This document shows positions 1-64,000 of a stretch of 64,000 nucleotides of DNA, one piece after another. The notes beneath the pieces were generated by a model. The model saw only the letters and a list, made by a program, of their open reading frames with translations, was not told the DNA's origin and made no database searches. Source of the DNA: Azolla caroliniana (Eukaryota > Plantae > Polypodiophyta); NCBI GenBank assembly GCA_043228905.1, contig JBHGNT010000012.1:12462001-12526000 (forward strand), written 5' to 3'. Within the stretch, counting starts at the first letter, position 1. The number at the start of each line of letters is the position of its first letter. The position numbers and the translations under genes were made by a program.

Positions 1-465
1 TCCTGGAGCGCTTGCCATGTCGGTTTTTCTCCTCGCTGTATGATTTCTTCGTCTTTTGGCATATTTTGGTCTCTTACTTCTGCCGCATTCTGTTCATTGG
101 CCTTCTTGATCCATTGCGCCGCTTGTTTTCTGATTGCCTCCTAGGCTTCCCACTCGTCGGCCTTCCCCTTTGACCGGGTTGTGACTTGCTGCACTTCCGT
201 TATTTCGGCTGTAACCATGTTGACTGCCGGCTGCTTGTCATTGGTTTTGCTTGGGCATTGGTTACTATAATGTCCCTCCTTACGGCAGTAATAACAATAC
301 ACCTTGTGACTGTTGCTCGTTTCTCCTTTGTCCCCGGTTTGGGGGGTGGGTATACTTCGGCGGTCGTCTTCGGTTTTTCGGTTATCCGGTACCGATACCG
401 GGTTGTCATTCCTTGCTGCCTCCCGACGTTCCTCTCTTCGGAAAAATCCACGCTTCTGATTCCGT

Positions 466-1275
466 TGTCGTGCCTTTCGGCTCCGGATCGTTGCGTGAGT
501 CGGGTGGGAACCACAGAGGTCTTGGACTAGGAGAAAGAAGTTCGTGAGTTAGAGATTAATTATGAGTAAATAGCAAAGAGAAAGATAAGAAACTCGTGAA
601 TCACACGAGTATACTATATTAATTGGTACTTAGGGTGTTAAGAGAGAAGTAGATGTATAAATCGTGAATCCCACGAATAATTTTTGTATTCATTAATACT
701 TAACCCAAATAATCAACAACCCTTTACATATTTCTCTCCTCCTTATATAAGGAAGGAAGAGCTAAGCATGGCTTCATGCTTTTTTTTTTACAAAAAGTGT
801 TCATGTGATGCTTTTTTATTTCCTAAGTATAGGGCTCATGCACGCTAGATGTGCATGAGTTATCTTTAGTGTCTCGTCTTTTTCATATATTAAAAAAAAA
901 TACACGATTTACCTTTTAATAAAGGTATGCATAAATAAAGGTCTTATACGTATTAAATCTATATTTAAAACACTTAAGATAAGTTAATGTAATGGTAAGG
1001 TTGGGGTTTGTCAACGTGGAGGTGCAGAGTTTGAATCACGCCCTGCGCAGTAGTGAGTATTTCCTTTCTTTTTACATTTATGTCTCTTTATCCGGCTCTT
1101 CCTTGCCGGTATGCCGTTTTCTTCCTTGCCGGTATGCCGTTTTCCTCCGTGCCGGTATGCCGTTTTTCCTCCTTGCCGGTATGCCGTTTTCTTCCGGTTC
1201 TCACCGAGCACTCCATTCTCTATCCGGAGGGACAAAAATATAATTTCCACATAGTGTGCAACCTACACTACGACA
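466..1275 (-). repeat. 3' LTR of element A
   Basis: Direct repeat of 6943-7752; contains 4 short TGCCGGTATGCCGTTTT repeats. Confidence 0.95.
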
Positions 1276-4200
1276 CTCGCCCCCTCCAAACCCGCACATC
1301 CTCCGGTATGTGCCGAAGTTCTTGATTCTTCGTATCCGTCTTCATCCGAAGCTTCCTCCGATTCTCCCCTTATGTCGACTATGAGTTGTAATCCACTTTC
1401 TTCGCTTCCCGCATCATTGTGGTCTTCGTCCCATTGCTCCTCGTTGTCGGCCTCGACTTGGATCACATAAGGTTTGTCGTCGGTCCGCTTCTTGAAAATC
1501 TTCACCCGCTTCCCGGCTATAGGCACTCGTAGTATTGTTCCATCCAACTCGGACAGTCGGTACGTCCCGTTGTCGAAGACCTTCCGAACCTCGTACGGCC
1601 CGAACCACCTTTTCGCGAATTTCCGCATCGTTGTATGTTGATGGTCCAAGCTACTATCATATACGATCACCCAATCTCCTTCTTCAATCCTCCTCGGTCG
1701 TAGTCGGTGCTTTGTGTCGAACCGGTTTTTGTTCCGGAATCGTGCTTCTTGTTGTCGGCGTGACGCTTCCGCTACATCTTTCGGTCTTCCCTCCAGTTGT
1801 CGTATCCGGACCGCTAGTAGATCTTCCCGGCTCATCTCTTTCTTCCACGGTAGTATTGTCCATGTCGCGATTGCGGTTTCCGTTGGCATTACCGGTGCTT
1901 GTCCGGTCATGAGTTCTGCCGGCATGTAACCGGTCACGGAGCTATGCGTCGTCCGATCCGCCCATAGTGCATACGGAAGCATTTGTGGCCAATCCTTCAC
2001 CCTTCCGTCGCATGCCTTCGCAAGTGCTTTCACGATCGGACTATGTCCTCGTTCGATCTTCCCGTTGGCCTCCGGATTGTAGGCCGTTGTCAACGTTAAC
2101 CGAACTCCATGTTTGGCGAAGAATCCCCTAGCTTTGTCCGAGTCGAGTTCTCCCCGGTCCGCAATCACTTGTCCTACGCAGCCGTACCTACAAAACACTT
2201 CTTCCAAAAGAAATTGGCACACCGCGGCACACGTTTTCCTCCGAAGCGCTCGACCTTCAACTTGGTTTGTGAGATCCTCTCGAGCTAACACCAAGTATTT
2301 CTTTTGTCCAATCCCGGTCGGCATAGCTACAATGTCGACCATCCACTTGAAGTTGATTGTCGGTGAGAATGTCGGATGCAGCTCATCTCGGTGTCGGACC
2401 CCGGAGTAGACTTGACATTTCTCGCAGCTTTCTGTGAACTCCGCGACATCTTTATACATGTTCTTCCACCAATATCTTTGCTTGATTTTCACAAAAGTTG
2501 CCCATGTTCCTCGATGTCCAGCCCAATCGGATTCGTGGAACTCGGACATTATCCGGTTTCGTTGCTCTTTCGTCCCGACTACTCGAAGTGGTATCCCATC
2601 CGGTCTTTTCGGCGTCCTCCATATTAAACCGTTTTCCAAGAAGAACTTTTGGACTTGCCTCTTCTTCCTTCGGATCTCGGTTCTCCTCTCTTTATCATTG
2701 GTTGAATCCTCGACCTCTTGTAGCATCTTCCCGATCATCAAGGTTTCCCCCTCGTATTCTTCTTCCCGGAATTCTCGGATCACGTTCACTCGGCATATGT
2801 GTTCTGACGTGAAGTAGTCTTCGGAAACTTCTTCATTATCTGATTCGGTTATGTCGTCTTCAAACCGCGCCCTCGATAACATGTCCGCTACCGCGTTGTC
2901 CTTCCCCGAGATGTGTCGAACCTCCGGATTAAGTGACTTGACATATGCAATCCACCTTAGCATAGCCACATCCGGTATCGTACAACACCGCATCATCCCG
3001 AGTATCGGAAGACAATCCGTCTCGATCACCACTTCAGCTCCGATCAAATAATCCCGATCCGATTTTATCGCCGACACGACTCCCCACAATTCTCTTTTGA
3101 CTTGTGCATATCCGCGTTGCCTTTCGTTGAGGACCTTTGCTCCAAATCGGATCGGATACCGCGAACCATCCGAGTCGGCTTGATTGATGACCCACCCGAT
3201 ACCGGTTGGACTTGTATCAACCGTTACTATGATTGGCCGCTCGTAGCTTGGCTTCTTAAGTGATTCCGCCCTCCATAGTGTCTTCTTGAGCTTCCTCATG
3301 GCTTTAGTGTGTTCCGGTTTCCACTCGAATTTCTTACCTTTCCGCAACAAGTGATAGAGCGAGTCCGCTATATGTGCATAGTGCGGAATCCATATGTGAT
3401 AGAATGCACACGCACCCAGAAACCTTCGGACTTCCGATGTTGACTCACATACTTCCTTCATAGCTTGAATCGCATCGATCTTTGTTGGTGACGGTCTTCG
3501 GCCGTAGGGTCCACATAGATGTCCGACCACCAATATTTCTTCTTGCCCGAATGCCGATTTCTCCCCGGAAAGTGTTAGGTGCACATCTTCTAGCTTTCGC
3601 AACACTTTCTCGCAATCATGAATATGGTCGACCACGAACTTTCGGCATCCCCGATCATCCATAGTCTCATCTTTTTCTTCCACTGCGCATCCTTTCATCG
3701 GAATGTCATCTAGAAACGGCATCGTTATCTCCGGGATGCAATCTCGAAGCACCTTGTTCATCGCGTTCATCATATGTGCAACCGAGTTTGTCGCTCCTTG
3801 TGGTAGTGTGCACATTCGAACTAGTCCTATCGGTGTCCGCATGGTAGTGATGTCTCGGCTCTCCACTGCTAGTTGGAATTGGTCATACCCCGAGTATAGG
3901 TCCCCGATGGAGTATATCGCACGTCCGGCAAAAGCTTCCGCGAATTCGTCCACTATCGGACCGACTCCCGAGTTCCGGATCGTGACCTTGTTCACCGGTT
4001 GCAAGTCTTGGATGAATCGGAGTGACCCATTCTTCTTCGGAACCGTAAACCATCGATTTGAGTACGGAGCACTTGATGGCTCTAGAATCCCCATCGCCAC
4101 CTTCTCCTTGAGCAAGTCGATGACTTTCGGAATATGCGCCCGTGGCACCGGAATCGGCTTCAGGTTCCACGGTACATGATCAATCGTGAAAATCACCATC

Positions 4201-4874
4201 GGCTCCACTATCTTTGGATCAATGCATCCGATCTCCCTCGATGTGAACGCGAATGCTTTGCCATGTTGCTCCAACATCTCTTGAAACCGTTTTTCTTCTT
4301 CTTGTAAGAGGAACCCACCTCCACCGATCCGAAGTTTCTTCCGGGTCTCATCTGTGAAGGCATGTCCGATATCCACGGACTTCCGAAGTGTCGGATCTCC
4401 CGAGACTTCTTTCTTCTTTTGTTCGCTATCGGCGGGTAGTGGTCCCGCGGCCGGTTTCACCTTCTTCTCCACGGTCTTGTATTTCGTACTTACCATTGCT
4501 TCTTCTTTGCGGAGCGCATCCGGCCCCATTTTCGCAACGATCTCGTACATCTCGACCGATTCCACCGGGACTACCCGGTTCCCTTGGCTTTTATCTTCCG
4601 CAAGCTCTTCAAGCCGTTGTAGTGTATTCCCATAGAACACTTCCTCGATCACTCCCACGATTTCTTCGTCTTCTTTTATTATTGATGCCGACCGTAACTT
4701 ATCCTCCACTTGTCGGTATTGTTTCTTCATTCCTCCGGTTACGGCCGTGTACGTAGATGCCCCATCCAGGCCGATTCGTACTTGTTTTGCTCCGAGAGTT
4801 TTCTTCCTGTGTGGGGTATCAGGGCTTCTCGGACTATCACTTCCCCACTCCGCAACAGTCCGCTTTAAAAATCC
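1263..4874 (-). CDS. pol: Pol (RT-RNase H-integrase) of element A, entered by -1 frameshift
   Basis: RT LPQG...FLDD; RNase H VDTS...E...TD; integrase H-x5-H...CxxC with D,D35E core and GPY motif. The frame is open from the GGA TTT site at 4874 to a stop inside the 3' LTR. Confidence 0.92.
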   Translation of the reverse strand, partial: GFLKRTVAEWGSDSPRSPDTPHRKKTLGAKQVRIGLDGASTYTAVTGGMKKQYRQVEDKLRSASIIKEDEEIVGVIEEVFYGNTLQRLEELAEDKSQGNRVVPVESVEMYEIVAKMGPDALRKEEAMVSTKYKTVEKKVKPAAGPLPADSEQKKKEVSGDPTLRKSVDIGHAFTDETRKKLRIGGGGFLLQEEEKRFQEMLEQHGKAFAFTSREIGCIDPKIVEPMVIFTIDHVPWNLKPIPVPRAHIPKVIDLLKEKVAMGILEPSSAPYSNRWFTVPKKNGSLRFIQDLQPVNKVTIRNSGVGPIVDEFAEAFAGRAIYSIGDLYSGYDQFQLAVESRDITTMRTPIGLVRMCTLPQGATNSVAHMMNAMNKVLRDCIPEITMPFLDDIPMKGCAVEEKDETMDDRGCRKFVVDHIHDCEKVLRKLEDVHLTLSGEKSAFGQEEILVVGHLCGPYGRRPSPTKIDAIQAMKEVCESTSEVRRFLGACAFYHIWIPHYAHIADSLYHLLRKGKKFEWKPEHTKAMRKLKKTLWRAESLKKPSYERPIIVTVDTSPTGIGWVINQADSDGSRYPIRFGAKVLNERQRGYAQVKRELWGVVSAIKSDRDYLIGAEVVIETDCLPILGMMRCCTIPDVAMLRWIAYVKSLNPEVRHISGKDNAVADMLSRARFEDDITESDNEEVSEDYFTSEHICRVNVIREFREEEYEGETLMIGKMLQEVEDSTNDKERRTEIRRKKRQVQKFFLENGLIWRTPKRPDGIPLRVVGTKEQRNRIMSEFHESDWAGHRGTWATFVKIKQRYWWKNMYKDVAEFTESCEKCQVYSGVRHRDELHPTFSPTINFKWMVDIVAMPTGIGQKKYLVLAREDLTNQVEGRALRRKTCAAVCQFLLEEVFCRYGCVGQVIADRGELDSDKARGFFAKHGVRLTLTTAYNPEANGKIERGHSPIVKALAKACDGRVKDWPQMLPYALWADRTTHSSVTGYMPAELMTGQAPVMPTETAIATWTILPWKKEMSREDLLAVRIRQLEGRPKDVAEASRRQQEARFRNKNRFDTKHRLRPRRIEEGDWVIVYDSSLDHQHTTMRKFAKRWFGPYEVRKVFDNGTYRLSELDGTILRVPIAGKRVKIFKKRTDDKPYVIQVEADNEEQWDEDHNDAGSEESGLQLIVDIRGESEEASDEDGYEESRTSAHTGGCAGLEGASVVV
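4811..4874 (-). promoter_or_regulatory. -1 programmed ribosomal frameshift signal (G_GAU_UUU plus H-type pseudoknot)
   Basis: Slippery heptamer directly before the gag stop; 5-nt spacer; stem CGGACUGUUGC/GUGAUAGUCCG; loop GUGGGG complementary to downstream CCCCAC; pol is in the -1 frame. Confidence 0.8.
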
Positions 4875-6904
4875 ATTCTCACTTGGGACAAGAGTTCCCT
4901 CTTGTTCCTTTCGTGATTTGCCGGCACCGTTAGGAATTGGACGGATTTCCCTCCGTTTTGGCTCCGAATTCGCGCAAAAGCCGCACCACTATCGAGCACC
5001 TTCGTCTCCATCCGTGAAGCCGTGATAAAGGGTTGGCCGAGGATGACAGAATGTGAAACCTCATCCTGCACAAAGAAATTTTGGTCAATTTCGACATCCC
5101 CGATCTTTACCGTCACATCCGGACAAGCCGCAAATAGGTCTTCTGTCGTTTTCGTGGCTGCCCGAATCTTCCATCCATGGTTGGTGTTTATAGGCCACTT
5201 CCCCTTTCGGTAGAACTCCTTGGACATCAAGTTGATCTCCGATCCGTGATCAATCAATGCTAGCACGGGTTCTTTGATGTTGCCGATTCGGACCGGAGTC
5301 TCCGTAGTCGCACGTGCCCAGTGTGGCCTTGTATAGTGGGAGTTCGGAATTTCGCCTTCCACTTCGGTGTCGTTCATTGAAACGGTATTTGCATTCACCC
5401 TTGGAGCATTTTCCTCCGTACTTTGTCTCTTCCTTTTTACGAGATCCACGAGAAGATCGTGAAACTCCTTCTTCGCTATTCCGAGTAGTTCCCGCAGCGA
5501 AAAATCTACCCGGCTATCCAAGATTCTTTCCTCGAACACTCTTTTCAAGTCGGTTTGTTGTTCTATGTCCGAGGCGAGCTTGAATGCCGGAGTCGCCTTT
5601 TCTTTTCCCTTACCTCCGGAGTTCCAGCTTTCCGGTATCTTCGATGGTCCGGCCGCATCCTCCGTGCGCCGTCGTTTCTCGTCCACATACACCTCATGTA
5701 ATTGACACAGGGCGTATATGCTATTCTTGTCGACAGGGCCCTCCCATCCCGTAGCTTCCCGGACGCCTTCCACGGTGTTTCGGATATCGTTGGAGTCGGT
5801 TTTCTCGGTGTTTCCTAGCACCTCCGGCCAGAAAGACGCCTTCGCTCCCGATGACTCCCCGACACATATTCCCGCGGTTGTCGCATAGTTGCTTCTTGTC
5901 GCTAACTCCTCCTCGAGCACCTTCTTCATGCCGCCTTTCCGGAAGTTCGGTCGGAGTGGCTTCCGAGAGTCCATCGAATGAATCCGGTTTCCCTCGTAGT
6001 AGATGAGATCCCGTCGTAGCGCCTCCTTATGGTCGTCGCAATCCCTCCGATCGTGTTCGGCGCTATCGCACCATATGCACCGTCGATCCGTATATTTGGA
6101 GCTTGTGGGGCGGTCATCCGACTTCTTCACCATCGCGATCTTTAGATTCTCCATCTCCTTCAGCAGCTGCTCCACCGTAGACGCGTCGACTCCCTTCTCG
6201 GCCGTAATCTCCCGAGCCCTCGGTTGATGGTCTTCCAGTCCCGTTCTCGGTTTCGGAATCGGTTCCGAAACCCTCTTTTCTTCGTTGGCAAGCCATTGCC
6301 CCCTCTTCGTGTACCGCGCGACGATATCCCGCACGCTTTCCCATGTTTCGGTGAGGCCGCTTTCGGTGGTCGTGTCCTCAAGAAGCACTCCGAGATCTTT
6401 CCGGTCCTGGACGTCCACAGCTCGCAAAAACATGATGACTTTGTCCGGTGCAAGAATAGTTTGATCTCTCGCGGACAACCTCCCGAACCGACTTTCGAAT
6501 GTCAAAAACACTTCGAGGACCTTCAGCCCCTTACCTGACGTTTCCACCCAATCCTCGAATCCCCTCCGCGTTGCCTTGGAGGAGTCCTCGATGGCAAACG
6601 TGGTCTTTAACGCCTCTTCGAATGCTTCCCACGTCGGATTTTGTTGTTGCAACCCGTGGATACTCCCTTGAAGCCCGTCGGTCGCCACCCGGTTAAAGGA
6701 TGTCACTTGCAGTCCTTCCGAAGCCCGGCACCGGAGCATCTCCGCCTTGTAGTCCTGCAAATATCGCGACACATCCTTACCATTAAATTGCCCGTTGCGT
6801 TGCACGAGCCGCTCTACTGATGCCGAAATCTCCGACATCGTGCGTTGTTCTTGAAGCATCCGTTCGAACATCGCCATCATATTGTTAGCTTGTTGAGCCT
6901 CCAT
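4865..6904 (-). CDS. gag: Gag-protease polyprotein of element A
   Basis: First ATG after the PBS at 6904 (MEAQQ...); CCHC knuckle CIWCDSAEHDRRDC; aspartic protease ALIDHGSEINLM...VILGQPF. Confidence 0.9.
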   Translation of the reverse strand: MEAQQANNMMAMFERMLQEQRTMSEISASVERLVQRNGQFNGKDVSRYLQDYKAEMLRCRASEGLQVTSFNRVATDGLQGSIHGLQQQNPTWEAFEEALKTTFAIEDSSKATRRGFEDWVETSGKGLKVLEVFLTFESRFGRLSARDQTILAPDKVIMFLRAVDVQDRKDLGVLLEDTTTESGLTETWESVRDIVARYTKRGQWLANEEKRVSEPIPKPRTGLEDHQPRAREITAEKGVDASTVEQLLKEMENLKIAMVKKSDDRPTSSKYTDRRCIWCDSAEHDRRDCDDHKEALRRDLIYYEGNRIHSMDSRKPLRPNFRKGGMKKVLEEELATRSNYATTAGICVGESSGAKASFWPEVLGNTEKTDSNDIRNTVEGVREATGWEGPVDKNSIYALCQLHEVYVDEKRRRTEDAAGPSKIPESWNSGGKGKEKATPAFKLASDIEQQTDLKRVFEERILDSRVDFSLRELLGIAKKEFHDLLVDLVKRKRQSTEENAPRVNANTVSMNDTEVEGEIPNSHYTRPHWARATTETPVRIGNIKEPVLALIDHGSEINLMSKEFYRKGKWPINTNHGWKIRAATKTTEDLFAACPDVTVKIGDVEIDQNFFVQDEVSHSVILGQPFITASRMETKVLDSGAAFARIRSQNGGKSVQFLTVPANHERNKRELLSQVRMDF

Positions 6905-6920
6905 CTCCTTGCCACCCGTT

Positions 6921-6938
6921 TTCACGTCGGGTTCACCA
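6921..6938 (-). promoter_or_regulatory. Primer-binding site complementary to the tRNA-Trp 3' end
   Basis: The plus strand reads TTCACGTCGGGTTCACCA, matching my recollection of the plant tRNA-Trp(CCA) 3' end plus CCA; 4 nt from the LTR. Confidence 0.8.
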
Positions 6939-6942
6939 ACTG

Positions 6943-7752
6943 TGTCGTGCCTTTCGGCTCCGGATCGTTGCGTGAGTCGGGTGGGAACCACAGAGGTCTT
7001 GGACTAGGAGAAAGAAGTTCGTGAGTTAGAGATTAATTATGAGTAAATAGCAAAGAGAAAGATAAGAAACTCGTGAATCACACGAGTATACTATATTAAT
7101 TGGTACTTAGGGTGTTAAGAGAGAAGTAGATGTATAAATCGTGAATCCCACGAATAATTTTTGTATTCATTAATACTTAACCCAAATAATCAACAACCCT
7201 TTACATATTTCTCTCCTCCTTATATAAGGAAGGAAGAGCTAAGCATGGCTTCATGCTTTTTTTTTTACAAAAAGTGTTCATGTGATGCTTTTTTATTTCC
7301 TAAGTATAGGGCTCATGCACGCTAGATGTGCATGAGTTATCTTTAGTGTCTCGTCTTTTTCATATATTAAAAAAAAATACACGATTTACCTTTTAATAAA
7401 GGTATGCATAAATAAAGGTCTTATACGTATTAAATCTATATTTAGAACACTTAAGATAAGTTAATGTAATGGTAAGGTTGGGGTTTGTCAACGTGGAGGT
7501 GCAGAGTTCGAATCACGCCCTGCGCAGTAGTGAGTATTTCCTTTCTTTTTACATTTATGTCTCTTTATCCGGCTCTTCCTTGCCGGTATGCCGTTTTCTT
7601 CCTTGCCGGTATGCCGTTTTCCTCCGTGCCGGTATGCCGTTTTTCCTCCTTGCCGGTATGCCGTTTTCTTCCGGTTCTCACCGAGCACTCCATTCTCTAT
7701 CCGGAGGGACAAAAATATAATTTCCACATAGTGTGCAACCTACACTACGACA
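6943..7752 (-). repeat. 5' LTR of element A
   Basis: Direct repeat of 466-1275, followed on the minus strand by the PBS. Confidence 0.95.
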
Positions 7753-7756
7753 CCGT

Positions 7757-9288
7757 CGGAAATTCCGGTTCCCTTGTCGCCTCTCTTCTCTGCGTCATTC
7801 GTATTCCGGGGATTCGTCTCGGTCGTACCGGTCCCGGGGGTAGCTATCTCTGCGTTTCTCCTCTCGGTCATAGTTATCGCGTCTTCTAGCAGCGTATCTG
7901 TTACCGCGTTCGCGTTGGTAGCGGTCGTCTCTCCGGAATCGATCCTCATCCGGGTCCTGATTGCGCGGTTCTATGTGTCGAACCGGTGCCGCCTGCCGGT
8001 TTAACAGGTTATATTCGCATCGGTCCGTTGTATGGGCTCGAGAGTTGCAGATCATACATTGCGTCCGCAGGTTGTAGTCTACCGTTGAGTGGCCCGAATT
8101 TAGGCATGTTGTGCATTGTAAGGCCTGTCGGAACCTCAAGTCTTCCTCCTTCGGGAGTGCCTGGTGTAACATCCCCATCGACAAGAAGGAGCTAGTCTTG
8201 TCCATTTCTAAGACCCGATCGATAACTTGGTCCATTGTGCTGGTGCAGAAATCAAGGACTCCGCACATCGTTCGAAGTGGCTCTTTTAGCGCGGCCAAAA
8301 AGACTGCTTTGGCTTCGTCTTCGGGTGGTGCTCTCGTCAGTTGGTTGTGCAGGGTCTGAAACCCAATGATGAATTGTGGCACAGTCTCGTTCTCTTCCTG
8401 TCGGGTGGTGTAGAATTGCCCGACCAATTCCCTTTGCTCAACTTGTCTGTGAAAAAGCCTGAGGAATTTGGCCTTCAAGGCATCGAATGTGGCAAAGCTG
8501 CCCGGTAAGTGCTTTGCGTGCCATCGGGCCGTCGGTCCTTCTAAGGTCATGCCGAATTCGGCGACTTTGGATCGTTCGGCTTCGGGCTCCGTCAGTCTTT
8601 GGGAAACATGGTTGGCTTCCCATGTTTGGAGGAATGCGTACACGTGTGCCTCCGCGTCGGGCTCATCCCGGTACTTTGGGTATGGGTACGGCATCGTATC
8701 GTCCAACTGACTCTCCTGCTCTCTCCACTCTCTGTCCGCTGTTGGCGTCGGTGTAAGAACCTTCGGTTCCTCCGCGGTTGGTGCCGGTATCCGCTCCTTC
8801 AGTTCCTCCGCGGGTGTTGCCGGTGTCCGGTCCTTTGCTTCCTCCGCGGGTGTTGTCGGTATCCGGTCAGCCTCCCTCGGCGATTGCCGGTCACCAAACT
8901 CCAAGGTTATTTCTTCCTCTGTGTCTTCTGACTCCTCTTCCCTCGGGTCATTTGGTGTGTCGTGGCTGCTTTTATACCGGGACGCAACGCTTCCGTCGCT
9001 TTCCAACTCCGCCTCGAGTGTTGTGAATGCTTCCGAGTCCCCATCGCCACCGGCGAGCGTCTGTAGTATCGTTTCCGCCTCTTGCAGGCTTGTTATGCTA
9101 CTGCCTTCGTCGGGGACTTGCAGAACCCGGAACTGCAGTGCTTCTTCTGCGACTCTCCGAAGAGTTCTGGAGAATGACCGATCTCGCCGGATCTCGTCGA
9201 CGGCTTGCTGCAGGGCTTCCCGTCGTTGCTCTCGTTCGGTGTATCGTCTCCCTCGTTCGGTGATGTGGTCGTCGTTTGGTCTAGACAT
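7757..9288 (-). pseudogene. gag: gag of Gypsy B1 (retrotransposon gag domain plus zinc knuckles), with a premature TGA at 7795 and split by element A
   Basis: YPKYRDEPDAEAHV...F.TWEANH...LEGP.ARWH capsid-like domain; knuckles CTTCLNSGH and CMICNSRAHTTDRC; reading frame continues past the TGA and across the CCGT TSD. Confidence 0.85.
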
Positions 9289-9340
9289 CCATCCCCCGTT
9301 TGTCCTCTGCACTTTGCAGGAATCGTGGTCGCCAAAATAG

Positions 9341-9729
9341 TGTTGTATGCCTGGCCGGACTAGCCTCAACACAAGTGTCTATCCGACACTTCTCCAAAGG
9401 GGTGGTAAGGATTGGATGCTAGGTTACACGCGTAAGATGATTACACTAAGCACAGACGGTAAAATAATACAAAGACAAAGATAAACACGCAATAAGTATA
9501 ATTGTATTTCTTCCGTAAAGCATTTACAAATCATGGGATCCTTTTATAGGCATCCGGCAAGGTTACAATCGGTGCGCTTAGGCAACCGGCATCCGAATCG
9601 GTCCAGATCCGGATCGGTACAACTGTACCGGATCCGTCCCTCCGAATAATAAATATACTATTATTTACTTCCTATTATCCGATCCGACTCCGCCTTCCCA
9701 CTTGTCCTTGCTCTTCTGACCGGCCAACA
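9341..9729 (-). repeat. 5' LTR of Gypsy B1 (389 bp)
   Basis: TG...CA ends, adjacent PBS-like site, and similarity to the LTRs at 34096-34537 and 48868-49309. Confidence 0.8.
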
Positions 9730-10105
9730 GTTTCAACCTAGAAGGGTCTTCTGGGGTCGGGGTGGACCAACATTGGGGCTGTGAGAAAAGCTGCCTTGAG
9801 GGCATCAAAAGCACTTTGTGCTGCAGAGGTCCAAAGAAATGGAGTATCTTTCCTAGTAAGGATGATTAGAGGTTGCACTAAAGAGGAAAACCCGTTGATA
9901 AATCGTTAGACTCTATAGAAATTTGCAAAACCAAGAAATGATTGTACCTCTTTCAGTCGAGTAGGGACAGGCCAATCGGTGATTGCGGCTACCTGGCACG
10001 CATCCATTGTGATCTCGGAGGGTGAGATCACATAGCCGAGGAATTCGATTGAGGTTCGATCGAATTCACATTTCTCACTTTTGGTGTAAAACCCATGTTC
10101 GAAGA
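9730..10105 (-). pseudogene. Degenerate Gypsy RT/RNase H-junction fragment (chromovirus/Tcn1-like), the target of B1
   Basis: Translates as EKCEF...IEFLGYVIS...DWPVP...VQSFLGFANF...[20 protein letters not shown], with stops. Confidence 0.7.
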
Positions 10106-10130
10106 CTACGGGGCGTCGATCAGACCGAAA

Positions 10131-11600
10131 TGTTGAGAACTGAGACCGTCAGTGCAGAAACATCAACAACAACATGAGAGAGAAGCAAGATGGAAGCAAG
10201 ATCAAAGAATAATTGAGAGAGAGAGAGAGAGATGAAGATTGAGGCACACAATGTAACCGTTTTATTAAGAGATGGTTACAATACAATGGAGGCAACAACT
10301 CTCTCTAACAATAGCAACAACAACTTTTGAACTAGATTACAAAGCCCGTTATATACTAACTAGGCTAGGGAAATTTCCCTTTGACATATTTACAAAGATG
10401 TCCTAAACCTAGACTGTCCAGAGGGACAGTGTGAATACAGCCATTAGAAACTCGTATTCGACACTCCCCCGTAATGGGCATATACACCAAAAATATGTAA
10501 AAAAGAATAAATAAGAGTTATAGATTATACAAAGTTATCGAACATATGGGTTTTGATTGAATCGGCAAAATCCGAGAAAAGAAGGCCGAGTCGACTGGGG
10601 TTGGAAGAACTAAAGCCAAGCTTCACACTATCGATGTTGATTGTCCGAGAACGTCCTGAATGTCCGACTCAATTAGACTGATTCTTCTCTATGCCCATCT
10701 GGTGCTGAAGGGATCAGAATCGATCTGTTGAAAGACACTTTGTCATCCCATCTGCGATGTTATCGACTGTAGGTATCTTCTAAGGGCCGATTTTCCCTGA
10801 AATCATGCAATCCCAAACAAAATGATATCTCACATCGATGTGTTTCGAGGCGTTGTGCTGAACCAGATTTTTCGATAGAGCGACAACACCTTGATTGTCA
10901 CTGTAGACAACTGGAGCCGAGTCGGAGTCGACTTCTTGAAACGTGTACGCTAGCCAACCGAGCCATAGAGCCTCTTTCACTGCATCGGACACAGTTACGT
11001 ATTCGGCCTTCGTCGTTGATGTGGCAGTGCACTCCTATAGTTTCATTTCCATGAAATCGCTTCATTGCCGAATTTGAAAAAATATACGGTTGTCGATTTT
11101 CGACTATCCACACAAACGGCAAAGTCTAAGTCAGTGTATCCGACTATGCCTGAAGTGTCATTCGGGTTGAATAGGTTGCCATAGTCTTTTGCGCCCACTA
11201 GGTATCTGAACACATGCTTTACTACGTTCCAATGAGATCGACCAGGATTGTGCATGAATCTGTTGGCGACTCCAACGGCATCAGCAATGTCAGGCCGTGT
11301 CGCGACCATCGTGTACATCAAGGAAACTACTGTCAATACATATGGTACCGACTTCATAATTTCCCCCTCCGGACCAGATGTCGGGTAGTCTCACTGAGAT
11401 AGCCGAAGACTCATTCAACACGACGTCTAAATTTCAGACAATATGTCTGTGTTCAGGGTCCTAGAGTCGGTATCCGATCTCATTGTTTGGTTTATAGCCA
11501 AGGAAAATACATTTCCTAGACCTCGGTTCTAATTTTCGATAGTCGTCTTTCAGTATGAGGGCATACGCCTCACATCCGAAAATCCTCAGCTTGTTGTAAT
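10131..11600 (-). mobile_element. Truncated, degenerate Ty1/Copia (3' LTR 10131-10463, PPT, RNase H, RT and INT remnants)
   Basis: TGTTG...CGACA LTR; GGGGGAG PPT at 10464-10470; ...YTMVATRPDI..., GYTDLDFA, SKHIDVRYHF motifs. Confidence 0.75.
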
Positions 11601-11607
11601 TCGGCTT

Positions 11608-12062
11608 TGTTGAGCGGACAAGCTCAACCGGATCCGGATCAGCTGAACAAGCCAGAGTCGAATCGGTATCTGGATCGAAGAACCGGACCGGTGTCCGGAT
11701 CGGAGAGTCGGATTGTAATCCGGATCAGTATAAACCAGTTGGCCGTTCGACGCCTATGAATCTAGCGTAGTATGTAGGCTTATGGGAGCCTGTGTTAGTC
11801 GCTTGTATGAGCATTGAAGTACATGTCAGTCCTTTTAAGGACTTGTATAAAACGTGTTCTGTAGAACATTGTATGCACAAAGAACTATTATTTTGAATTG
11901 AGGAGTTGTTCTGCTCTCTTTGTCTCTCCCGCGTACATACGCTCTCTTTCTCTCTGTGTGATTAAGCTTTCCACTAAACCTATGTATATTCTTTGTTGTT
12001 ATTCAGTGAAGCCGGTTTCATCTACAAGCTTCCACACGTAATTATTCACATGGTATTAGAGC
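11608..12062 (+). mobile_element. Orphan 5' LTR (11608-12050) plus tRNA-iMet-type PBS
   Basis: TGTTG...TTCACA followed directly by TGGTATTAGAGC; related to the LTR-like stretch at 62273. Confidence 0.65.
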
Positions 12063-12104
12063 GCAAGATTTGAGAATCCTCTTCTGCCGCCAAAAAGCCT
12101 AAGT

Positions 12105-12570
12105 AAACCAAAGAAAACCTAACTTCCAAAAAAGAGAATGGATCGAACATATCGGTTTTGAATGAATCGGCAAAATCCGAGAATAGAAGGTTGAGTCTGC
12201 CGGGGTTGGAAGAACTAAAGCCAAGCTTCGAACTGTCGATGTCGATTGTTTGAGAACGTGTTGAATGTTCGACTCAATTGGGTTGATTCTTCTCTACGCC
12301 CATTTGGTGCCAAAGGGATCGGAATCGATCCGCCGAAAGACACTTGGTCATCCCATTTGTGACGTTATCGGCTGTGGGTGATCCATGACCTGCTTGATCG
12401 AGTTTTGAGAAAAGTCGAGCAATGTCAATGTTGTTCGGAGGGGCTCCTGGAGGACCGCAAGAAATGTATCCTATTTGGTTCGTCTATTGGGATTTTCTGA
12501 GCCAACTGTCCTCATAAGTTTTGAAACCTAATGATAAATTGTGGAACCGATTCTTTGGTGTCCATGGTTA
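12105..12570 (-). mobile_element. Retroelement debris: diverged second copy of the Copia 3' end (cf. 10540-10780) fused to a B-family gag fragment
   Basis: 12140-12380 aligns with 10540-10780; ESVPQFIIRFQNL resembles B1 ETVPQFIIGFQTL. Confidence 0.6.
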
Positions 12571-12664
12571 AGACGAGATCAATTACGAGCATGACCATAT
12601 AATATCTCGTGGTGAGAATGTACCGTAGTATTCTACCACAGCCAATGTCTTGTACGTAGTCATG

Positions 12665-13309
12665 TGCTCTGATACCACTGTTGGAGGAGCAACGGGAGGC
12701 GGACGAGCTGTTGTTTTTCGTGCAGAAAAATAGTGAATAGCACATAGGAGACAGCGTAGGAAAAAAAAGAAGACACAAAAATGTTTTGGTGGGCACACAA
12801 ACCCTCGTTTCTTATTTAGCCTATATACCTAGTGATAAATAGTGAGAAGTACCTTTGTTGGCCTTTCTCACTATTATTATGTATCACCATGATGGGATGG
12901 GAAGCTACCAGTGTGTGTTCTGCTCTGCTGGTAACCGAGCCATTCTATTGCTTCCGTTTCTGGCTGCACCATGACTAATGACTACTGCTGCCTATTCATT
13001 CCATTTCGTCCTCCTTTTGCCATTTGTGTTTCGGTCCTCTCCCACGCTTTTTGCTTTTTGCTTTGCTTGGAAGTTGGCACTGGGTCGTTCTTTGAAATGA
13101 ATGAATATATATATATATGTATGTATAAGCCTTCGTTTCTTCTTGGGCTGACCACTCATCATCCGTAGCGGCCCTCCCTCTTATGCCGCGGTGGTTCCTC
13201 TTCTCTGACCCTTCACTTATAAACCATATATTTTTTATTTTATTTTATTTTTGACCCCCCCACCCCACCAGGTTATTCCCAGTAGCTTGCAACTTTTCTC
13301 TTGTCAACA
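12665..13309 (-). mobile_element. Probable orphan 5' LTR (from 12679) with iMet PBS
   Basis: TGGTATCAGAGC on minus next to TGTTGG at 12679; the far end (CAACA at 13309) is tentative. Confidence 0.45.
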
Positions 13310-15076
13310 TCACATTGCCAAGCATTGAATTCGCTTTCCATTAACACATTAATAGATTAGTGTCGCGCTATCATAATTAAGCATTGAATTAGCTTTCCAT
13401 TAACACATTTAATTATGTAGTTAACCCACACTAATACTCTTTGATTTGTACTCATGTTTGCTCTAAAGATCAAGAAATCACAATTTTGATCCCATCACTC
13501 TCCTTTCATAGTCAAGGCAAGCGAGTAGCCTTTTCCCCAAAATAGTTTTCAGTTTTTTCTCCTCTTGTACATGCTCTCATCTACATGAATCTCATCACTA
13601 TTTGGCAATTTAGTTTATTGCAATTTTTTACTAATTTGGTAAATTGTACTAGCACTTTAGGCCCATTCCCAACCTTTTGTTAATTTTAAAACATCTCACT
13701 TTTACTATCTTATGCCTTACAAATGACATCAATTTTGACACTTGCAAAATTCAAACCTATGACCCTCATGTTAGAGAAAGACACTCTTATACACTATGCT
13801 AGCATGTTGGAAGCTTTCTTTGTGATACTCCTTCTCTTTTGAAACATTGTTCTTGTGATATTTGTAATAAATGTATCCAATGAGTAATCAAAGGTAATAA
13901 GTATGACAAAGACTATTTGTTGACTTGGCCAAACTATATACATACATGTGTTAAGATGAAGTTGATTGACGTGTATAAGAAAGCATGTTCAACTTTTCTT
14001 CAACAAGAAAATCCGTGAAAGATAGTATATACTAATAGTCCCACTCACCCTGATGGTGGGTGAAGGTGAGGAGAGAGGTCTTCTTCAAAGTAGTTGCAAC
14101 CCATTCAATAAATTGGAAAATATGAAGACATTGTTGGGCAAACTAATAAATCCTAAATTTTAAATATCTTGAGTCCACTCACTCAGATAACAATGGGCTT
14201 CCTATCGAATGTTAAGCTTAAATCATGTTCTCAGAGTGATGGCTTGAGGTTTTCCTCCTTATGATATGTATATGAAAATAATAGGAGATGATGAGAAAAC
14301 ACACATGTGTTATAGAAATCTACAAGGACGAGTTTTTCTGTGGCTTGAGGTGTTCCTCACGATATGTATACGAAAATAATAGGAAATGATGAGAAAACAC
14401 ACATGAGTTATAGAAATCTACAAGGACGAGTTTTTCTGTGTACTAATAATAATTTGAAAATCCCAACAGGTCCAAAGAAAGATGAGCATTGTACATTTGA
14501 TGCACGTGAGGGGCACGCACCTTCATACCCACAAAAGCAGAAGCTTGATTTGATTGGTTACGACAATTGAAATTTTGCTTCATTTTGGACAAAAGCGTAC
14601 TCTTGTATGTGAAAGAGGCCATGCCATGCACACCACATATAATGTGAAGCAATGCGGACGACTGTCCTCGCATTCATTTGCCCGTTCTGAATTCTATCTT
14701 CCTCCAAACTCGACAAATGTTTGCCTCCCTCATGCACTACTTGCTCACTCTTTAACTAAATATATTATTACATGGATGGATAGATAGATAAGATAGGTAT
14801 GCAATACAATACATGCATGCATCAGTTCCAATTGAAACAAACAAATTTCTATTACACACAACGTGATAATTTTCATGATCCAAAATAGAGCATTGAATTT
14901 TCAAATGAAATGAATAAATACATCAATTTATATATTACATATACATACATATCTATGATATACACCTCTGAACATAGAAGATGCTGCCGCCTGTTAACCA
15001 TTATAATTAATTAAGGAGTTAATATTGCTTGTTTGCAATATAGAGACTGAAGGTGGGAACGCAAGAGCGAGATTTT

Positions 15077-15113
<37 letters not shown>

Positions 15114-15484
15114 CACCACAAGAGATTGGCTCAATCTTTTACCACAGAATGTAATAAATAGTAAGGCCAGCTTGATTGATTGATTCTTTACTTGATTATG
15201 TATGAATCACCTAAGTCTATACAGGATATTATTCCGTTTGCAGTGGAGTACAAAACCTGGCGGACCATTTCTGCCATTCGTCTTCTTCTTCTTCTTCTTC
15301 TTCTTGTGAATATAATTTTCAACTACCATCTCACACCAAAATTGAACCTTGGCAACGGAAAACAAAAAGCATGGCATGATAAATCCAACTCCTGCCTCAC
15401 TTACTTCCATCTGTGCACCAAAAGGGAGAACATATCAATAATAATAAATCAAGTTTAGCACTTTCTTCCCTTTTGTCTAATTAG

Positions 15485-15526
<42 letters not shown>

Positions 15527-16687
15527 GGGAGATATTAGATATAGATTAGAGTACCTAATTAGCATCCATAAGGAGGCCAATATTGAGGCATGGGACCGGT
15601 TTAGGGTTTAGAGAGAGAGATTTTAAAGCTGCCATTTTCATTTGGGGAAGAAAATCAGGCACCATCACGAGTTGCTTTTTATTTAACATCGGTGTTAGGG
15701 TCTAGACATTTTTGGCTGGAGTCTTGCGTTACCATATACCAATCAATGTATCTACATATATATATATATATATATATATAAGTGATACAAAAATAAGTAG
15801 GAAATAAGAAAGAACGAAGCACACCTTTACGAACCAAGAAGAGGAGAGGCTTCTTCTCGTCCTCTGCAGTCTGATCAAATGGAGATCATCCGTTTCAGTT
15901 TCTGCAACAAGCTCCTGGGTGAAGATGAAGAGGAATGCAATGGATCTGTCGACTCCGAGTTCACTACACAAGCAAGCAAGCAGCAGAGCATGATTTAATG
16001 CCAGCACTAACAATTGGGATGGGTGGGCAGAAGAAGGAAGGAAGGAAGAAAGAAACAGATATTGACTTCTTTTTCTTTCTCATCTTTGAGAACAACCAAC
16101 TAATATATATATATATATATAAGTAAACCTATCCACAACATCGGGTGGTACTAAAGAATGTCGATAGCTAATAAGTACTTGAGATTCTGATTCTGAACTT
16201 GAGATAGACTAAAACACAAAAAATCTCCTACCGAGAGATCCCTGAAGCAAAACATTGGTGAGTAATCGCTTCTTGGAATTTTCTATATCAGAAGCAGCAG
16301 GGGAGGGCGGTATAGTTAGTTACTAATTCCTTCTCATTCAAGTATTTATTCTTATTCTTTTTCTCAAATTTCTGTATCCGTGTATGTTGTAGGTAGCGAA
16401 CATAGATAGATAGTTAGTCAGTCAGTCAGTCACTAACTAATGATATACGTATACGTACCAGATGAGTCCATATCCACTTCTTGGAAAAAAAAACCATGAA
16501 TCTCCTGTTGCTCCTTTTCAGCTGCAGTAGAGCGGGGAGAAGTACAAGTGCTAATCGGATATCCATGGATGAACTTCATTATGTCACAAAATGAAAGCAC
16601 AGTAGTGAATGCCAGTCAGTGACTTTGCAGTTCTGTTAGTATTATATTATTATATGGAGTTTAATAAAGATCTCCAAAGAGTCCTAC

Positions 16688-19600
16688 GCTTGCAGATCCT
16701 TTGCAGTCCTTTTTATGCAAAGAAGGTTTGAAAGTACACTCAGCAAGCTCTTCATTCTCTTTTTCTTTCCTCAAGGCTTCTATCCTTGCCTGCCTTCTTT
16801 CCCTCTCTGACATTACGAGTTTGTACCAATTTTGGCTATTTCTGCAGAGAGCTTGCTTTCCATGAGAATCCACACATATATCCCAACACTATATATATAT
16901 ATATATTAATGAAAAGCTACTACGAACCTAATATTAAATTTTTTTTAATGTTGCAAGAAATCACATGGAAGAGCAAGTTTGACATTTTAATTTTCATCCA
17001 AATCTAAAAGCGTTAAATAAAACTACCAAAAAAGTGAAAGCGCATACCCTGGGTTCCTGAGGCCAGATGCTAATTGGCAAGAATGTCGATTCACTTTAAA
17101 CTTGAAGGGTTTAGGGTTCTCTTCTTTTGCTCGCTTCTTGCTGGGATTTAATAATAAATGATGTTCCCATTTTTTCTTCTGCAAGCATTATTGATCAATG
17201 TCACATCAGTAACAAGCAAAAAAAATGTCCAACACAACAAGTTTAAAGCAAATGAGCTATCTCATGAAAATTACCACCGGAACAGACATCATCAGCTTGG
17301 TAAATTCATCCAAGGGGAGGTGCCTTTTGAAGTGAGAACCAGTTCGCCTTACTTCATTAAGATCCTCTACAACCTCACTTTGCAAATTCGTCATATCAAC
17401 TTCCATTAAATCAATAAATCCATCCTGCAAATTCAATCTCTCTGCATTCAGATTAATGCCGACGACCGCACAATAACTGATAGGCATGACTTGGGTTTTG
17501 ATGGAGTCATATATGCACTCCAAAGACTTGGGGTAGCAAAACTACTGAATTTGAACGATAAGATAACTACGAAATTGAGACTCTTAAACTATCTGTAGTA
17601 GCTCAAAACTGACTGGAGATGTCAACCGTAGTAATATGTTGTCATTAGTGCTCATTGATTTTCTGTTATTGTTTCAAAACTTAGAATGTCCTAACAACAA
17701 AATCTGAGACAGATTAATCGGCAGCGGTTAGCACCTACAGTAACCCTCTACAAAATGAGGTATTCCTGTTCGCATGACTAATTCAAAATCTCAAGAAGTC
17801 TACTATTCTGTTATATGCAAATGATATTGTGTTTATAGCAGACTATGATCATGCACGGTCTTTTAACCCTCGATTGCAGTGGATAAGGAGGTTCACTGCC
17901 GATGCACAGTATGTACAGGAGAAGTTGGATTTGGAGATTCACTCATATACCTATCTTCGTATAGAGATTCATTCATTCATAACTGTCTTCTCCATGACTG
18001 ACAGGAGAAGCACAGGCTCAACTTACGAGGACTAGGTGTAGAGTATAGAGCACTAGGATACTAAGGCATAAATAATCTTCCAGTATTTCTTGGAAGCACC
18101 TCTCTCACAACAATCAACTCATTCAGAAATTGGAAAAACTAAGCGAGGTCATTCAAGTAGAGTCTAGGACATGGATCGAACATTTATGTACAAAGATGTT
18201 CTTCCAATGAGACTATCATCTAAAACATCCATGAACAATTATCTTTCTACAGCACCTTGGATCCACCTGACTCATGGATTCAGTTGCACCACTGGAAAGA
18301 TCCGCAACTCATCACATTAGTTGGACATAGATATAGGTACCACCTACTGAGGAAAGGATATGTCTGTTATGCCTGTTGGGATAACTGGTCCCTCCGGATA
18401 GAATGAGTTAGAAAACCGGCTAAGGAGCCGGCTATCAGCCGGCCTGGCATGGAGCCGGATACAGGATATCAGCCAGATCGCCTACCAGTCGATCCGCTAA
18501 GGGTCGGCGTAAGCAGATCTGTCCAGACAAGAAGAGATGGACACTCCCTAAGAATGAGAGCCGGCTGGTCGACTGAGGGCAAATCCGGCTGAGAGCCGGA
18601 AGCCGATTCAGCCGAAGCCAATTAGTGGACATATGTGTAAATATACCTTATTTCTGTATAAGTATAAATACACCTACGGCAACCACATTAAATGTGTGTG
18701 ACAGTGTAGCATCATGGGGGTGTGAACTGTGTGAACATAGAGAGAGTTGTATGTGTGTGAGTCCGTATGTTCAGACGAAGATCACCTCAAGGTTGTGGCC
18801 TTAAGTCATTGTACACACATCATAGTGATTCTGTTCGGAGTCTGTGGGCTCCTGTGTTTTTTCCCATTAGGGTTTCCACACTAAAATCTCTATGTCATTG
18901 TTTCTTTTTTGTGCTTTTGTTTCTTTGTTAATTTCGTCTCGGCTTGCGTTTCGGATGTGGCCGACCCCATATTCACGACAAAGTGGTATTAGAGCTTGGT
19001 TCATAACCTCCCAAGTTGTATGAATATGGACGAATCCATCGGAGGGATGTTCAAGCTGACCGGCTCAAACTATTAGTTTGGAAGTCGAAGATGAGAGACA
19101 TGCTTGTATGACCTGTGGTTGCCAATACAGTTTGGCAAAGACATGCATCTGAAGACAACAGCATACGTAAGATGTTTTATAGACATAAGTCTATACAACA
19201 ACTTCAATGAGGAGACATGTGGTAGCTTTCAAAACGGCATGTGGAAATTCTGCAAGGGAAACCTGATTGTGGCTCGTATCCGAAAGCAAAATACATTGTA
19301 TGTGATGCACAGCTATGCCGGAACGAGGTGAATGTGGCAGCCGACACAACTGGTGAGTTGTGGCCACATGAGTCAGAAAGGATTGCAGATGCTTGCCAAG
19401 AAAGAACTCCTGCCAGAGGTTAAAAATGTGGATCTGGATAAATATGTGTGGACTGTTGCCTGGCCGGCAAGCAAAACAGGGCTGCCTTTCGCCCTAGGCC
19501 CCCGATGAGAGGGAAACATGCCGTGGAACTTGTATACACTGCTGTGTGCTATGTGGATCCAAGATCACATGCCGGTGGACAGTATTTTGTCACATTCATT

Positions 19601-22600
19601 GATGATTTCAGCCGTAAGTTGTGGGCTTAAGACAAAAGATGAAGTACTGGCACTATTTAAGGAGTTTCAGGCCAGAACTGAAAGGGAGTTCGGACAAAAG
19701 CTGAAGACTGTCCGGCCAGATAATGGAGGGGAGTACAAAGGGCAGTTCGAAGAATACTGTCACTGCCGGTCACAAAGTCTCCAGTTAGAGTATACAGTGC
19801 CGAACACTCCTGAATTAAACGGAATGACCAAAAAGATGAACCGGACTGTGATGGAAAGGGTCCGATGTATGTTGGCTCGTGCTAAGTTGCCAATAACCTA
19901 TTGGGCTGAGGCGTTGATGTTGAGACGTTGATGAAGGCTGTTTACATAATAAACAGGCCTCCCTCAGTGCCTTTAAATGGGGATATCCCACAGAGGATGT
20001 GGACTAGCAAAGATGTATCATACCGGCATCTAAGGGTGTTTGGTTGCTTATCATATGTGCATGTAGCTAAGGACCAGAGGGCAAAGCTGAATCCCAAGAG
20101 CCGGCCGTGTATTTTTCTCGGCTATTGTGAAGATGAGTTTGCCTACCGGCTATGGGACTTGATTGACAAGAAGTCATCAAGTGTCAGGACATAGTCTTTA
20201 TGAAAGAAAAAACTATTGTAGACTGGGAGATGGAGAAGATAGGATCATCCTCCCAGCTGGCCAGAAATGAACAACCAGTTGAAGTACATACAAACACGGA
20301 TGCCGACTGATGAACATAACGGGCCGGCCAGAGCCGGACCGTCCAAAAGATAGCCGGCTGGACAAGGAACTAGATCAGCCAGATGGCATCCAACCGGATC
20401 CGAACAAAGGGCCAGATCCGATTCAGATGAGGAGCCGGTTGAAGAGGATGATGTAGAGCCGGCTGCTGAAAGTCAAGGCAGGAGACACCCCCTAAGAAAC
20501 AGAAGGGCCCCAAGCAGATTTCCAGAACAAGAATATGTATTATTAACCGATGAGGGGGAACCTGAAAGCTTCGAGTAGGCTAAGAAAGATGCCCACAACT
20601 AATAGTGATTACATGCCATGCAAGATGAGATAGAATCCTTGCATGAGAACCACACGTACGAATTGACTGAGTCGCCGAAAGGTAAAAAGGCACTCCGGAA
20701 CAAGTGGGTTGACAAACTGAAGCCGGGAGAAGACGGGAACCCACCCAGATTCAAAGCCCGCATTGTGGTGAAGGATTTTCAGCGGAAAAAGGGTGTGGAT
20801 TTCGACGAAATATTTGGTTCGATAAGGACAGTGCTAAGCATAGCAGCCAGCATGAACTTAGAAGTTGTACAACTGGATGTCAAAACCACTTTTCTGCATG
20901 GAGATTTTGAGGAAGAAATCTACATGAAGCAACCAGAAGGATTTGTAGAAAAAGGGAAGGAGAATCTTGTATGCCGGCTAAGAAAGAGCTTGTATGGGCT
21001 GAAGTAAGCGCCCCGGCAATGGTACAAGAAATTTGAATCCATCATGGTCGAACACGGCTGCCACAAGACACACGTTGACCACCACTGTGTCTTCGTGGAG
21101 GAATATGATCGAGGAGACTTCCTTGTCCTCTTTGTATGTTGATGATATGCTGGTGGTAGGACAGGACCTGGAAAAAATCGCAAGCTTGAAAAAGGGCCTA
21201 GCAAAAGTCTTTAGCTATGAAGGATATGGGTATGGCTAAGCAAATTCTGGGTATACACATTGTCCAGGACAGGACAATGAAGTTGTGGCTGTCACAAGAA
21301 AAATATGTGACAAAGGTGCTCCAGATATTCAACATGCAAGATGCGAAGCCCATCGGCTCGACATTATTGACAAACAACAAGCTGAACGGAAGCCAATGTC
21401 CGAAGACGAAGGAGAAAGCTGAGATGAGCAAGATCTCATATGCCTTAGTTGTAGGAAGCCTAATGTATGCAATGGTATGCACTAGGTCGGACATTGCTTA
21501 TGTTGTGGGAATGGTCAGCCAGTTCATGAGTAATCCTGGCAAGGAACATTGGGCTGTGGTTAAGTGGATACTTAGATACCTGAGAGGAACCTCAAGTGTA
21601 TGCCTTACATACAACTCAAGTAACCCCGTGCTAGAAGGGTTCACAGACTCTGACATGGCTGATGTTGATACCAACCGGTCCACATCCGGGTACGTGATGA
21701 TGTATGCAGGGCAGTCAAGGTTGTAGAAGGTTGTGGTCGACAAGCTAAGTATATGGAAGCCGTGGAAGCCGGCAAGGAAATTATATGGATAAGAGATTTT
21801 ATTAGTGAGTTAGGAATGAGGCAGGATCCTTTCCTACTGCACTGTGACAATCCACAGTCACTTCCATTGCTAGTTTAGAGAGGAATTTGGACCATTCAAT
21901 CAGGTCATGGCTTTCTATACATATAGATATTTGGGGCTATTTTCACTAGTTATCAATAGAAATTTGGAACTGGTTTTGGTATTTGTACTTCTACAGCTTT
22001 TCCTGAATATATATATAGGAGGACAGCAGCAGACATTGTGTGTCAAGGGACATCAGAGAAAGCACAATCAACACCACCTAGTAAAGTGATGTTGCTTAAC
22101 CCACCAGTTCATTTTTCTTGCTCAAAAACCTGAGGACACACAGATTATAAAATAAAAATATAGGATGCACACGATAGAATGGCCTAATGGTTTTATTATT
22201 CTTTCGTTATGAGTATCATGAATGCACCCGTAGGTGTCATCATGATATGTCTCAATAGGAATATTTCGGATTATAGTAAGCATAATAAATATATCCTCCT
22301 CCTTTCTCACTCAAGGAGTTCTATTATTAAAAAGGCCTAACATAAAGAAGAAGCACAAGGCCACCACCATTAGAGAGACAAGGACATTGCACAGGGATTC
22401 AATTGCCACATGATGGAGCGGGGAGGAATATGATGTGGTTGTAACAAATAACAGACAAGGATTTTCCTTTGCTGCCATAACAAAGCCAAAAAAGTCATTC
22501 AAAGTGAGGAGTGGAGTGGCAAACGGCTGGAAAACATTGAGAGTTAAGATATATGATGACCCTCCCTCCCTCCCATGATAGTGAATTATTTTGTATGTAA

Positions 22601-24683
22601 ACAACAAAGTCTTAGAATCATAGTGTGCACCTCAAAGTCTTACAATCAATATATTCTCTGAAACATAGACATATTGTGTTGTTGTTGAGTTGGGCATGTT
22701 GTCTCACACAAACCTAAAGAAAAGTGGAGGACCTTAATGCCTCCAAAACAGCGTTCTGTGGAGATAATATTGTTGCAAAATGAAATGAAACGTGCAATCC
22801 ATCCATGATGGGCTCAGACATACAACACACATAGTAAGGACCTGGGGTGTGTAATGAAACTTTTTTAACTTTACATTATATGCTGCTGTATTTGAGGTTC
22901 CAGGAAGAAAAAGGTGGATAGATTCAAACCTTATCTGTGTCAAGGAGATCAAAGATCTGTTTAATGCGACGCATTCTTCTGCTTTCTAGCAACTTCGACG
23001 AATTTGGGTTGATGTATTGACAGTTAGCAAGTTCTTTTGCCTTTTGGATGTCCTTTTCCATAAGTGTTTGCCTTTTTCTGTCCAGAGAAAACTTGAGCTG
23101 ATAGAGGAAGTCGCCTATGGGCATAGCTTCTGTTTTCCTCTGCAAACGAGTGGGAGCCCATACATTAATGCATCTTGTTAGCAGTTGTGACATTCATCAT
23201 AACATCCATTACCTCTCCATTAGGTTTACGTCCAGTCTGAGGGTGAAAAAGCTCTTGTCCTGTTGTTGGATCCACTGGTTTTGTCTCATTCTTTTGCCAT
23301 TTCTGTTTCTTTTCGGATAGTTTTGCAGCATACTGTAGAAGTCGACTAAATACATTGTTGTTGTGGGACAGATCCTGGCCATAAATATTTCTTTGACAGC
23401 ACTGAGGATTGATCACAGGGCGGAAAGTGACCCTACCACCATAAAAAGATTATCATATTGCAAAAACATCCCAAAGCAGAGAAAGCCTTTTTCACAAACA
23501 TACAAAAATATGCACACTGTGAAGCATAAATTCTAAGCTTAATTTATGAGAGAGAGCTATTAATGAACATGGATTCAATCTGTGAGCAATACCAACATTT
23601 GGCAAAACAAGGGTTCAAAATGTAACCTGACATTCATACATATGAGCAAAAAAACCAATGTGGACTAAGGTTGAGGTTGAGGTTGTGGTATGGGGACCAT
23701 TAGGTTGGTTGGTACAAGTAAACAACTCTTGAGGAAGTGGATCAACACACTTAGGAACAGAACACTCTCATAGAATGAATATTTCCACAAGGTGAACCAT
23801 GAAGTTGCTAATTCTGCTCTCTCAACATCAAAATAGCAGGGAATATCTAAAGAAAACTTCTTTCACAAACAGGAATGTGTCATCATCATCCACTAAAGAA
23901 AATGTGTCGTGAATTCCTTTACCAGCATTCAGGGATTGCGAATGATTGAATATCGCATACAAAAAAGAATATCTTCTTCAACTAGGATCCTGGTGTAATT
24001 GGGGCATTGACAATTTTCTCAATGGCAAGAGTTTGAATAAAATAAAATTCTTCACAGCATTACCCAAATATCATCACAATTTAGACGGGATTTCGCATAC
24101 ATGCTTCAAAACTTGCATAGATATTCGCTATAAGGCACTAAAATAACTGCAGCCTTCAGAGTAATTTCTAGTTATATAAATGCAACTTCACCATTAAATG
24201 CAAAGCTTGGTTCTGAATAGAGGAAACAATCGTTCCTTGGAAAGAAACATAAAGCTTCTACTAACCCTTCAGGGTGCCATTGCATATACTCAGCTTGACG
24301 ATGTCTGCGATTCTCAGCATCCCAAAACAATTGGTCGAAACGATTTGCATTACCTGCCTCTTGTTGCCCCAATTCCTTCTTGTTAATCCTTGGTGTGAAT
24401 GTGCATTCCATGAGCTTCAGTTCCAAGGACTGTAAGAAAGGCAGATAGATAGATAGATAACAAGGAAAACGTTTATTAGAAGGTTTTCTGACAAGGGAAC
24501 AAAAAGAAGCAAAACAAAAAAGGTCGTGAAGACGTGTGTTTTGGCCCATACTTACCTCATGCTGCAGTTCACGAAGATGACGCTTTGATTTATCCGTGGA
24601 AAGCCTCTCCCAGAACTTGTCGGGTCGTTTCAATTGTTTCGCATACTTGCTATGTTCCAAATCACACACACACACACACACAC

Positions 24684-24722
<39 letters not shown>

Positions 24723-26267
24723 ACATGACCGGTCTATCAAAGCCGATGCAAGAATTCGACCTTCAAAGGAACACAACATCACACCGATACGACTTACCTG
24801 ATTTCAGGTGTTGCAGTGATCTCTTTCAGCTCATCGGATTCTTCCTCTAGATGCCTCTGCTCTGCAATCCTCCTCCTTTCTGCATCCTTGTACAGTGCTT
24901 CATGATAAAGGAGCTCACCATAGTTCTTAAATCTTTTGGCTGCCCTTCCTCTCAGAAACATTAACCTCTTTGTTTTCTGCACAAGTAAATTGAAGCTGAG
25001 GAAGAGTGGAGTGGAATGCATTACAAAAGCAAGCATGAATCCTGATGTAATTAATAGATAAGTGTATTGGGTGCTTGTAAGTGTTGCCATAAATTAATTA
25101 GCCACATACATATATCATTCATCATATGTGTGAATGAATGTGCATACATACATACATACATACATACATACATACATACACACATACACACATACACACA
25201 TAGTCATTAAATAAAATGAGTCGAGAGATGCTACTGCCAAAGGGTTCAGCCAGATTGGATGGAACTCGGACATGGACAACATACATAATAAGAATCATAG
25301 GTTGTTTGAGTGTTATATATGAGGGGCGGGTGTGTGTTGTAAACGTTAAAGAAGAAGAAGAAGAAGACCTTGGTGTAGGTTGGACGGGCCTTGTCCAGCT
25401 TCTCTTGGAATTGCTGAAGACATACCCTCTTCTCCTCCTCCATCCGCTGCTTCTGACAGAGGAACTCCGCGTAAAGCCGTGTAAACACAGCCTCCTCTGC
25501 CATCCCCTGCATGCAGCACACACGCACACACACACACACACCCCCATGAATGAATGAATGAATGAATGAATGACTAGAGAGCAAGAAAAGCACGTCCTAA
25601 ACTTTAGTTTTGCTGGTTGGGTTGTGACAACGGTCGGTAGCCGCCGCCGCCGCCGTCAACACACACCACACCCCACCCCCTACTACTAATTACTAATTAT
25701 TAATTACTAACTACCCTCCTCTGATCCTCCTCCTCTATGGATGGATGGATGTGTATGTATGTATGTATGATTGATTGTACTTACCGTTTTGGATGAGCTT
25801 CCCATCCTTTTCTTCTGCTGCTGATCTGCGCCAAACTTATTGTGCTGGAGCCTTGCCAGACTTGCAAAGGAAGGTAGCACATGGTGATCACCACTTACGC
25901 TGCTAGTAGGCTTGTTCATCCCGCTCTTCTTCTTTTTCTTCTTCTCGTTGGGATTGCTACTGCCATTGCTATCATCACTACTTTGAAGAAGAGCCTTGAG
26001 GGAGCACAGCTTGTGCGTGCATAGCTTCGGCGTTTTGCTCTTTCCATGATACAAAAAAGTAGAAGTAGTATTGCCCCTCCTTACCTCCCCGTCCTCCATC
26101 TCTATCTTCTTCTTCAATATTGGACCTTCCTTATCAGCGCTTCTAGCGTCAACACATTCCGTGCTGCTGCTGTTGCTGTTGCTGGGTGGAGGGAGCACAA
26201 ACACACTATTCTTTAATTAAACCGATCCTCCAAAATGAAATGAAATACTACAGAGCCCTAGTTTCAC

Positions 26268-26313
<46 letters not shown>

Positions 26314-26767
26314 TAATGTAGGCCATATATGTATGTATATATATTGTGGATTTCTTGAAGGAAAATGGCCTACATTACATTATGGACATCATCACTAATG
26401 ATGGTTGGATGAGGACCCCTGCTGTGTCATCCTACCCTAAACTAAAAATGTTAAGAATGTGAGAGAGGAAGGTAGGAAGAGAGGGGTATTATATACATAT
26501 ATTTATTTATTATATATTTATATATATATATATATATATATACCTGGTGGCAGCAGGAGGAGCATGATGAGGTAGCGGAAGCCTGGCCATGATTTCATGG
26601 GTCAACGCAGAAACCGATGCCAGGCGATTGGCGACAGAGTGTCGCCTGCAGAAACGTTCTGCCACCTCTTCTGCAGAATCGCCCTCCCTGAAAGAAATGA
26701 CCTCCATGCGTCCTTCCTCTAACTCTACCCTCAGATCAACCAGAGTTTGCGGTGAGGAGGACCCACA

Positions 26768-26798
<31 letters not shown>

Positions 26799-27127
26799 TG
26801 AAAATGATAATCGTCTGAATGGCACCACACTAACTTTCTTACTCTCATTTATTTATTCACACGCTGCACGCACGATATATTAGACGCAACGTACGTACAT
26901 ACATTATGTATTACAGATGAATCATTCCTAGTTTTTTATCTTCATGTGTCTCCGTCTCCACAAAAAGAAAAACTTGGGTGGGTGTAGCAGACACAGAAAT
27001 AGAGATGGAAGCATGTCGAGGATTACAGGTATATATATATTATAATAAGGAAACAGTGAACAATAAACACTTCACACTGACTTACCATTCCCATACAATT
27101 CCTCGCCATAATCTGGTGGGCCGTACA

Positions 27128-27160
<33 letters not shown>

Positions 27161-27218
27161 AGTGGTGGTGGGAAGGAGAGTCGGAATGGGCCTGGAGAGA
27201 ACATCCAACAGGACTTGA

Positions 27219-27252
<34 letters not shown>

Positions 27253-27468
27253 GCTTAATGTGGTGAAGATGATGAATGAATGAACGAATGGATATAAGAA
27301 AGAAAGAGAGAGAGAGAGAGAGAGAAGGCGGGGGGGGGGGGGATGGGTGGTAGGTACCTCCTGATCCTGTGTTGTTGTTGTTATTGTGGTAAGTTGGTGG
27401 TCATCATCATCCCTCCTCCATCTGTCAGACATATTGTAAGTCGTCGAGTCTTCTTCTTCATCACTCAT
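16688..27468 (-). CDS. Spliced host gene: uncharacterised coiled-coil protein with repeated ECTFxP / xTFxPxIN motifs and an EF-hand-like loop; 3' end uncertain (possible further exons to ~15900)
   Basis: Phase-consistent GT-AG exons: 27468-27358, 27191-27086, 26814-26544, 26205-25785, 25506-25369, 24976-24798, 24649-24556, 24429-24266, 23432-23213, 23139-22930, 17424-17275, 17178-17048, 16841-16688. Motifs ECTFTPRIN, VTFRPVIN, ECTFKP, IFDLLDTDK|DGFIDLME. Confidence 0.8.
18374..21855 (+). mobile_element. Degenerate Ty1/Copia inside host intron 10, antisense to the gene, 3' LTR missing
   Basis: LTR 18374-18980; PBS TGGTATTAGAGC at 18984; INT (FIDDFSR, DNGGEY), RT (LDVKTTFLHG, YVDD) and RNase H (FTDSD) fragments with many stops. 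Confidence 0.85.
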
Positions 27469-28143
27469 AACTGCTGCGGTGGTGGTTCTCGTGGTGGTTC
27501 TCGAAGAATGGATTTCTTCTTCTGCTGCTTCTTCTTCTTCTTCTTTGTTGTTTTCCGGGAGAGAGAGAGAGAGAAGAGGGGTAGGGCTGGATACGTTCAG
27601 ATTTTAATGAAATTTATGTTGAAAGAGGAAGAAGATGATGATGATGACAGCGGCGGTGGGGGGAGGGGGTCAAATACTCACTCACTGGTATGTATGATTG
27701 ATTCGTAGCAGGCAGGCAAGCAGGCAGTTGAAGAAAGGAAGGAAGGAAGGAAGGAGGGATGGATGGATGGATGGATGGATGGATGGATGGATCATTCATC
27801 AGCATGATCGTGATGTTTGGTGTTTTCCTGTTCATGGATTATGATTGTGGATGATTGGATTGGGTTTAGTTCCATGCAACAAATGAATTGAGAGAATTAA
27901 TGGATGGATGGATGGATGGATGGAAGACGAATGAATGGGTTGAGAAGGTTGGGGTTGGTTGGATTGCAATTGCGAGTGCAAGTGCAAGTGCAGGAACCGG
28001 AGGGTCGTGGCCCAAAGGGTAGCAGTAACAGGTCCTCCTCCATATACAATTATCATGATTCATCCTCGTCATTATTAATTACTATTATTATTATTATTAG
28101 TTCTATTTATTTTCAAACTTTGCTCATAATCACAATTGTATGC

Positions 28144-28204
<61 letters not shown>

Positions 28205-28295
28205 CCCTAAAATTCTTACTCACTATGTACATATTTCTAGTCGTTTAAGAAATAAAGACTTTCAAAGACTACGGCCAACTTCAAAGCATCGCCTG

Positions 28296-28507
28296 CTTTG
28301 ACTATGGCCATCACCCACTACATTATGACACCCAATTACATATTTGAGTTCTTCCAAAATGATCATCCTACCAAGACAAGAGGGGCAGTCACCCAGAGGA
28401 CAATGCTTTGACTATGGCCATCACCCACTACATTATGACACCCAATTACATATTTGAGTTCTTCCAAAATGATCATCCTACCAAGACAAGAGGGGTAGTC
28501 ACCCAGA
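28296..28507. repeat. ~110-bp tandem duplication
   Basis: GCTTTGACTATGGCCATCACCC...CACCCAGA occurs twice, nearly identical. Confidence 0.8.
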
Positions 28508-30587
28508 TTGTCCTCTTGTACGTCGTATATGTCAACTCCTCTCATCTGCATAGTATAGTAAAGGTGACGGGCATTGGGGCCAAGCACGGGTAACACTATT
28601 TCTCCTTCTCGTCTAAGGATTCTAGTACCTTCAATAATAAAGAATAGTGAGTGGTTGGGGACCACCTTGGGGTGGTTGCAAGAGGTCAATGGTATGCATT
28701 GACAAGGAGTTGGCTTCCTAGATGCAATAGGCCAAGACGAACTTACACAAATGTTTAGAAGTAAGACTTCTTTAAATAACTTATAAATTTAATCACTTCA
28801 TGTCAGTTACTTAACACATACACACACAATAATGCCACATCCCCTTATACCCAAAATAATCAAACACAACCTTATATGATGATGTGACAAAACACACACG
28901 ATGAAAATCCACTTAAAGGGTGTCAAAATGTTGCGATATAACAATCAAATAGCTTTAAGAATTAGGCATGTAATGAACCTATCTCTGGCATCTTCTTCCT
29001 GTATCATTGTACCAATCAAAATAGGTGTTATTTTAAAGCATCCCCATAGACAACCCACCCACCATGGCGCGCCAAAGAAATGTCTTTGCATGAAATGGAA
29101 GATGAGAGTGTCATCCTGACACCACTCACCATTTTACATTTTGCATAATGTGCAATGTATTCAAAACCTTCGTCACTAACCAAGCTCTATCTTTAACCAA
29201 CTAATGTTATACATCATTAGTGTGCACCATAAATATCGATTTTTCACTATTAACATTACCAATATTTCCATGATTCCATGATTAACAAATATAGCCATAT
29301 ATAAAACCAACTACTTAAAATAGCATCATTTGCCTACATGACTCTAAATAACATCGTCCACAATTACCAAGTCGAGCCTTGCCTTTCGATTTAACTCTAA
29401 CTTGAGACTTTCTTTTCTATCCCAATGCAATTGTCTGGAAGCCACCATCACCTTCGTTGTCAAAGAATTACTTATCTTTTCTACACTCAAGGGGTCATCA
29501 ATTGAACAATTCCAAACATTGCTGCCAAGAGAGCACTAATTATATAACCATAAGAGATTCTGAACATTTAAATGCTTAAGTACTATTAACAACATGGAAC
29601 CAAGAAGCTGTAATTCTCGTTTTCTTGAAAGGTATCGATCACCTCTTCACAAAAGAAGGAAAGCTTCGAGTTAATGGGGGTGGGCGTGTTCCTTTTACCC
29701 AAAGAGGGGTCGGCATACAAGGAGATTTTGGAGAGGCATGGAAGGGTTTTTGCTTCTACTTCAAGAAATAGGTTGTGGTGATCTGACGCTTATAGAGCCA
29801 ATGGTAATTTTTTATAGTACCACGTGTACCGTTCTCATGAAATGTCGTGTATGCATGTGAAATGTGAGTAGTACTATTAAGGGCCTCAACTAGGGAAGAT
29901 GGGTGTGACAATTGAGTTGATGAGTGTCATATTCCTTTTTAATGTCTTTTGTAAGTGCGAACTAGTTCTCTGAGAGTAGTCAATCGAATATGACATGTTG
30001 AAACCTCACCTTTGACTCAAGTTACCAACTTTCTACGAACGGATGTGCACAAGTTTACATGATCTTTCCTTTGTATTCATGTGTGCTTGTGTTTTCATGT
30101 GTGTGCATATTTCTGTGTTAGTATATAACCATGTTTATTTGATTGTCTCTGTGTATACGAATTTATATAAATGTGTATAGATATGTGTAATTGTGAATGG
30201 ATAAGTGTGTGATTATGTGTAGGTTCGAGTGTATGTATATAAGTTTATATTTGTGAGAGTGTAGGCATTCTTGTATATGGGTATGGGCATGTATAAATGA
30301 TTTCTTGAGGTGTGTGGGTGTTGAGAATCAAACTCAACTTTAGTGTGGGAACAAGTGTGTGAACACCCCACCTCCTAATATAGTAACTAGTGTGTCATAG
30401 AACCTTAAAGTTCTATGACACATATTTAGTGTAGTTAAGTCTCCACCTCTCTTTAGTAAGTGGTGGTTATAGAAAGAGAACATACAGAGAAGGTGACTAC
30501 ATAAGCACCTGTCTCCTCCTCCTTGTTACAGTTGGTTATTCTTGCTCCTTGTTAATACAATTTTCTTGTTTTTCTATATAACTCTGT

Positions 30588-31975
30588 TTTCCAATTTTTT
30601 TCAAAAGCACTATTGGTGTTAAGCAAGGATGCCCACTCTCACCAACACTCTTTGGCCTATGCATTGATGAATTGGAAGAATGGTTACAAAGTTTGCAAAT
30701 GAAGAATGAGTTGAAGAAGTTGCCATTGGGAATGTTGTGATATAATGCTTTTGCTATATGCAGATTATATAGTGCTTTTTACAAATACTTTTGGAGATGC
30801 ACAAAAGCTTATGAAGGCATTGGAAAATATTTGCATGCATACTAAATTAAGCGTTAATAACTCTAAAACAAAGATTATGCTTGTGAAGAGCCAGAAAAGT
30901 GATAAACCACGTATTATGTACAACAATGAGCCACTCGAATGTGTGGAAAGCTTCAAATATTTTGGCCTTGAAGTTCCTTCAAATCATAGATGGAATGAAT
31001 GTGCTACACGCCGCTTAGAAGCGGGTAAGCGAGCATACTATGCATTTGAGAACACATGCAATCTTGGCGATATTAAGTGTTGGGTCCTCAAGAAATATAT
31101 TTTCGACATTTTGGTGACATCAGTTCTTCTCCATGGGGTGGAAGTATGGGGTGATATCATACCTAAATCTATGTGGAAGTTTGAAAATGTCCAAAAACAT
31201 TTTCTTACAAAGTTGCTACAAGTTAAGAAACAAACGCCCTACACCCTCCTCCTCCTTGAGACGGGATCGCTTTTTATTGAGATCATGGCTAGGAAAAGGG
31301 TTGTTGAATACATGGTTAAGGTTTAAAAAAGGCCCCCACATCGATTTCCTAGAATTGCATGGGAAGCAAGCAAAAAGATCCAAAAGACGTATAAAAGCAA
31401 ATTTTTGTGTTCTGGTTAGATGCAAGATATAGAAAAATGGTTTGGTAGATGGGATGCGAGGCACTTGCTTCATGATGCATCACTAGATTCCTCTATAAAT
31501 GAGGCCTTTTTGCAATGCCAATGTATCGTGACATGGGACAAATGTGGAGGCTCACGCTTCACACATTATAGTACATATGTTGCACCTAACCACAAAACTA
31601 TATTCTTTAAGGAATGGGGAAACCGTACACATCGATACATGTTAGAGCCCATACCGTTATTTTCCATTCGAACCATTGCTTCCATGCGACGTAGCTCACA
31701 TGAATTGCGATGTGAGATAGGGTGTTGGGGCACAAGTGATGAGATTGGTTGGCTATGCACACTTTGCTCTAAACAAGTTTGCGAGACTAAGTATCACACT
31801 TTGATACAATGCTCTGCCTTTGATCATATTCGACCATGCTTTCTAGATCTCTTTGATCGAGCCCAATCCTTGCATGAATTCCTCTCACAACCACAATGTG
31901 CACTCTCGATTGCAACATTCCTTGGTAAAGTTCTTGAACATCGAAAGTCACTACTCACTTTCACACGTAGACTTA
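30588..31975 (+). mobile_element. 5'-truncated non-LTR retrotransposon (RTE/RTEX-like) fragment in the 5' LTR of C
   Basis: GVKQGCPLSPTLF, LLYADY (degenerate YADD), FKYFG and a C-terminal CxxC...H...C knuckle; absent from the 3' LTR; same family as 62845-64000. Confidence 0.85.
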
Positions 31976-34590
31976 GACACACCTTCCACTACACAGAATC
32001 ACTCCCGATTCTTACATGGTATTAGAGCAATTGGTAGCCTGATTCAAGCCCATACACATGTGGTGTGTCTAAGCTTACGTTCACGAAGAACCGGCCAACC
32101 GCTATAGCAGCAACCTACACACTTCGTATCAAGAGAAGAAGAAGAAGAAAACTCGCTCCATACAAAGTCGTCAGCATGAATACTCAGATGGGAAGCGCTC
32201 TTCCCAGCGAGAAACTCAACAGAAACAACTTTACATCTTGGGAGTACAAGATGCACTAATACCTTGTCGGCCAAGGCTATTGGAGTTATATTGAAGGAGC
32301 ACAAGAAACACAACCCAACCCAACACATGCCGACTACCCAGCTTGGGAGAAAACGATGAGTCTTGTGTTGTACTGCCTTACGTCATGCGTTCATGATCAC
32401 ATGCTCGACTATATCTGAGAGGCCAAAACACTGAAGGAGGCGTGGGGGAACCTCAAGAGAATTTTTGTGGCCAACACGGCTGCACGAAAGCTTCAACTCT
32501 GTCAGGAGTTGAACAATATTCAACAGATGGATATGTCGATTGCCAGCTACAACTTAAAGATCAAGGAGTTGTGCAACACCCTCGAGTCCATCACTACCCT
32601 CCCTCATTCAATCTCTAGTCAATGCTACTGGTTGAAGAAAATCACATACGAATGAGGAGAAATGTGCAAGAAGGATACATGCTCTATTCGAACTCGGATG
32701 GAGGAAGAGGAAAAAATCTTGTGCTCCTTCAATATAACACCAACAGCCTTGTCGGCCAAGGCTATTTATATTGAAGGAGCACAAGAAACACAACCCAACC
32801 CAACACATGCTGACTACCCAGCGTGGGAGCAAACGACGAGTCTTGTGTTGTACTGCCTTGCTTCATGCATTCATGATCACATGCTCGACTATATCTGAGA
32901 GGCCAAAACACCGAAGGAGGTGTGGGGGAACCTCAAGAGAATTTTTGTGGCGAACATGGTTGCACGCAAGCTTCAACTCCGTTAGGAGTTGAACAATATT
33001 CAACAGATGGACATGTCGATCGCTAGCTACACCTTAAAGATCAAGGAGTTGTGCGACACCCTTAGGTCCATCACTGTCAACATTGACGACAATGAAATGG
33101 TGCAGATATGCCTTGACGACGATGAAATGGTGCAAACAATTTGGGTGCATCCAATCACATGACGTCTCATGAAGATTGGTTCCGAGAATTGTGAAAACCC
33201 GAACGTCTTGGCTATGTGGAAATAGGGGATGACATAATCCACCCCATTAGGCATGTCAAAAATGTCCCTTTCGGTGAAGAGGGCAATCAGACCTACATCA
33301 AGAATGTCTTGCATGTTTTGACTATAACAAAGAATCTGGTCTCGGTCAACTAGATCGTGGAACAAGGCATGCAACTTCGATTCAATGATGGTGGTTGCTT
33401 CATCGAAAAGGAAGGCCAAATTATCGCTTGCGGTCTAAGAGAAGGCCAAATGTTCATCCTCGATTATCACAAGATGAAATCAACAATGTTTGCCAAGGGT
33501 TGTAAAGCTAACACTAACATAGAGCTGTGGCACAAATGAATCGGCCACATTAATCGTCAGAAGCTCAAAGGAATGCAATCGAAAGGAGTCATCATCAGAC
33601 CTCAAACCTTTTACCGAGAAGGAGATTATAGGTGTATGTGAAGCCTGCCAGTTCGGCAAGCAACACGGACAACCGTTCCCAAAAGAGAGGAACATGAGCA
33701 AAGGGATTCTAGATGTAATACATTTAGATGTATGGGGACTATCCCAAACGAAAACATTCAGATGTATGGCGACTAAATGGCATATCATTATGCATTCATG
33801 ATGAAGGTGGTGACAGTCCGAGAGCCGGAAACATTTTTGAAGCCGCGAAGGACCCACAATGGGTCGATGTCATGAATGAGGAGATGCAAGCACTCTCCAA
33901 AAACGAGAGATGGGATCTCCTCCCCTTTTCACCCCATCAAAAGGCAATCAATTGCCAATGGATATTCAAGGTGAAGCATAATGCTAATGACACCGTCAAT
34001 CGGTATAAGTTCCGACTTGTGGCAAAAGGGTATGTGCAGACTCACGGGGTAGACTACGAAGAGACCTTTGCTCCGGTGGCAAAGATGACAACCATTGTTA
34101 TTCCTTAGGGCCAGACAATGGTCTAACACAGGGTGTCTATGGAAGACACTTCACCAAAGGGGTGCTACAACGAGATAACTTAAGACACAATGATTAAGCA
34201 GACTTAATTGGTTACTTACCAATATGGCATTAGACTTGATACACGCGTATGATAGAACAATTAGTACAGAACGGTAATCAACACTTAAAGATAAAACAAG
34301 AAGCTCTATTAATTATCCGTTAAAGTTTTACATTGTAACCGAGCCTTTATATAGGTCACCGGTGCTGAGTACAAAACGGTGCCAACCGGCATATGTTCGG
34401 AACCAGTCCGGATCCGGATCGGCATATCGATTCCGGTCCGTCCGTTCACGTCTCATAAACTACTTAATTATAATAGATTCCGAATAAACAATCCCTTTCA
34501 CATTCTGATCTTTAACTCCTTTGCCGGCCGGGTAACACATGGCACGCCTGTGGGACAGTACCTTGTACGTCGAATCCCACTATCCGGCCC

Positions 34591-37400
34591 TTAGCCTTTG
34601 TCCAAGATATCCAGAATACTCTGCTCCAGGGTGTCCAATGGTTCTTCGGGAATCTGTTGTTGTTGTTGTTGTGGCTGCTGCTGCTCCGGCTCCAGCTCCT
34701 CCGACTGTTGCTCCTTGGGTGGCGTCTGTTCGGCTCCCGGTACCGGCGGTTGTGGCGGTGATTCCTCCATCAGCTGCTCTGCCAAATTTGACTCCGGTTG
34801 ACTTGCCCCGGTGATGGCTCCTCATCACTGAGGTTGACGGTCGCCGCCTGCCTTGCTTCTTCTTGCCGTAGCCTAGTCTGCTCATAGCTTTCAAACTGGA
34901 TTTGAGCATCCAGTTGATCATTGTCCAGCTGTGCTACCAGTTGTCGGATCATTGCTGATTGTTCCTCCGCTCGAGTTACAAAGTCTTCTGCTAACTCGTC
35001 TCTTACGGCGGTGAAGTCCTCCTTTGTTAGCATGTAGCAGTTGTCGCCATCCTTCTGTCGGTTTTCCGCGTCCGCCCTTAGCAGCTGGAGCTCGGCTGTG
35101 TGCTTTGCCCATTTCTCCCACCATTGCGTGGAGCTTTCATCAATCAAGCGTTTTGTCTTGTTCCTCCATGCCTGGAAAATGAATTGGATCCGCTCAAGTC
35201 CCATCTTCGATTTGTCCTCCGCGGCTTGCCGTTCTTCCTTCAATTGCTTGATTAGCGTCATCGTGTCCGCCTCCTGCTCCTGGTAATGTGACAATTGGTT
35301 TTGGTGGGTGTTCTGCAACCTCTGCAATACCATTGTCGCTCTTTCCTTTTATTCATAATGTTGCTTATGGAGCTCCATACATTCTTGTGTGGCTTCCTCC
35401 AGTAGTGTTGTTCTTTCAGCCCGTTCTTCAGCTAGCGCTGTCTCGGCTCGATGAACTTCCCGCCGGAGCTCTGCCATCTTCTCATGCTGCTTCTTATGCT
35501 CCGTATCCAAGTGCTTATAGTCCCGGTGCAGGTGCTCAAAATCATCGGTCTTCAGCTTCAGCTTCTTGTTGAGTTGCTGGCGAGCGCAGTCTTCCCGATC
35601 TTTCTGTTGACAGAGTTCTTCTTTAAGTCTTTCAATCTCCATTTCCGCCATCTGTCGCAACTTATCCTTTTCTTGCAGCACTTTCTCTTTCTCCTCCTTA
35701 AGCCGGTCATATGCCTGATGTCCTTTCCGTAGATTCTCTTTTGCCTGGCGGAGGTTCTCAACAGTCCTTCTTTGTTCTTCTTCTGCTGCTTTCTTCAAGT
35801 CCCTTTCTTGGGTGCGTAATGCTTCTTGTGCGGCCAATTCATCTTTCAATTCAGTAAGCTCTTTTGCTTGCGCTGCCACTGTCTCCGGGACTGGTTCCGT
35901 CTCCGGGGTCTTATTACTATGTACAGGTGCTGGTGTGTCTTTATTCTGTACATCTACCGGAGTCACCGGTGCTTGGATCTGTGGTTCGGTTAAGGCCATT
36001 TTGGCCAATTCTTCTGTGGCCAAGTCCAAGTCTTGTTCTAGGCTTCGGATCCTCGATCGGGCCGTCTCTAGTTCTCTGGTTGTGACTAGCAACCAATCCA
36101 TCTGCGCTTTCTCTTCCTCCTCTATGTAGTGCACCACTCTGACAATCTGTTCTCCAATCCACCGGAGCCATTGGCTGCCGTTACCTTGTTGTTGTGTCTA
36201 CACGGAGGGTTGGCTGTTGGTTCCGCTAGCCAGTGGTCGGTCTTGTCCGGTTGCGTCGAGCTGCAACTCTGTCTCTGGTTGGTGACCACTTTGCCGTTCT
36301 GGTTCCGGTTGCACCTCCGTTGAATGCTCCACCTTTGATTGCGCTTGACCTGCCGGTGCAGGAGGCAACTATACTGCCGACGCTTGAATTTCGGGTCTTG
36401 CCGTATCTTGACCCGCCGGTATAGCTTGTTGTGCAGGGAGCTCTGTGACCGGTTCTGTCCGAACCGGTTCCGGTTCCACCCTTTGTGTGGGATGCTCAGT
36501 GCGGGGTAGAGGCGTTCCATCCTTCTTTGGGTCCGAACGCTCCCTAGCCTGTTCTGCGGTGCTTGCCTTCTGGCGCCACTGGAGGTGCTCTAACGGTTAC
36601 TCCTCCGCTTCCTCCTTCTGAGTCCCGATATTGATTTTTGCTGCTAAGGGGTTCGGCTCTTGTTGAACCGGTCGGTGAAATTAGATCTTGATTGGTTGTG
36701 CCGGTGTCTCCTCCCGCGTTTCCGCTTGTCGCTTCCTATTGGTGTGCTCTTTTGCCGCCTTGTCCATGTCGGCCGCCTTCCCTTTGGGTGCCTTAGAGGC
36801 CAACAGCTGCTGCCGTTTCGAAGCCGTTTTCGGGGTGCCTTCGGTCGTTCTCCCTCGTTTCGTGGTCTTGGCAGGCTCGATAGGTGATGCCAATAGGGTG
36901 AGCCATTGCGCCACTGCAGTCCATATTTTCCGACCCTCCTTGCCTGTTACAGAGTCGATGGCCGCACAGAGGCCGTCTGCAATCAGTACCGGCCAGTCCA
37001 CCTTCACACCTTCATACGTTACTATGATTAAGCCAGCTCGGTTTTGAGGCATGCACGGGGGTCAAGGGTATACATGTCCAAATTCATGGAGCACATGGGC
37101 AATCTCTCGAAATAATGTATCTTCGCTTCCCTGTGTCCTGTAGGCCTTGTTGGCCAAAGAGTATTCGCCAAAATATTTTCGGAGCTGCTCCGGGTTAGGG
37201 TTGTCGATAGTGAAGATGCCCCCCTCCAAAAGGCCAATCAAAGCATGGATGGCCTCTTTCGTGATCAGTTCTGTGTCGATTTCCTTTACTATCTTCTCCG
37301 CCTCCTAGTGTGGTGGCGCCTCCATGATTGTGAGGAAACCTTCTAAGTCGTGTTGCCTTAGCCACTTCTTGGCTGCTTCAGAGAGTGCTTGGTAGTCCAT
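34591..37400 (-). pseudogene. Extra ORF between integrase and the 3' LTR of B2 (plant-mobile-domain-like N-terminus plus long coiled coil)
   Basis: Reading through stops gives MDYQALSE...ITKEAIHALIGL..GG...YEGVKVDWPVLIADGL, a Pro/Thr-rich linker, then coiled-coil ORFs 35349-36137 and 34770-35333. Confidence 0.7.
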
Positions 37401-40204
37401 GGCTTCTTCAAGGTCGGTGAGCGCTGGTGAGGGATGTGTGTGAGGAGGCTTTGTGTGCGTGGGCTCGCATCATATGATCTTCAATCGCTTGTCTTCGTTT
37501 GTGCTCCTCTGTTCGCGAAATGTGAAGACTTCTATGCGGTGGGGATTTCTTGTTGCATGTTGGTGCCTGTTTTTCTTACCCGCGTGTGTGCACGTCGTGT
37601 ACTAGAATAGAATGACGTGCCATGTGGAAATGGTTTAATACCCTATTAATAGCCCACTACGTACCTTTTCAAAGTGCATGTTCACTCCTTGTTCTTGCAT
37701 GTGTCCGTTCACACCTCACCCTTGCATGATTTACTTTGATTTGATTTTTTTTTTATTTTTTTATAATAAAACAGTTTGGTTAATTCGCATCCGGTCCCAT
37801 CGGACCCTTATCCGAATTGTGGGACTTGTCGGCTGCTGGATTGCTTGCCGTCGTGTCGTTCTTGCCGTTTGCCGGCTCGTGCTCCCTGTTACCGGCTTCG
37901 CGCTTGCTGATTGCTAAATGTGTTGCCATCTCTTCCATCTTACCGGTGTCTGGTTCTGTGTCGGCCTTTACTTGTTCAAATGTGTTTCTTGGCATGTGTC
38001 CATTGTATGGTTTGAGTTGGAACCCATTGACCCATTTACCCAGAACCTTACCGGCGAGTGTCCCTAACTAGTAGGAACCGTTGAACTCACGCGTGATCCA
38101 GTATGGTCCAGTCCACCGAAACCGTAGCTTCCCCGACATCTTACCCATCTGGGTCTGGAATACTAGTACCGGCTTACCGATTCCGAACATCTTTTCGTTC
38201 CCTTTTAGGTGACGATCCACGAATGCTTTCCTTTGCCACTGCTCAAGTTCTAGGTGCATGATGTTGGCTAGCCGGTGTTCTTCCAATTCGCACAGCGCGG
38301 CTAACCCGATCGCTTCCGATTCCTTCTCATTTAGGCGTTCCCGAATCTGTATTCGTAAACTCGGTACCTGGAACTCGACCGGCATCACTGCTTCCAATCC
38401 GAATGCTAGGCGAAACGGTGTTGTGCGGATACTTGTCTTATATGCCGTTCGATAGGCCCAAAGTGCACTGTGTAGCTTTGTATCCCAATCCGTCCGGTTC
38501 TCATTGAAGATTTTTCGAAGGATGTTCTGTAGTGTTTTATTTGTTGACTCGGCTAATCCGTTGGCTTGCGGATAATAGGGAGTGCTCCGTTTGTGCACCA
38601 CCACATAGAATGTTGTCAAACTTTCCACCACTTGCCTTAAGAAGTGCCCACCTTGGTCACTTATTAGCTCTATCGGACATCCATACCGGCACCAAATGTA
38701 TTCATATAATTTTTTTGCCATGGATGCCACGGTGTTGTCGCGTAGTGCTTTGGCTTCCACCCATTTTGTGCAATACTTCGTAGCGACAATCACGTACTGG
38801 TTGCCGGTTCTCATTGCTGGTGGTTTGAATGGACCGACAAAATCCAACCCCCATTTTTGAAATGGTTCTAACGGTAGCACGGGCTGGTGAGGCATCCTGG
38901 CTTGTTCGGTTGGTTGGCCCATTCGCTGACATAGGTCGCATTCTTTAGCGTACCGGACTGCATCCTTCAATGTTGTTGGCCACCATAGTCCACTCTGCCA
39001 TATTTTCCTTGCCGTAGTGTCTCCCGCATAATGTCCTCTAGCCACGTCGCAGTGTGCTTCATGCAATATTATGTCCTTTTCGTCATTGCGCACTGCACGC
39101 CGCCATATGCCATCTGTGCCTTTGTGGTGCATCGTGTCCTATAATAGACAGAAGTGCTGGCTTTGAACAGCTAAGTGTTTCCTCTCGTCTCAGTTCATCT
39201 CCTCCGGAGGTAAGCCGGTGCTCAGAAATTGGTGCATGTTGGTGAGCCACTTGTCTTCCTCTGTGATCGTACCATCCGTTGCCGTTTCTGCTGTGACTCT
39301 AAATAGCTCTGCATCCGGGAAATCGTCTAGGACGCTGTCACCGGTTTTGCTGGAATCTAACCGGCTCAAATAGTCTGCTACCATATGTTGTATGTCGGGT
39401 CGATGGAATATCTCGAACTCAAATTCTTGTAATAGTAACGTGCACCGGGCCAGCTTACCGGTGAGTGATGCTTTGGACACCAAATAGAGGAGCGCCGAAT
39501 GATCTACGTGAAAGGAAAATTTCCTTCCCAACAGATAGTGTCTAAGCTTGATGACACTGTAGATCATACCCAAGGCCTCCCTTTCCATTGTGGAATAATT
39601 ACGTTCCGCTTGGGACAGCTTCCAGCTGGCATAATACACTGGCCGGTACCACTTTGGTTCTGTAAGTTGCATAAACACGCTCCCGATTGCGATGTCGGAC
39701 GCGTCAACGAACACATGGAACTCTTTAGACCAATCCGGAGGTTGCACCACTGACGCTTGTGACAATAGTACTTTTAGTGCCCGATAAGCCTTGTCTTCTG
39801 TGTCCGTCCATTGGGACGGTGTCTGATCTACCGCGACATGCAATGGTGTAGCCAGGTCTGCCAGATACCGGAGCATTCGGCTATGCCACCGAATTTGTCC
39901 TAAGAACCGGCTTAGTGTCTTTGTCATGACTGGTGCCGGTGCCTCCAGGATTGCTTTTACTTTGTCCGGATCCACTGCGATACCGTCCTTGCTCACTATG
40001 TGGCCCAGTAACGCTCCGCTGGTTACTCCGAACACGCATTTTGTCAGGTTCAGGCTTAGTCGGTAAACCCTATATTTCTCCAAACATAGTCGGAGGTGCT
40101 GAAGGTGATCCCCTTCCTGGCTATAAACAACGAAGTCGTCCAAGAACACTTGCATGAACGCCAGAATGAATTCTCCGAAAATCTCCATGATGATCCGTTG
40201 GAAG

Positions 40205-43200
40205 TGTTGGGTATGTGAGGAAGGGTGGGAAACACACAAGAAGCTCAAAGAAAGAAGCACTCACACAAGGAAGGCAATGGCTGGAATAGCTCTCTATTGA
40301 TGAATGTTCCTAAAAAACATAGGGGCTGAAATATATATCCCTAAGTACTAAGTACCACCACATATGAGTGACTCATGTATGTGGTAACATGGGGAAAAAA
40401 CCTCTAGCCAGCACTAGAGTAAAAAGTGCCCATGTATAGGGAAAATGGTTCACATCAAAGCTACTAGAGGAACACGCAAGTGTAACAAACCCCCCTGGAG
40501 CGAATGATGTGAACATGTACAAGGAGTGACAGATCAGCCCCCACAAGGCAATAAGCCTAAAGCTTTGCGAAAAGCTTCAAACTTTTCTCGTGGAAGAGCT
40601 TTGGTGAATATGTCTGCCACGTTATCTTGTGTAGGCACATATACCAAATCAATATCTCCTGCATGAAAGCGCTCTCTCACATAGTGATAATGCACCTCAA
40701 TGTGTTTGGTCCGTGCATGAAATACAGGATTTCGTGCAACAGCCAATGCACTCTGACTATCTGTGAGAATACGTGTAGCAACTTCAATCTCCATGCAAAG
40801 ATCCATCAAAAGGCGTCTTAGCCATATACACTCCACTGTAGCTGTGAAAACTGCCCTGTACTCAGCTTCACAACTTGATGTCGCCACTGTAGGTTGCTTT
40901 TTACTCAACCAAGATATACATGAGTTTCCAAAGAAAAAGCAATTACCACTAGTGGACACGCGAGTATCATAACAACCAGCCCAATCACTATATGTAAAAG
41001 CATGCAAGCATGGCTGAGTATCTCTGCCATAAAAGAGACCCAAGCTCAAAGTGCCTCTAAGATATCTGAACACACGTTTCACTGCTTGCCAATGCTTAGT
41101 GCCAGGGCTATGCATGAATCGACTCAATTGGGAGACTGCATACTGTATATCCGGCCTTGTATTGCATGCATATATAAGACATCCCACAGCTTGTTGATAA
41201 AGAGAAGTATCAAACGCATCACTAGAATCCTCAACAGAGAACCTAAATCCTGTCTCCACAGGTGTATAAACCGGCTTGCAATCCTCAAAGTCAAAACGCT
41301 GAAGAGGTTTTTCAACATACTTTCCTTGATGCATAAACATTCCCCCCTCAACGGATACAAACTGGATGCCAAGATAGTAGCTCAAAAGACCAAGATAAGT
41401 GACTTCAAAAGTATGCTGCAAATCAGCCATAAGAAAATCGAGTTTTGCATCACATGACCCAGTCAAGAGTATGTCATCAACATAAAGAACGAGCACTAGA
41501 AGATCAGCCCCATCTTTGCGTACATAAAGTGTGCTTTCAATCGGACTACATGTGAAGCCAAGAGAAATCAAGTGCTTATGGATTTTTTCATACCATGCAC
41601 GCGGAGCTTGCTTGAGACCATACAAGGCCTTATGCAAGCGACAAACCATATGCTCTTTCTCTTTCGTAGCAAATCCAGGAGGTTGCTTCACATAAACCTC
41701 TTCTTGCAAATCACCATTTAAAAAGGCTGTTTTTATGTCCAATTGATGCATTTTCCAACCTCTTTGGGCAGCCAATGCAACCACGGTACGAATGGTAGTC
41801 ATGCGTGAAGTAGGTGCAAAAGTTTCCTCATAATCAATGCCATATTGTTGGGCATATCCTTTGGCAACCAATCTAGCTTTGTAGCGATCAATACTACCAT
41901 CGGGCTTTCGTTTAATCTTGTAAACCCACCTAGTACCAATCACATTCTTTCCTTTTGGCAATTCACATAACTCCCAAGTACCATTTTTATGAATGGAATC
42001 CATTTCTGATTGCATAGCACTCATCCAATGTGGATCATCACATGCATCTTCAAAAGTAAGTGGCTCCTCATTACATGCTATTGCAACAATAGAATAATCC
42101 ACAAAATTACCTGATGCATGGCGAGAGCTTGATCTTGTTTTACCAAGTAAAGGTGCACTCAATTTGCTATCTTGCAAAGTTTGTTTCAGCCACCTCGGCA
42201 TAGTTTGTGACCTCTCGATAGCCATACGTTCATTATGTAATGCATCTTCAATATGTACATCATGCGTGGGCTGAATTTCATGCTCATTTTCAGCCACATT
42301 TGGTTGGACATTTCGTGCATTTTCAACACTTATTTGCTGGAAATTTTTATCCCTTTGAGACTCACTTGGCTGGTCTACATGTCCATGGTCAAGCGCAGCA
42401 CTTTGGAACAAAGGCATGAGTGTATCAAACACATCTTGTGAGCTAACTGTTGGTTGTTTTTTGCATTCAAGAAAAGGGAAAGCTGAATTTTCAGCAAATA
42501 CCACATCTCGACTCACAATAATTGTGTCCGTCAATGGATGATACAAACGATATCCCTTACTTTCCGCACTATAACCAACAAATATGCATTTCTTTGCCTT
42601 GTCATCAAGTTTGTGACGTTGTTGTGATGGCACAAGAGCATATGCCAAACAACCGAACACACGCATATGACTAACCATAGGTTTATGTCCATTCCAAGCC
42701 TCATATGGCGTAATGACTCTCAACGCTTTTGTAGGGCAACGATTCAACACATAATTTGCACACATAACCGCTTCCATCCAAAACTTGTTAGGAAGATGCT
42801 TTCCTTTAACCATACATCGTGCCATCTCTAAGAGTGTTCTATTTTTGCGTTCTGCAACACCATTTTGTTGAGGTGTATATGGCACCGTACATTGATGTAA
42901 AATACCCCTTTCACAAAGAAAAGCATTAAACTCATGTGACATATATTCGCCACCACGATCCGTGCGTAGAGTCAAGAGCTTATTTGCGGAAAAATTTTCA
43001 GCCATAGCTAAAAATGATTTGAAGCAAGAAAAGACTTCATTCTTTGCTTTCATAGGATACACCCATGTATGACGAGTAGTATCATCAATGAAGGTAACAA
43101 AATATACATGCTTTCCAAAAGATGGAGTCTTTACAGGACCACACACATCACTATGAACAAGTTGTAATTTTCTTGTAGTGTGTGTATGACTATCTTTTGG

Positions 43201-45374
43201 AAAAGAAGCACGATGCATTTTTCCAAGAATGCAACCTTCACATGCATGTTTTTCAATGGACTCAAGTGTAGGCAACCCAATAACCATATCCTTCTTTTGC
43301 AAGTGAAGCAAACTATTGAAGTTCAAGTGACCAAAACGAGCATGCCAAAGCTCCATTTCAGCCATGGAAGAAGTATGTACAGCCAAGGCATTTAGAGAAG
43401 CCCTCTTGTATGTATCTAAACGGTACAAGCCATTGCATAATGTACCGGACATCACGATAACATCACCATTGCTATAATCGTGAACCATGCACTTATCATC
43501 AACAAAATGTACATGAAGTCCGGCTTTGGCAATCAAAGGAACCGAAATTAAGTTCTTCTTGATACCGGGCACATACAATACATTCTTTAAGATGACAACA
43601 CCTCCATTTGCAGCCGAAAGCTCAATTTCTCCTACTCCAATGATAGGATAAGAGGCATTGTTTGCACACACCACATGTCCACCTTTGGGTGCATCTTTCA
43701 AGGATGCAAAAAAACTTTTGCATGAAGTAATGTGCTTTGAAGCACCACTATCAAAGAACCAATCCGAATCAATCTCACTTACAACCATACATTTAGAGTG
43801 CAATGATGCATCATAATGATATGTAACAACACATGCCCAATAATCTTGAGCCATGTTGGCCTCATCACTCTTTGCACTTGAAACATTTTCAGAAATGGTC
43901 ATACCGGATTCCTTCTTCTTCTCATTGCGCTTAACAAGCTTTCTACATTCTTCAATCGTATGGCCAACCTTTCGACAATATTTGCATCTTTTCTTCTTTT
44001 GCAAATCACCATCATTAGAGGAATAAGTGAAAGAGGGAGGTTGAGGCTTTGGTTTTGAAGAACCAAAAGCTGAACCATGCTTGCCTTTTCCTTTTTGTGA
44101 GATAGCAAGTGCTTGTGTTCCCTCTATCAAACCACTTCTATTCACTCTAGATTGTTCTTCTTGCAAAAGAAGAGACACAACCTCATCAAATGCGTACATA
44201 TCCGTATTCCCTTTTGCAACCAAACGAATAGTAGTAGCAAAGCTTTGAAAAGATTCGGGTAATCCTTTCAACAACGTAGAGACAAGTGATGTATTCGAAA
44301 TGATCTCATCAATGTTTGCCAATTGCTCTTTCAAATCTTTAATGCGTGTCACATACACATCTACCGACTCATTTTCAGCCATATATACATCCTCAAGTTG
44401 CTTTCTCAAATATGCAACACGTGCTTCGTTACGCACGGCATACAACGAAGCAAGAGTGTCCCATGCTTGTTTGGACGTAGAGCATGACCGAATATGTGGA
44501 ACTATATGACGCTTCACAGAAAGTGCAATCAATGCATGAGCTTGAGCATCTTTTCCATCCCATCTAAGTTGCTCTTGTGTTGGTGGAGTAGATGAAGTCA
44601 CTGTGCTCGAAGATGAACCTGTATCTGTGATAGTAGACTGTGAAGTAGTAGGACCGGCGGGGCGTCGATCTACATCTACCACTATGTTCCATAGTTGTTT
44701 GGCAACAAGAACGTGTTTCATCATGTAGGACCACATTGGATAGTTTGTCCCATCAAGCTTATCTTCAGCTTGAAGCATGCCAAACAAATCACCATTGTTT
44801 GCCATTTTACCAAAGAACAAGAAAGTGGTAAAATATTACCTCAACAAATCGGAAATGAGTGCTGAAAATGCAGCTCACAAACTATCACTCGGATGACGAT
44901 TTCGACTACACGAACGGCTTCGAAATGGGGGTAAAACAGCAGGGTACCTGCTGAAAATGCGCTCCAAGTGCTGAAATACACTTCTCTATATTCGGAAGTT
45001 GATTTGCACAATGAAAAGTGCGCGCGCGCCGCGACACCGCGATGCGGACAACCGAAGATGGAGAGGATGAAGAACTTGGCTCTGATACCACTGTTGGGTA
45101 TGTGAGGAAGGGTGGGAAACACACAAGAAGCTCAAAGAAAGAAGCACGCACACAAGGAAGGCAATGGCTGGAATAGCTCTCTATTGATGAATGTTCCTAA
45201 AAAACATAGGGGCTGAAATATATATCCCTAAGTACTAAGTACCACCACATATGAGTGACTCATGTATGTGGTAACATGGGGAAAAAACCTCTAGCCAGCA
45301 CTAGAGTAAAAAGTGCCCATGTATAGGGAAAATGGTTCACATCAAAGCTACTAGAGGAACACGCAAGTGTAACA
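40205..45374 (-). mobile_element. Young full-length Ty1/Copia 'E'
   Basis: 283-bp LTRs at 40205-40487 and 45092-45374 (one difference seen); TSD GGAAG; PBS TGGTATCAGAGCC; PPT AGGGGGG. Confidence 0.97.
40534..44805 (-). CDS. Copia gag-pol polyprotein (single open ORF)
   Basis: CKYCRKVGHTIEEC, WFFDSGAS, WHARFGH, HSDVCGP/TDRGGEY/NGVAERKN, YVDD, RNase H; first ATG at 44805. Confidence 0.95.
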   Translation of the reverse strand: MANNGDLFGMLQAEDKLDGTNYPMWSYMMKHVLVAKQLWNIVVDVDRRPAGPTTSQSTITDTGSSSSTVTSSTPPTQEQLRWDGKDAQAHALIALSVKRHIVPHIRSCSTSKQAWDTLASLYAVRNEARVAYLRKQLEDVYMAENESVDVYVTRIKDLKEQLANIDEIISNTSLVSTLLKGLPESFQSFATTIRLVAKGNTDMYAFDEVVSLLLQEEQSRVNRSGLIEGTQALAISQKGKGKHGSAFGSSKPKPQPPSFTYSSNDGDLQKKKRCKYCRKVGHTIEECRKLVKRNEKKKESGMTISENVSSAKSDEANMAQDYWACVVTYHYDASLHSKCMVVSEIDSDWFFDSGASKHITSCKSFFASLKDAPKGGHVVCANNASYPIIGVGEIELSAANGGVVILKNVLYVPGIKKNLISVPLIAKAGLHVHFVDDKCMVHDYSNGDVIVMSGTLCNGLYRLDTYKRASLNALAVHTSSMAEMELWHARFGHLNFNSLLHLQKKDMVIGLPTLESIEKHACEGCILGKMHRASFPKDSHTHTTRKLQLVHSDVCGPVKTPSFGKHVYFVTFIDDTTRHTWVYPMKAKNEVFSCFKSFLAMAENFSANKLLTLRTDRGGEYMSHEFNAFLCERGILHQCTVPYTPQQNGVAERKNRTLLEMARCMVKGKHLPNKFWMEAVMCANYVLNRCPTKALRVITPYEAWNGHKPMVSHMRVFGCLAYALVPSQQRHKLDDKAKKCIFVGYSAESKGYRLYHPLTDTIIVSRDVVFAENSAFPFLECKKQPTVSSQDVFDTLMPLFQSAALDHGHVDQPSESQRDKNFQQISVENARNVQPNVAENEHEIQPTHDVHIEDALHNERMAIERSQTMPRWLKQTLQDSKLSAPLLGKTRSSSRHASGNFVDYSIVAIACNEEPLTFEDACDDPHWMSAMQSEMDSIHKNGTWELCELPKGKNVIGTRWVYKIKRKPDGSIDRYKARLVAKGYAQQYGIDYEETFAPTSRMTTIRTVVALAAQRGWKMHQLDIKTAFLNGDLQEEVYVKQPPGFATKEKEHMVCRLHKALYGLKQAPRAWYEKIHKHLISLGFTCSPIESTLYVRKDGADLLVLVLYVDDILLTGSCDAKLDFLMADLQHTFEVTYLGLLSYYLGIQFVSVEGGMFMHQGKYVEKPLQRFDFEDCKPVYTPVETGFRFSVEDSSDAFDTSLYQQAVGCLIYACNTRPDIQYAVSQLSRFMHSPGTKHWQAVKRVFRYLRGTLSLGLFYGRDTQPCLHAFTYSDWAGCYDTRVSTSGNCFFFGNSCISWLSKKQPTVATSSCEAEYRAVFTATVECIWLRRLLMDLCMEIEVATRILTDSQSALAVARNPVFHARTKHIEVHYHYVRERFHAGDIDLVYVPTQDNVADIFTKALPREKFEAFRKALGLLPCGG

Positions 45375-48300
45375 GGAAGGTTGCCGGCGCCGTTTTCAGT
45401 CTGAACATCATCACTACGGCAACAAAGACTCCCCATTCGGTGACAAAAGCGGTTTTCTCCTGGTCGGCGGGGTGCATCCGTATCTGATTATAGTCGTTGA
45501 AACCATCTAGAAAACTGTACACCTCATGACCGGCGCACGCGTCCAGGACTCCATCCGTGAATGGAAGTGGAAAGGCGTCCGTTACTGTAGCCGCATTCAA
45601 TTTCCGATAGTCGACAGACACTCTTATCTTACCATTCTTTTTCGGTACTATGACTATCGGACTGAGCCATGTGGCTTTCTTTACCGGTCGGATGAAGCCA
45701 ACCCTTAACAACTTGTCGATTTCTTCTTTGACTTTTGCTGCGTAATTCGGGTTCATCCGGTAATGCCGTTGCGCTACCGGTTTGGCGTCTTTACTCAGAT
45801 GTATCTGGTGTTGATACAACTGAGGATCGAGTCCCCACATTTCCTCATAGGACTAGGCGAACACATCGCGAAATTCTTTTAGGAGTGTGATCATTGCCGT
45901 TTTGTTCTCCGGGGTCATTTCCTTGGTGATGTGAACCGGTCTTGCGTCCTCTGTTGTACCTAGGTTTACCTCTTCTAGTTGGGATGCTTTCACGCGCTGC
46001 GACACTGCCATTTCTCTTTCCAGTGCCTCTTGTGCTTGCCGTAATTCCCGGATTGCTTCTTTATCATGTTCCTCATCGGTCCCGTCCGGTTGCAGTATGT
46101 ACGGTGATACTGCTTTGGCTACATTAATCTCGAACAGCGGTACAATCTTCGGATTTACCTATAACTACTGATCGAGCTCTTCGTCCGCCAATCCTTCCAG
46201 CATGTTGACACATTCTGCATATAGCGGCGTCGATTCCTTTCCGGTACCGGACCGTGGTTAAGTCGGTACTCGTACTTTCGCTTTTCCACGCCGGAACGTA
46301 ATTATATTCTTCCTCCAGTTTTGCTTGATGTGTGTTGTTTTTAACCAAGGGCGTCCCAACAATAGTGGGTAAGCTCCCTAAGCTTGTAGCTGGAGAACTA
46401 CTGCGGAAATGCAAAATGTGTGACCCCCGATGGTCACTTCGAACGTATTAACTTGGTCGGCCGTACTGAGCTTGTGTCTGCCATCCGAAGCCAAAACGGG
46501 CATGGTTCCCAGTCATGGGTTCCTAGAGTGTTACATGTTCGGAGGCTGATCACGTTCACGCCAGATCCTCCATCGATAATCGTGTCGGGTAGTTCTTTTC
46601 CTTTCACGATGGATGTAATTGCTGGACAGCTCGTCTACCACCGCCGGTCCTTCCTCCGTATTTGAAAAGAAAGCCGGATCCAGTGGTGTGTCGACTATCG
46701 TCATTCCTGTCTTTAGTCCTACCGTGAAGCGTGGTACCAGTTGCAATAGCCGGCCTAACGACAACGTTATTTGGCATTCTTGTAACGCCTGCCATGTTGG
46801 GTTTTCGGGCTGCCCTAAGCCAGTGAGCTCTTCGGCATTCTCCTTTTGTTGTTCGAGCTCTGCTGCATTCTGCTCGTTTGCCTTCTTCACCCATTCGGTT
46901 TCCTGCTTCCTGATGGCTTCTTGAGTTTCCCACTCCGTGGATTAGCCTTTTGATCTTGTAGTGACTTGTTGTACGTCTGCGACTTCCGCGTCTACCATGT
47001 TCACCGTTGGTTGCTTCTCGTAGCTCTTCGCAGGACATTGGCTACTATAGTGGCCTTCCTGCCGGCAGTACGCCTTCTGGGTGTTGCTGGATTCGGCGTT
47101 TGTGCCTGCACCCGGTTGAGGTCCTGTGGTAAGTGCTTGGTTTTGGTCCGGTTGGCTGCTTGGAGCGCCCTTTTCCGGTTCCCGTGGATGACCCCCCTTT
47201 TTGTTTAAATGTTGTTTCTTGTTGAAATTCTTTTTGTTTCGGTAACCGTGATGGGGCTGGTCGTCATACTTGCCATAGTCATCCCGTCGTTGGTTTTAAC
47301 CAGGGGAGTGATCCCGGTTGTATCTCTCGTACCGTCCATTATAGTCCCGGTATCTATCCTGTCTGTCATACCAGTCATAAGCGTCTCTTCGATCGCTATA
47401 CCAGACATCTTGTGCCGGCCTGTAACGCTCCTCTCGCCGCCAGTGTTCTTCTTCTTCCTCCCGGTTGCTTTGTGGTTCAATTTTCCGGACTGGTGGTGCT
47501 TGCCGATTTAGCAAGTTATACTCACACCGTTCCATTGTGTGACTTCTGGAGTGGCAGAGCAAGCATTGGGAACGCATGGTGCATTTCAACGCCGAATGTC
47601 TGGCATTCAGGCATGTCGTATATTGAATTGCTTGCCGGAAGCGGAGGTCCTCATTTGTCGTTAGTGCACGCTGAACTGCGCCCATGGTTAGCCATGAACT
47701 TGATTTTTCCATTTCCCGAACTCGGTCGATCACTTGATCTATGCTGCTGGTGCGGAAATCGATGACGGTGCACACTGTTCGTAAGGGTTCCCAGAGTGCT
47801 GCTAAGAATATGGCCTTCGTTTCTTCCTCCTGTGGTGCCCAACTGAGCTGACTATGGATCTACTGGAACCGGATGACAAACTGTTGAATGTTCTCCGTTG
47901 GCTCCTGCTAAATAATGTAAAATAGGTCTACCATTTCCCGTTGGTCCATCTCCTTGTGAAAGAAATGCAAGAATTTGGTCTTTCAAACGTGGGGATGGTG
48001 CTGGGATCTTGTGTTCGGTGCCATCTGGTGGCCGGTCCCTCCAGGGTCATGCTGAACTCTGCCATTTTTGAGTGTTCTGCTTCAGTCGCATTTAAGTGTT
48101 GGGACACATGGTTTGCCTCCCAAGTCTGCTGAAATGCATGAACGTGGGCTTCCGCGTCCAGATCATCCCGGTATCTGGGATATTGGAACGACATATCGTC
48201 GTCCGGTGTCAGTACGCGGGCTGGTGGTGTCGGTGGTCTTTCCTCCTCCTCTGTCGGCGTCGGTTGTCTTTCCCGGTCCTCTGTCGGTGTCGGAGGTCTT

Positions 48301-51174
48301 TCCTGCTCCTCTTTCGGTGTTGGAGGTCTCTCTTCCTCGACTTCCGGTGTCAAAGGTCTCTCTTCCTCGACTTCTGGTTCCGAAGTGTGCTCGACTTCCG
48401 GTGCCAGAGGTTCCAGCCTTGTCAATTCTGGTTCCGGTGTCGGCAAGGTATCCGACTCCTCTTCCTCCGGTCTGTTTGGGGTGTCATTATTGCTGCGGTA
48501 GTTCGTATGTGCGTTGTATTCCCCTTTCGAATCCGATTCAAAAGCCAAAAATGCTTCGGATTCACCTTCGCCCGCTGCCAATGCCTAGAGAAGGGATTCC
48601 GCTTACCGAAGGCTGCTTAGGCTGCTTCCTTCGTCCGGGTAGTCGTTTTGTTGTAAACGAACTGACTCCTTGGCCACTCTCTGGATCTCCTTGGAAAATG
48701 AGCGATCCGTTCTGAATTCTTCTGCTGCTTGTTGGAAAGCCTCTCGCTTCCTCAGCCGTTCAGCAAGTCTCCTTGCTCGCTCCGTAACTGGGTTGTTCGT
48801 TGGTCTAGTCATCCATTCCCGCCGTTGTTCGCTACGATTGTGCAGGAATCGTGGTCGCTAAAGACTGTGTTATTCCTTAGGTCCGGACAATGGCCTAACA
48901 CAGGGTGCCTACGGAAGACACTTCACCAAAGGGGTGCTACAGCGAGATAACTTAAGACACAACGATTAAGCAGACTTAATTGGTTACTTAGCAATATGGC
49001 ATTAGACTTGATACACGTGTATGATAGAACAATTAGTACAGAACGGTAATCAACACTTAAAGATAAAACAAGAAGCTCTATTAATTATCCGTCAAAGTTT
49101 TACATTGTAACCGGGCCTTTATATAGGTCATCGGTGCTGAATACAAAACGGTGCCAACCGGCACCTGTTCGGAACCGGTCCGGATCCGGATCGACATACT
49201 GATTTTGGTCCGTCCGTTCACGTCTCATAAACTACTTAATTATAATAGATTCCGAATAAACAATCCCTTTCACATTCTGGTCTTTAAATCCTTTGCCGGC
49301 CGGGTAACAACCATCTGAATCATGATCGCGCTTGCAGCAGCAAAAGGGTGACACCTCCACCAAATGGACGTGAAGAACGACTTTCTTCAAGGCAAATTAG
49401 AGGAGGAGGTGTACATGGTACAACCGCTTGGATTCAAGCCGAGTATGCACTCGACTATTGTCTGCTGACTCAAAAAGCCTATCTACGGTCTCACACAGGC
49501 ATCGAGAGCATGGAAGATAACCCAATATCATCACCAAACCAACTTCAAAATGTCCAAATCTGACAATTCTCTGTTCATCCGGAACGACTCCACAGGACAG
49601 TTATTCATCATAATTTTTGTGGACAACTTGGTCATTGGAGGAGAGCACATTGGAGATATTGAAAATGTCAAGAAGCTTCTCTCTAGTCGATTCGAAATGA
49701 AAGACATAAATGAGCTACATTACTTTCTAGGGATAGAAATAATTCCGAATCCAGATGGCATCATGATCTCCCAACAACACTATATCTTGAATCTTCCCTT
49801 CAAATTTGGGATGACAGAGTGTAAGCCTGTTGCTGCCCCTCTCGATCGAAATCTAATGCTAGATGCTGATTCTGGCATAGAAGAGTGTGAGTTGACATAC
49901 TATCGTCAACTAGTCGGAAGCCTAATCTATCTCACCATTACTCGGTCCGCCCTCAGCTACCCGGTCGTCCTCCTTAGCCAGTTTATGCAGACACCATGGA
50001 ACATTCACTTGGACTATGCTAAGAGAGTGTTATGCTATGTGAGTGGGACAATGGATATTGACATTCTCTACAAATCGGCCACACCGATTCGACTCGAAGG
50101 GTACACCATCGCCGATTGGGCCAACTACAAAGCTGGTAGACGATCAACATCCAGATTCATCTTCTCCCTCGGCAGCAGAGCCACCTCATGGAGCAGTACT
50201 TGAAGCAACCAACAATTGCACTGTCGAGCATAGAAGCTGAATATAGGGGGCACGACCGTCGCCGCATGTGAAGCCGTTTGGCTCAAGAGAATCTTGAAGG
50301 ATCTAGGTGTTCCCATCAAGGATCTCATTCTCCTATACTACGACAACATGAGCAACATCCATTTGGCCTGCAACCCGATATTCCATGCTCAGACCAAGCA
50401 CATTGAGGTGCACTATCACTTCATTTGAGAGCATGTCCTGGCCGGTGATGTCGACCTGCAACACATCGACACGAACCTGGAGACGACCGACATATTCACA
50501 AAGGCCCTAAGCTAAGGTAGTTCACGACGAACCTTGGTCTCTCGATCACGGACCAACCGAGATTAAGGGGGAGTATGGATAAGGAGCCGTCCGACGCGGC
50601 GTCGAATGGAACAGAGTGAACATAGGGGTGAGCCGACTATATGAAGACGAAGCCGGAGCTGACTCAAAGCCGACCTGAAGACCAGTCCGAACCAACTTTT
50701 CGGCGACCGGAAGTGATCGGAAGTTGCATTTGAGGGGGCATCTTGAGAATCAAACTCAACTTCCCTAGTGTGGGAACACACCTTAGTATGGTCAAGTGTG
50801 TGAACACCCCACGGGTGAAAGCATGCGAGTGGAAACAATTAGCTATGTCCTTGACATAGCTAATTAGCTATGCAAAAAGCTACCATTGATAAATAGTCAT
50901 TTTAGTAAAAAGTCATCATTAATAAATTAAGTATGCAAAAAACTACCATTGAAAATACTAGAGTGTTTTAATTACATATGTAAATGAGTGCCATAAATGT
51001 GCAACATAAATTGATGTGTGCACCATAAATGTGTACCATAAATTATATATCGAATTCCTAGGTCCATTATGCATGATCCTTTGCCACATCACGTAGGCCA
51101 TCTCTAGTTGAGTATTGTGGGTTAGTTGCTACCACTGTTGCTAAACCCTATCGAGTCCACCTGCTGCCACTGAG

Positions 51175-51790
51175 TCTACACTGAGGGGCCGCTATTGTGC
51201 ATTCCAAGCATCATCAAAGAGCTGCTCAATTTGACGGGGTTCTCTTCTCTGTGACACTCTACACTCAGGGGCCACTACTGTGCATTCCAAGCATCATCAA
51301 AGAGCTGTTCAATCTGACGGGGTTCTCTTCTCTGTGCCACTCTACACTCAGGGGCCACTACTGTGCGTTCCAAGCATCATCAAAGAGCTGTTCAATCTGA
51401 CGGGGTTCTCTTCTCTGTGCCACTCTACACTCAGGGGCCGTTACTGTGCGTTCCAAGCATCATCAAAGAGCTGTTCAATCTGACGGGGTTCTCTTCTCTT
51501 TGCCACTCTACACTCAGGGGCCGCTACTGTGCGTTCCCAGCATCATCAAAGAGCTATTCAATCTGACGGGGTTCTCTTCTCTTTGCCACTCTCACTTAGG
51601 GGCCGCTACTGTGCGTTCCAAGCATCATTGGTAACTATTCAATCTAACGGGGTTCTCTTCTCTGTGCCACTCTACTCTCAGGTGCCTTCTATGTGCGTTC
51701 CAAGCATCATCGGTAACTGTTCAACCTGACGGGGTTCTCTCCTCCATTGCCATCATTCTATACTCAGTTGCCGCTACTGTCCAGTCCCGG
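51175..51790 (+). repeat. 83-bp tandem repeat, about 7 copies, upstream of the transposase
   Basis: Unit CTACACTCAGGGGCC...GACGGGGTTCTCTTCTCTGTGCCACT; near-identical short ORFs start every 83 bp (51197, 51280, 51363, 51446, 51529). Confidence 0.95.
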
Positions 51791-52073
51791 ATTGCTTCCA
51801 CATTTCGATTTGACGGAGTTCACTCATCCAACGACAACATTCTACACTCAGTTGTCGCCATTGGTCGGTCTTGGATCGCCTCCTCAACTGTTCGATCCAA
51901 CGGAGTGAAATCCTCTATTGTTCGGTCTTGGATTGCAATAATTTTTCTGTCTATTGATTATCTTGTGTATCGTTGTGTCTAATCTTGTGTATTGTGGAAT
52001 ATTTTTGTGTATTGTTGTTGCCCATAGCCATCTTTAATACTTGTTTTTTTTTCTGGAAATTTAGGGTTTTAAC

Positions 52074-55000
52074 ATGTCCAGCCAAATGGAAGGGGAAGAA
52101 GGGTGTTTAGAATTACCCCTCAATGATCATAAGGATAGGGATGATGCTATCAGGACACAACAAGCCATACGAAACTATTGGGCAGAAAAAAAAAGGAAAC
52201 ATCGTCAATTGTTGAAGGATACAAAAGCCACACTCAGTAAAGGTAAGGATAGTTTAGCTGAGAATGTAAGTAATGCGACTACCATCATAGAGAGAAAGGT
52301 TGTAGACTATTTCAATGTTCAAACCAAGCACATCAGCAATGAAGAAAAGAAGGTAGTACTTTATGGAATATGTAATGATCCATCGATAAAGGACTTAGTT
52401 GATTGTGATGGTCTTAATGCAAACATATCATCTATTTTAGTAAATAATCTTCGTAATAGTTTCGTATCCATGAGCAGGTCAGAAGATGATCTTGTCTTAA
52501 AAAGGTCTAGTCTAATGATGTTACTTAATAGTGATGTTGACGATATAAACATCAGTGAGCTATCTAAGGTAATTGGTGTTAGTAGAAAAACAGTGTACAA
52601 TACAATGAACCGTATAATTTCCTCGGGTGAAGGAACTAGTCTACTAAAGCTAACTACAAGATGTAAGCCAATGACACCCATAACATTTGAAATCAAGGAT
52701 GTAATCACAATGTTTTGGACTAATGAGAGTAGGGTTTCACCCAATAAAAAGGATTTATGCAGGAAACGTGTTGGAAGAAATCAATACGAGGAGCATCCCA
52801 TTCATCTTCTTGATGTACCTCAGGTATTTACATTTATCTCAACATTTGTTTTGACTCTACTCGGAAAGTTAATTAGCTCAGTTAGCAGAAAAGCTAATTA
52901 GCTTATCAATTACATTTACCTCAGTTAGCTACTAGGATAGCTACATAGGTAACTTGCTACTCTCAATAGCTACTACCATGATAGCTAATTAGCTATTCTC
53001 AATAGCTAATTTAGGTACTACCAGATAATTAGCTGTACTGGTAGCTAGTTAGCTATCATGGTAGCTAGTTAGCTATTTCGTTATTACTAGCTAATTAGCT
53101 ACTAGGAAAGCTAATTAGCTACCATGATAGCTAATTAGCTACCATGATAGCTAATTAGCTTACTAGGATAGCTAATTAGCCACCGTGATAGCTAATTAGC
53201 TACTAGACCAGCTAATTTGCTACCGTGATAGCTAATTAGTTAGGACAACTAATTAGTTAGGATAGCTAATTAGCCACCATTATAGCTAATTAGCTACTAG
53301 ACCAGCTAATTAGCTACCATGATAGCTAATTAGCTACTAGACCAGCTAATTAGCTACCATGATAGCTAATTAGTTACTAGAACAGCTAATTAGCCACCAT
53401 GAAAGCTAATTAGCTACTAGACCTGCTAATTAGCTACCATGATAGCTAATTAGCTACTAGACCAGCTAATTAGCTACCATGATAGCTAATTAGCTACTAG
53501 GAAAGCTAATTAACCACCATGATAGCTAATTAGCTACTAGAATAACTAATTAGCTACCATGATAGCTAATTAGCTACTACGACAACTAATTAACTACCAT
53601 GATAGCTAATTAGCTACTAGAATAGCTAATTAGTTACGAGAATAACTAATTCCCCTTTATTACGCAGGTTGATTTATTTATTAGGTTCAAACGAATGCAT
53701 CCAACTATCAAAGTTCAACTACGAACATTCGAGTCTCTTAAGCCACACTTTGTGAGACGCTTAAAGGATCGATACACATGTTGTTGCATTTACCATGTAC
53801 AGATGGGTTTTCTGAAGGACTCTGTTAATCTACTACGTCACCATAGCGCATCCCTAACTAATATAGTTTACACATGTGGGTGCCCAATCTGTCGATCAAG
53901 CCCGCAAGAGGAGTGTAAATCATCTGAGCACGTTATCTCTTCCATGAGTTATTTATTAGATTCAATATTGTGTCCGAGAGAAACTGACGCTATCTTCCAT
54001 ATTCATAAATGTGTCATGGGTTTATGTCAAGATTGTGGCCCTACTAGATTTAGGTGGTGTCCAAATGAATTGAGTAGTGAAATATTGATCTCTGTGAAGT
54101 TATTTGAGTCAGTGAACACCAATTTCGAAGGAAAGGTGTGTAAAAGAAAGGATCTAGTTCGGAAGATGCTTAAACCAAGGGATTTGGTGTCTCTGTTTGT
54201 AGTATCTCTAGGAAAGTTCATTAAACACAACTTCATTTATTCATGGCAGGCCCATCAGTTTAAGACTTGCATATCTGATTTCCCAAATGATGTAGTAGTC
54301 TCAGTAGTAGATTTCGCAGAGAATTATAGTTTCAAGCAGCAGAATGAAATTCAATCTATGCATTGGTGTTCAGTTCAGGTAACCATTTTTGTGCACATAA
54401 CATATTTTTGAGTTTCAAGTGATGTTAAAAAAGTAATTCATTTCTTTATTTCCGATGATAAGAAGCATGATACCTTGTTCGTCCAACACTGTTTTAAGTT
54501 ACATTGGCAGTGGTTATTAGCTCAACGTTTGGAGCTTACTCAACATTGGGTTTGGTCTGACGGAGCTGCATCACAATTCAAGGCTCGACGTCCATTTTAT
54601 TTTGTGGGGAGGTATCCTGCTATAACAGGTTTGGAGATGAGATGGATTTTTTTTGGGTCTGGCCATGGTAAAGGTGAACATGATGGTGCATGGGTTGTTA
54701 TAAAGCGGGCACTTACCCATGAACAACTAAAGACAGATGGTGTGCACATGTAGTTGAATTTTTAAGAACAAATATGTCAACGAGTGCCACAGGTGTTTAT
54801 TCCTCACAAGTTCGAGATATCAAACGTGAATTTTGGGAAGTGAAGATAGATGAAGTAAATAGGGAGAAGACCTGGGAGTGCCAAGGAATTCCCGAATTGC
54901 GATCTCTGCATGCTGTTCGCGGTTATTCCAGGTTGGATGGTCATTGTATTGCGGTTAGAGAATTGACTTGTTTTTGCTTCCATTGTGTGCAGGGAAATTG

Positions 55001-55493
55001 GAGATATTGTCTAAACAAAGCATACATTCAGAATTGGGAGTATCACACTCTGAATGATAAGGAAGCAGTTGATGGAGAAATAGGGCAGAATGCTGACTTC
55101 ACATATGAGGGACTTGGAGATACTTTGAGTGATGTCCTGAACGTTGGGGATAACTTCGTTGTAAATGCTGAAGAAGGCAATTCAGAGGGTGTTGATTTCT
55201 ATATATTAAAGTGCACGGTTAGTAAACAGTGTGCAAGGCAGAATATTGTAGATGCATGGGGAAATTTTGTATCTGCCGGGACAATCTACATCGAAGGCAT
55301 TTTTTATGCAAAACTAGATGACTACGAATATGTGTACAGGCTGTTAGAAGACAAACCAACGGCGTACATGTACTCTCATTTGGTCAGGTGCATCAACGTC
55401 CCAATGTCAGAATACAATAGCTGCTCCGGTTTATACACTGTTGGTGCTAATGTGTATGAATGTATTTACAATAGTATGCCATGGAATTTGTAG
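52074..55493 (+). pseudogene. Sola2-like DDD transposase, two exons (52074-52823, 53668-55493), with a nonsense codon at 54409 and a frameshift near 54745
   Basis: HTH-like ISELSKVIGVSRKTVYN; Cys-rich region; DFAENY..QNEIQSMHW; ISDDKKHD; WSDGAASQFK; GHGKGEHDG; CFCxxC; GT-AG phase-0 intron. Confidence 0.85.
52870..53650. repeat. Array of the 14-bp palindrome TAGCTAATTAGCTA (~20-bp period) filling the transposase intron
   Basis: Direct reading; spacers alternate between CCATGA and CTAGA(C/A). Confidence 0.95.
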
Positions 55494-55839
55494 CTACAAG
55501 TAGCACTTACCATGTTCTCTTGTAAAACAAACATGTATTTCGCGAAAACAGTTAAATAAATTCGTTTGGAATCAATTTCTTGTATACAGTCTGCTTTTTG
55601 TGCTTCTTTCTCAATAAAATCATGTCTTTTTTGTGAAGTTTTAAGTTATAAGTATAGCGAAATAGTCATCAGTAGCTAATTAGCTGTATAAATGCAGCTA
55701 ATTAGCTGTCAATAGCTAAATAGTCATCAATAGCATGAAATCAACAATCTGCAACATATTCCTCAAATTACACAGTAGATAAGTACAGTGGGAACAAGTA
55801 ATTAAATTCTTCATTGAATAATGTCATCTCTTTACATAT

Positions 55840-56895
55840 TTATAAATTACCATTGGAAATGTCTACAAATCTCCTATAAACAGCTAAGCTCTTGCTAGTC
55901 AGTGGAATGAGTCTACATATATTATCCGCATATCGAGCTCGGTATGGAGTCCACAACCATGCACCTAGTTGGTAGCTCACTGTTTGCACCAGGTACTGTT
56001 CAGGCATTTCCTCGGGTAGAATGAGACAGCATCTCCGAATATTGAAGTAGTGCCGGAAATGTTCTGTATCCAAAATCAATGTATTGTCGGCATTATATTC
56101 AGGCCAAGTAGCCCAAAAATCAGAAAGTCTCTTGAATCTTGCAGCTTCCATTTGCTCACAATTTTCTCGTGCCCATTGACCTTTAAAACGACTTCGCCAT
56201 TTTGGGAAGAATCTTTCCAAACACTTCCACACATCTGATTTTGGTTTTTCACTCCAAATAAACAAATCAAAGTATTGCACAGCCCACTCTAGAAACTGAT
56301 TCCCGTCCCTCCTTGGCTGCATATATCTCACACTCATCAAGACTTTATCAAGCTCCAAGATCAAGGCTCTTCTTTCAACTTCTAGTGGTTTAGGTTTCCA
56401 TTCCTGAAACTGAGCCGTTGTTACACCATTTTCTGGTAGGATACGATCAATCTCAATCAGCTCAGGTTCGGCCGACACAACCGGCGTCCTTTTCCTCTTC
56501 AAACCCCTAGTCGACTGTGTTGGGCCTGGCTTCACATTCTGGTGCTCTTGTTTTGTCGACTTAGTTATCAATCCTTGGATTACCTCGGTGCATGTAGCTA
56601 CTGATCTGCTCGATATCAGTCCACTGGTATCACATGCTGCATCTACCTGCAACACCAAGTCATCCGTGCTACATGCTTGATCAACTTGTGTGACCAGATC
56701 ACTTGTGTCAGTTGCTACATCTACTTTCAAGATGGGGCCCTTTAAACATGCCACAACATCAACAGTATCCACACTGCCATTGGCCTTACGAGGAATAGAA
56801 TCAAACCCTTTAGACTCTGCAACATCAGAAAACACCAACATATTCACACTCACAAAGTAACTAACAGTCTCACAAAACAATATCCTGAACATCAA
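55840..56895 (-). CDS. FCP1/NIF (CTD-phosphatase-like HAD) domain protein with degenerate catalytic motif; last exon of the accessory gene or a separate gene
   Basis: RALILELDKVL (normally LVLDLD/N), FLEWAVQYFDLFIWS, W.RENC, KRLSDFW, EYNADNTLILD; 351 open codons. Confidence 0.65.
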   Translation of the reverse strand: MMFRILFCETVSYFVSVNMLVFSDVAESKGFDSIPRKANGSVDTVDVVACLKGPILKVDVATDTSDLVTQVDQACSTDDLVLQVDAACDTSGLISSRSVATCTEVIQGLITKSTKQEHQNVKPGPTQSTRGLKRKRTPVVSAEPELIEIDRILPENGVTTAQFQEWKPKPLEVERRALILELDKVLMSVRYMQPRRDGNQFLEWAVQYFDLFIWSEKPKSDVWKCLERFFPKWRSRFKGQWARENCEQMEAARFKRLSDFWATWPEYNADNTLILDTEHFRHYFNIRRCCLILPEEMPEQYLVQTVSYQLGAWLWTPYRARYADNICRLIPLTSKSLAVYRRFVDISNGNL

Positions 56896-57564
56896 AGAGT
56901 TTCATTACATAATGTGGATCAAGCAACAACCAATCTGAGGTTTTACTTGTCCAACACGATAGTAAAACTTCATAAAACCCTAGCAAAATCCCTAAGCTAA
57001 CAATCATATCCAACTAAACAGTATTTCACTCCACTACGTCTGGGCCCCTGGACCGAGTAACTGGTCTTGTTCCCGATCGTGGCCCCTTCTTCAGCCTTTT
57101 TCTGGTTGGTTCCCCATTTAGCCTTGCTTCTTTCACCCAATGCGCAAGTGTGTCCTCCTCCGACAACCTTCCCATCGCCTCAGCAGCTAATTGCACATCA
57201 GCCGTTTCTTGAACTAGCTTTTCAAGTACAGAGGGATCTGTTTGGACATTTTCAGTAGTTGGGCTCGGTGGGGTGGAATCAAGGTCTTGAGATTCGAAGA
57301 AATGTTGCATCAAGTGTTCATAAACACTGTTGTTGTGAACCTCAGTTTTACATGTTGTTTCCACTATTTCATGGCATTTCACATCGTTGCCTAATTCAGT
57401 ACACTATTCCAAAAGAATAGGGTGGAGCTGATCTGAAGGAGATGTGATAGCAGGACTCTTACTTTCAGCCACGTTGGCAGTAGTATCCTCATTTGTTGCA
57501 GCGTCATCAGCACCAGACACATCATGTGCCGTCCTTAATCCACAAGATTCTACAATAACATGGC

Positions 57565-58650
57565 AGCTATTTAGGATAGCTAATTAGCTACTTTACTAAA
57601 CTATGGTAGAAGCTAGGATAGCTAATTAGCTAGTATGATAGCTAATTAGCTAGTATGATAGCTAATTAGCTAGTACGATAGCTAATTAGGATAGCTAATT
57701 AGCTAGTACGATAGCTAATTAGCTACTTTACTCAACTATGGTAGTAGCTAGGATAGCTAATTAGCTACTATGGTAGCTAATTAGCTACTTTACTCAACTA
57801 TGGTAGTAGCTAGGATAGCTAATTAGCTACTTTCTCAACTATGTAGTAGCTAGGATAGCTAATTAATTAGCTACTTTACTCAACTATGGTAGTAGCTAGG
57901 ATAGCTAATTAGCTACTATGGTAGCTAATTAGCTACTTTACTCAACTATGGTAGTAGCTAGGATAGCTAATTAGCTACTTTACTCAACTATGGTAGTAGC
58001 TAGGATAGCTAATTAGCTACTTTACTAACTATGGTAGTAGCTAGGATAGCTAATTAGCTACTAGGATAGCTAATTAGCTAGTAGGATAGCTAATTAGCTA
58101 CAATGAAAGCTAATTAGCTACTTTCTCAACTATGTAGTAGCTAGGATAGCTTATTAGCTACTAGGATAACTAATTAGCTGCCAGTAGCTAATTAGCTACT
58201 AGGATAGCTAATTAGCTGCCAGTAGCTAATTAGCTACTAGGATAGCTTATTAGCTACTTTACACAACTATGGCAGTAGCTAATTAGCTAGTAGGATAGCT
58301 AATTAGTTGCCAGTAGCTAATTAGCTACTAGGATAGCTAATTAGCTAGTAGGATAGCTAATTAGCTTTTTTACACAACTATGGTACTAGCTAATTAGCTA
58401 GTACCATAGCTAATTAGCTACTAGGATAGCTAATTAGCTGCTAGTATTAGCTACTAGGATAGCTTATTAGCTACTTTACACAACTATGGCAGTAGCTAAT
58501 TAGTTACTAGGATAGCTAATTAGTTGCCAATAGCTAATTAGCTAGTAGGATAGCTAATTAGTTTTTTTACACAACTATGGTACTAGCTAATTAGCTGCCA
58601 GTAGCTAATTAGTAGGATAGCTAATTAGAAAAGACTAAGCTTATTAGCTA
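57565..58650. repeat. Second TAGCTAATTAGCTA array filling an intron of the accessory gene
   Basis: Direct reading; spacers CTAGGA, GTAGGA and CTTTACTCAACTATGG... Confidence 0.95.
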
Positions 58651-60039
58651 CAGTATGGTATACATGTTAGTTTTCTCCACTCATTTGGTAGAGCTGTACT
58701 GCAATCTCCCAAATAGAATGCAGCAATTCGACAGGCATGTTGAAAACAAAGCAGATGGTATGTGTGGTTGCATGGTTGTAGGTGAACCAACAAAGACACA
58801 GTTTTGTCCTCCACACCTAACCCGCAAGCGCTGCAACGTGCTTGAACTGTCAATAAATCATTTTCTGGTTCTACTTCATTTGGTAAGGGAGCAAGAATGT
58901 TCAGGTCCAAATCCTGTCTGGTCCTTACCATTCCCTCCACAAAATGTAGCTGCTTCTTAAGGCAGCTAACTACCTGTTCTTGATGAATGTATTGTTCCTT
59001 CAACGCAACAGAGAAATTTACCGATTAATTATTCTTGTTGTTGAAAGATACACCAACTTTGCTCAAGAATCGTTAACTTACTTGAAGCTTATCCAAATTG
59101 TAATCTGCAATAGTATTTACACCTAGAAGGTCCAGGTTCATTGAAAGAACCTGGATCTCTATTTGCAGTTCTATTTTACGCTGGGGATCCACTGGCCCCT
59201 CTAATTCAAGCTCCTATTGCGCAACCTATTCCAGATAATGCTTGATTAGCACATTTTACCCGTTATTTATAACCCAATCACATACCAGCAAAACAATAGT
59301 TACCTGAATCTTATTTCTAATTGTTGTAACAACGGAAGTAACTTTGCTCTCCATTGTAGAAGCCATTGTGGCTTTCTCTAAATCAGTCTTAAAAAATGCC
59401 AATGTCTCACAGGCTTCATGGACATTTTTTAGCATATAGCTAACCAATGTCTCACCTGTATCATCGACATTGGCTTTCCTTGGGTGTCGGTGTGGTGTAT
59501 GCCCCCGGTCTTGCTGGGAGTCAGCAGTTGCATCAACAACTGCCATGCTCCAAAATCTGTCTATTTTTTGTGCCAAGGTCCCCATCTTTCGACATCTTTT
59601 TACCGATGCCTCACCATAGACTGCCCAAGCTACCCTATACATTTTAGGGTCTCTGGATTCCTTCGCTGTTTTGCAGTACTCATATGCAAATGCTCTAGCA
59701 AATGAAACTGACAACTCATTGTTAACTGGGATCTCCTGATGAACTTTCTGGTGCAATCTCATGCAGTCATCGTACAAATCGGCTCGTACATGCTTCAGCT
59801 TGACCTTGCCTTTGACTCTAGGCACTGTATATACTGTCATCCAATCTACATCACTGATCAATTTATCACTTAGGACAGCAGGGTCAACACCCTCGAGTGA
59901 CAGACCATAGGTGTTGTGGAAGTCCTCCTTTGTCTCGCAAAATTTTGCGAAGTTTAGCACTCTCGTATACGGAGGAACGAGCCATCTGAAATATCATTTC
60001 AGAAATAAGAAATAGTGCAAAATCAGAATATGTGAGAAT

Positions 60040-60535
60040 CAGAAACCCCAATCAACAACAACAAAAATGGTGCAAAATTTTTAACTTAGCAAATCAGAAA
60101 CCCTAATCATAATTTGTATTCAGAAATTTGAAGAAACCCTAATCAAAATCTGTAATCAGAAGTTTGAAATCAGAAACCCTAATCAAAATCTGTAATCAGA
60201 AAATTGTAACCAGAAACCTTATTCAGAAATTTATAATCAAAAACCCTAATCAGAAACCCTAATCAGAAATTTCAATCACAAACCCTAATCAGAAATCCTA
60301 AACAGAAATTTATAAACAAAAACCCTATTTAGAAATTCTAATCAGAAATTCTAATCTGTAATCAAAATTTGTAACCAGAAACCCTATTCAGAAATTCTAA
60401 TCAGAAATTTATAATAAAAAACCCTAATCAAAAATTTCAATCACAAACCCTAATCAAAAATTCTAATCAGAAATTCTAATCAGAAATTTATAAACAAAAA
60501 CCCTAATCAGAAATTTCAATCAGAAACCCCAATCA
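60040..60535. repeat. Degenerate AAACCCTAATCAG (telo-box-like) array in the first coding intron of the accessory gene
   Basis: Repeated AAACCCTAATC / AAATTCTAATC / AAATTTATAA units. Confidence 0.85.
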
Positions 60536-61307
60536 TCACTAAAGACAGGATTAAACACAAAAAAAGTAATCTAAACACACCTGTTGCTTCTCCCCGATTT
60601 GCGAGACATCCTTGTATGGGACTCCAAGGACTTCGCCCTATTCGATTTTGGGGAAATATGAATTGGCACCAAAGTTCAGACAGTAGTCAAAAAGAAAAAA
60701 CAAATGTTTGAGGTTTCTGTAACTGAAACATACCTGGACGATGATCGAGCGGGTTCTGTGTTGTAGGTCTCAATCTGCAATGTCGATTTTCTGCTGTTGC
60801 GGGAGCTACGTCTGCGTTCGTGCTCTGAGTACTCCATCTGCGTTCAAAATCAGACTTAGGCTAAACAGGAAATTGATGACATTGAAGTCGACCTTAGATG
60901 ATGGTGTTATTCCCCAAGTTCCATTACGTCTGAAACAGAAGTTCAAATATTTGAGTTTTTTCATAAATTAGTTTTTCAAATATTTGATTTTCCCACAAAA
61001 AAGACTAGCTAAACAAATAGCTAATTAGCCATGGCCATTTTAGTAGCTAATTAACTATAATAGTGTTTCCACTCGCATGCTTTTACCCCCACCTCCTAAT
61101 ATAATAACTAGTGTATCATAGAACCTTAAAGTTCTATGACACATATTTAGTGTAGTTAAGTCTCCACCTCTCTTTAGTAATTGGTGATTGTAGAAAGAGA
61201 ACATAGAGAGAAGGTGACTACATAAGCACTTGTCTCCTCTTCCTTGTAACAATTGGTTATTCTTGCTCCATGTTAATACAATTTTTCCTGTTTTTCTTTA
61301 TAACTTT

Positions 61308-61358
<51 letters not shown>

Positions 61359-61417
61359 TATACACACATACACACACCTTCTATTGCACAAAATCACTCC
61401 CGATTCATTATAGTGGG

Positions 61418-62172
61418 CAAGGTTGTTAGGTACGTTTGATATATTATGGATAGCATACGTATATAACGTATTAATACGCGTATAGTACCTCCGAATTTAA
61501 AAATACGTTAAATATGTTTTTTAATATGTTAAATACTTATAAAATACGTATTTTACGTATAGTACCTTAAATACTTCTAGGATTTGAAAATTATTTACCT
61601 TTCTAAAAAATATTTGTAATATTATTGTAAAAAGCATGTTTACACAAATTTGTAATGTACAATATAGTTCTACATCCTAAAATGCATATAAGACATTTGA
61701 GCATTTCACATCCTAAAATACTTATAATATGGATGTCGACATTCACTGATTCTATAAATCAGTGTAAGTGTGTATCACGATGTTCTACTTCAAATTGTAA
61801 TTATTTACGATTATGCCTTCATAGATTGAGGAATCGTCTACGATTATCACACTTAGGATAGGTTTCTATCTTCTTTTCTGTCTTCTTCTTCTTCTTCTTC
61901 GTTGTCGTCATCATCTCTTCTATTCTTCTTTCTTCCTTGTTTTTGCTTCTTTTTCACTAAAATCTTTTTTTTCTTTTTCTTTTTGTTGGGGTTTTACTTA
62001 CATTTTTTTATAAATACGTATTATACTTGTTTTTTCAAATGTACGTTAAATACTATATTGGACAAATGTACATGATATTTGACTGAACAACATTGAGGTA
62101 TAGTACATACTATACAAATTATGAGGTATTATACATATTTAAACGTTAAATATGGGTACTTAAACAACCATG
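61418..62172. mobile_element. hAT-type non-autonomous element (MITE)
   Basis: Imperfect TIRs CAAGGTTGTTAGGTAC / GTACTTAAACAACCATG; perfect 8-bp TSD ATAGTGGG (61410-61417, 62173-62180); AT-rich, no ORF. Confidence 0.8.
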
Positions 62173-62272
62173 ATAGTGGGTAATTGGGTCTATGTGTGTT
62201 TTATGGCATTTTGGAGCTCCTCTGCCTATGTTAGAAAAATGTTTATCAACATGTCCATATCAACTTCATTAT

Positions 62273-62690
62273 TGTTGAGAGACAAGCTCAACATGAGCCG
62301 GATTGGTTATAGGCCGGTAGGCTGGATCGACTGAAGAAGCTGACACTCGAGCCGGCTTAGGAGGATTGGCTGAAGAAGCTGACAATCAGATCCATTGAAG
62401 AAGCTAACACTCGAGCCAGCTTAGGAGGATTGGTTGAAGAAGTTGACAATCAGATCCACTGAAGAAGCCGACAGGCCGATAGGATTTTCCTATTCATAGT
62501 ATTAGGAAAATTTTGGGGAGTCAGTGTCAGATGCTCATTTATGAGCATTCAAGTACTTGTGTCAGCCCGCTATCAAGGCTTGTATAAAAGTTCTCATTAA
62601 GCACATTATATGTACCGAGTCTTTTTTGAAATAGAGTTACTCAACAATTTCTCTACACGCAAGAGAAAGCGCATGCATGTGCTAAATTTT
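62273..62690 (+). mobile_element. LTR-like relic related to 11608-12050
   Basis: Shared TGTTGAG..GACAAGCTCAAC start and ATGAGCATT.AAGTAC...CTTGTATAAAA core; right end uncertain. Confidence 0.5.
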
Positions 62691-62844
62691 AAGGAAATCT
62701 AAAGGGGAAACGTGTTGAGAGTTATGGTGACTTAACGCTTATTGACTTGTCTATGCATTGTAAGAATCTATATGAGCTATCTCTTGCCAGAAAGATGATG
62801 TGTTATGGTTCTCTTTCACATATGTCTCCCTTCTTTACAATCGA

Positions 62845-63265
62845 AGATATATGCATAGGACTTAAGAAATTGACCTCTTGAAAGGCAAGCGATCTTCAAT
62901 GTATAAAAGCGGAAATGCTCAAATGGATGGGAAAGGAAGCACATGCATGGATAAGCGATATGTTTAATCATGCATTGAAACATGGTATGCCATATGATTG
63001 GAAACCTTTATGTAAAGGTGGAGATGTAAATAATGTAAACAACTATCGAACCATCATGGTTGGTTCGCTAATGGCAAAACTATTTGGATGTATAATGGAA
63101 TCAAAGATAAGTGCATGGGCTGAAAAAATTGGTAAGTGAGCTTATGGACAAGCCGCCTTTCAAAAGTGTTAAGAATTAGGTAAGTAATTAAGGGTTAATT
63201 AGTACCTAATTATGCGCTTAAGTTAAGCGGAAGATTATGTGATATGTGTGTGTATGTGTGTGAGA

Positions 63266-63341
<76 letters not shown>

Positions 63342-64000
63342 CACTTATGAACAACACAAGATGGGGGATGAGTAACAATATTAAATTAGCATTATCATCA
63401 TCATCATACAAAAATACCTACAATGAGGTATATATAGATCTCATGTGCAAGGGTGCACATGTGTGAGGATAACATAGGTACAAACTTGTAAGTCCTATAT
63501 TAAATGCACTTGGGAGTGGAGGATCTACAATATCCCGCTGAAGTACAAGCTCCTATTTAAGGCATTATAGTCAACACTTCTAACTAGATTCTATATAGGT
63601 AACTACGAATTTACATGGTTGACTACCTAACTCTCAACAGAAAGCACTACAAGGTTTATATTGTTGTTTTGTTGACTTTAACAAAGCTTTTGATATGGTA
63701 CCTCGTGAGCATCGTTGGAGGTGAATGGAAGAACTCAAGGTGCCAAGTGAATATATGCTTGCAATCTCCTGAATATATGAGAAGGTTATATGTTGTGTGC
63801 ATATGAGCGATAAAATTTCCGATTTTTTCAATAGCACTATTGGTGTTAAGCAAGGATGCCCACTCTCACCAACTCTATTTGGTCTATGCATTGATGAATG
63901 GGAAGAAATGGTTGCCAAGTTTCTAAGGGAAGAAGGTGTTGAAGAAGTTGCAATTGGTAATGTTGTCATTATGCTTTTGCTATATCCGGATGATGTAGTG
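62845..64000 (+). mobile_element. Degenerate LINE RT (same family as 30588-31975), running off the window
   Basis: KGGDVNNVNNYRTI, GQAAF, YCCFVDFNKAFD, GVKQGCPLSPTLF and LLYPDD, with stops. Confidence 0.85.
63167..63639. mobile_element. Probable solo LTR with (GA)n inserted in the LINE
   Basis: TGTTAAGAATTAGGTA...TACCTAACTCTCAACA inverted ends; near-TSD AAAAG/GAAAG; interrupts the LINE ORF. Confidence 0.6.

Follow-up and report, generated by a model that had tools for sequence, protein, structure and literature searches.

A Sola2-type DNA transposon with a conserved accessory gene for a predicted PMD-like, RING-like and NIF-like protein: a candidate motif-guided anti-silencing factor

Does the second gene of a DNA transposon belong to the element, and what could it do for it? 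The question is raised by an element of 10,276 bp (positions 50813–61088, read from the window sequence) in the 64-kb stretch of DNA analysed here, the window, where transposase ORFs on the plus strand (52074–55493) are faced by convergent ORFs on the minus strand (55840–60837). Its limits agree with the clean bounds of about 10.3 kb proposed in an earlier note. The 5′ TIR (50813–50837, plus strand) begins with GGG and is followed by subterminal copies of AGCTAATTAGCT, the 3′ TIR (61064–61088, minus strand) terminates with CCC, and the two 25-bp sequences are identical at 24 positions. No further occurrence of the TIR pattern was found within the 64-kb window. The TSD CCAC stands on both sides (50809–50812 and 61089–61092), and an unoccupied target site with one CCAC only lies about 20 kb upstream of the element, where the flanking repeat has a paralogue (30349–30388). 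The empty site is regarded as real because the flanks, once the element and one CCAC are removed, align without a break to 30352–30588 (93.7% over 238 bp). Owing to the run of C on the right, a TSD of 5–6 bp is also readable; no length other than 4 bp leaves the ends symmetric (GGG...CCC). Rfam searches matched no family inside the element, and an 83-bp tandem repeat of 7.3 copies (51175–51780) is located upstream of the transposase start.

The transposase gene would comprise two exons and encode about 860 amino acids. Exon 1 (52074–52823, plus strand, 250 codons), which is homologous to the related loci L001, L002 and L009, gives weak helix-turn-helix matches and ends at a putative donor CAG/GT (52823/52824). 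The predicted intron 1 (52824–53667, plus strand) carries an array of about 30 copies of a 20-bp unit containing the palindrome AGCTAATTAGCT. Exon 2 (53668–55493, plus strand) encodes a Cys-rich region and the catalytic core with DFAENY, WSDG..QFK and GHGKGEHDG. The plus-strand transposase that had been claimed is therefore present, but it is broken in this copy by an in-frame TGA (54409–54411), where a 96%-identical relative has CGA, and by a 16-bp deletion near 54747 in exon 2. The window copy is thus a mutated, non-autonomous and slightly decayed member of a high-copy land-plant family.

Sola2 elements were reportedly defined by Bao et al. in 2009 by short TIRs and termini of the form 5′-GRG...CYC-3′. 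The 25-bp TIRs with GGG...CCC ends conform to this pattern, and the CCAC on both flanks, single at the empty site, corresponds to the 4-bp TSD of the superfamily. Four collinear motifs with similar spacing are common to the transposase and that of Sola2_DFa-2 (supplement of PMC3627910): DRYTCCC.YH, DFAENY, WSDGAASQFK and GHGKGEHDG in the window stand against NRTDTCPYCH, DFKENI, WSDGAKHFK and YHGKSDVD in a comparison made by eye, motif by motif, from the printed sequence and carrying no score. Sola2_DFa-2, from Dictyostelium fasciculatum, has GAG...CTC ends and 4-bp TSDs (PMC3627910). Among named hosts, moss, liverwort and conifers contain relatives and a clam contains a distant one, and Sola2 is reported to be the most abundant DNA-transposon superfamily of one conifer. 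The 4-bp duplication, the ends and the motifs collinear with a published transposase all support the classification already suspected, that of what appears to be a Sola2-type DNA transposon.

On the minus strand, the earlier wording of a "gene or genes" can be narrowed to what is predicted to be one convergent multi-exon gene for one multi-domain nuclear protein; fern gene models unite all accessory domains in a single polypeptide. The putative first coding exon (60734–60837, minus strand) starts with an ATG at 60837 and has the donor CAG/GTATGT, as judged from GT-AG borders, frame and homology. When joined to 59994 it stays in frame and yields an R-W junction as in the fern models. The corresponding first intron (59995–60733, minus strand) holds a 13/40-bp array that includes nine telobox-like AAACCCTAA copies. 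There follow an exon for a conserved N-terminal domain and the start of a coiled coil (59256–59994, minus strand), a RING-H2-like exon (58647–59024, minus strand), and an intron with a second AGCTAATTAGCT array of about 48 units (57519–58640). Between the RING and NIF exons, an open frame (57026–57382, minus strand) may be a lineage-specific linker exon; homology searches, which were run exon by exon, found no homologue of it elsewhere, and its TGA at 57026–57028 is CGA in most other copies. The last exon (55840–56895, minus strand) encodes a low-complexity linker, a basic KRKR stretch and the NIF/FCP1-like domain, with ELDKV as motif I. The two RNA runs examined contained no sequence of either gene, and no run containing the region is RNA.

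The FCP1/NIF-like nature of the last exon, proposed from the letters alone, was borne out by profile and model. The window ORF scores 30.5 bits against a Pfam cut-off of 21.8 (PF03031), and nine of ten relatives score 24–56 bits. A single-sequence search of PDB sequences gave nothing useful, and the match to UBLCP1 (E 4e-5) came with the family profile. The structure model (pLDDT 90.5) shows an FCP/SCP-type HAD fold, for which Foldseek returned UBLCP1, Tim50, CTDNEP1, SCP1-3 and Fcp1 (E 1.6e-7 to 4e-4). Motif I reads ELDKV in the window clade and D-L-N-G-[VIL] in the wider transposon family, in contrast to DLDET in the true enzyme CTDNEP1, so that the catalytic signature DxDx(T/V) is absent from both. 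Other positions are kept despite this degeneration, namely W-S/T (Ser/Thr), Lys and DD/DT. The domain is filed as NIF-like because fold and profile match but DxDxT is lost, and it is probably non-catalytic, as the earlier "pseudo" had implied. It recalls Tim50 and other non-catalytic NIF/FCP1-like domains, which share the FCP1/SCP fold with a degenerate DxDxT, Tim50 being among the best structural matches; here, however, those other positions are retained, the predicted context is nuclear, and there is neither membrane anchor nor presequence-receptor role. The same DxNG variant is found in host-like NIF proteins (e.g. a Morus notabilis FCP1-like protein), so that the domain probably came from a host gene at some point in the past. 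The moss version lacks it and has a second RING at its end; the domain is thus not essential to the core function.

The RING finger is a feature of the family more than of this copy. In the window it is matched weakly (E 0.03), whereas 11 of 16 family members match zf-RING_2 (best E 4e-4), and further RING models match too; the gathering score was reached by none of the 16. Set against the C3H2C3 pattern of a RING-H2 finger, the ligands in the family alignment are C-x2-C, C-x-H-x2-H-x2-C and C-x3/4-C, the canonical last pair being x2. The RING-H2-like finger announced earlier recurs across the family, but it stays below threshold and its seventh ligand is Tyr here (58713–58715, change at 58714), where most other copies have Cys.

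The N-terminal domain, formerly labelled unknown, can no longer be so described, because a confident model (pLDDT 86.4) now predicts a PMD-like fold. Its seven nearest shapes in the Atlas all belong to plant clusters, among them PMD, MAIN-LIKE, Transposase_32 and ATHILA; four of the seven are labelled PF10536 PMD (two clusters), PF20167 or PF03078. The TM scores by query were 0.49–0.54 over 116–129 residues and, on these scores, the domain is possibly related to PMD. The PMD, Transposase_32, Transposase_28 and ATHILA profiles gave no match at E up to 10 with 12 N-domain members, the Atlas feature searches were blank, and no solved structure came up as a match. The two groups of N-domains in the family are homologous to each other (hhalign 94.9%, E 4.5e-8).

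Comparison across loci answered the question of whether the accessory gene is part of the element. The order of NIF, RING and N-domain, convergent to the transposase, is conserved in L001, L002, L003 and L004/L016. Fern genomes and metagenome contigs show it next to diverged transposases that share only about 50% identity. RING and N-domain exons occur in at least 15 further loci, including Ceratodon and Calypogeia, and the N-domain plus RING core is present in elements of moss and liverwort. All NIF relatives that were looked at in context adjoin this transposase. Transposase and RING distances are correlated (r 0.70, Mantel p ~2e-4). The dN/dS ratio, a check suggested earlier, revealed purifying selection at a level like that of the transposase core (NIF 0.23, N-domain 0.18, core 0.19–0.23), with a synonymous excess in the accessory parts of p between 4e-8 and 6e-10. 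The accessory region, far from being restricted to one copy, recurs with even depth across thousands of contigs, and the copy number of the family is very high. Because order is conserved, divergence correlated, selection equal and depth even, the gene is integral and not a recent capture, as had been supposed; that it has long been inherited vertically together with the element lineage, and under selection, is strongly supported. No clean TIR ends were found in L001 and L002, which probably lack them or have them masked by GA/CT repeats.

In the literature, no published description of this architecture was found, nor any transposon with a transposase plus FCP1 homology, and a Sola2 element with a PMD-like/RING/NIF gene is, as far as that search goes, an unpublished variant. 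With described Sola2 elements (Bao, Jurka, Kapitonov & Jurka, 2009; DFa-2, PMC3627910) it shares the 4-bp TSD, short TIRs with G-R-G...C-Y-C, a transposase of about 860–890 amino acids and the motifs [DN]R..C..C, DF[AK]EN, WSDG..FK and HGK..D. Described Sola2 elements contain the transposase alone or with Fanzor, unlike the plant clade, which adds the convergent gene and the intronic motif arrays.

All 55 exact copies in the 64-kb window of the 10-bp core GCTAATTAGC fall between 50,500 and 61,500, in or at the element. The repeat had been called private and intronic; within the window it is indeed confined to the element, but AGCTAATTAGCT copies are also found just inside both TIRs. Arrays occupy the position of transposase intron 1 in L001, L009, L010 and L012 as well, and that in the accessory-gene intron is matched in L001 and L003. 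The motifs are lineage-specific, relatives carrying other motifs in matching introns. VANC binds motifs that are arrayed in introns and evolve through tandem repeats (PMC5735166, PMC10398659). The likeness to VANDAL/VANC (PMC5735166, PMC10398659) extends to a transposon-encoded protein that is not the transposase, to short motifs repeated in tandem in introns of or upstream of its own genes, intronic as in VANDAL21, and to motifs that vary from one related element to another. The predicted N-domain fold may add to it, as PMD has been reported to be structurally similar to the DUF1985 of VANC (bioRxiv 10.1101/2024.09.27.615353). The two differ in superfamily (MuDR there, Sola2 here), in the RING and phosphatase-like domain added here, and in their hosts (Brassicaceae there; ferns, bryophytes and similar plants here). 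DNA binding and hypomethylation are properties of VANC and would be predictions for the Sola2 protein.

By this analogy, which the earlier note had drawn and which the PMD-like N-domain and the lineage-differing arrays have strengthened, the accessory protein may be a motif-guided anti-silencing or chromatin factor, a reading to which we give a little less than an even chance. The protein would recognise the element's own short motif, here AGCTAATTAGCT, amplified in the introns of both genes and beside the ends, and would shield the chromatin of the element from silencing by the host through DNA methylation and/or Polycomb, allowing both genes to be expressed and the family to spread. Host chromatin or transcription factors would be the targets of the RING and pseudo-phosphatase, as modules for protein interaction or ubiquitin ligation. 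This logic would parallel that of VANC and of the PMD-plus-phosphatase-like pairs MAIN/MAIL1–PP7L. Against it count the moss version without NIF, the PMD likeness at TM 0.49–0.54 only with no Pfam PMD match, the motif copies beside the TIRs, placed as transposase-binding sites are, and the TAATTA core of the motif, which together with the weak homeodomain-like helix-turn-helix matches in exon 1 suggests that the transposase may be the array binder.

The motif copies directly inside both TIRs favour a different role, that of a cofactor of transposition, comparable to TnpA of CACTA or to the Myb-like protein of PIF/Harbinger. Cofactors of this kind are well known from cut-and-paste elements with two genes, and this precedent counts in its favour. 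The protein would bind the subterminal and internal motif copies and/or the transposase, pair the ends or bring the transposase into the nucleus, and would be required for excision and integration, not for chromatin protection. The coiled coil, the basic nuclear-localisation-like stretch, the strict linkage to the transposase and the equal selection fit well. Most motif copies, however, lie in large internal intronic arrays and not near the ends, we know of no transposition cofactor with RING plus phosphatase-like domains, and the predicted PMD-like fold suggests a chromatin-factor class; the cofactor role is judged rather unlikely. The homeodomain-type TAATTA core of the arrays and the helix-turn-helix matches in exon 1 could also serve a self-regulator, in which a RING E3 ligase/pseudo-phosphatase acting on the transposase or its host controller tunes transposase level or activity and limits host damage, the arrays being transposase-binding "sponges". 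The RING-H2-like ligand pattern suits this proposal, as does the very high copy number, which implies that some control is compatible with success; yet contact between the two proteins is purely hypothetical, the PMD-like domain and lineage-specific motif change are explained no better than by motif-guided anti-silencing, and we consider it improbable. That the minus-strand ORFs are captured host gene fragments, a Pack-type passenger in neutral decay, was rejected as most improbable despite the host-like DxNG proteins, given the order and presence kept in several plant groups, the purifying selection and the correlated divergence.

For the anti-silencing reading, a second known system is instructive. 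PMD-C proteins are associated with DNA motifs, act against Polycomb and pair with PP7L (PMC7156037; bioRxiv 10.1101/2024.09.27.615353). In MAIN/MAIL1 with PP7L, as in PMD-PP7 fusions, a PMD-type fold is combined with a phosphatase-like partner, in some species in one polypeptide, and the system is tied to the state of chromatin at particular DNA motifs (PMC7156037; bioRxiv 10.1101/2024.09.27.615353). Here, by contrast, the phosphatase-like part is of the HAD/NIF class and not PPP, a RING is added, the gene is borne by a transposon and is not a host gene, and the N-domain has no PMD match at the sequence level. A broader and doubtful proposal is that land-plant Sola2 elements constitute an ancient sequence-specific anti-silencing system, independent of or anciently related to VANDAL/VANC. 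A PMD-like DNA reader fused to a RING, and in one clade to a pseudo-phosphatase, would co-evolve with the intronic arrays and keep DNA methylation or Polycomb marks off its own family, and such elements could be the source of host MAIN/MAIL1–PP7L modules. If true, this would bear on the origin of the host PMD proteins that counteract Polycomb silencing. To our knowledge, VANC of the Arabidopsis VANDALs is the only understood transposon-encoded sequence-specific anti-silencing system. A conserved, selected accessory protein in another superfamily, in ferns, mosses and liverworts, would make the generality of such systems testable well outside the Brassicaceae.

The family, which is very abundant, is also of practical value for annotation. 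In at least one fern genome, dozens of genes entered as "hypothetical protein" are copies of the accessory gene, and recognition of the family would clean up these entries. A search with one fern protein (P0086) was dominated by paralogues of a single species.

The accessory gene, which lies on the minus strand convergent with the transposase gene, is an integral part of the element (50813-61088, 10,276 bp), and comparison with related loci showed a two-gene Sola2 family in which the accessory protein is selected and co-inherited and the intronic motif arrays are lineage-specific. The same convergent gene order was found in two metagenome contigs (L001, L002), in Adiantum nelumboides (L003) and in GCA_016852305.1 (L004/L016), all with transposases that share about 50% identity with that of the window. 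Further, a convergent RING exon and N-domain exon were present in more than 15 of 80 additional loci found with the transposase core, including loci of the moss Ceratodon and the liverwort Calypogeia. Pairwise distances of the transposase and of the RING exon were correlated across 14 elements (r 0.70, Mantel p about 2e-4). The dN/dS ratio was 0.23 for the FCP1/SCP-type (NIF) domain (window vs L089) and 0.18 for the N-domain (window vs L011), with a highly significant synonymous excess in both comparisons, indicating that these accessory reading frames do not evolve neutrally; the transposase core gave 0.19-0.23. Transposase exon 1 (52074-52823 vs L009 85-918) gave 0.65, compared with about 0.2 elsewhere in the coding sequence, a departure that is based on 23 differences and is not significant. 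In two DNA runs, the accessory region was covered end to end by thousands of contig pieces of 85-100% identity; the region thus occurs across the whole of a very large family. Gene order, correlated divergence, dN/dS and copy number together bear out the view of the earlier note that the gene is integral rather than a recent capture. In Ceratodon purpureus (L005, 20942-21730), a second RING, of C3HC4 type, takes the place of the NIF-like domain at the end of the accessory gene. The conserved core thus consists of the N-domain, coiled coil and RING, the NIF domain is a clade-specific addition, and the C-terminal effector module has been exchanged in evolution.

The 25-bp ends of the element (50813-50837 and 61064-61088) are identical at 24 positions, and their pattern is absent from the rest of the window, where 0 occurrences are expected by chance. 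CCAC flanks the element left and right. When the flanks were joined, minus the element and one CCAC, they aligned uninterrupted over 238 bp (93.7%) to 30352-30588, which is therefore a true empty site, and the boundaries claimed at the outset thus hold. The termini are GGG...CCC, and those of the Sola2 element DFa-2, which also makes 4-bp duplications, are GAG...CTC; the 888-aa transposase of DFa-2 is printed in the supplement of PMC3627910. The proposed Sola2-like affinity agrees with four motifs that DFa-2 and the window family have in common, in identical order and with similar spacing as compared by eye, and the element was filed under Sola2. No Pfam model matched the transposase core. The closest named relatives of the element are ferns, within a wider clade of bryophytes and gymnosperms; named transposase relatives occur in Ceratodon, Calypogeia, Cryptomeria and Taxus, and a remote relative in a clam. 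Sequencing runs in which the region occurs include leaf and plant metagenomes. According to a 2026 preprint, no DNA-transposon superfamily of a cypress is commoner than Sola2.

The transposase comprises four ORF pieces on the plus strand (52074-55493), which have numerous relatives. Exon 1 (52074-52823, 250 codons) has weak helix-turn-helix matches and ends in CAG|GT, and exon 2 starts at 53668, after CAG, in the same phase; the putative splice between them restores a segment that is conserved among L001, L004 and L009. The last three pieces are a single open frame of about 620-650 codons in L004 and in L009, a locus 96% identical to the window copy. The latter has TGA at 54409-54411, where L009 has CGA, and lacks 16 bp near 54747, so it is unable to make the transposase. 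In the interval from the 5′ end to the start of the transposase, an 83-bp tandem repeat (51175-51780, 7.3 copies, 90% match) generates a ladder of overlapping spurious ORFs.

All junctions of the minus-strand accessory gene in the window copy are predictions from sequence. Its putative exon 1 would run from an ATG at 60837 to a donor CAG|GTATGT at 60734, and joining it to 59994 keeps the frame and gives the Arg-Trp junction of fern models; the predicted first intron in between is filled with a 13/40-bp repeat. Next come the N-domain exon (59994-59256), short segments of coiled coil, the RING-like exon (59024-58647) and an intron that contains the second palindrome array. These are followed by an open frame that has no relatives elsewhere (57382-57026) and by the last exon (56895-55840), which encodes a basic region together with the NIF-like domain. 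In Adiantum nelumboides gene models, N-domain, coiled coil, RING, basic stretch and NIF lie within a single protein of 750-930 aa. More than 70 genes of this fern annotated as 'hypothetical protein' (P0086, P0221-P0296) are copies of the accessory gene, some of them fused by the annotator to the retrotransposon domains rve and RVP_2. Many other copies differ close to where the NIF exon begins (56888-56904), with 35 additional letters and a 17-bp overlap, and 5 bp at 56991 are missing in a minority of copies; intact copies may therefore have another arrangement of exons from the 57026-57382 frame to the NIF exon.

For the RING-H2-like finger proposed earlier, the ligands aligned across 16 elements form a C3H2C3 series in which the last pair is spaced more widely, and 11 of these members matched zf-RING_2 below threshold. 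The seventh ligand is Tyr in the window copy and Cys in nearly all other copies (two DNA runs). The Pfam threshold for NIF was passed by the window ORF and nine of ten relatives. The NIF family profile matched the solved proteins UBLCP1 and CTDNEP1, and the structural model (pLDDT 90.5) matched UBLCP1, Tim50, CTDNEP1, SCP1-3 and Fcp1. Whereas true FCP1/SCP-type enzymes carry DLDET as motif I, nearly all of 40 family members have DLNG, and the window's clade has ELDK or EVEV; the Trp-Ser/Thr, Lys and DD/DT positions are retained. The domain is thus best named NIF-like and is probably non-catalytic. Of the earlier label 'pseudo-CTD-phosphatase', the fold with a degenerate motif I was recovered, but no result ties the domain to the Pol II CTD. 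Weak matches include host-type plant proteins sharing the DxNG variant, from which the domain probably derives. By hhalign, the two groups of N-domains proved homologous (94.9%, E 4.5e-8). The confident N-domain model (pLDDT 86.4, pTM 0.80) had no relative among solved structures, and the seven closest shapes in the ESM Atlas (TM 0.49-0.54) were all plant clusters, four of which bear plant mobile domains (PMD; two clusters, one MAIN-LIKE), Transposase_32 or ATHILA ORF1 domains. A sequence-level search gave no match to PMD-class profiles. On these modelled shapes, we lean towards a kinship of the N-domain with PMD.

The motif arrayed in the introns of the window element is AGCTAATTAGCT, and the 10-bp core GCTAATTAGC occurs in 55 exact copies in the window, every one in or at the element. 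As the earlier note had seen, the repeat is common to both genes, with 22 copies around the intron of the transposase gene (52,500-54,000) and 29 within an intron of the accessory gene (57,500-59,000); two others are intergenic and one adjoins each TIR. The relatives have enriched motifs of their own, arrayed in the corresponding introns (L012 GTGGTAATTAGT, L010 ACCATTAACA, L001 AAGTACCT, fern TGCTAGTTAA). This pattern matches that of VANDAL21, where the motifs bound by the anti-silencing protein VANC are fast-changing tandem repeats in the VANB and VANC introns and upstream of VANA (PMC5735166; PMC10398659). PMD-C proteins, which are similar to the DUF1985 of VANC, are located at specific DNA motifs, counteract Polycomb marks and cooperate with, or are fused to, phosphatase-like PP7L/PP7 (PMC7156037; bioRxiv 10.1101/2024.09.27.615353). 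By analogy, the accessory protein would read the motif arrays and keep the element chromatin open, with the RING and NIF-like parts as effector or docking modules. The main rival, that the accessory protein is a transposition cofactor, is somewhat less likely. Given the TAATTA core of the motif and the helix-turn-helix that exon 1 of the transposase encodes, the arrays may instead be read by the transposase rather than by the accessory protein. Previous work had already described Sola2, VANC, the PMD proteins encoded by MuDR and Gypsy elements and, more generally, accessory genes in transposons; none of the literature searched describes a Sola2 clade that carries such an accessory protein.

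Thirteen copies of the telobox-like AAACCCTAA occur in the window, with about 1 expected. Nine lie within the 13/40-bp array of the predicted first accessory intron (60091-60535) and one lies 5 bp ahead of the transposase ATG (52061-52069). Teloboxes are plant promoter elements linked to TRB/Polycomb recruitment. Both checked premature stops (54409-54411, 57026-57028) are CGA>TGA changes, and where the window copy differs from the family majority, including at 58714, it mostly has T or A against C or G in other copies. Such a bias is consistent with a silenced copy in which methylated cytosines were deaminated. To the right of the element, about 2.5 kb (61310-63816) again interrupts the host repeat relative to its paralogue at 30588, and is probably another nested insertion.
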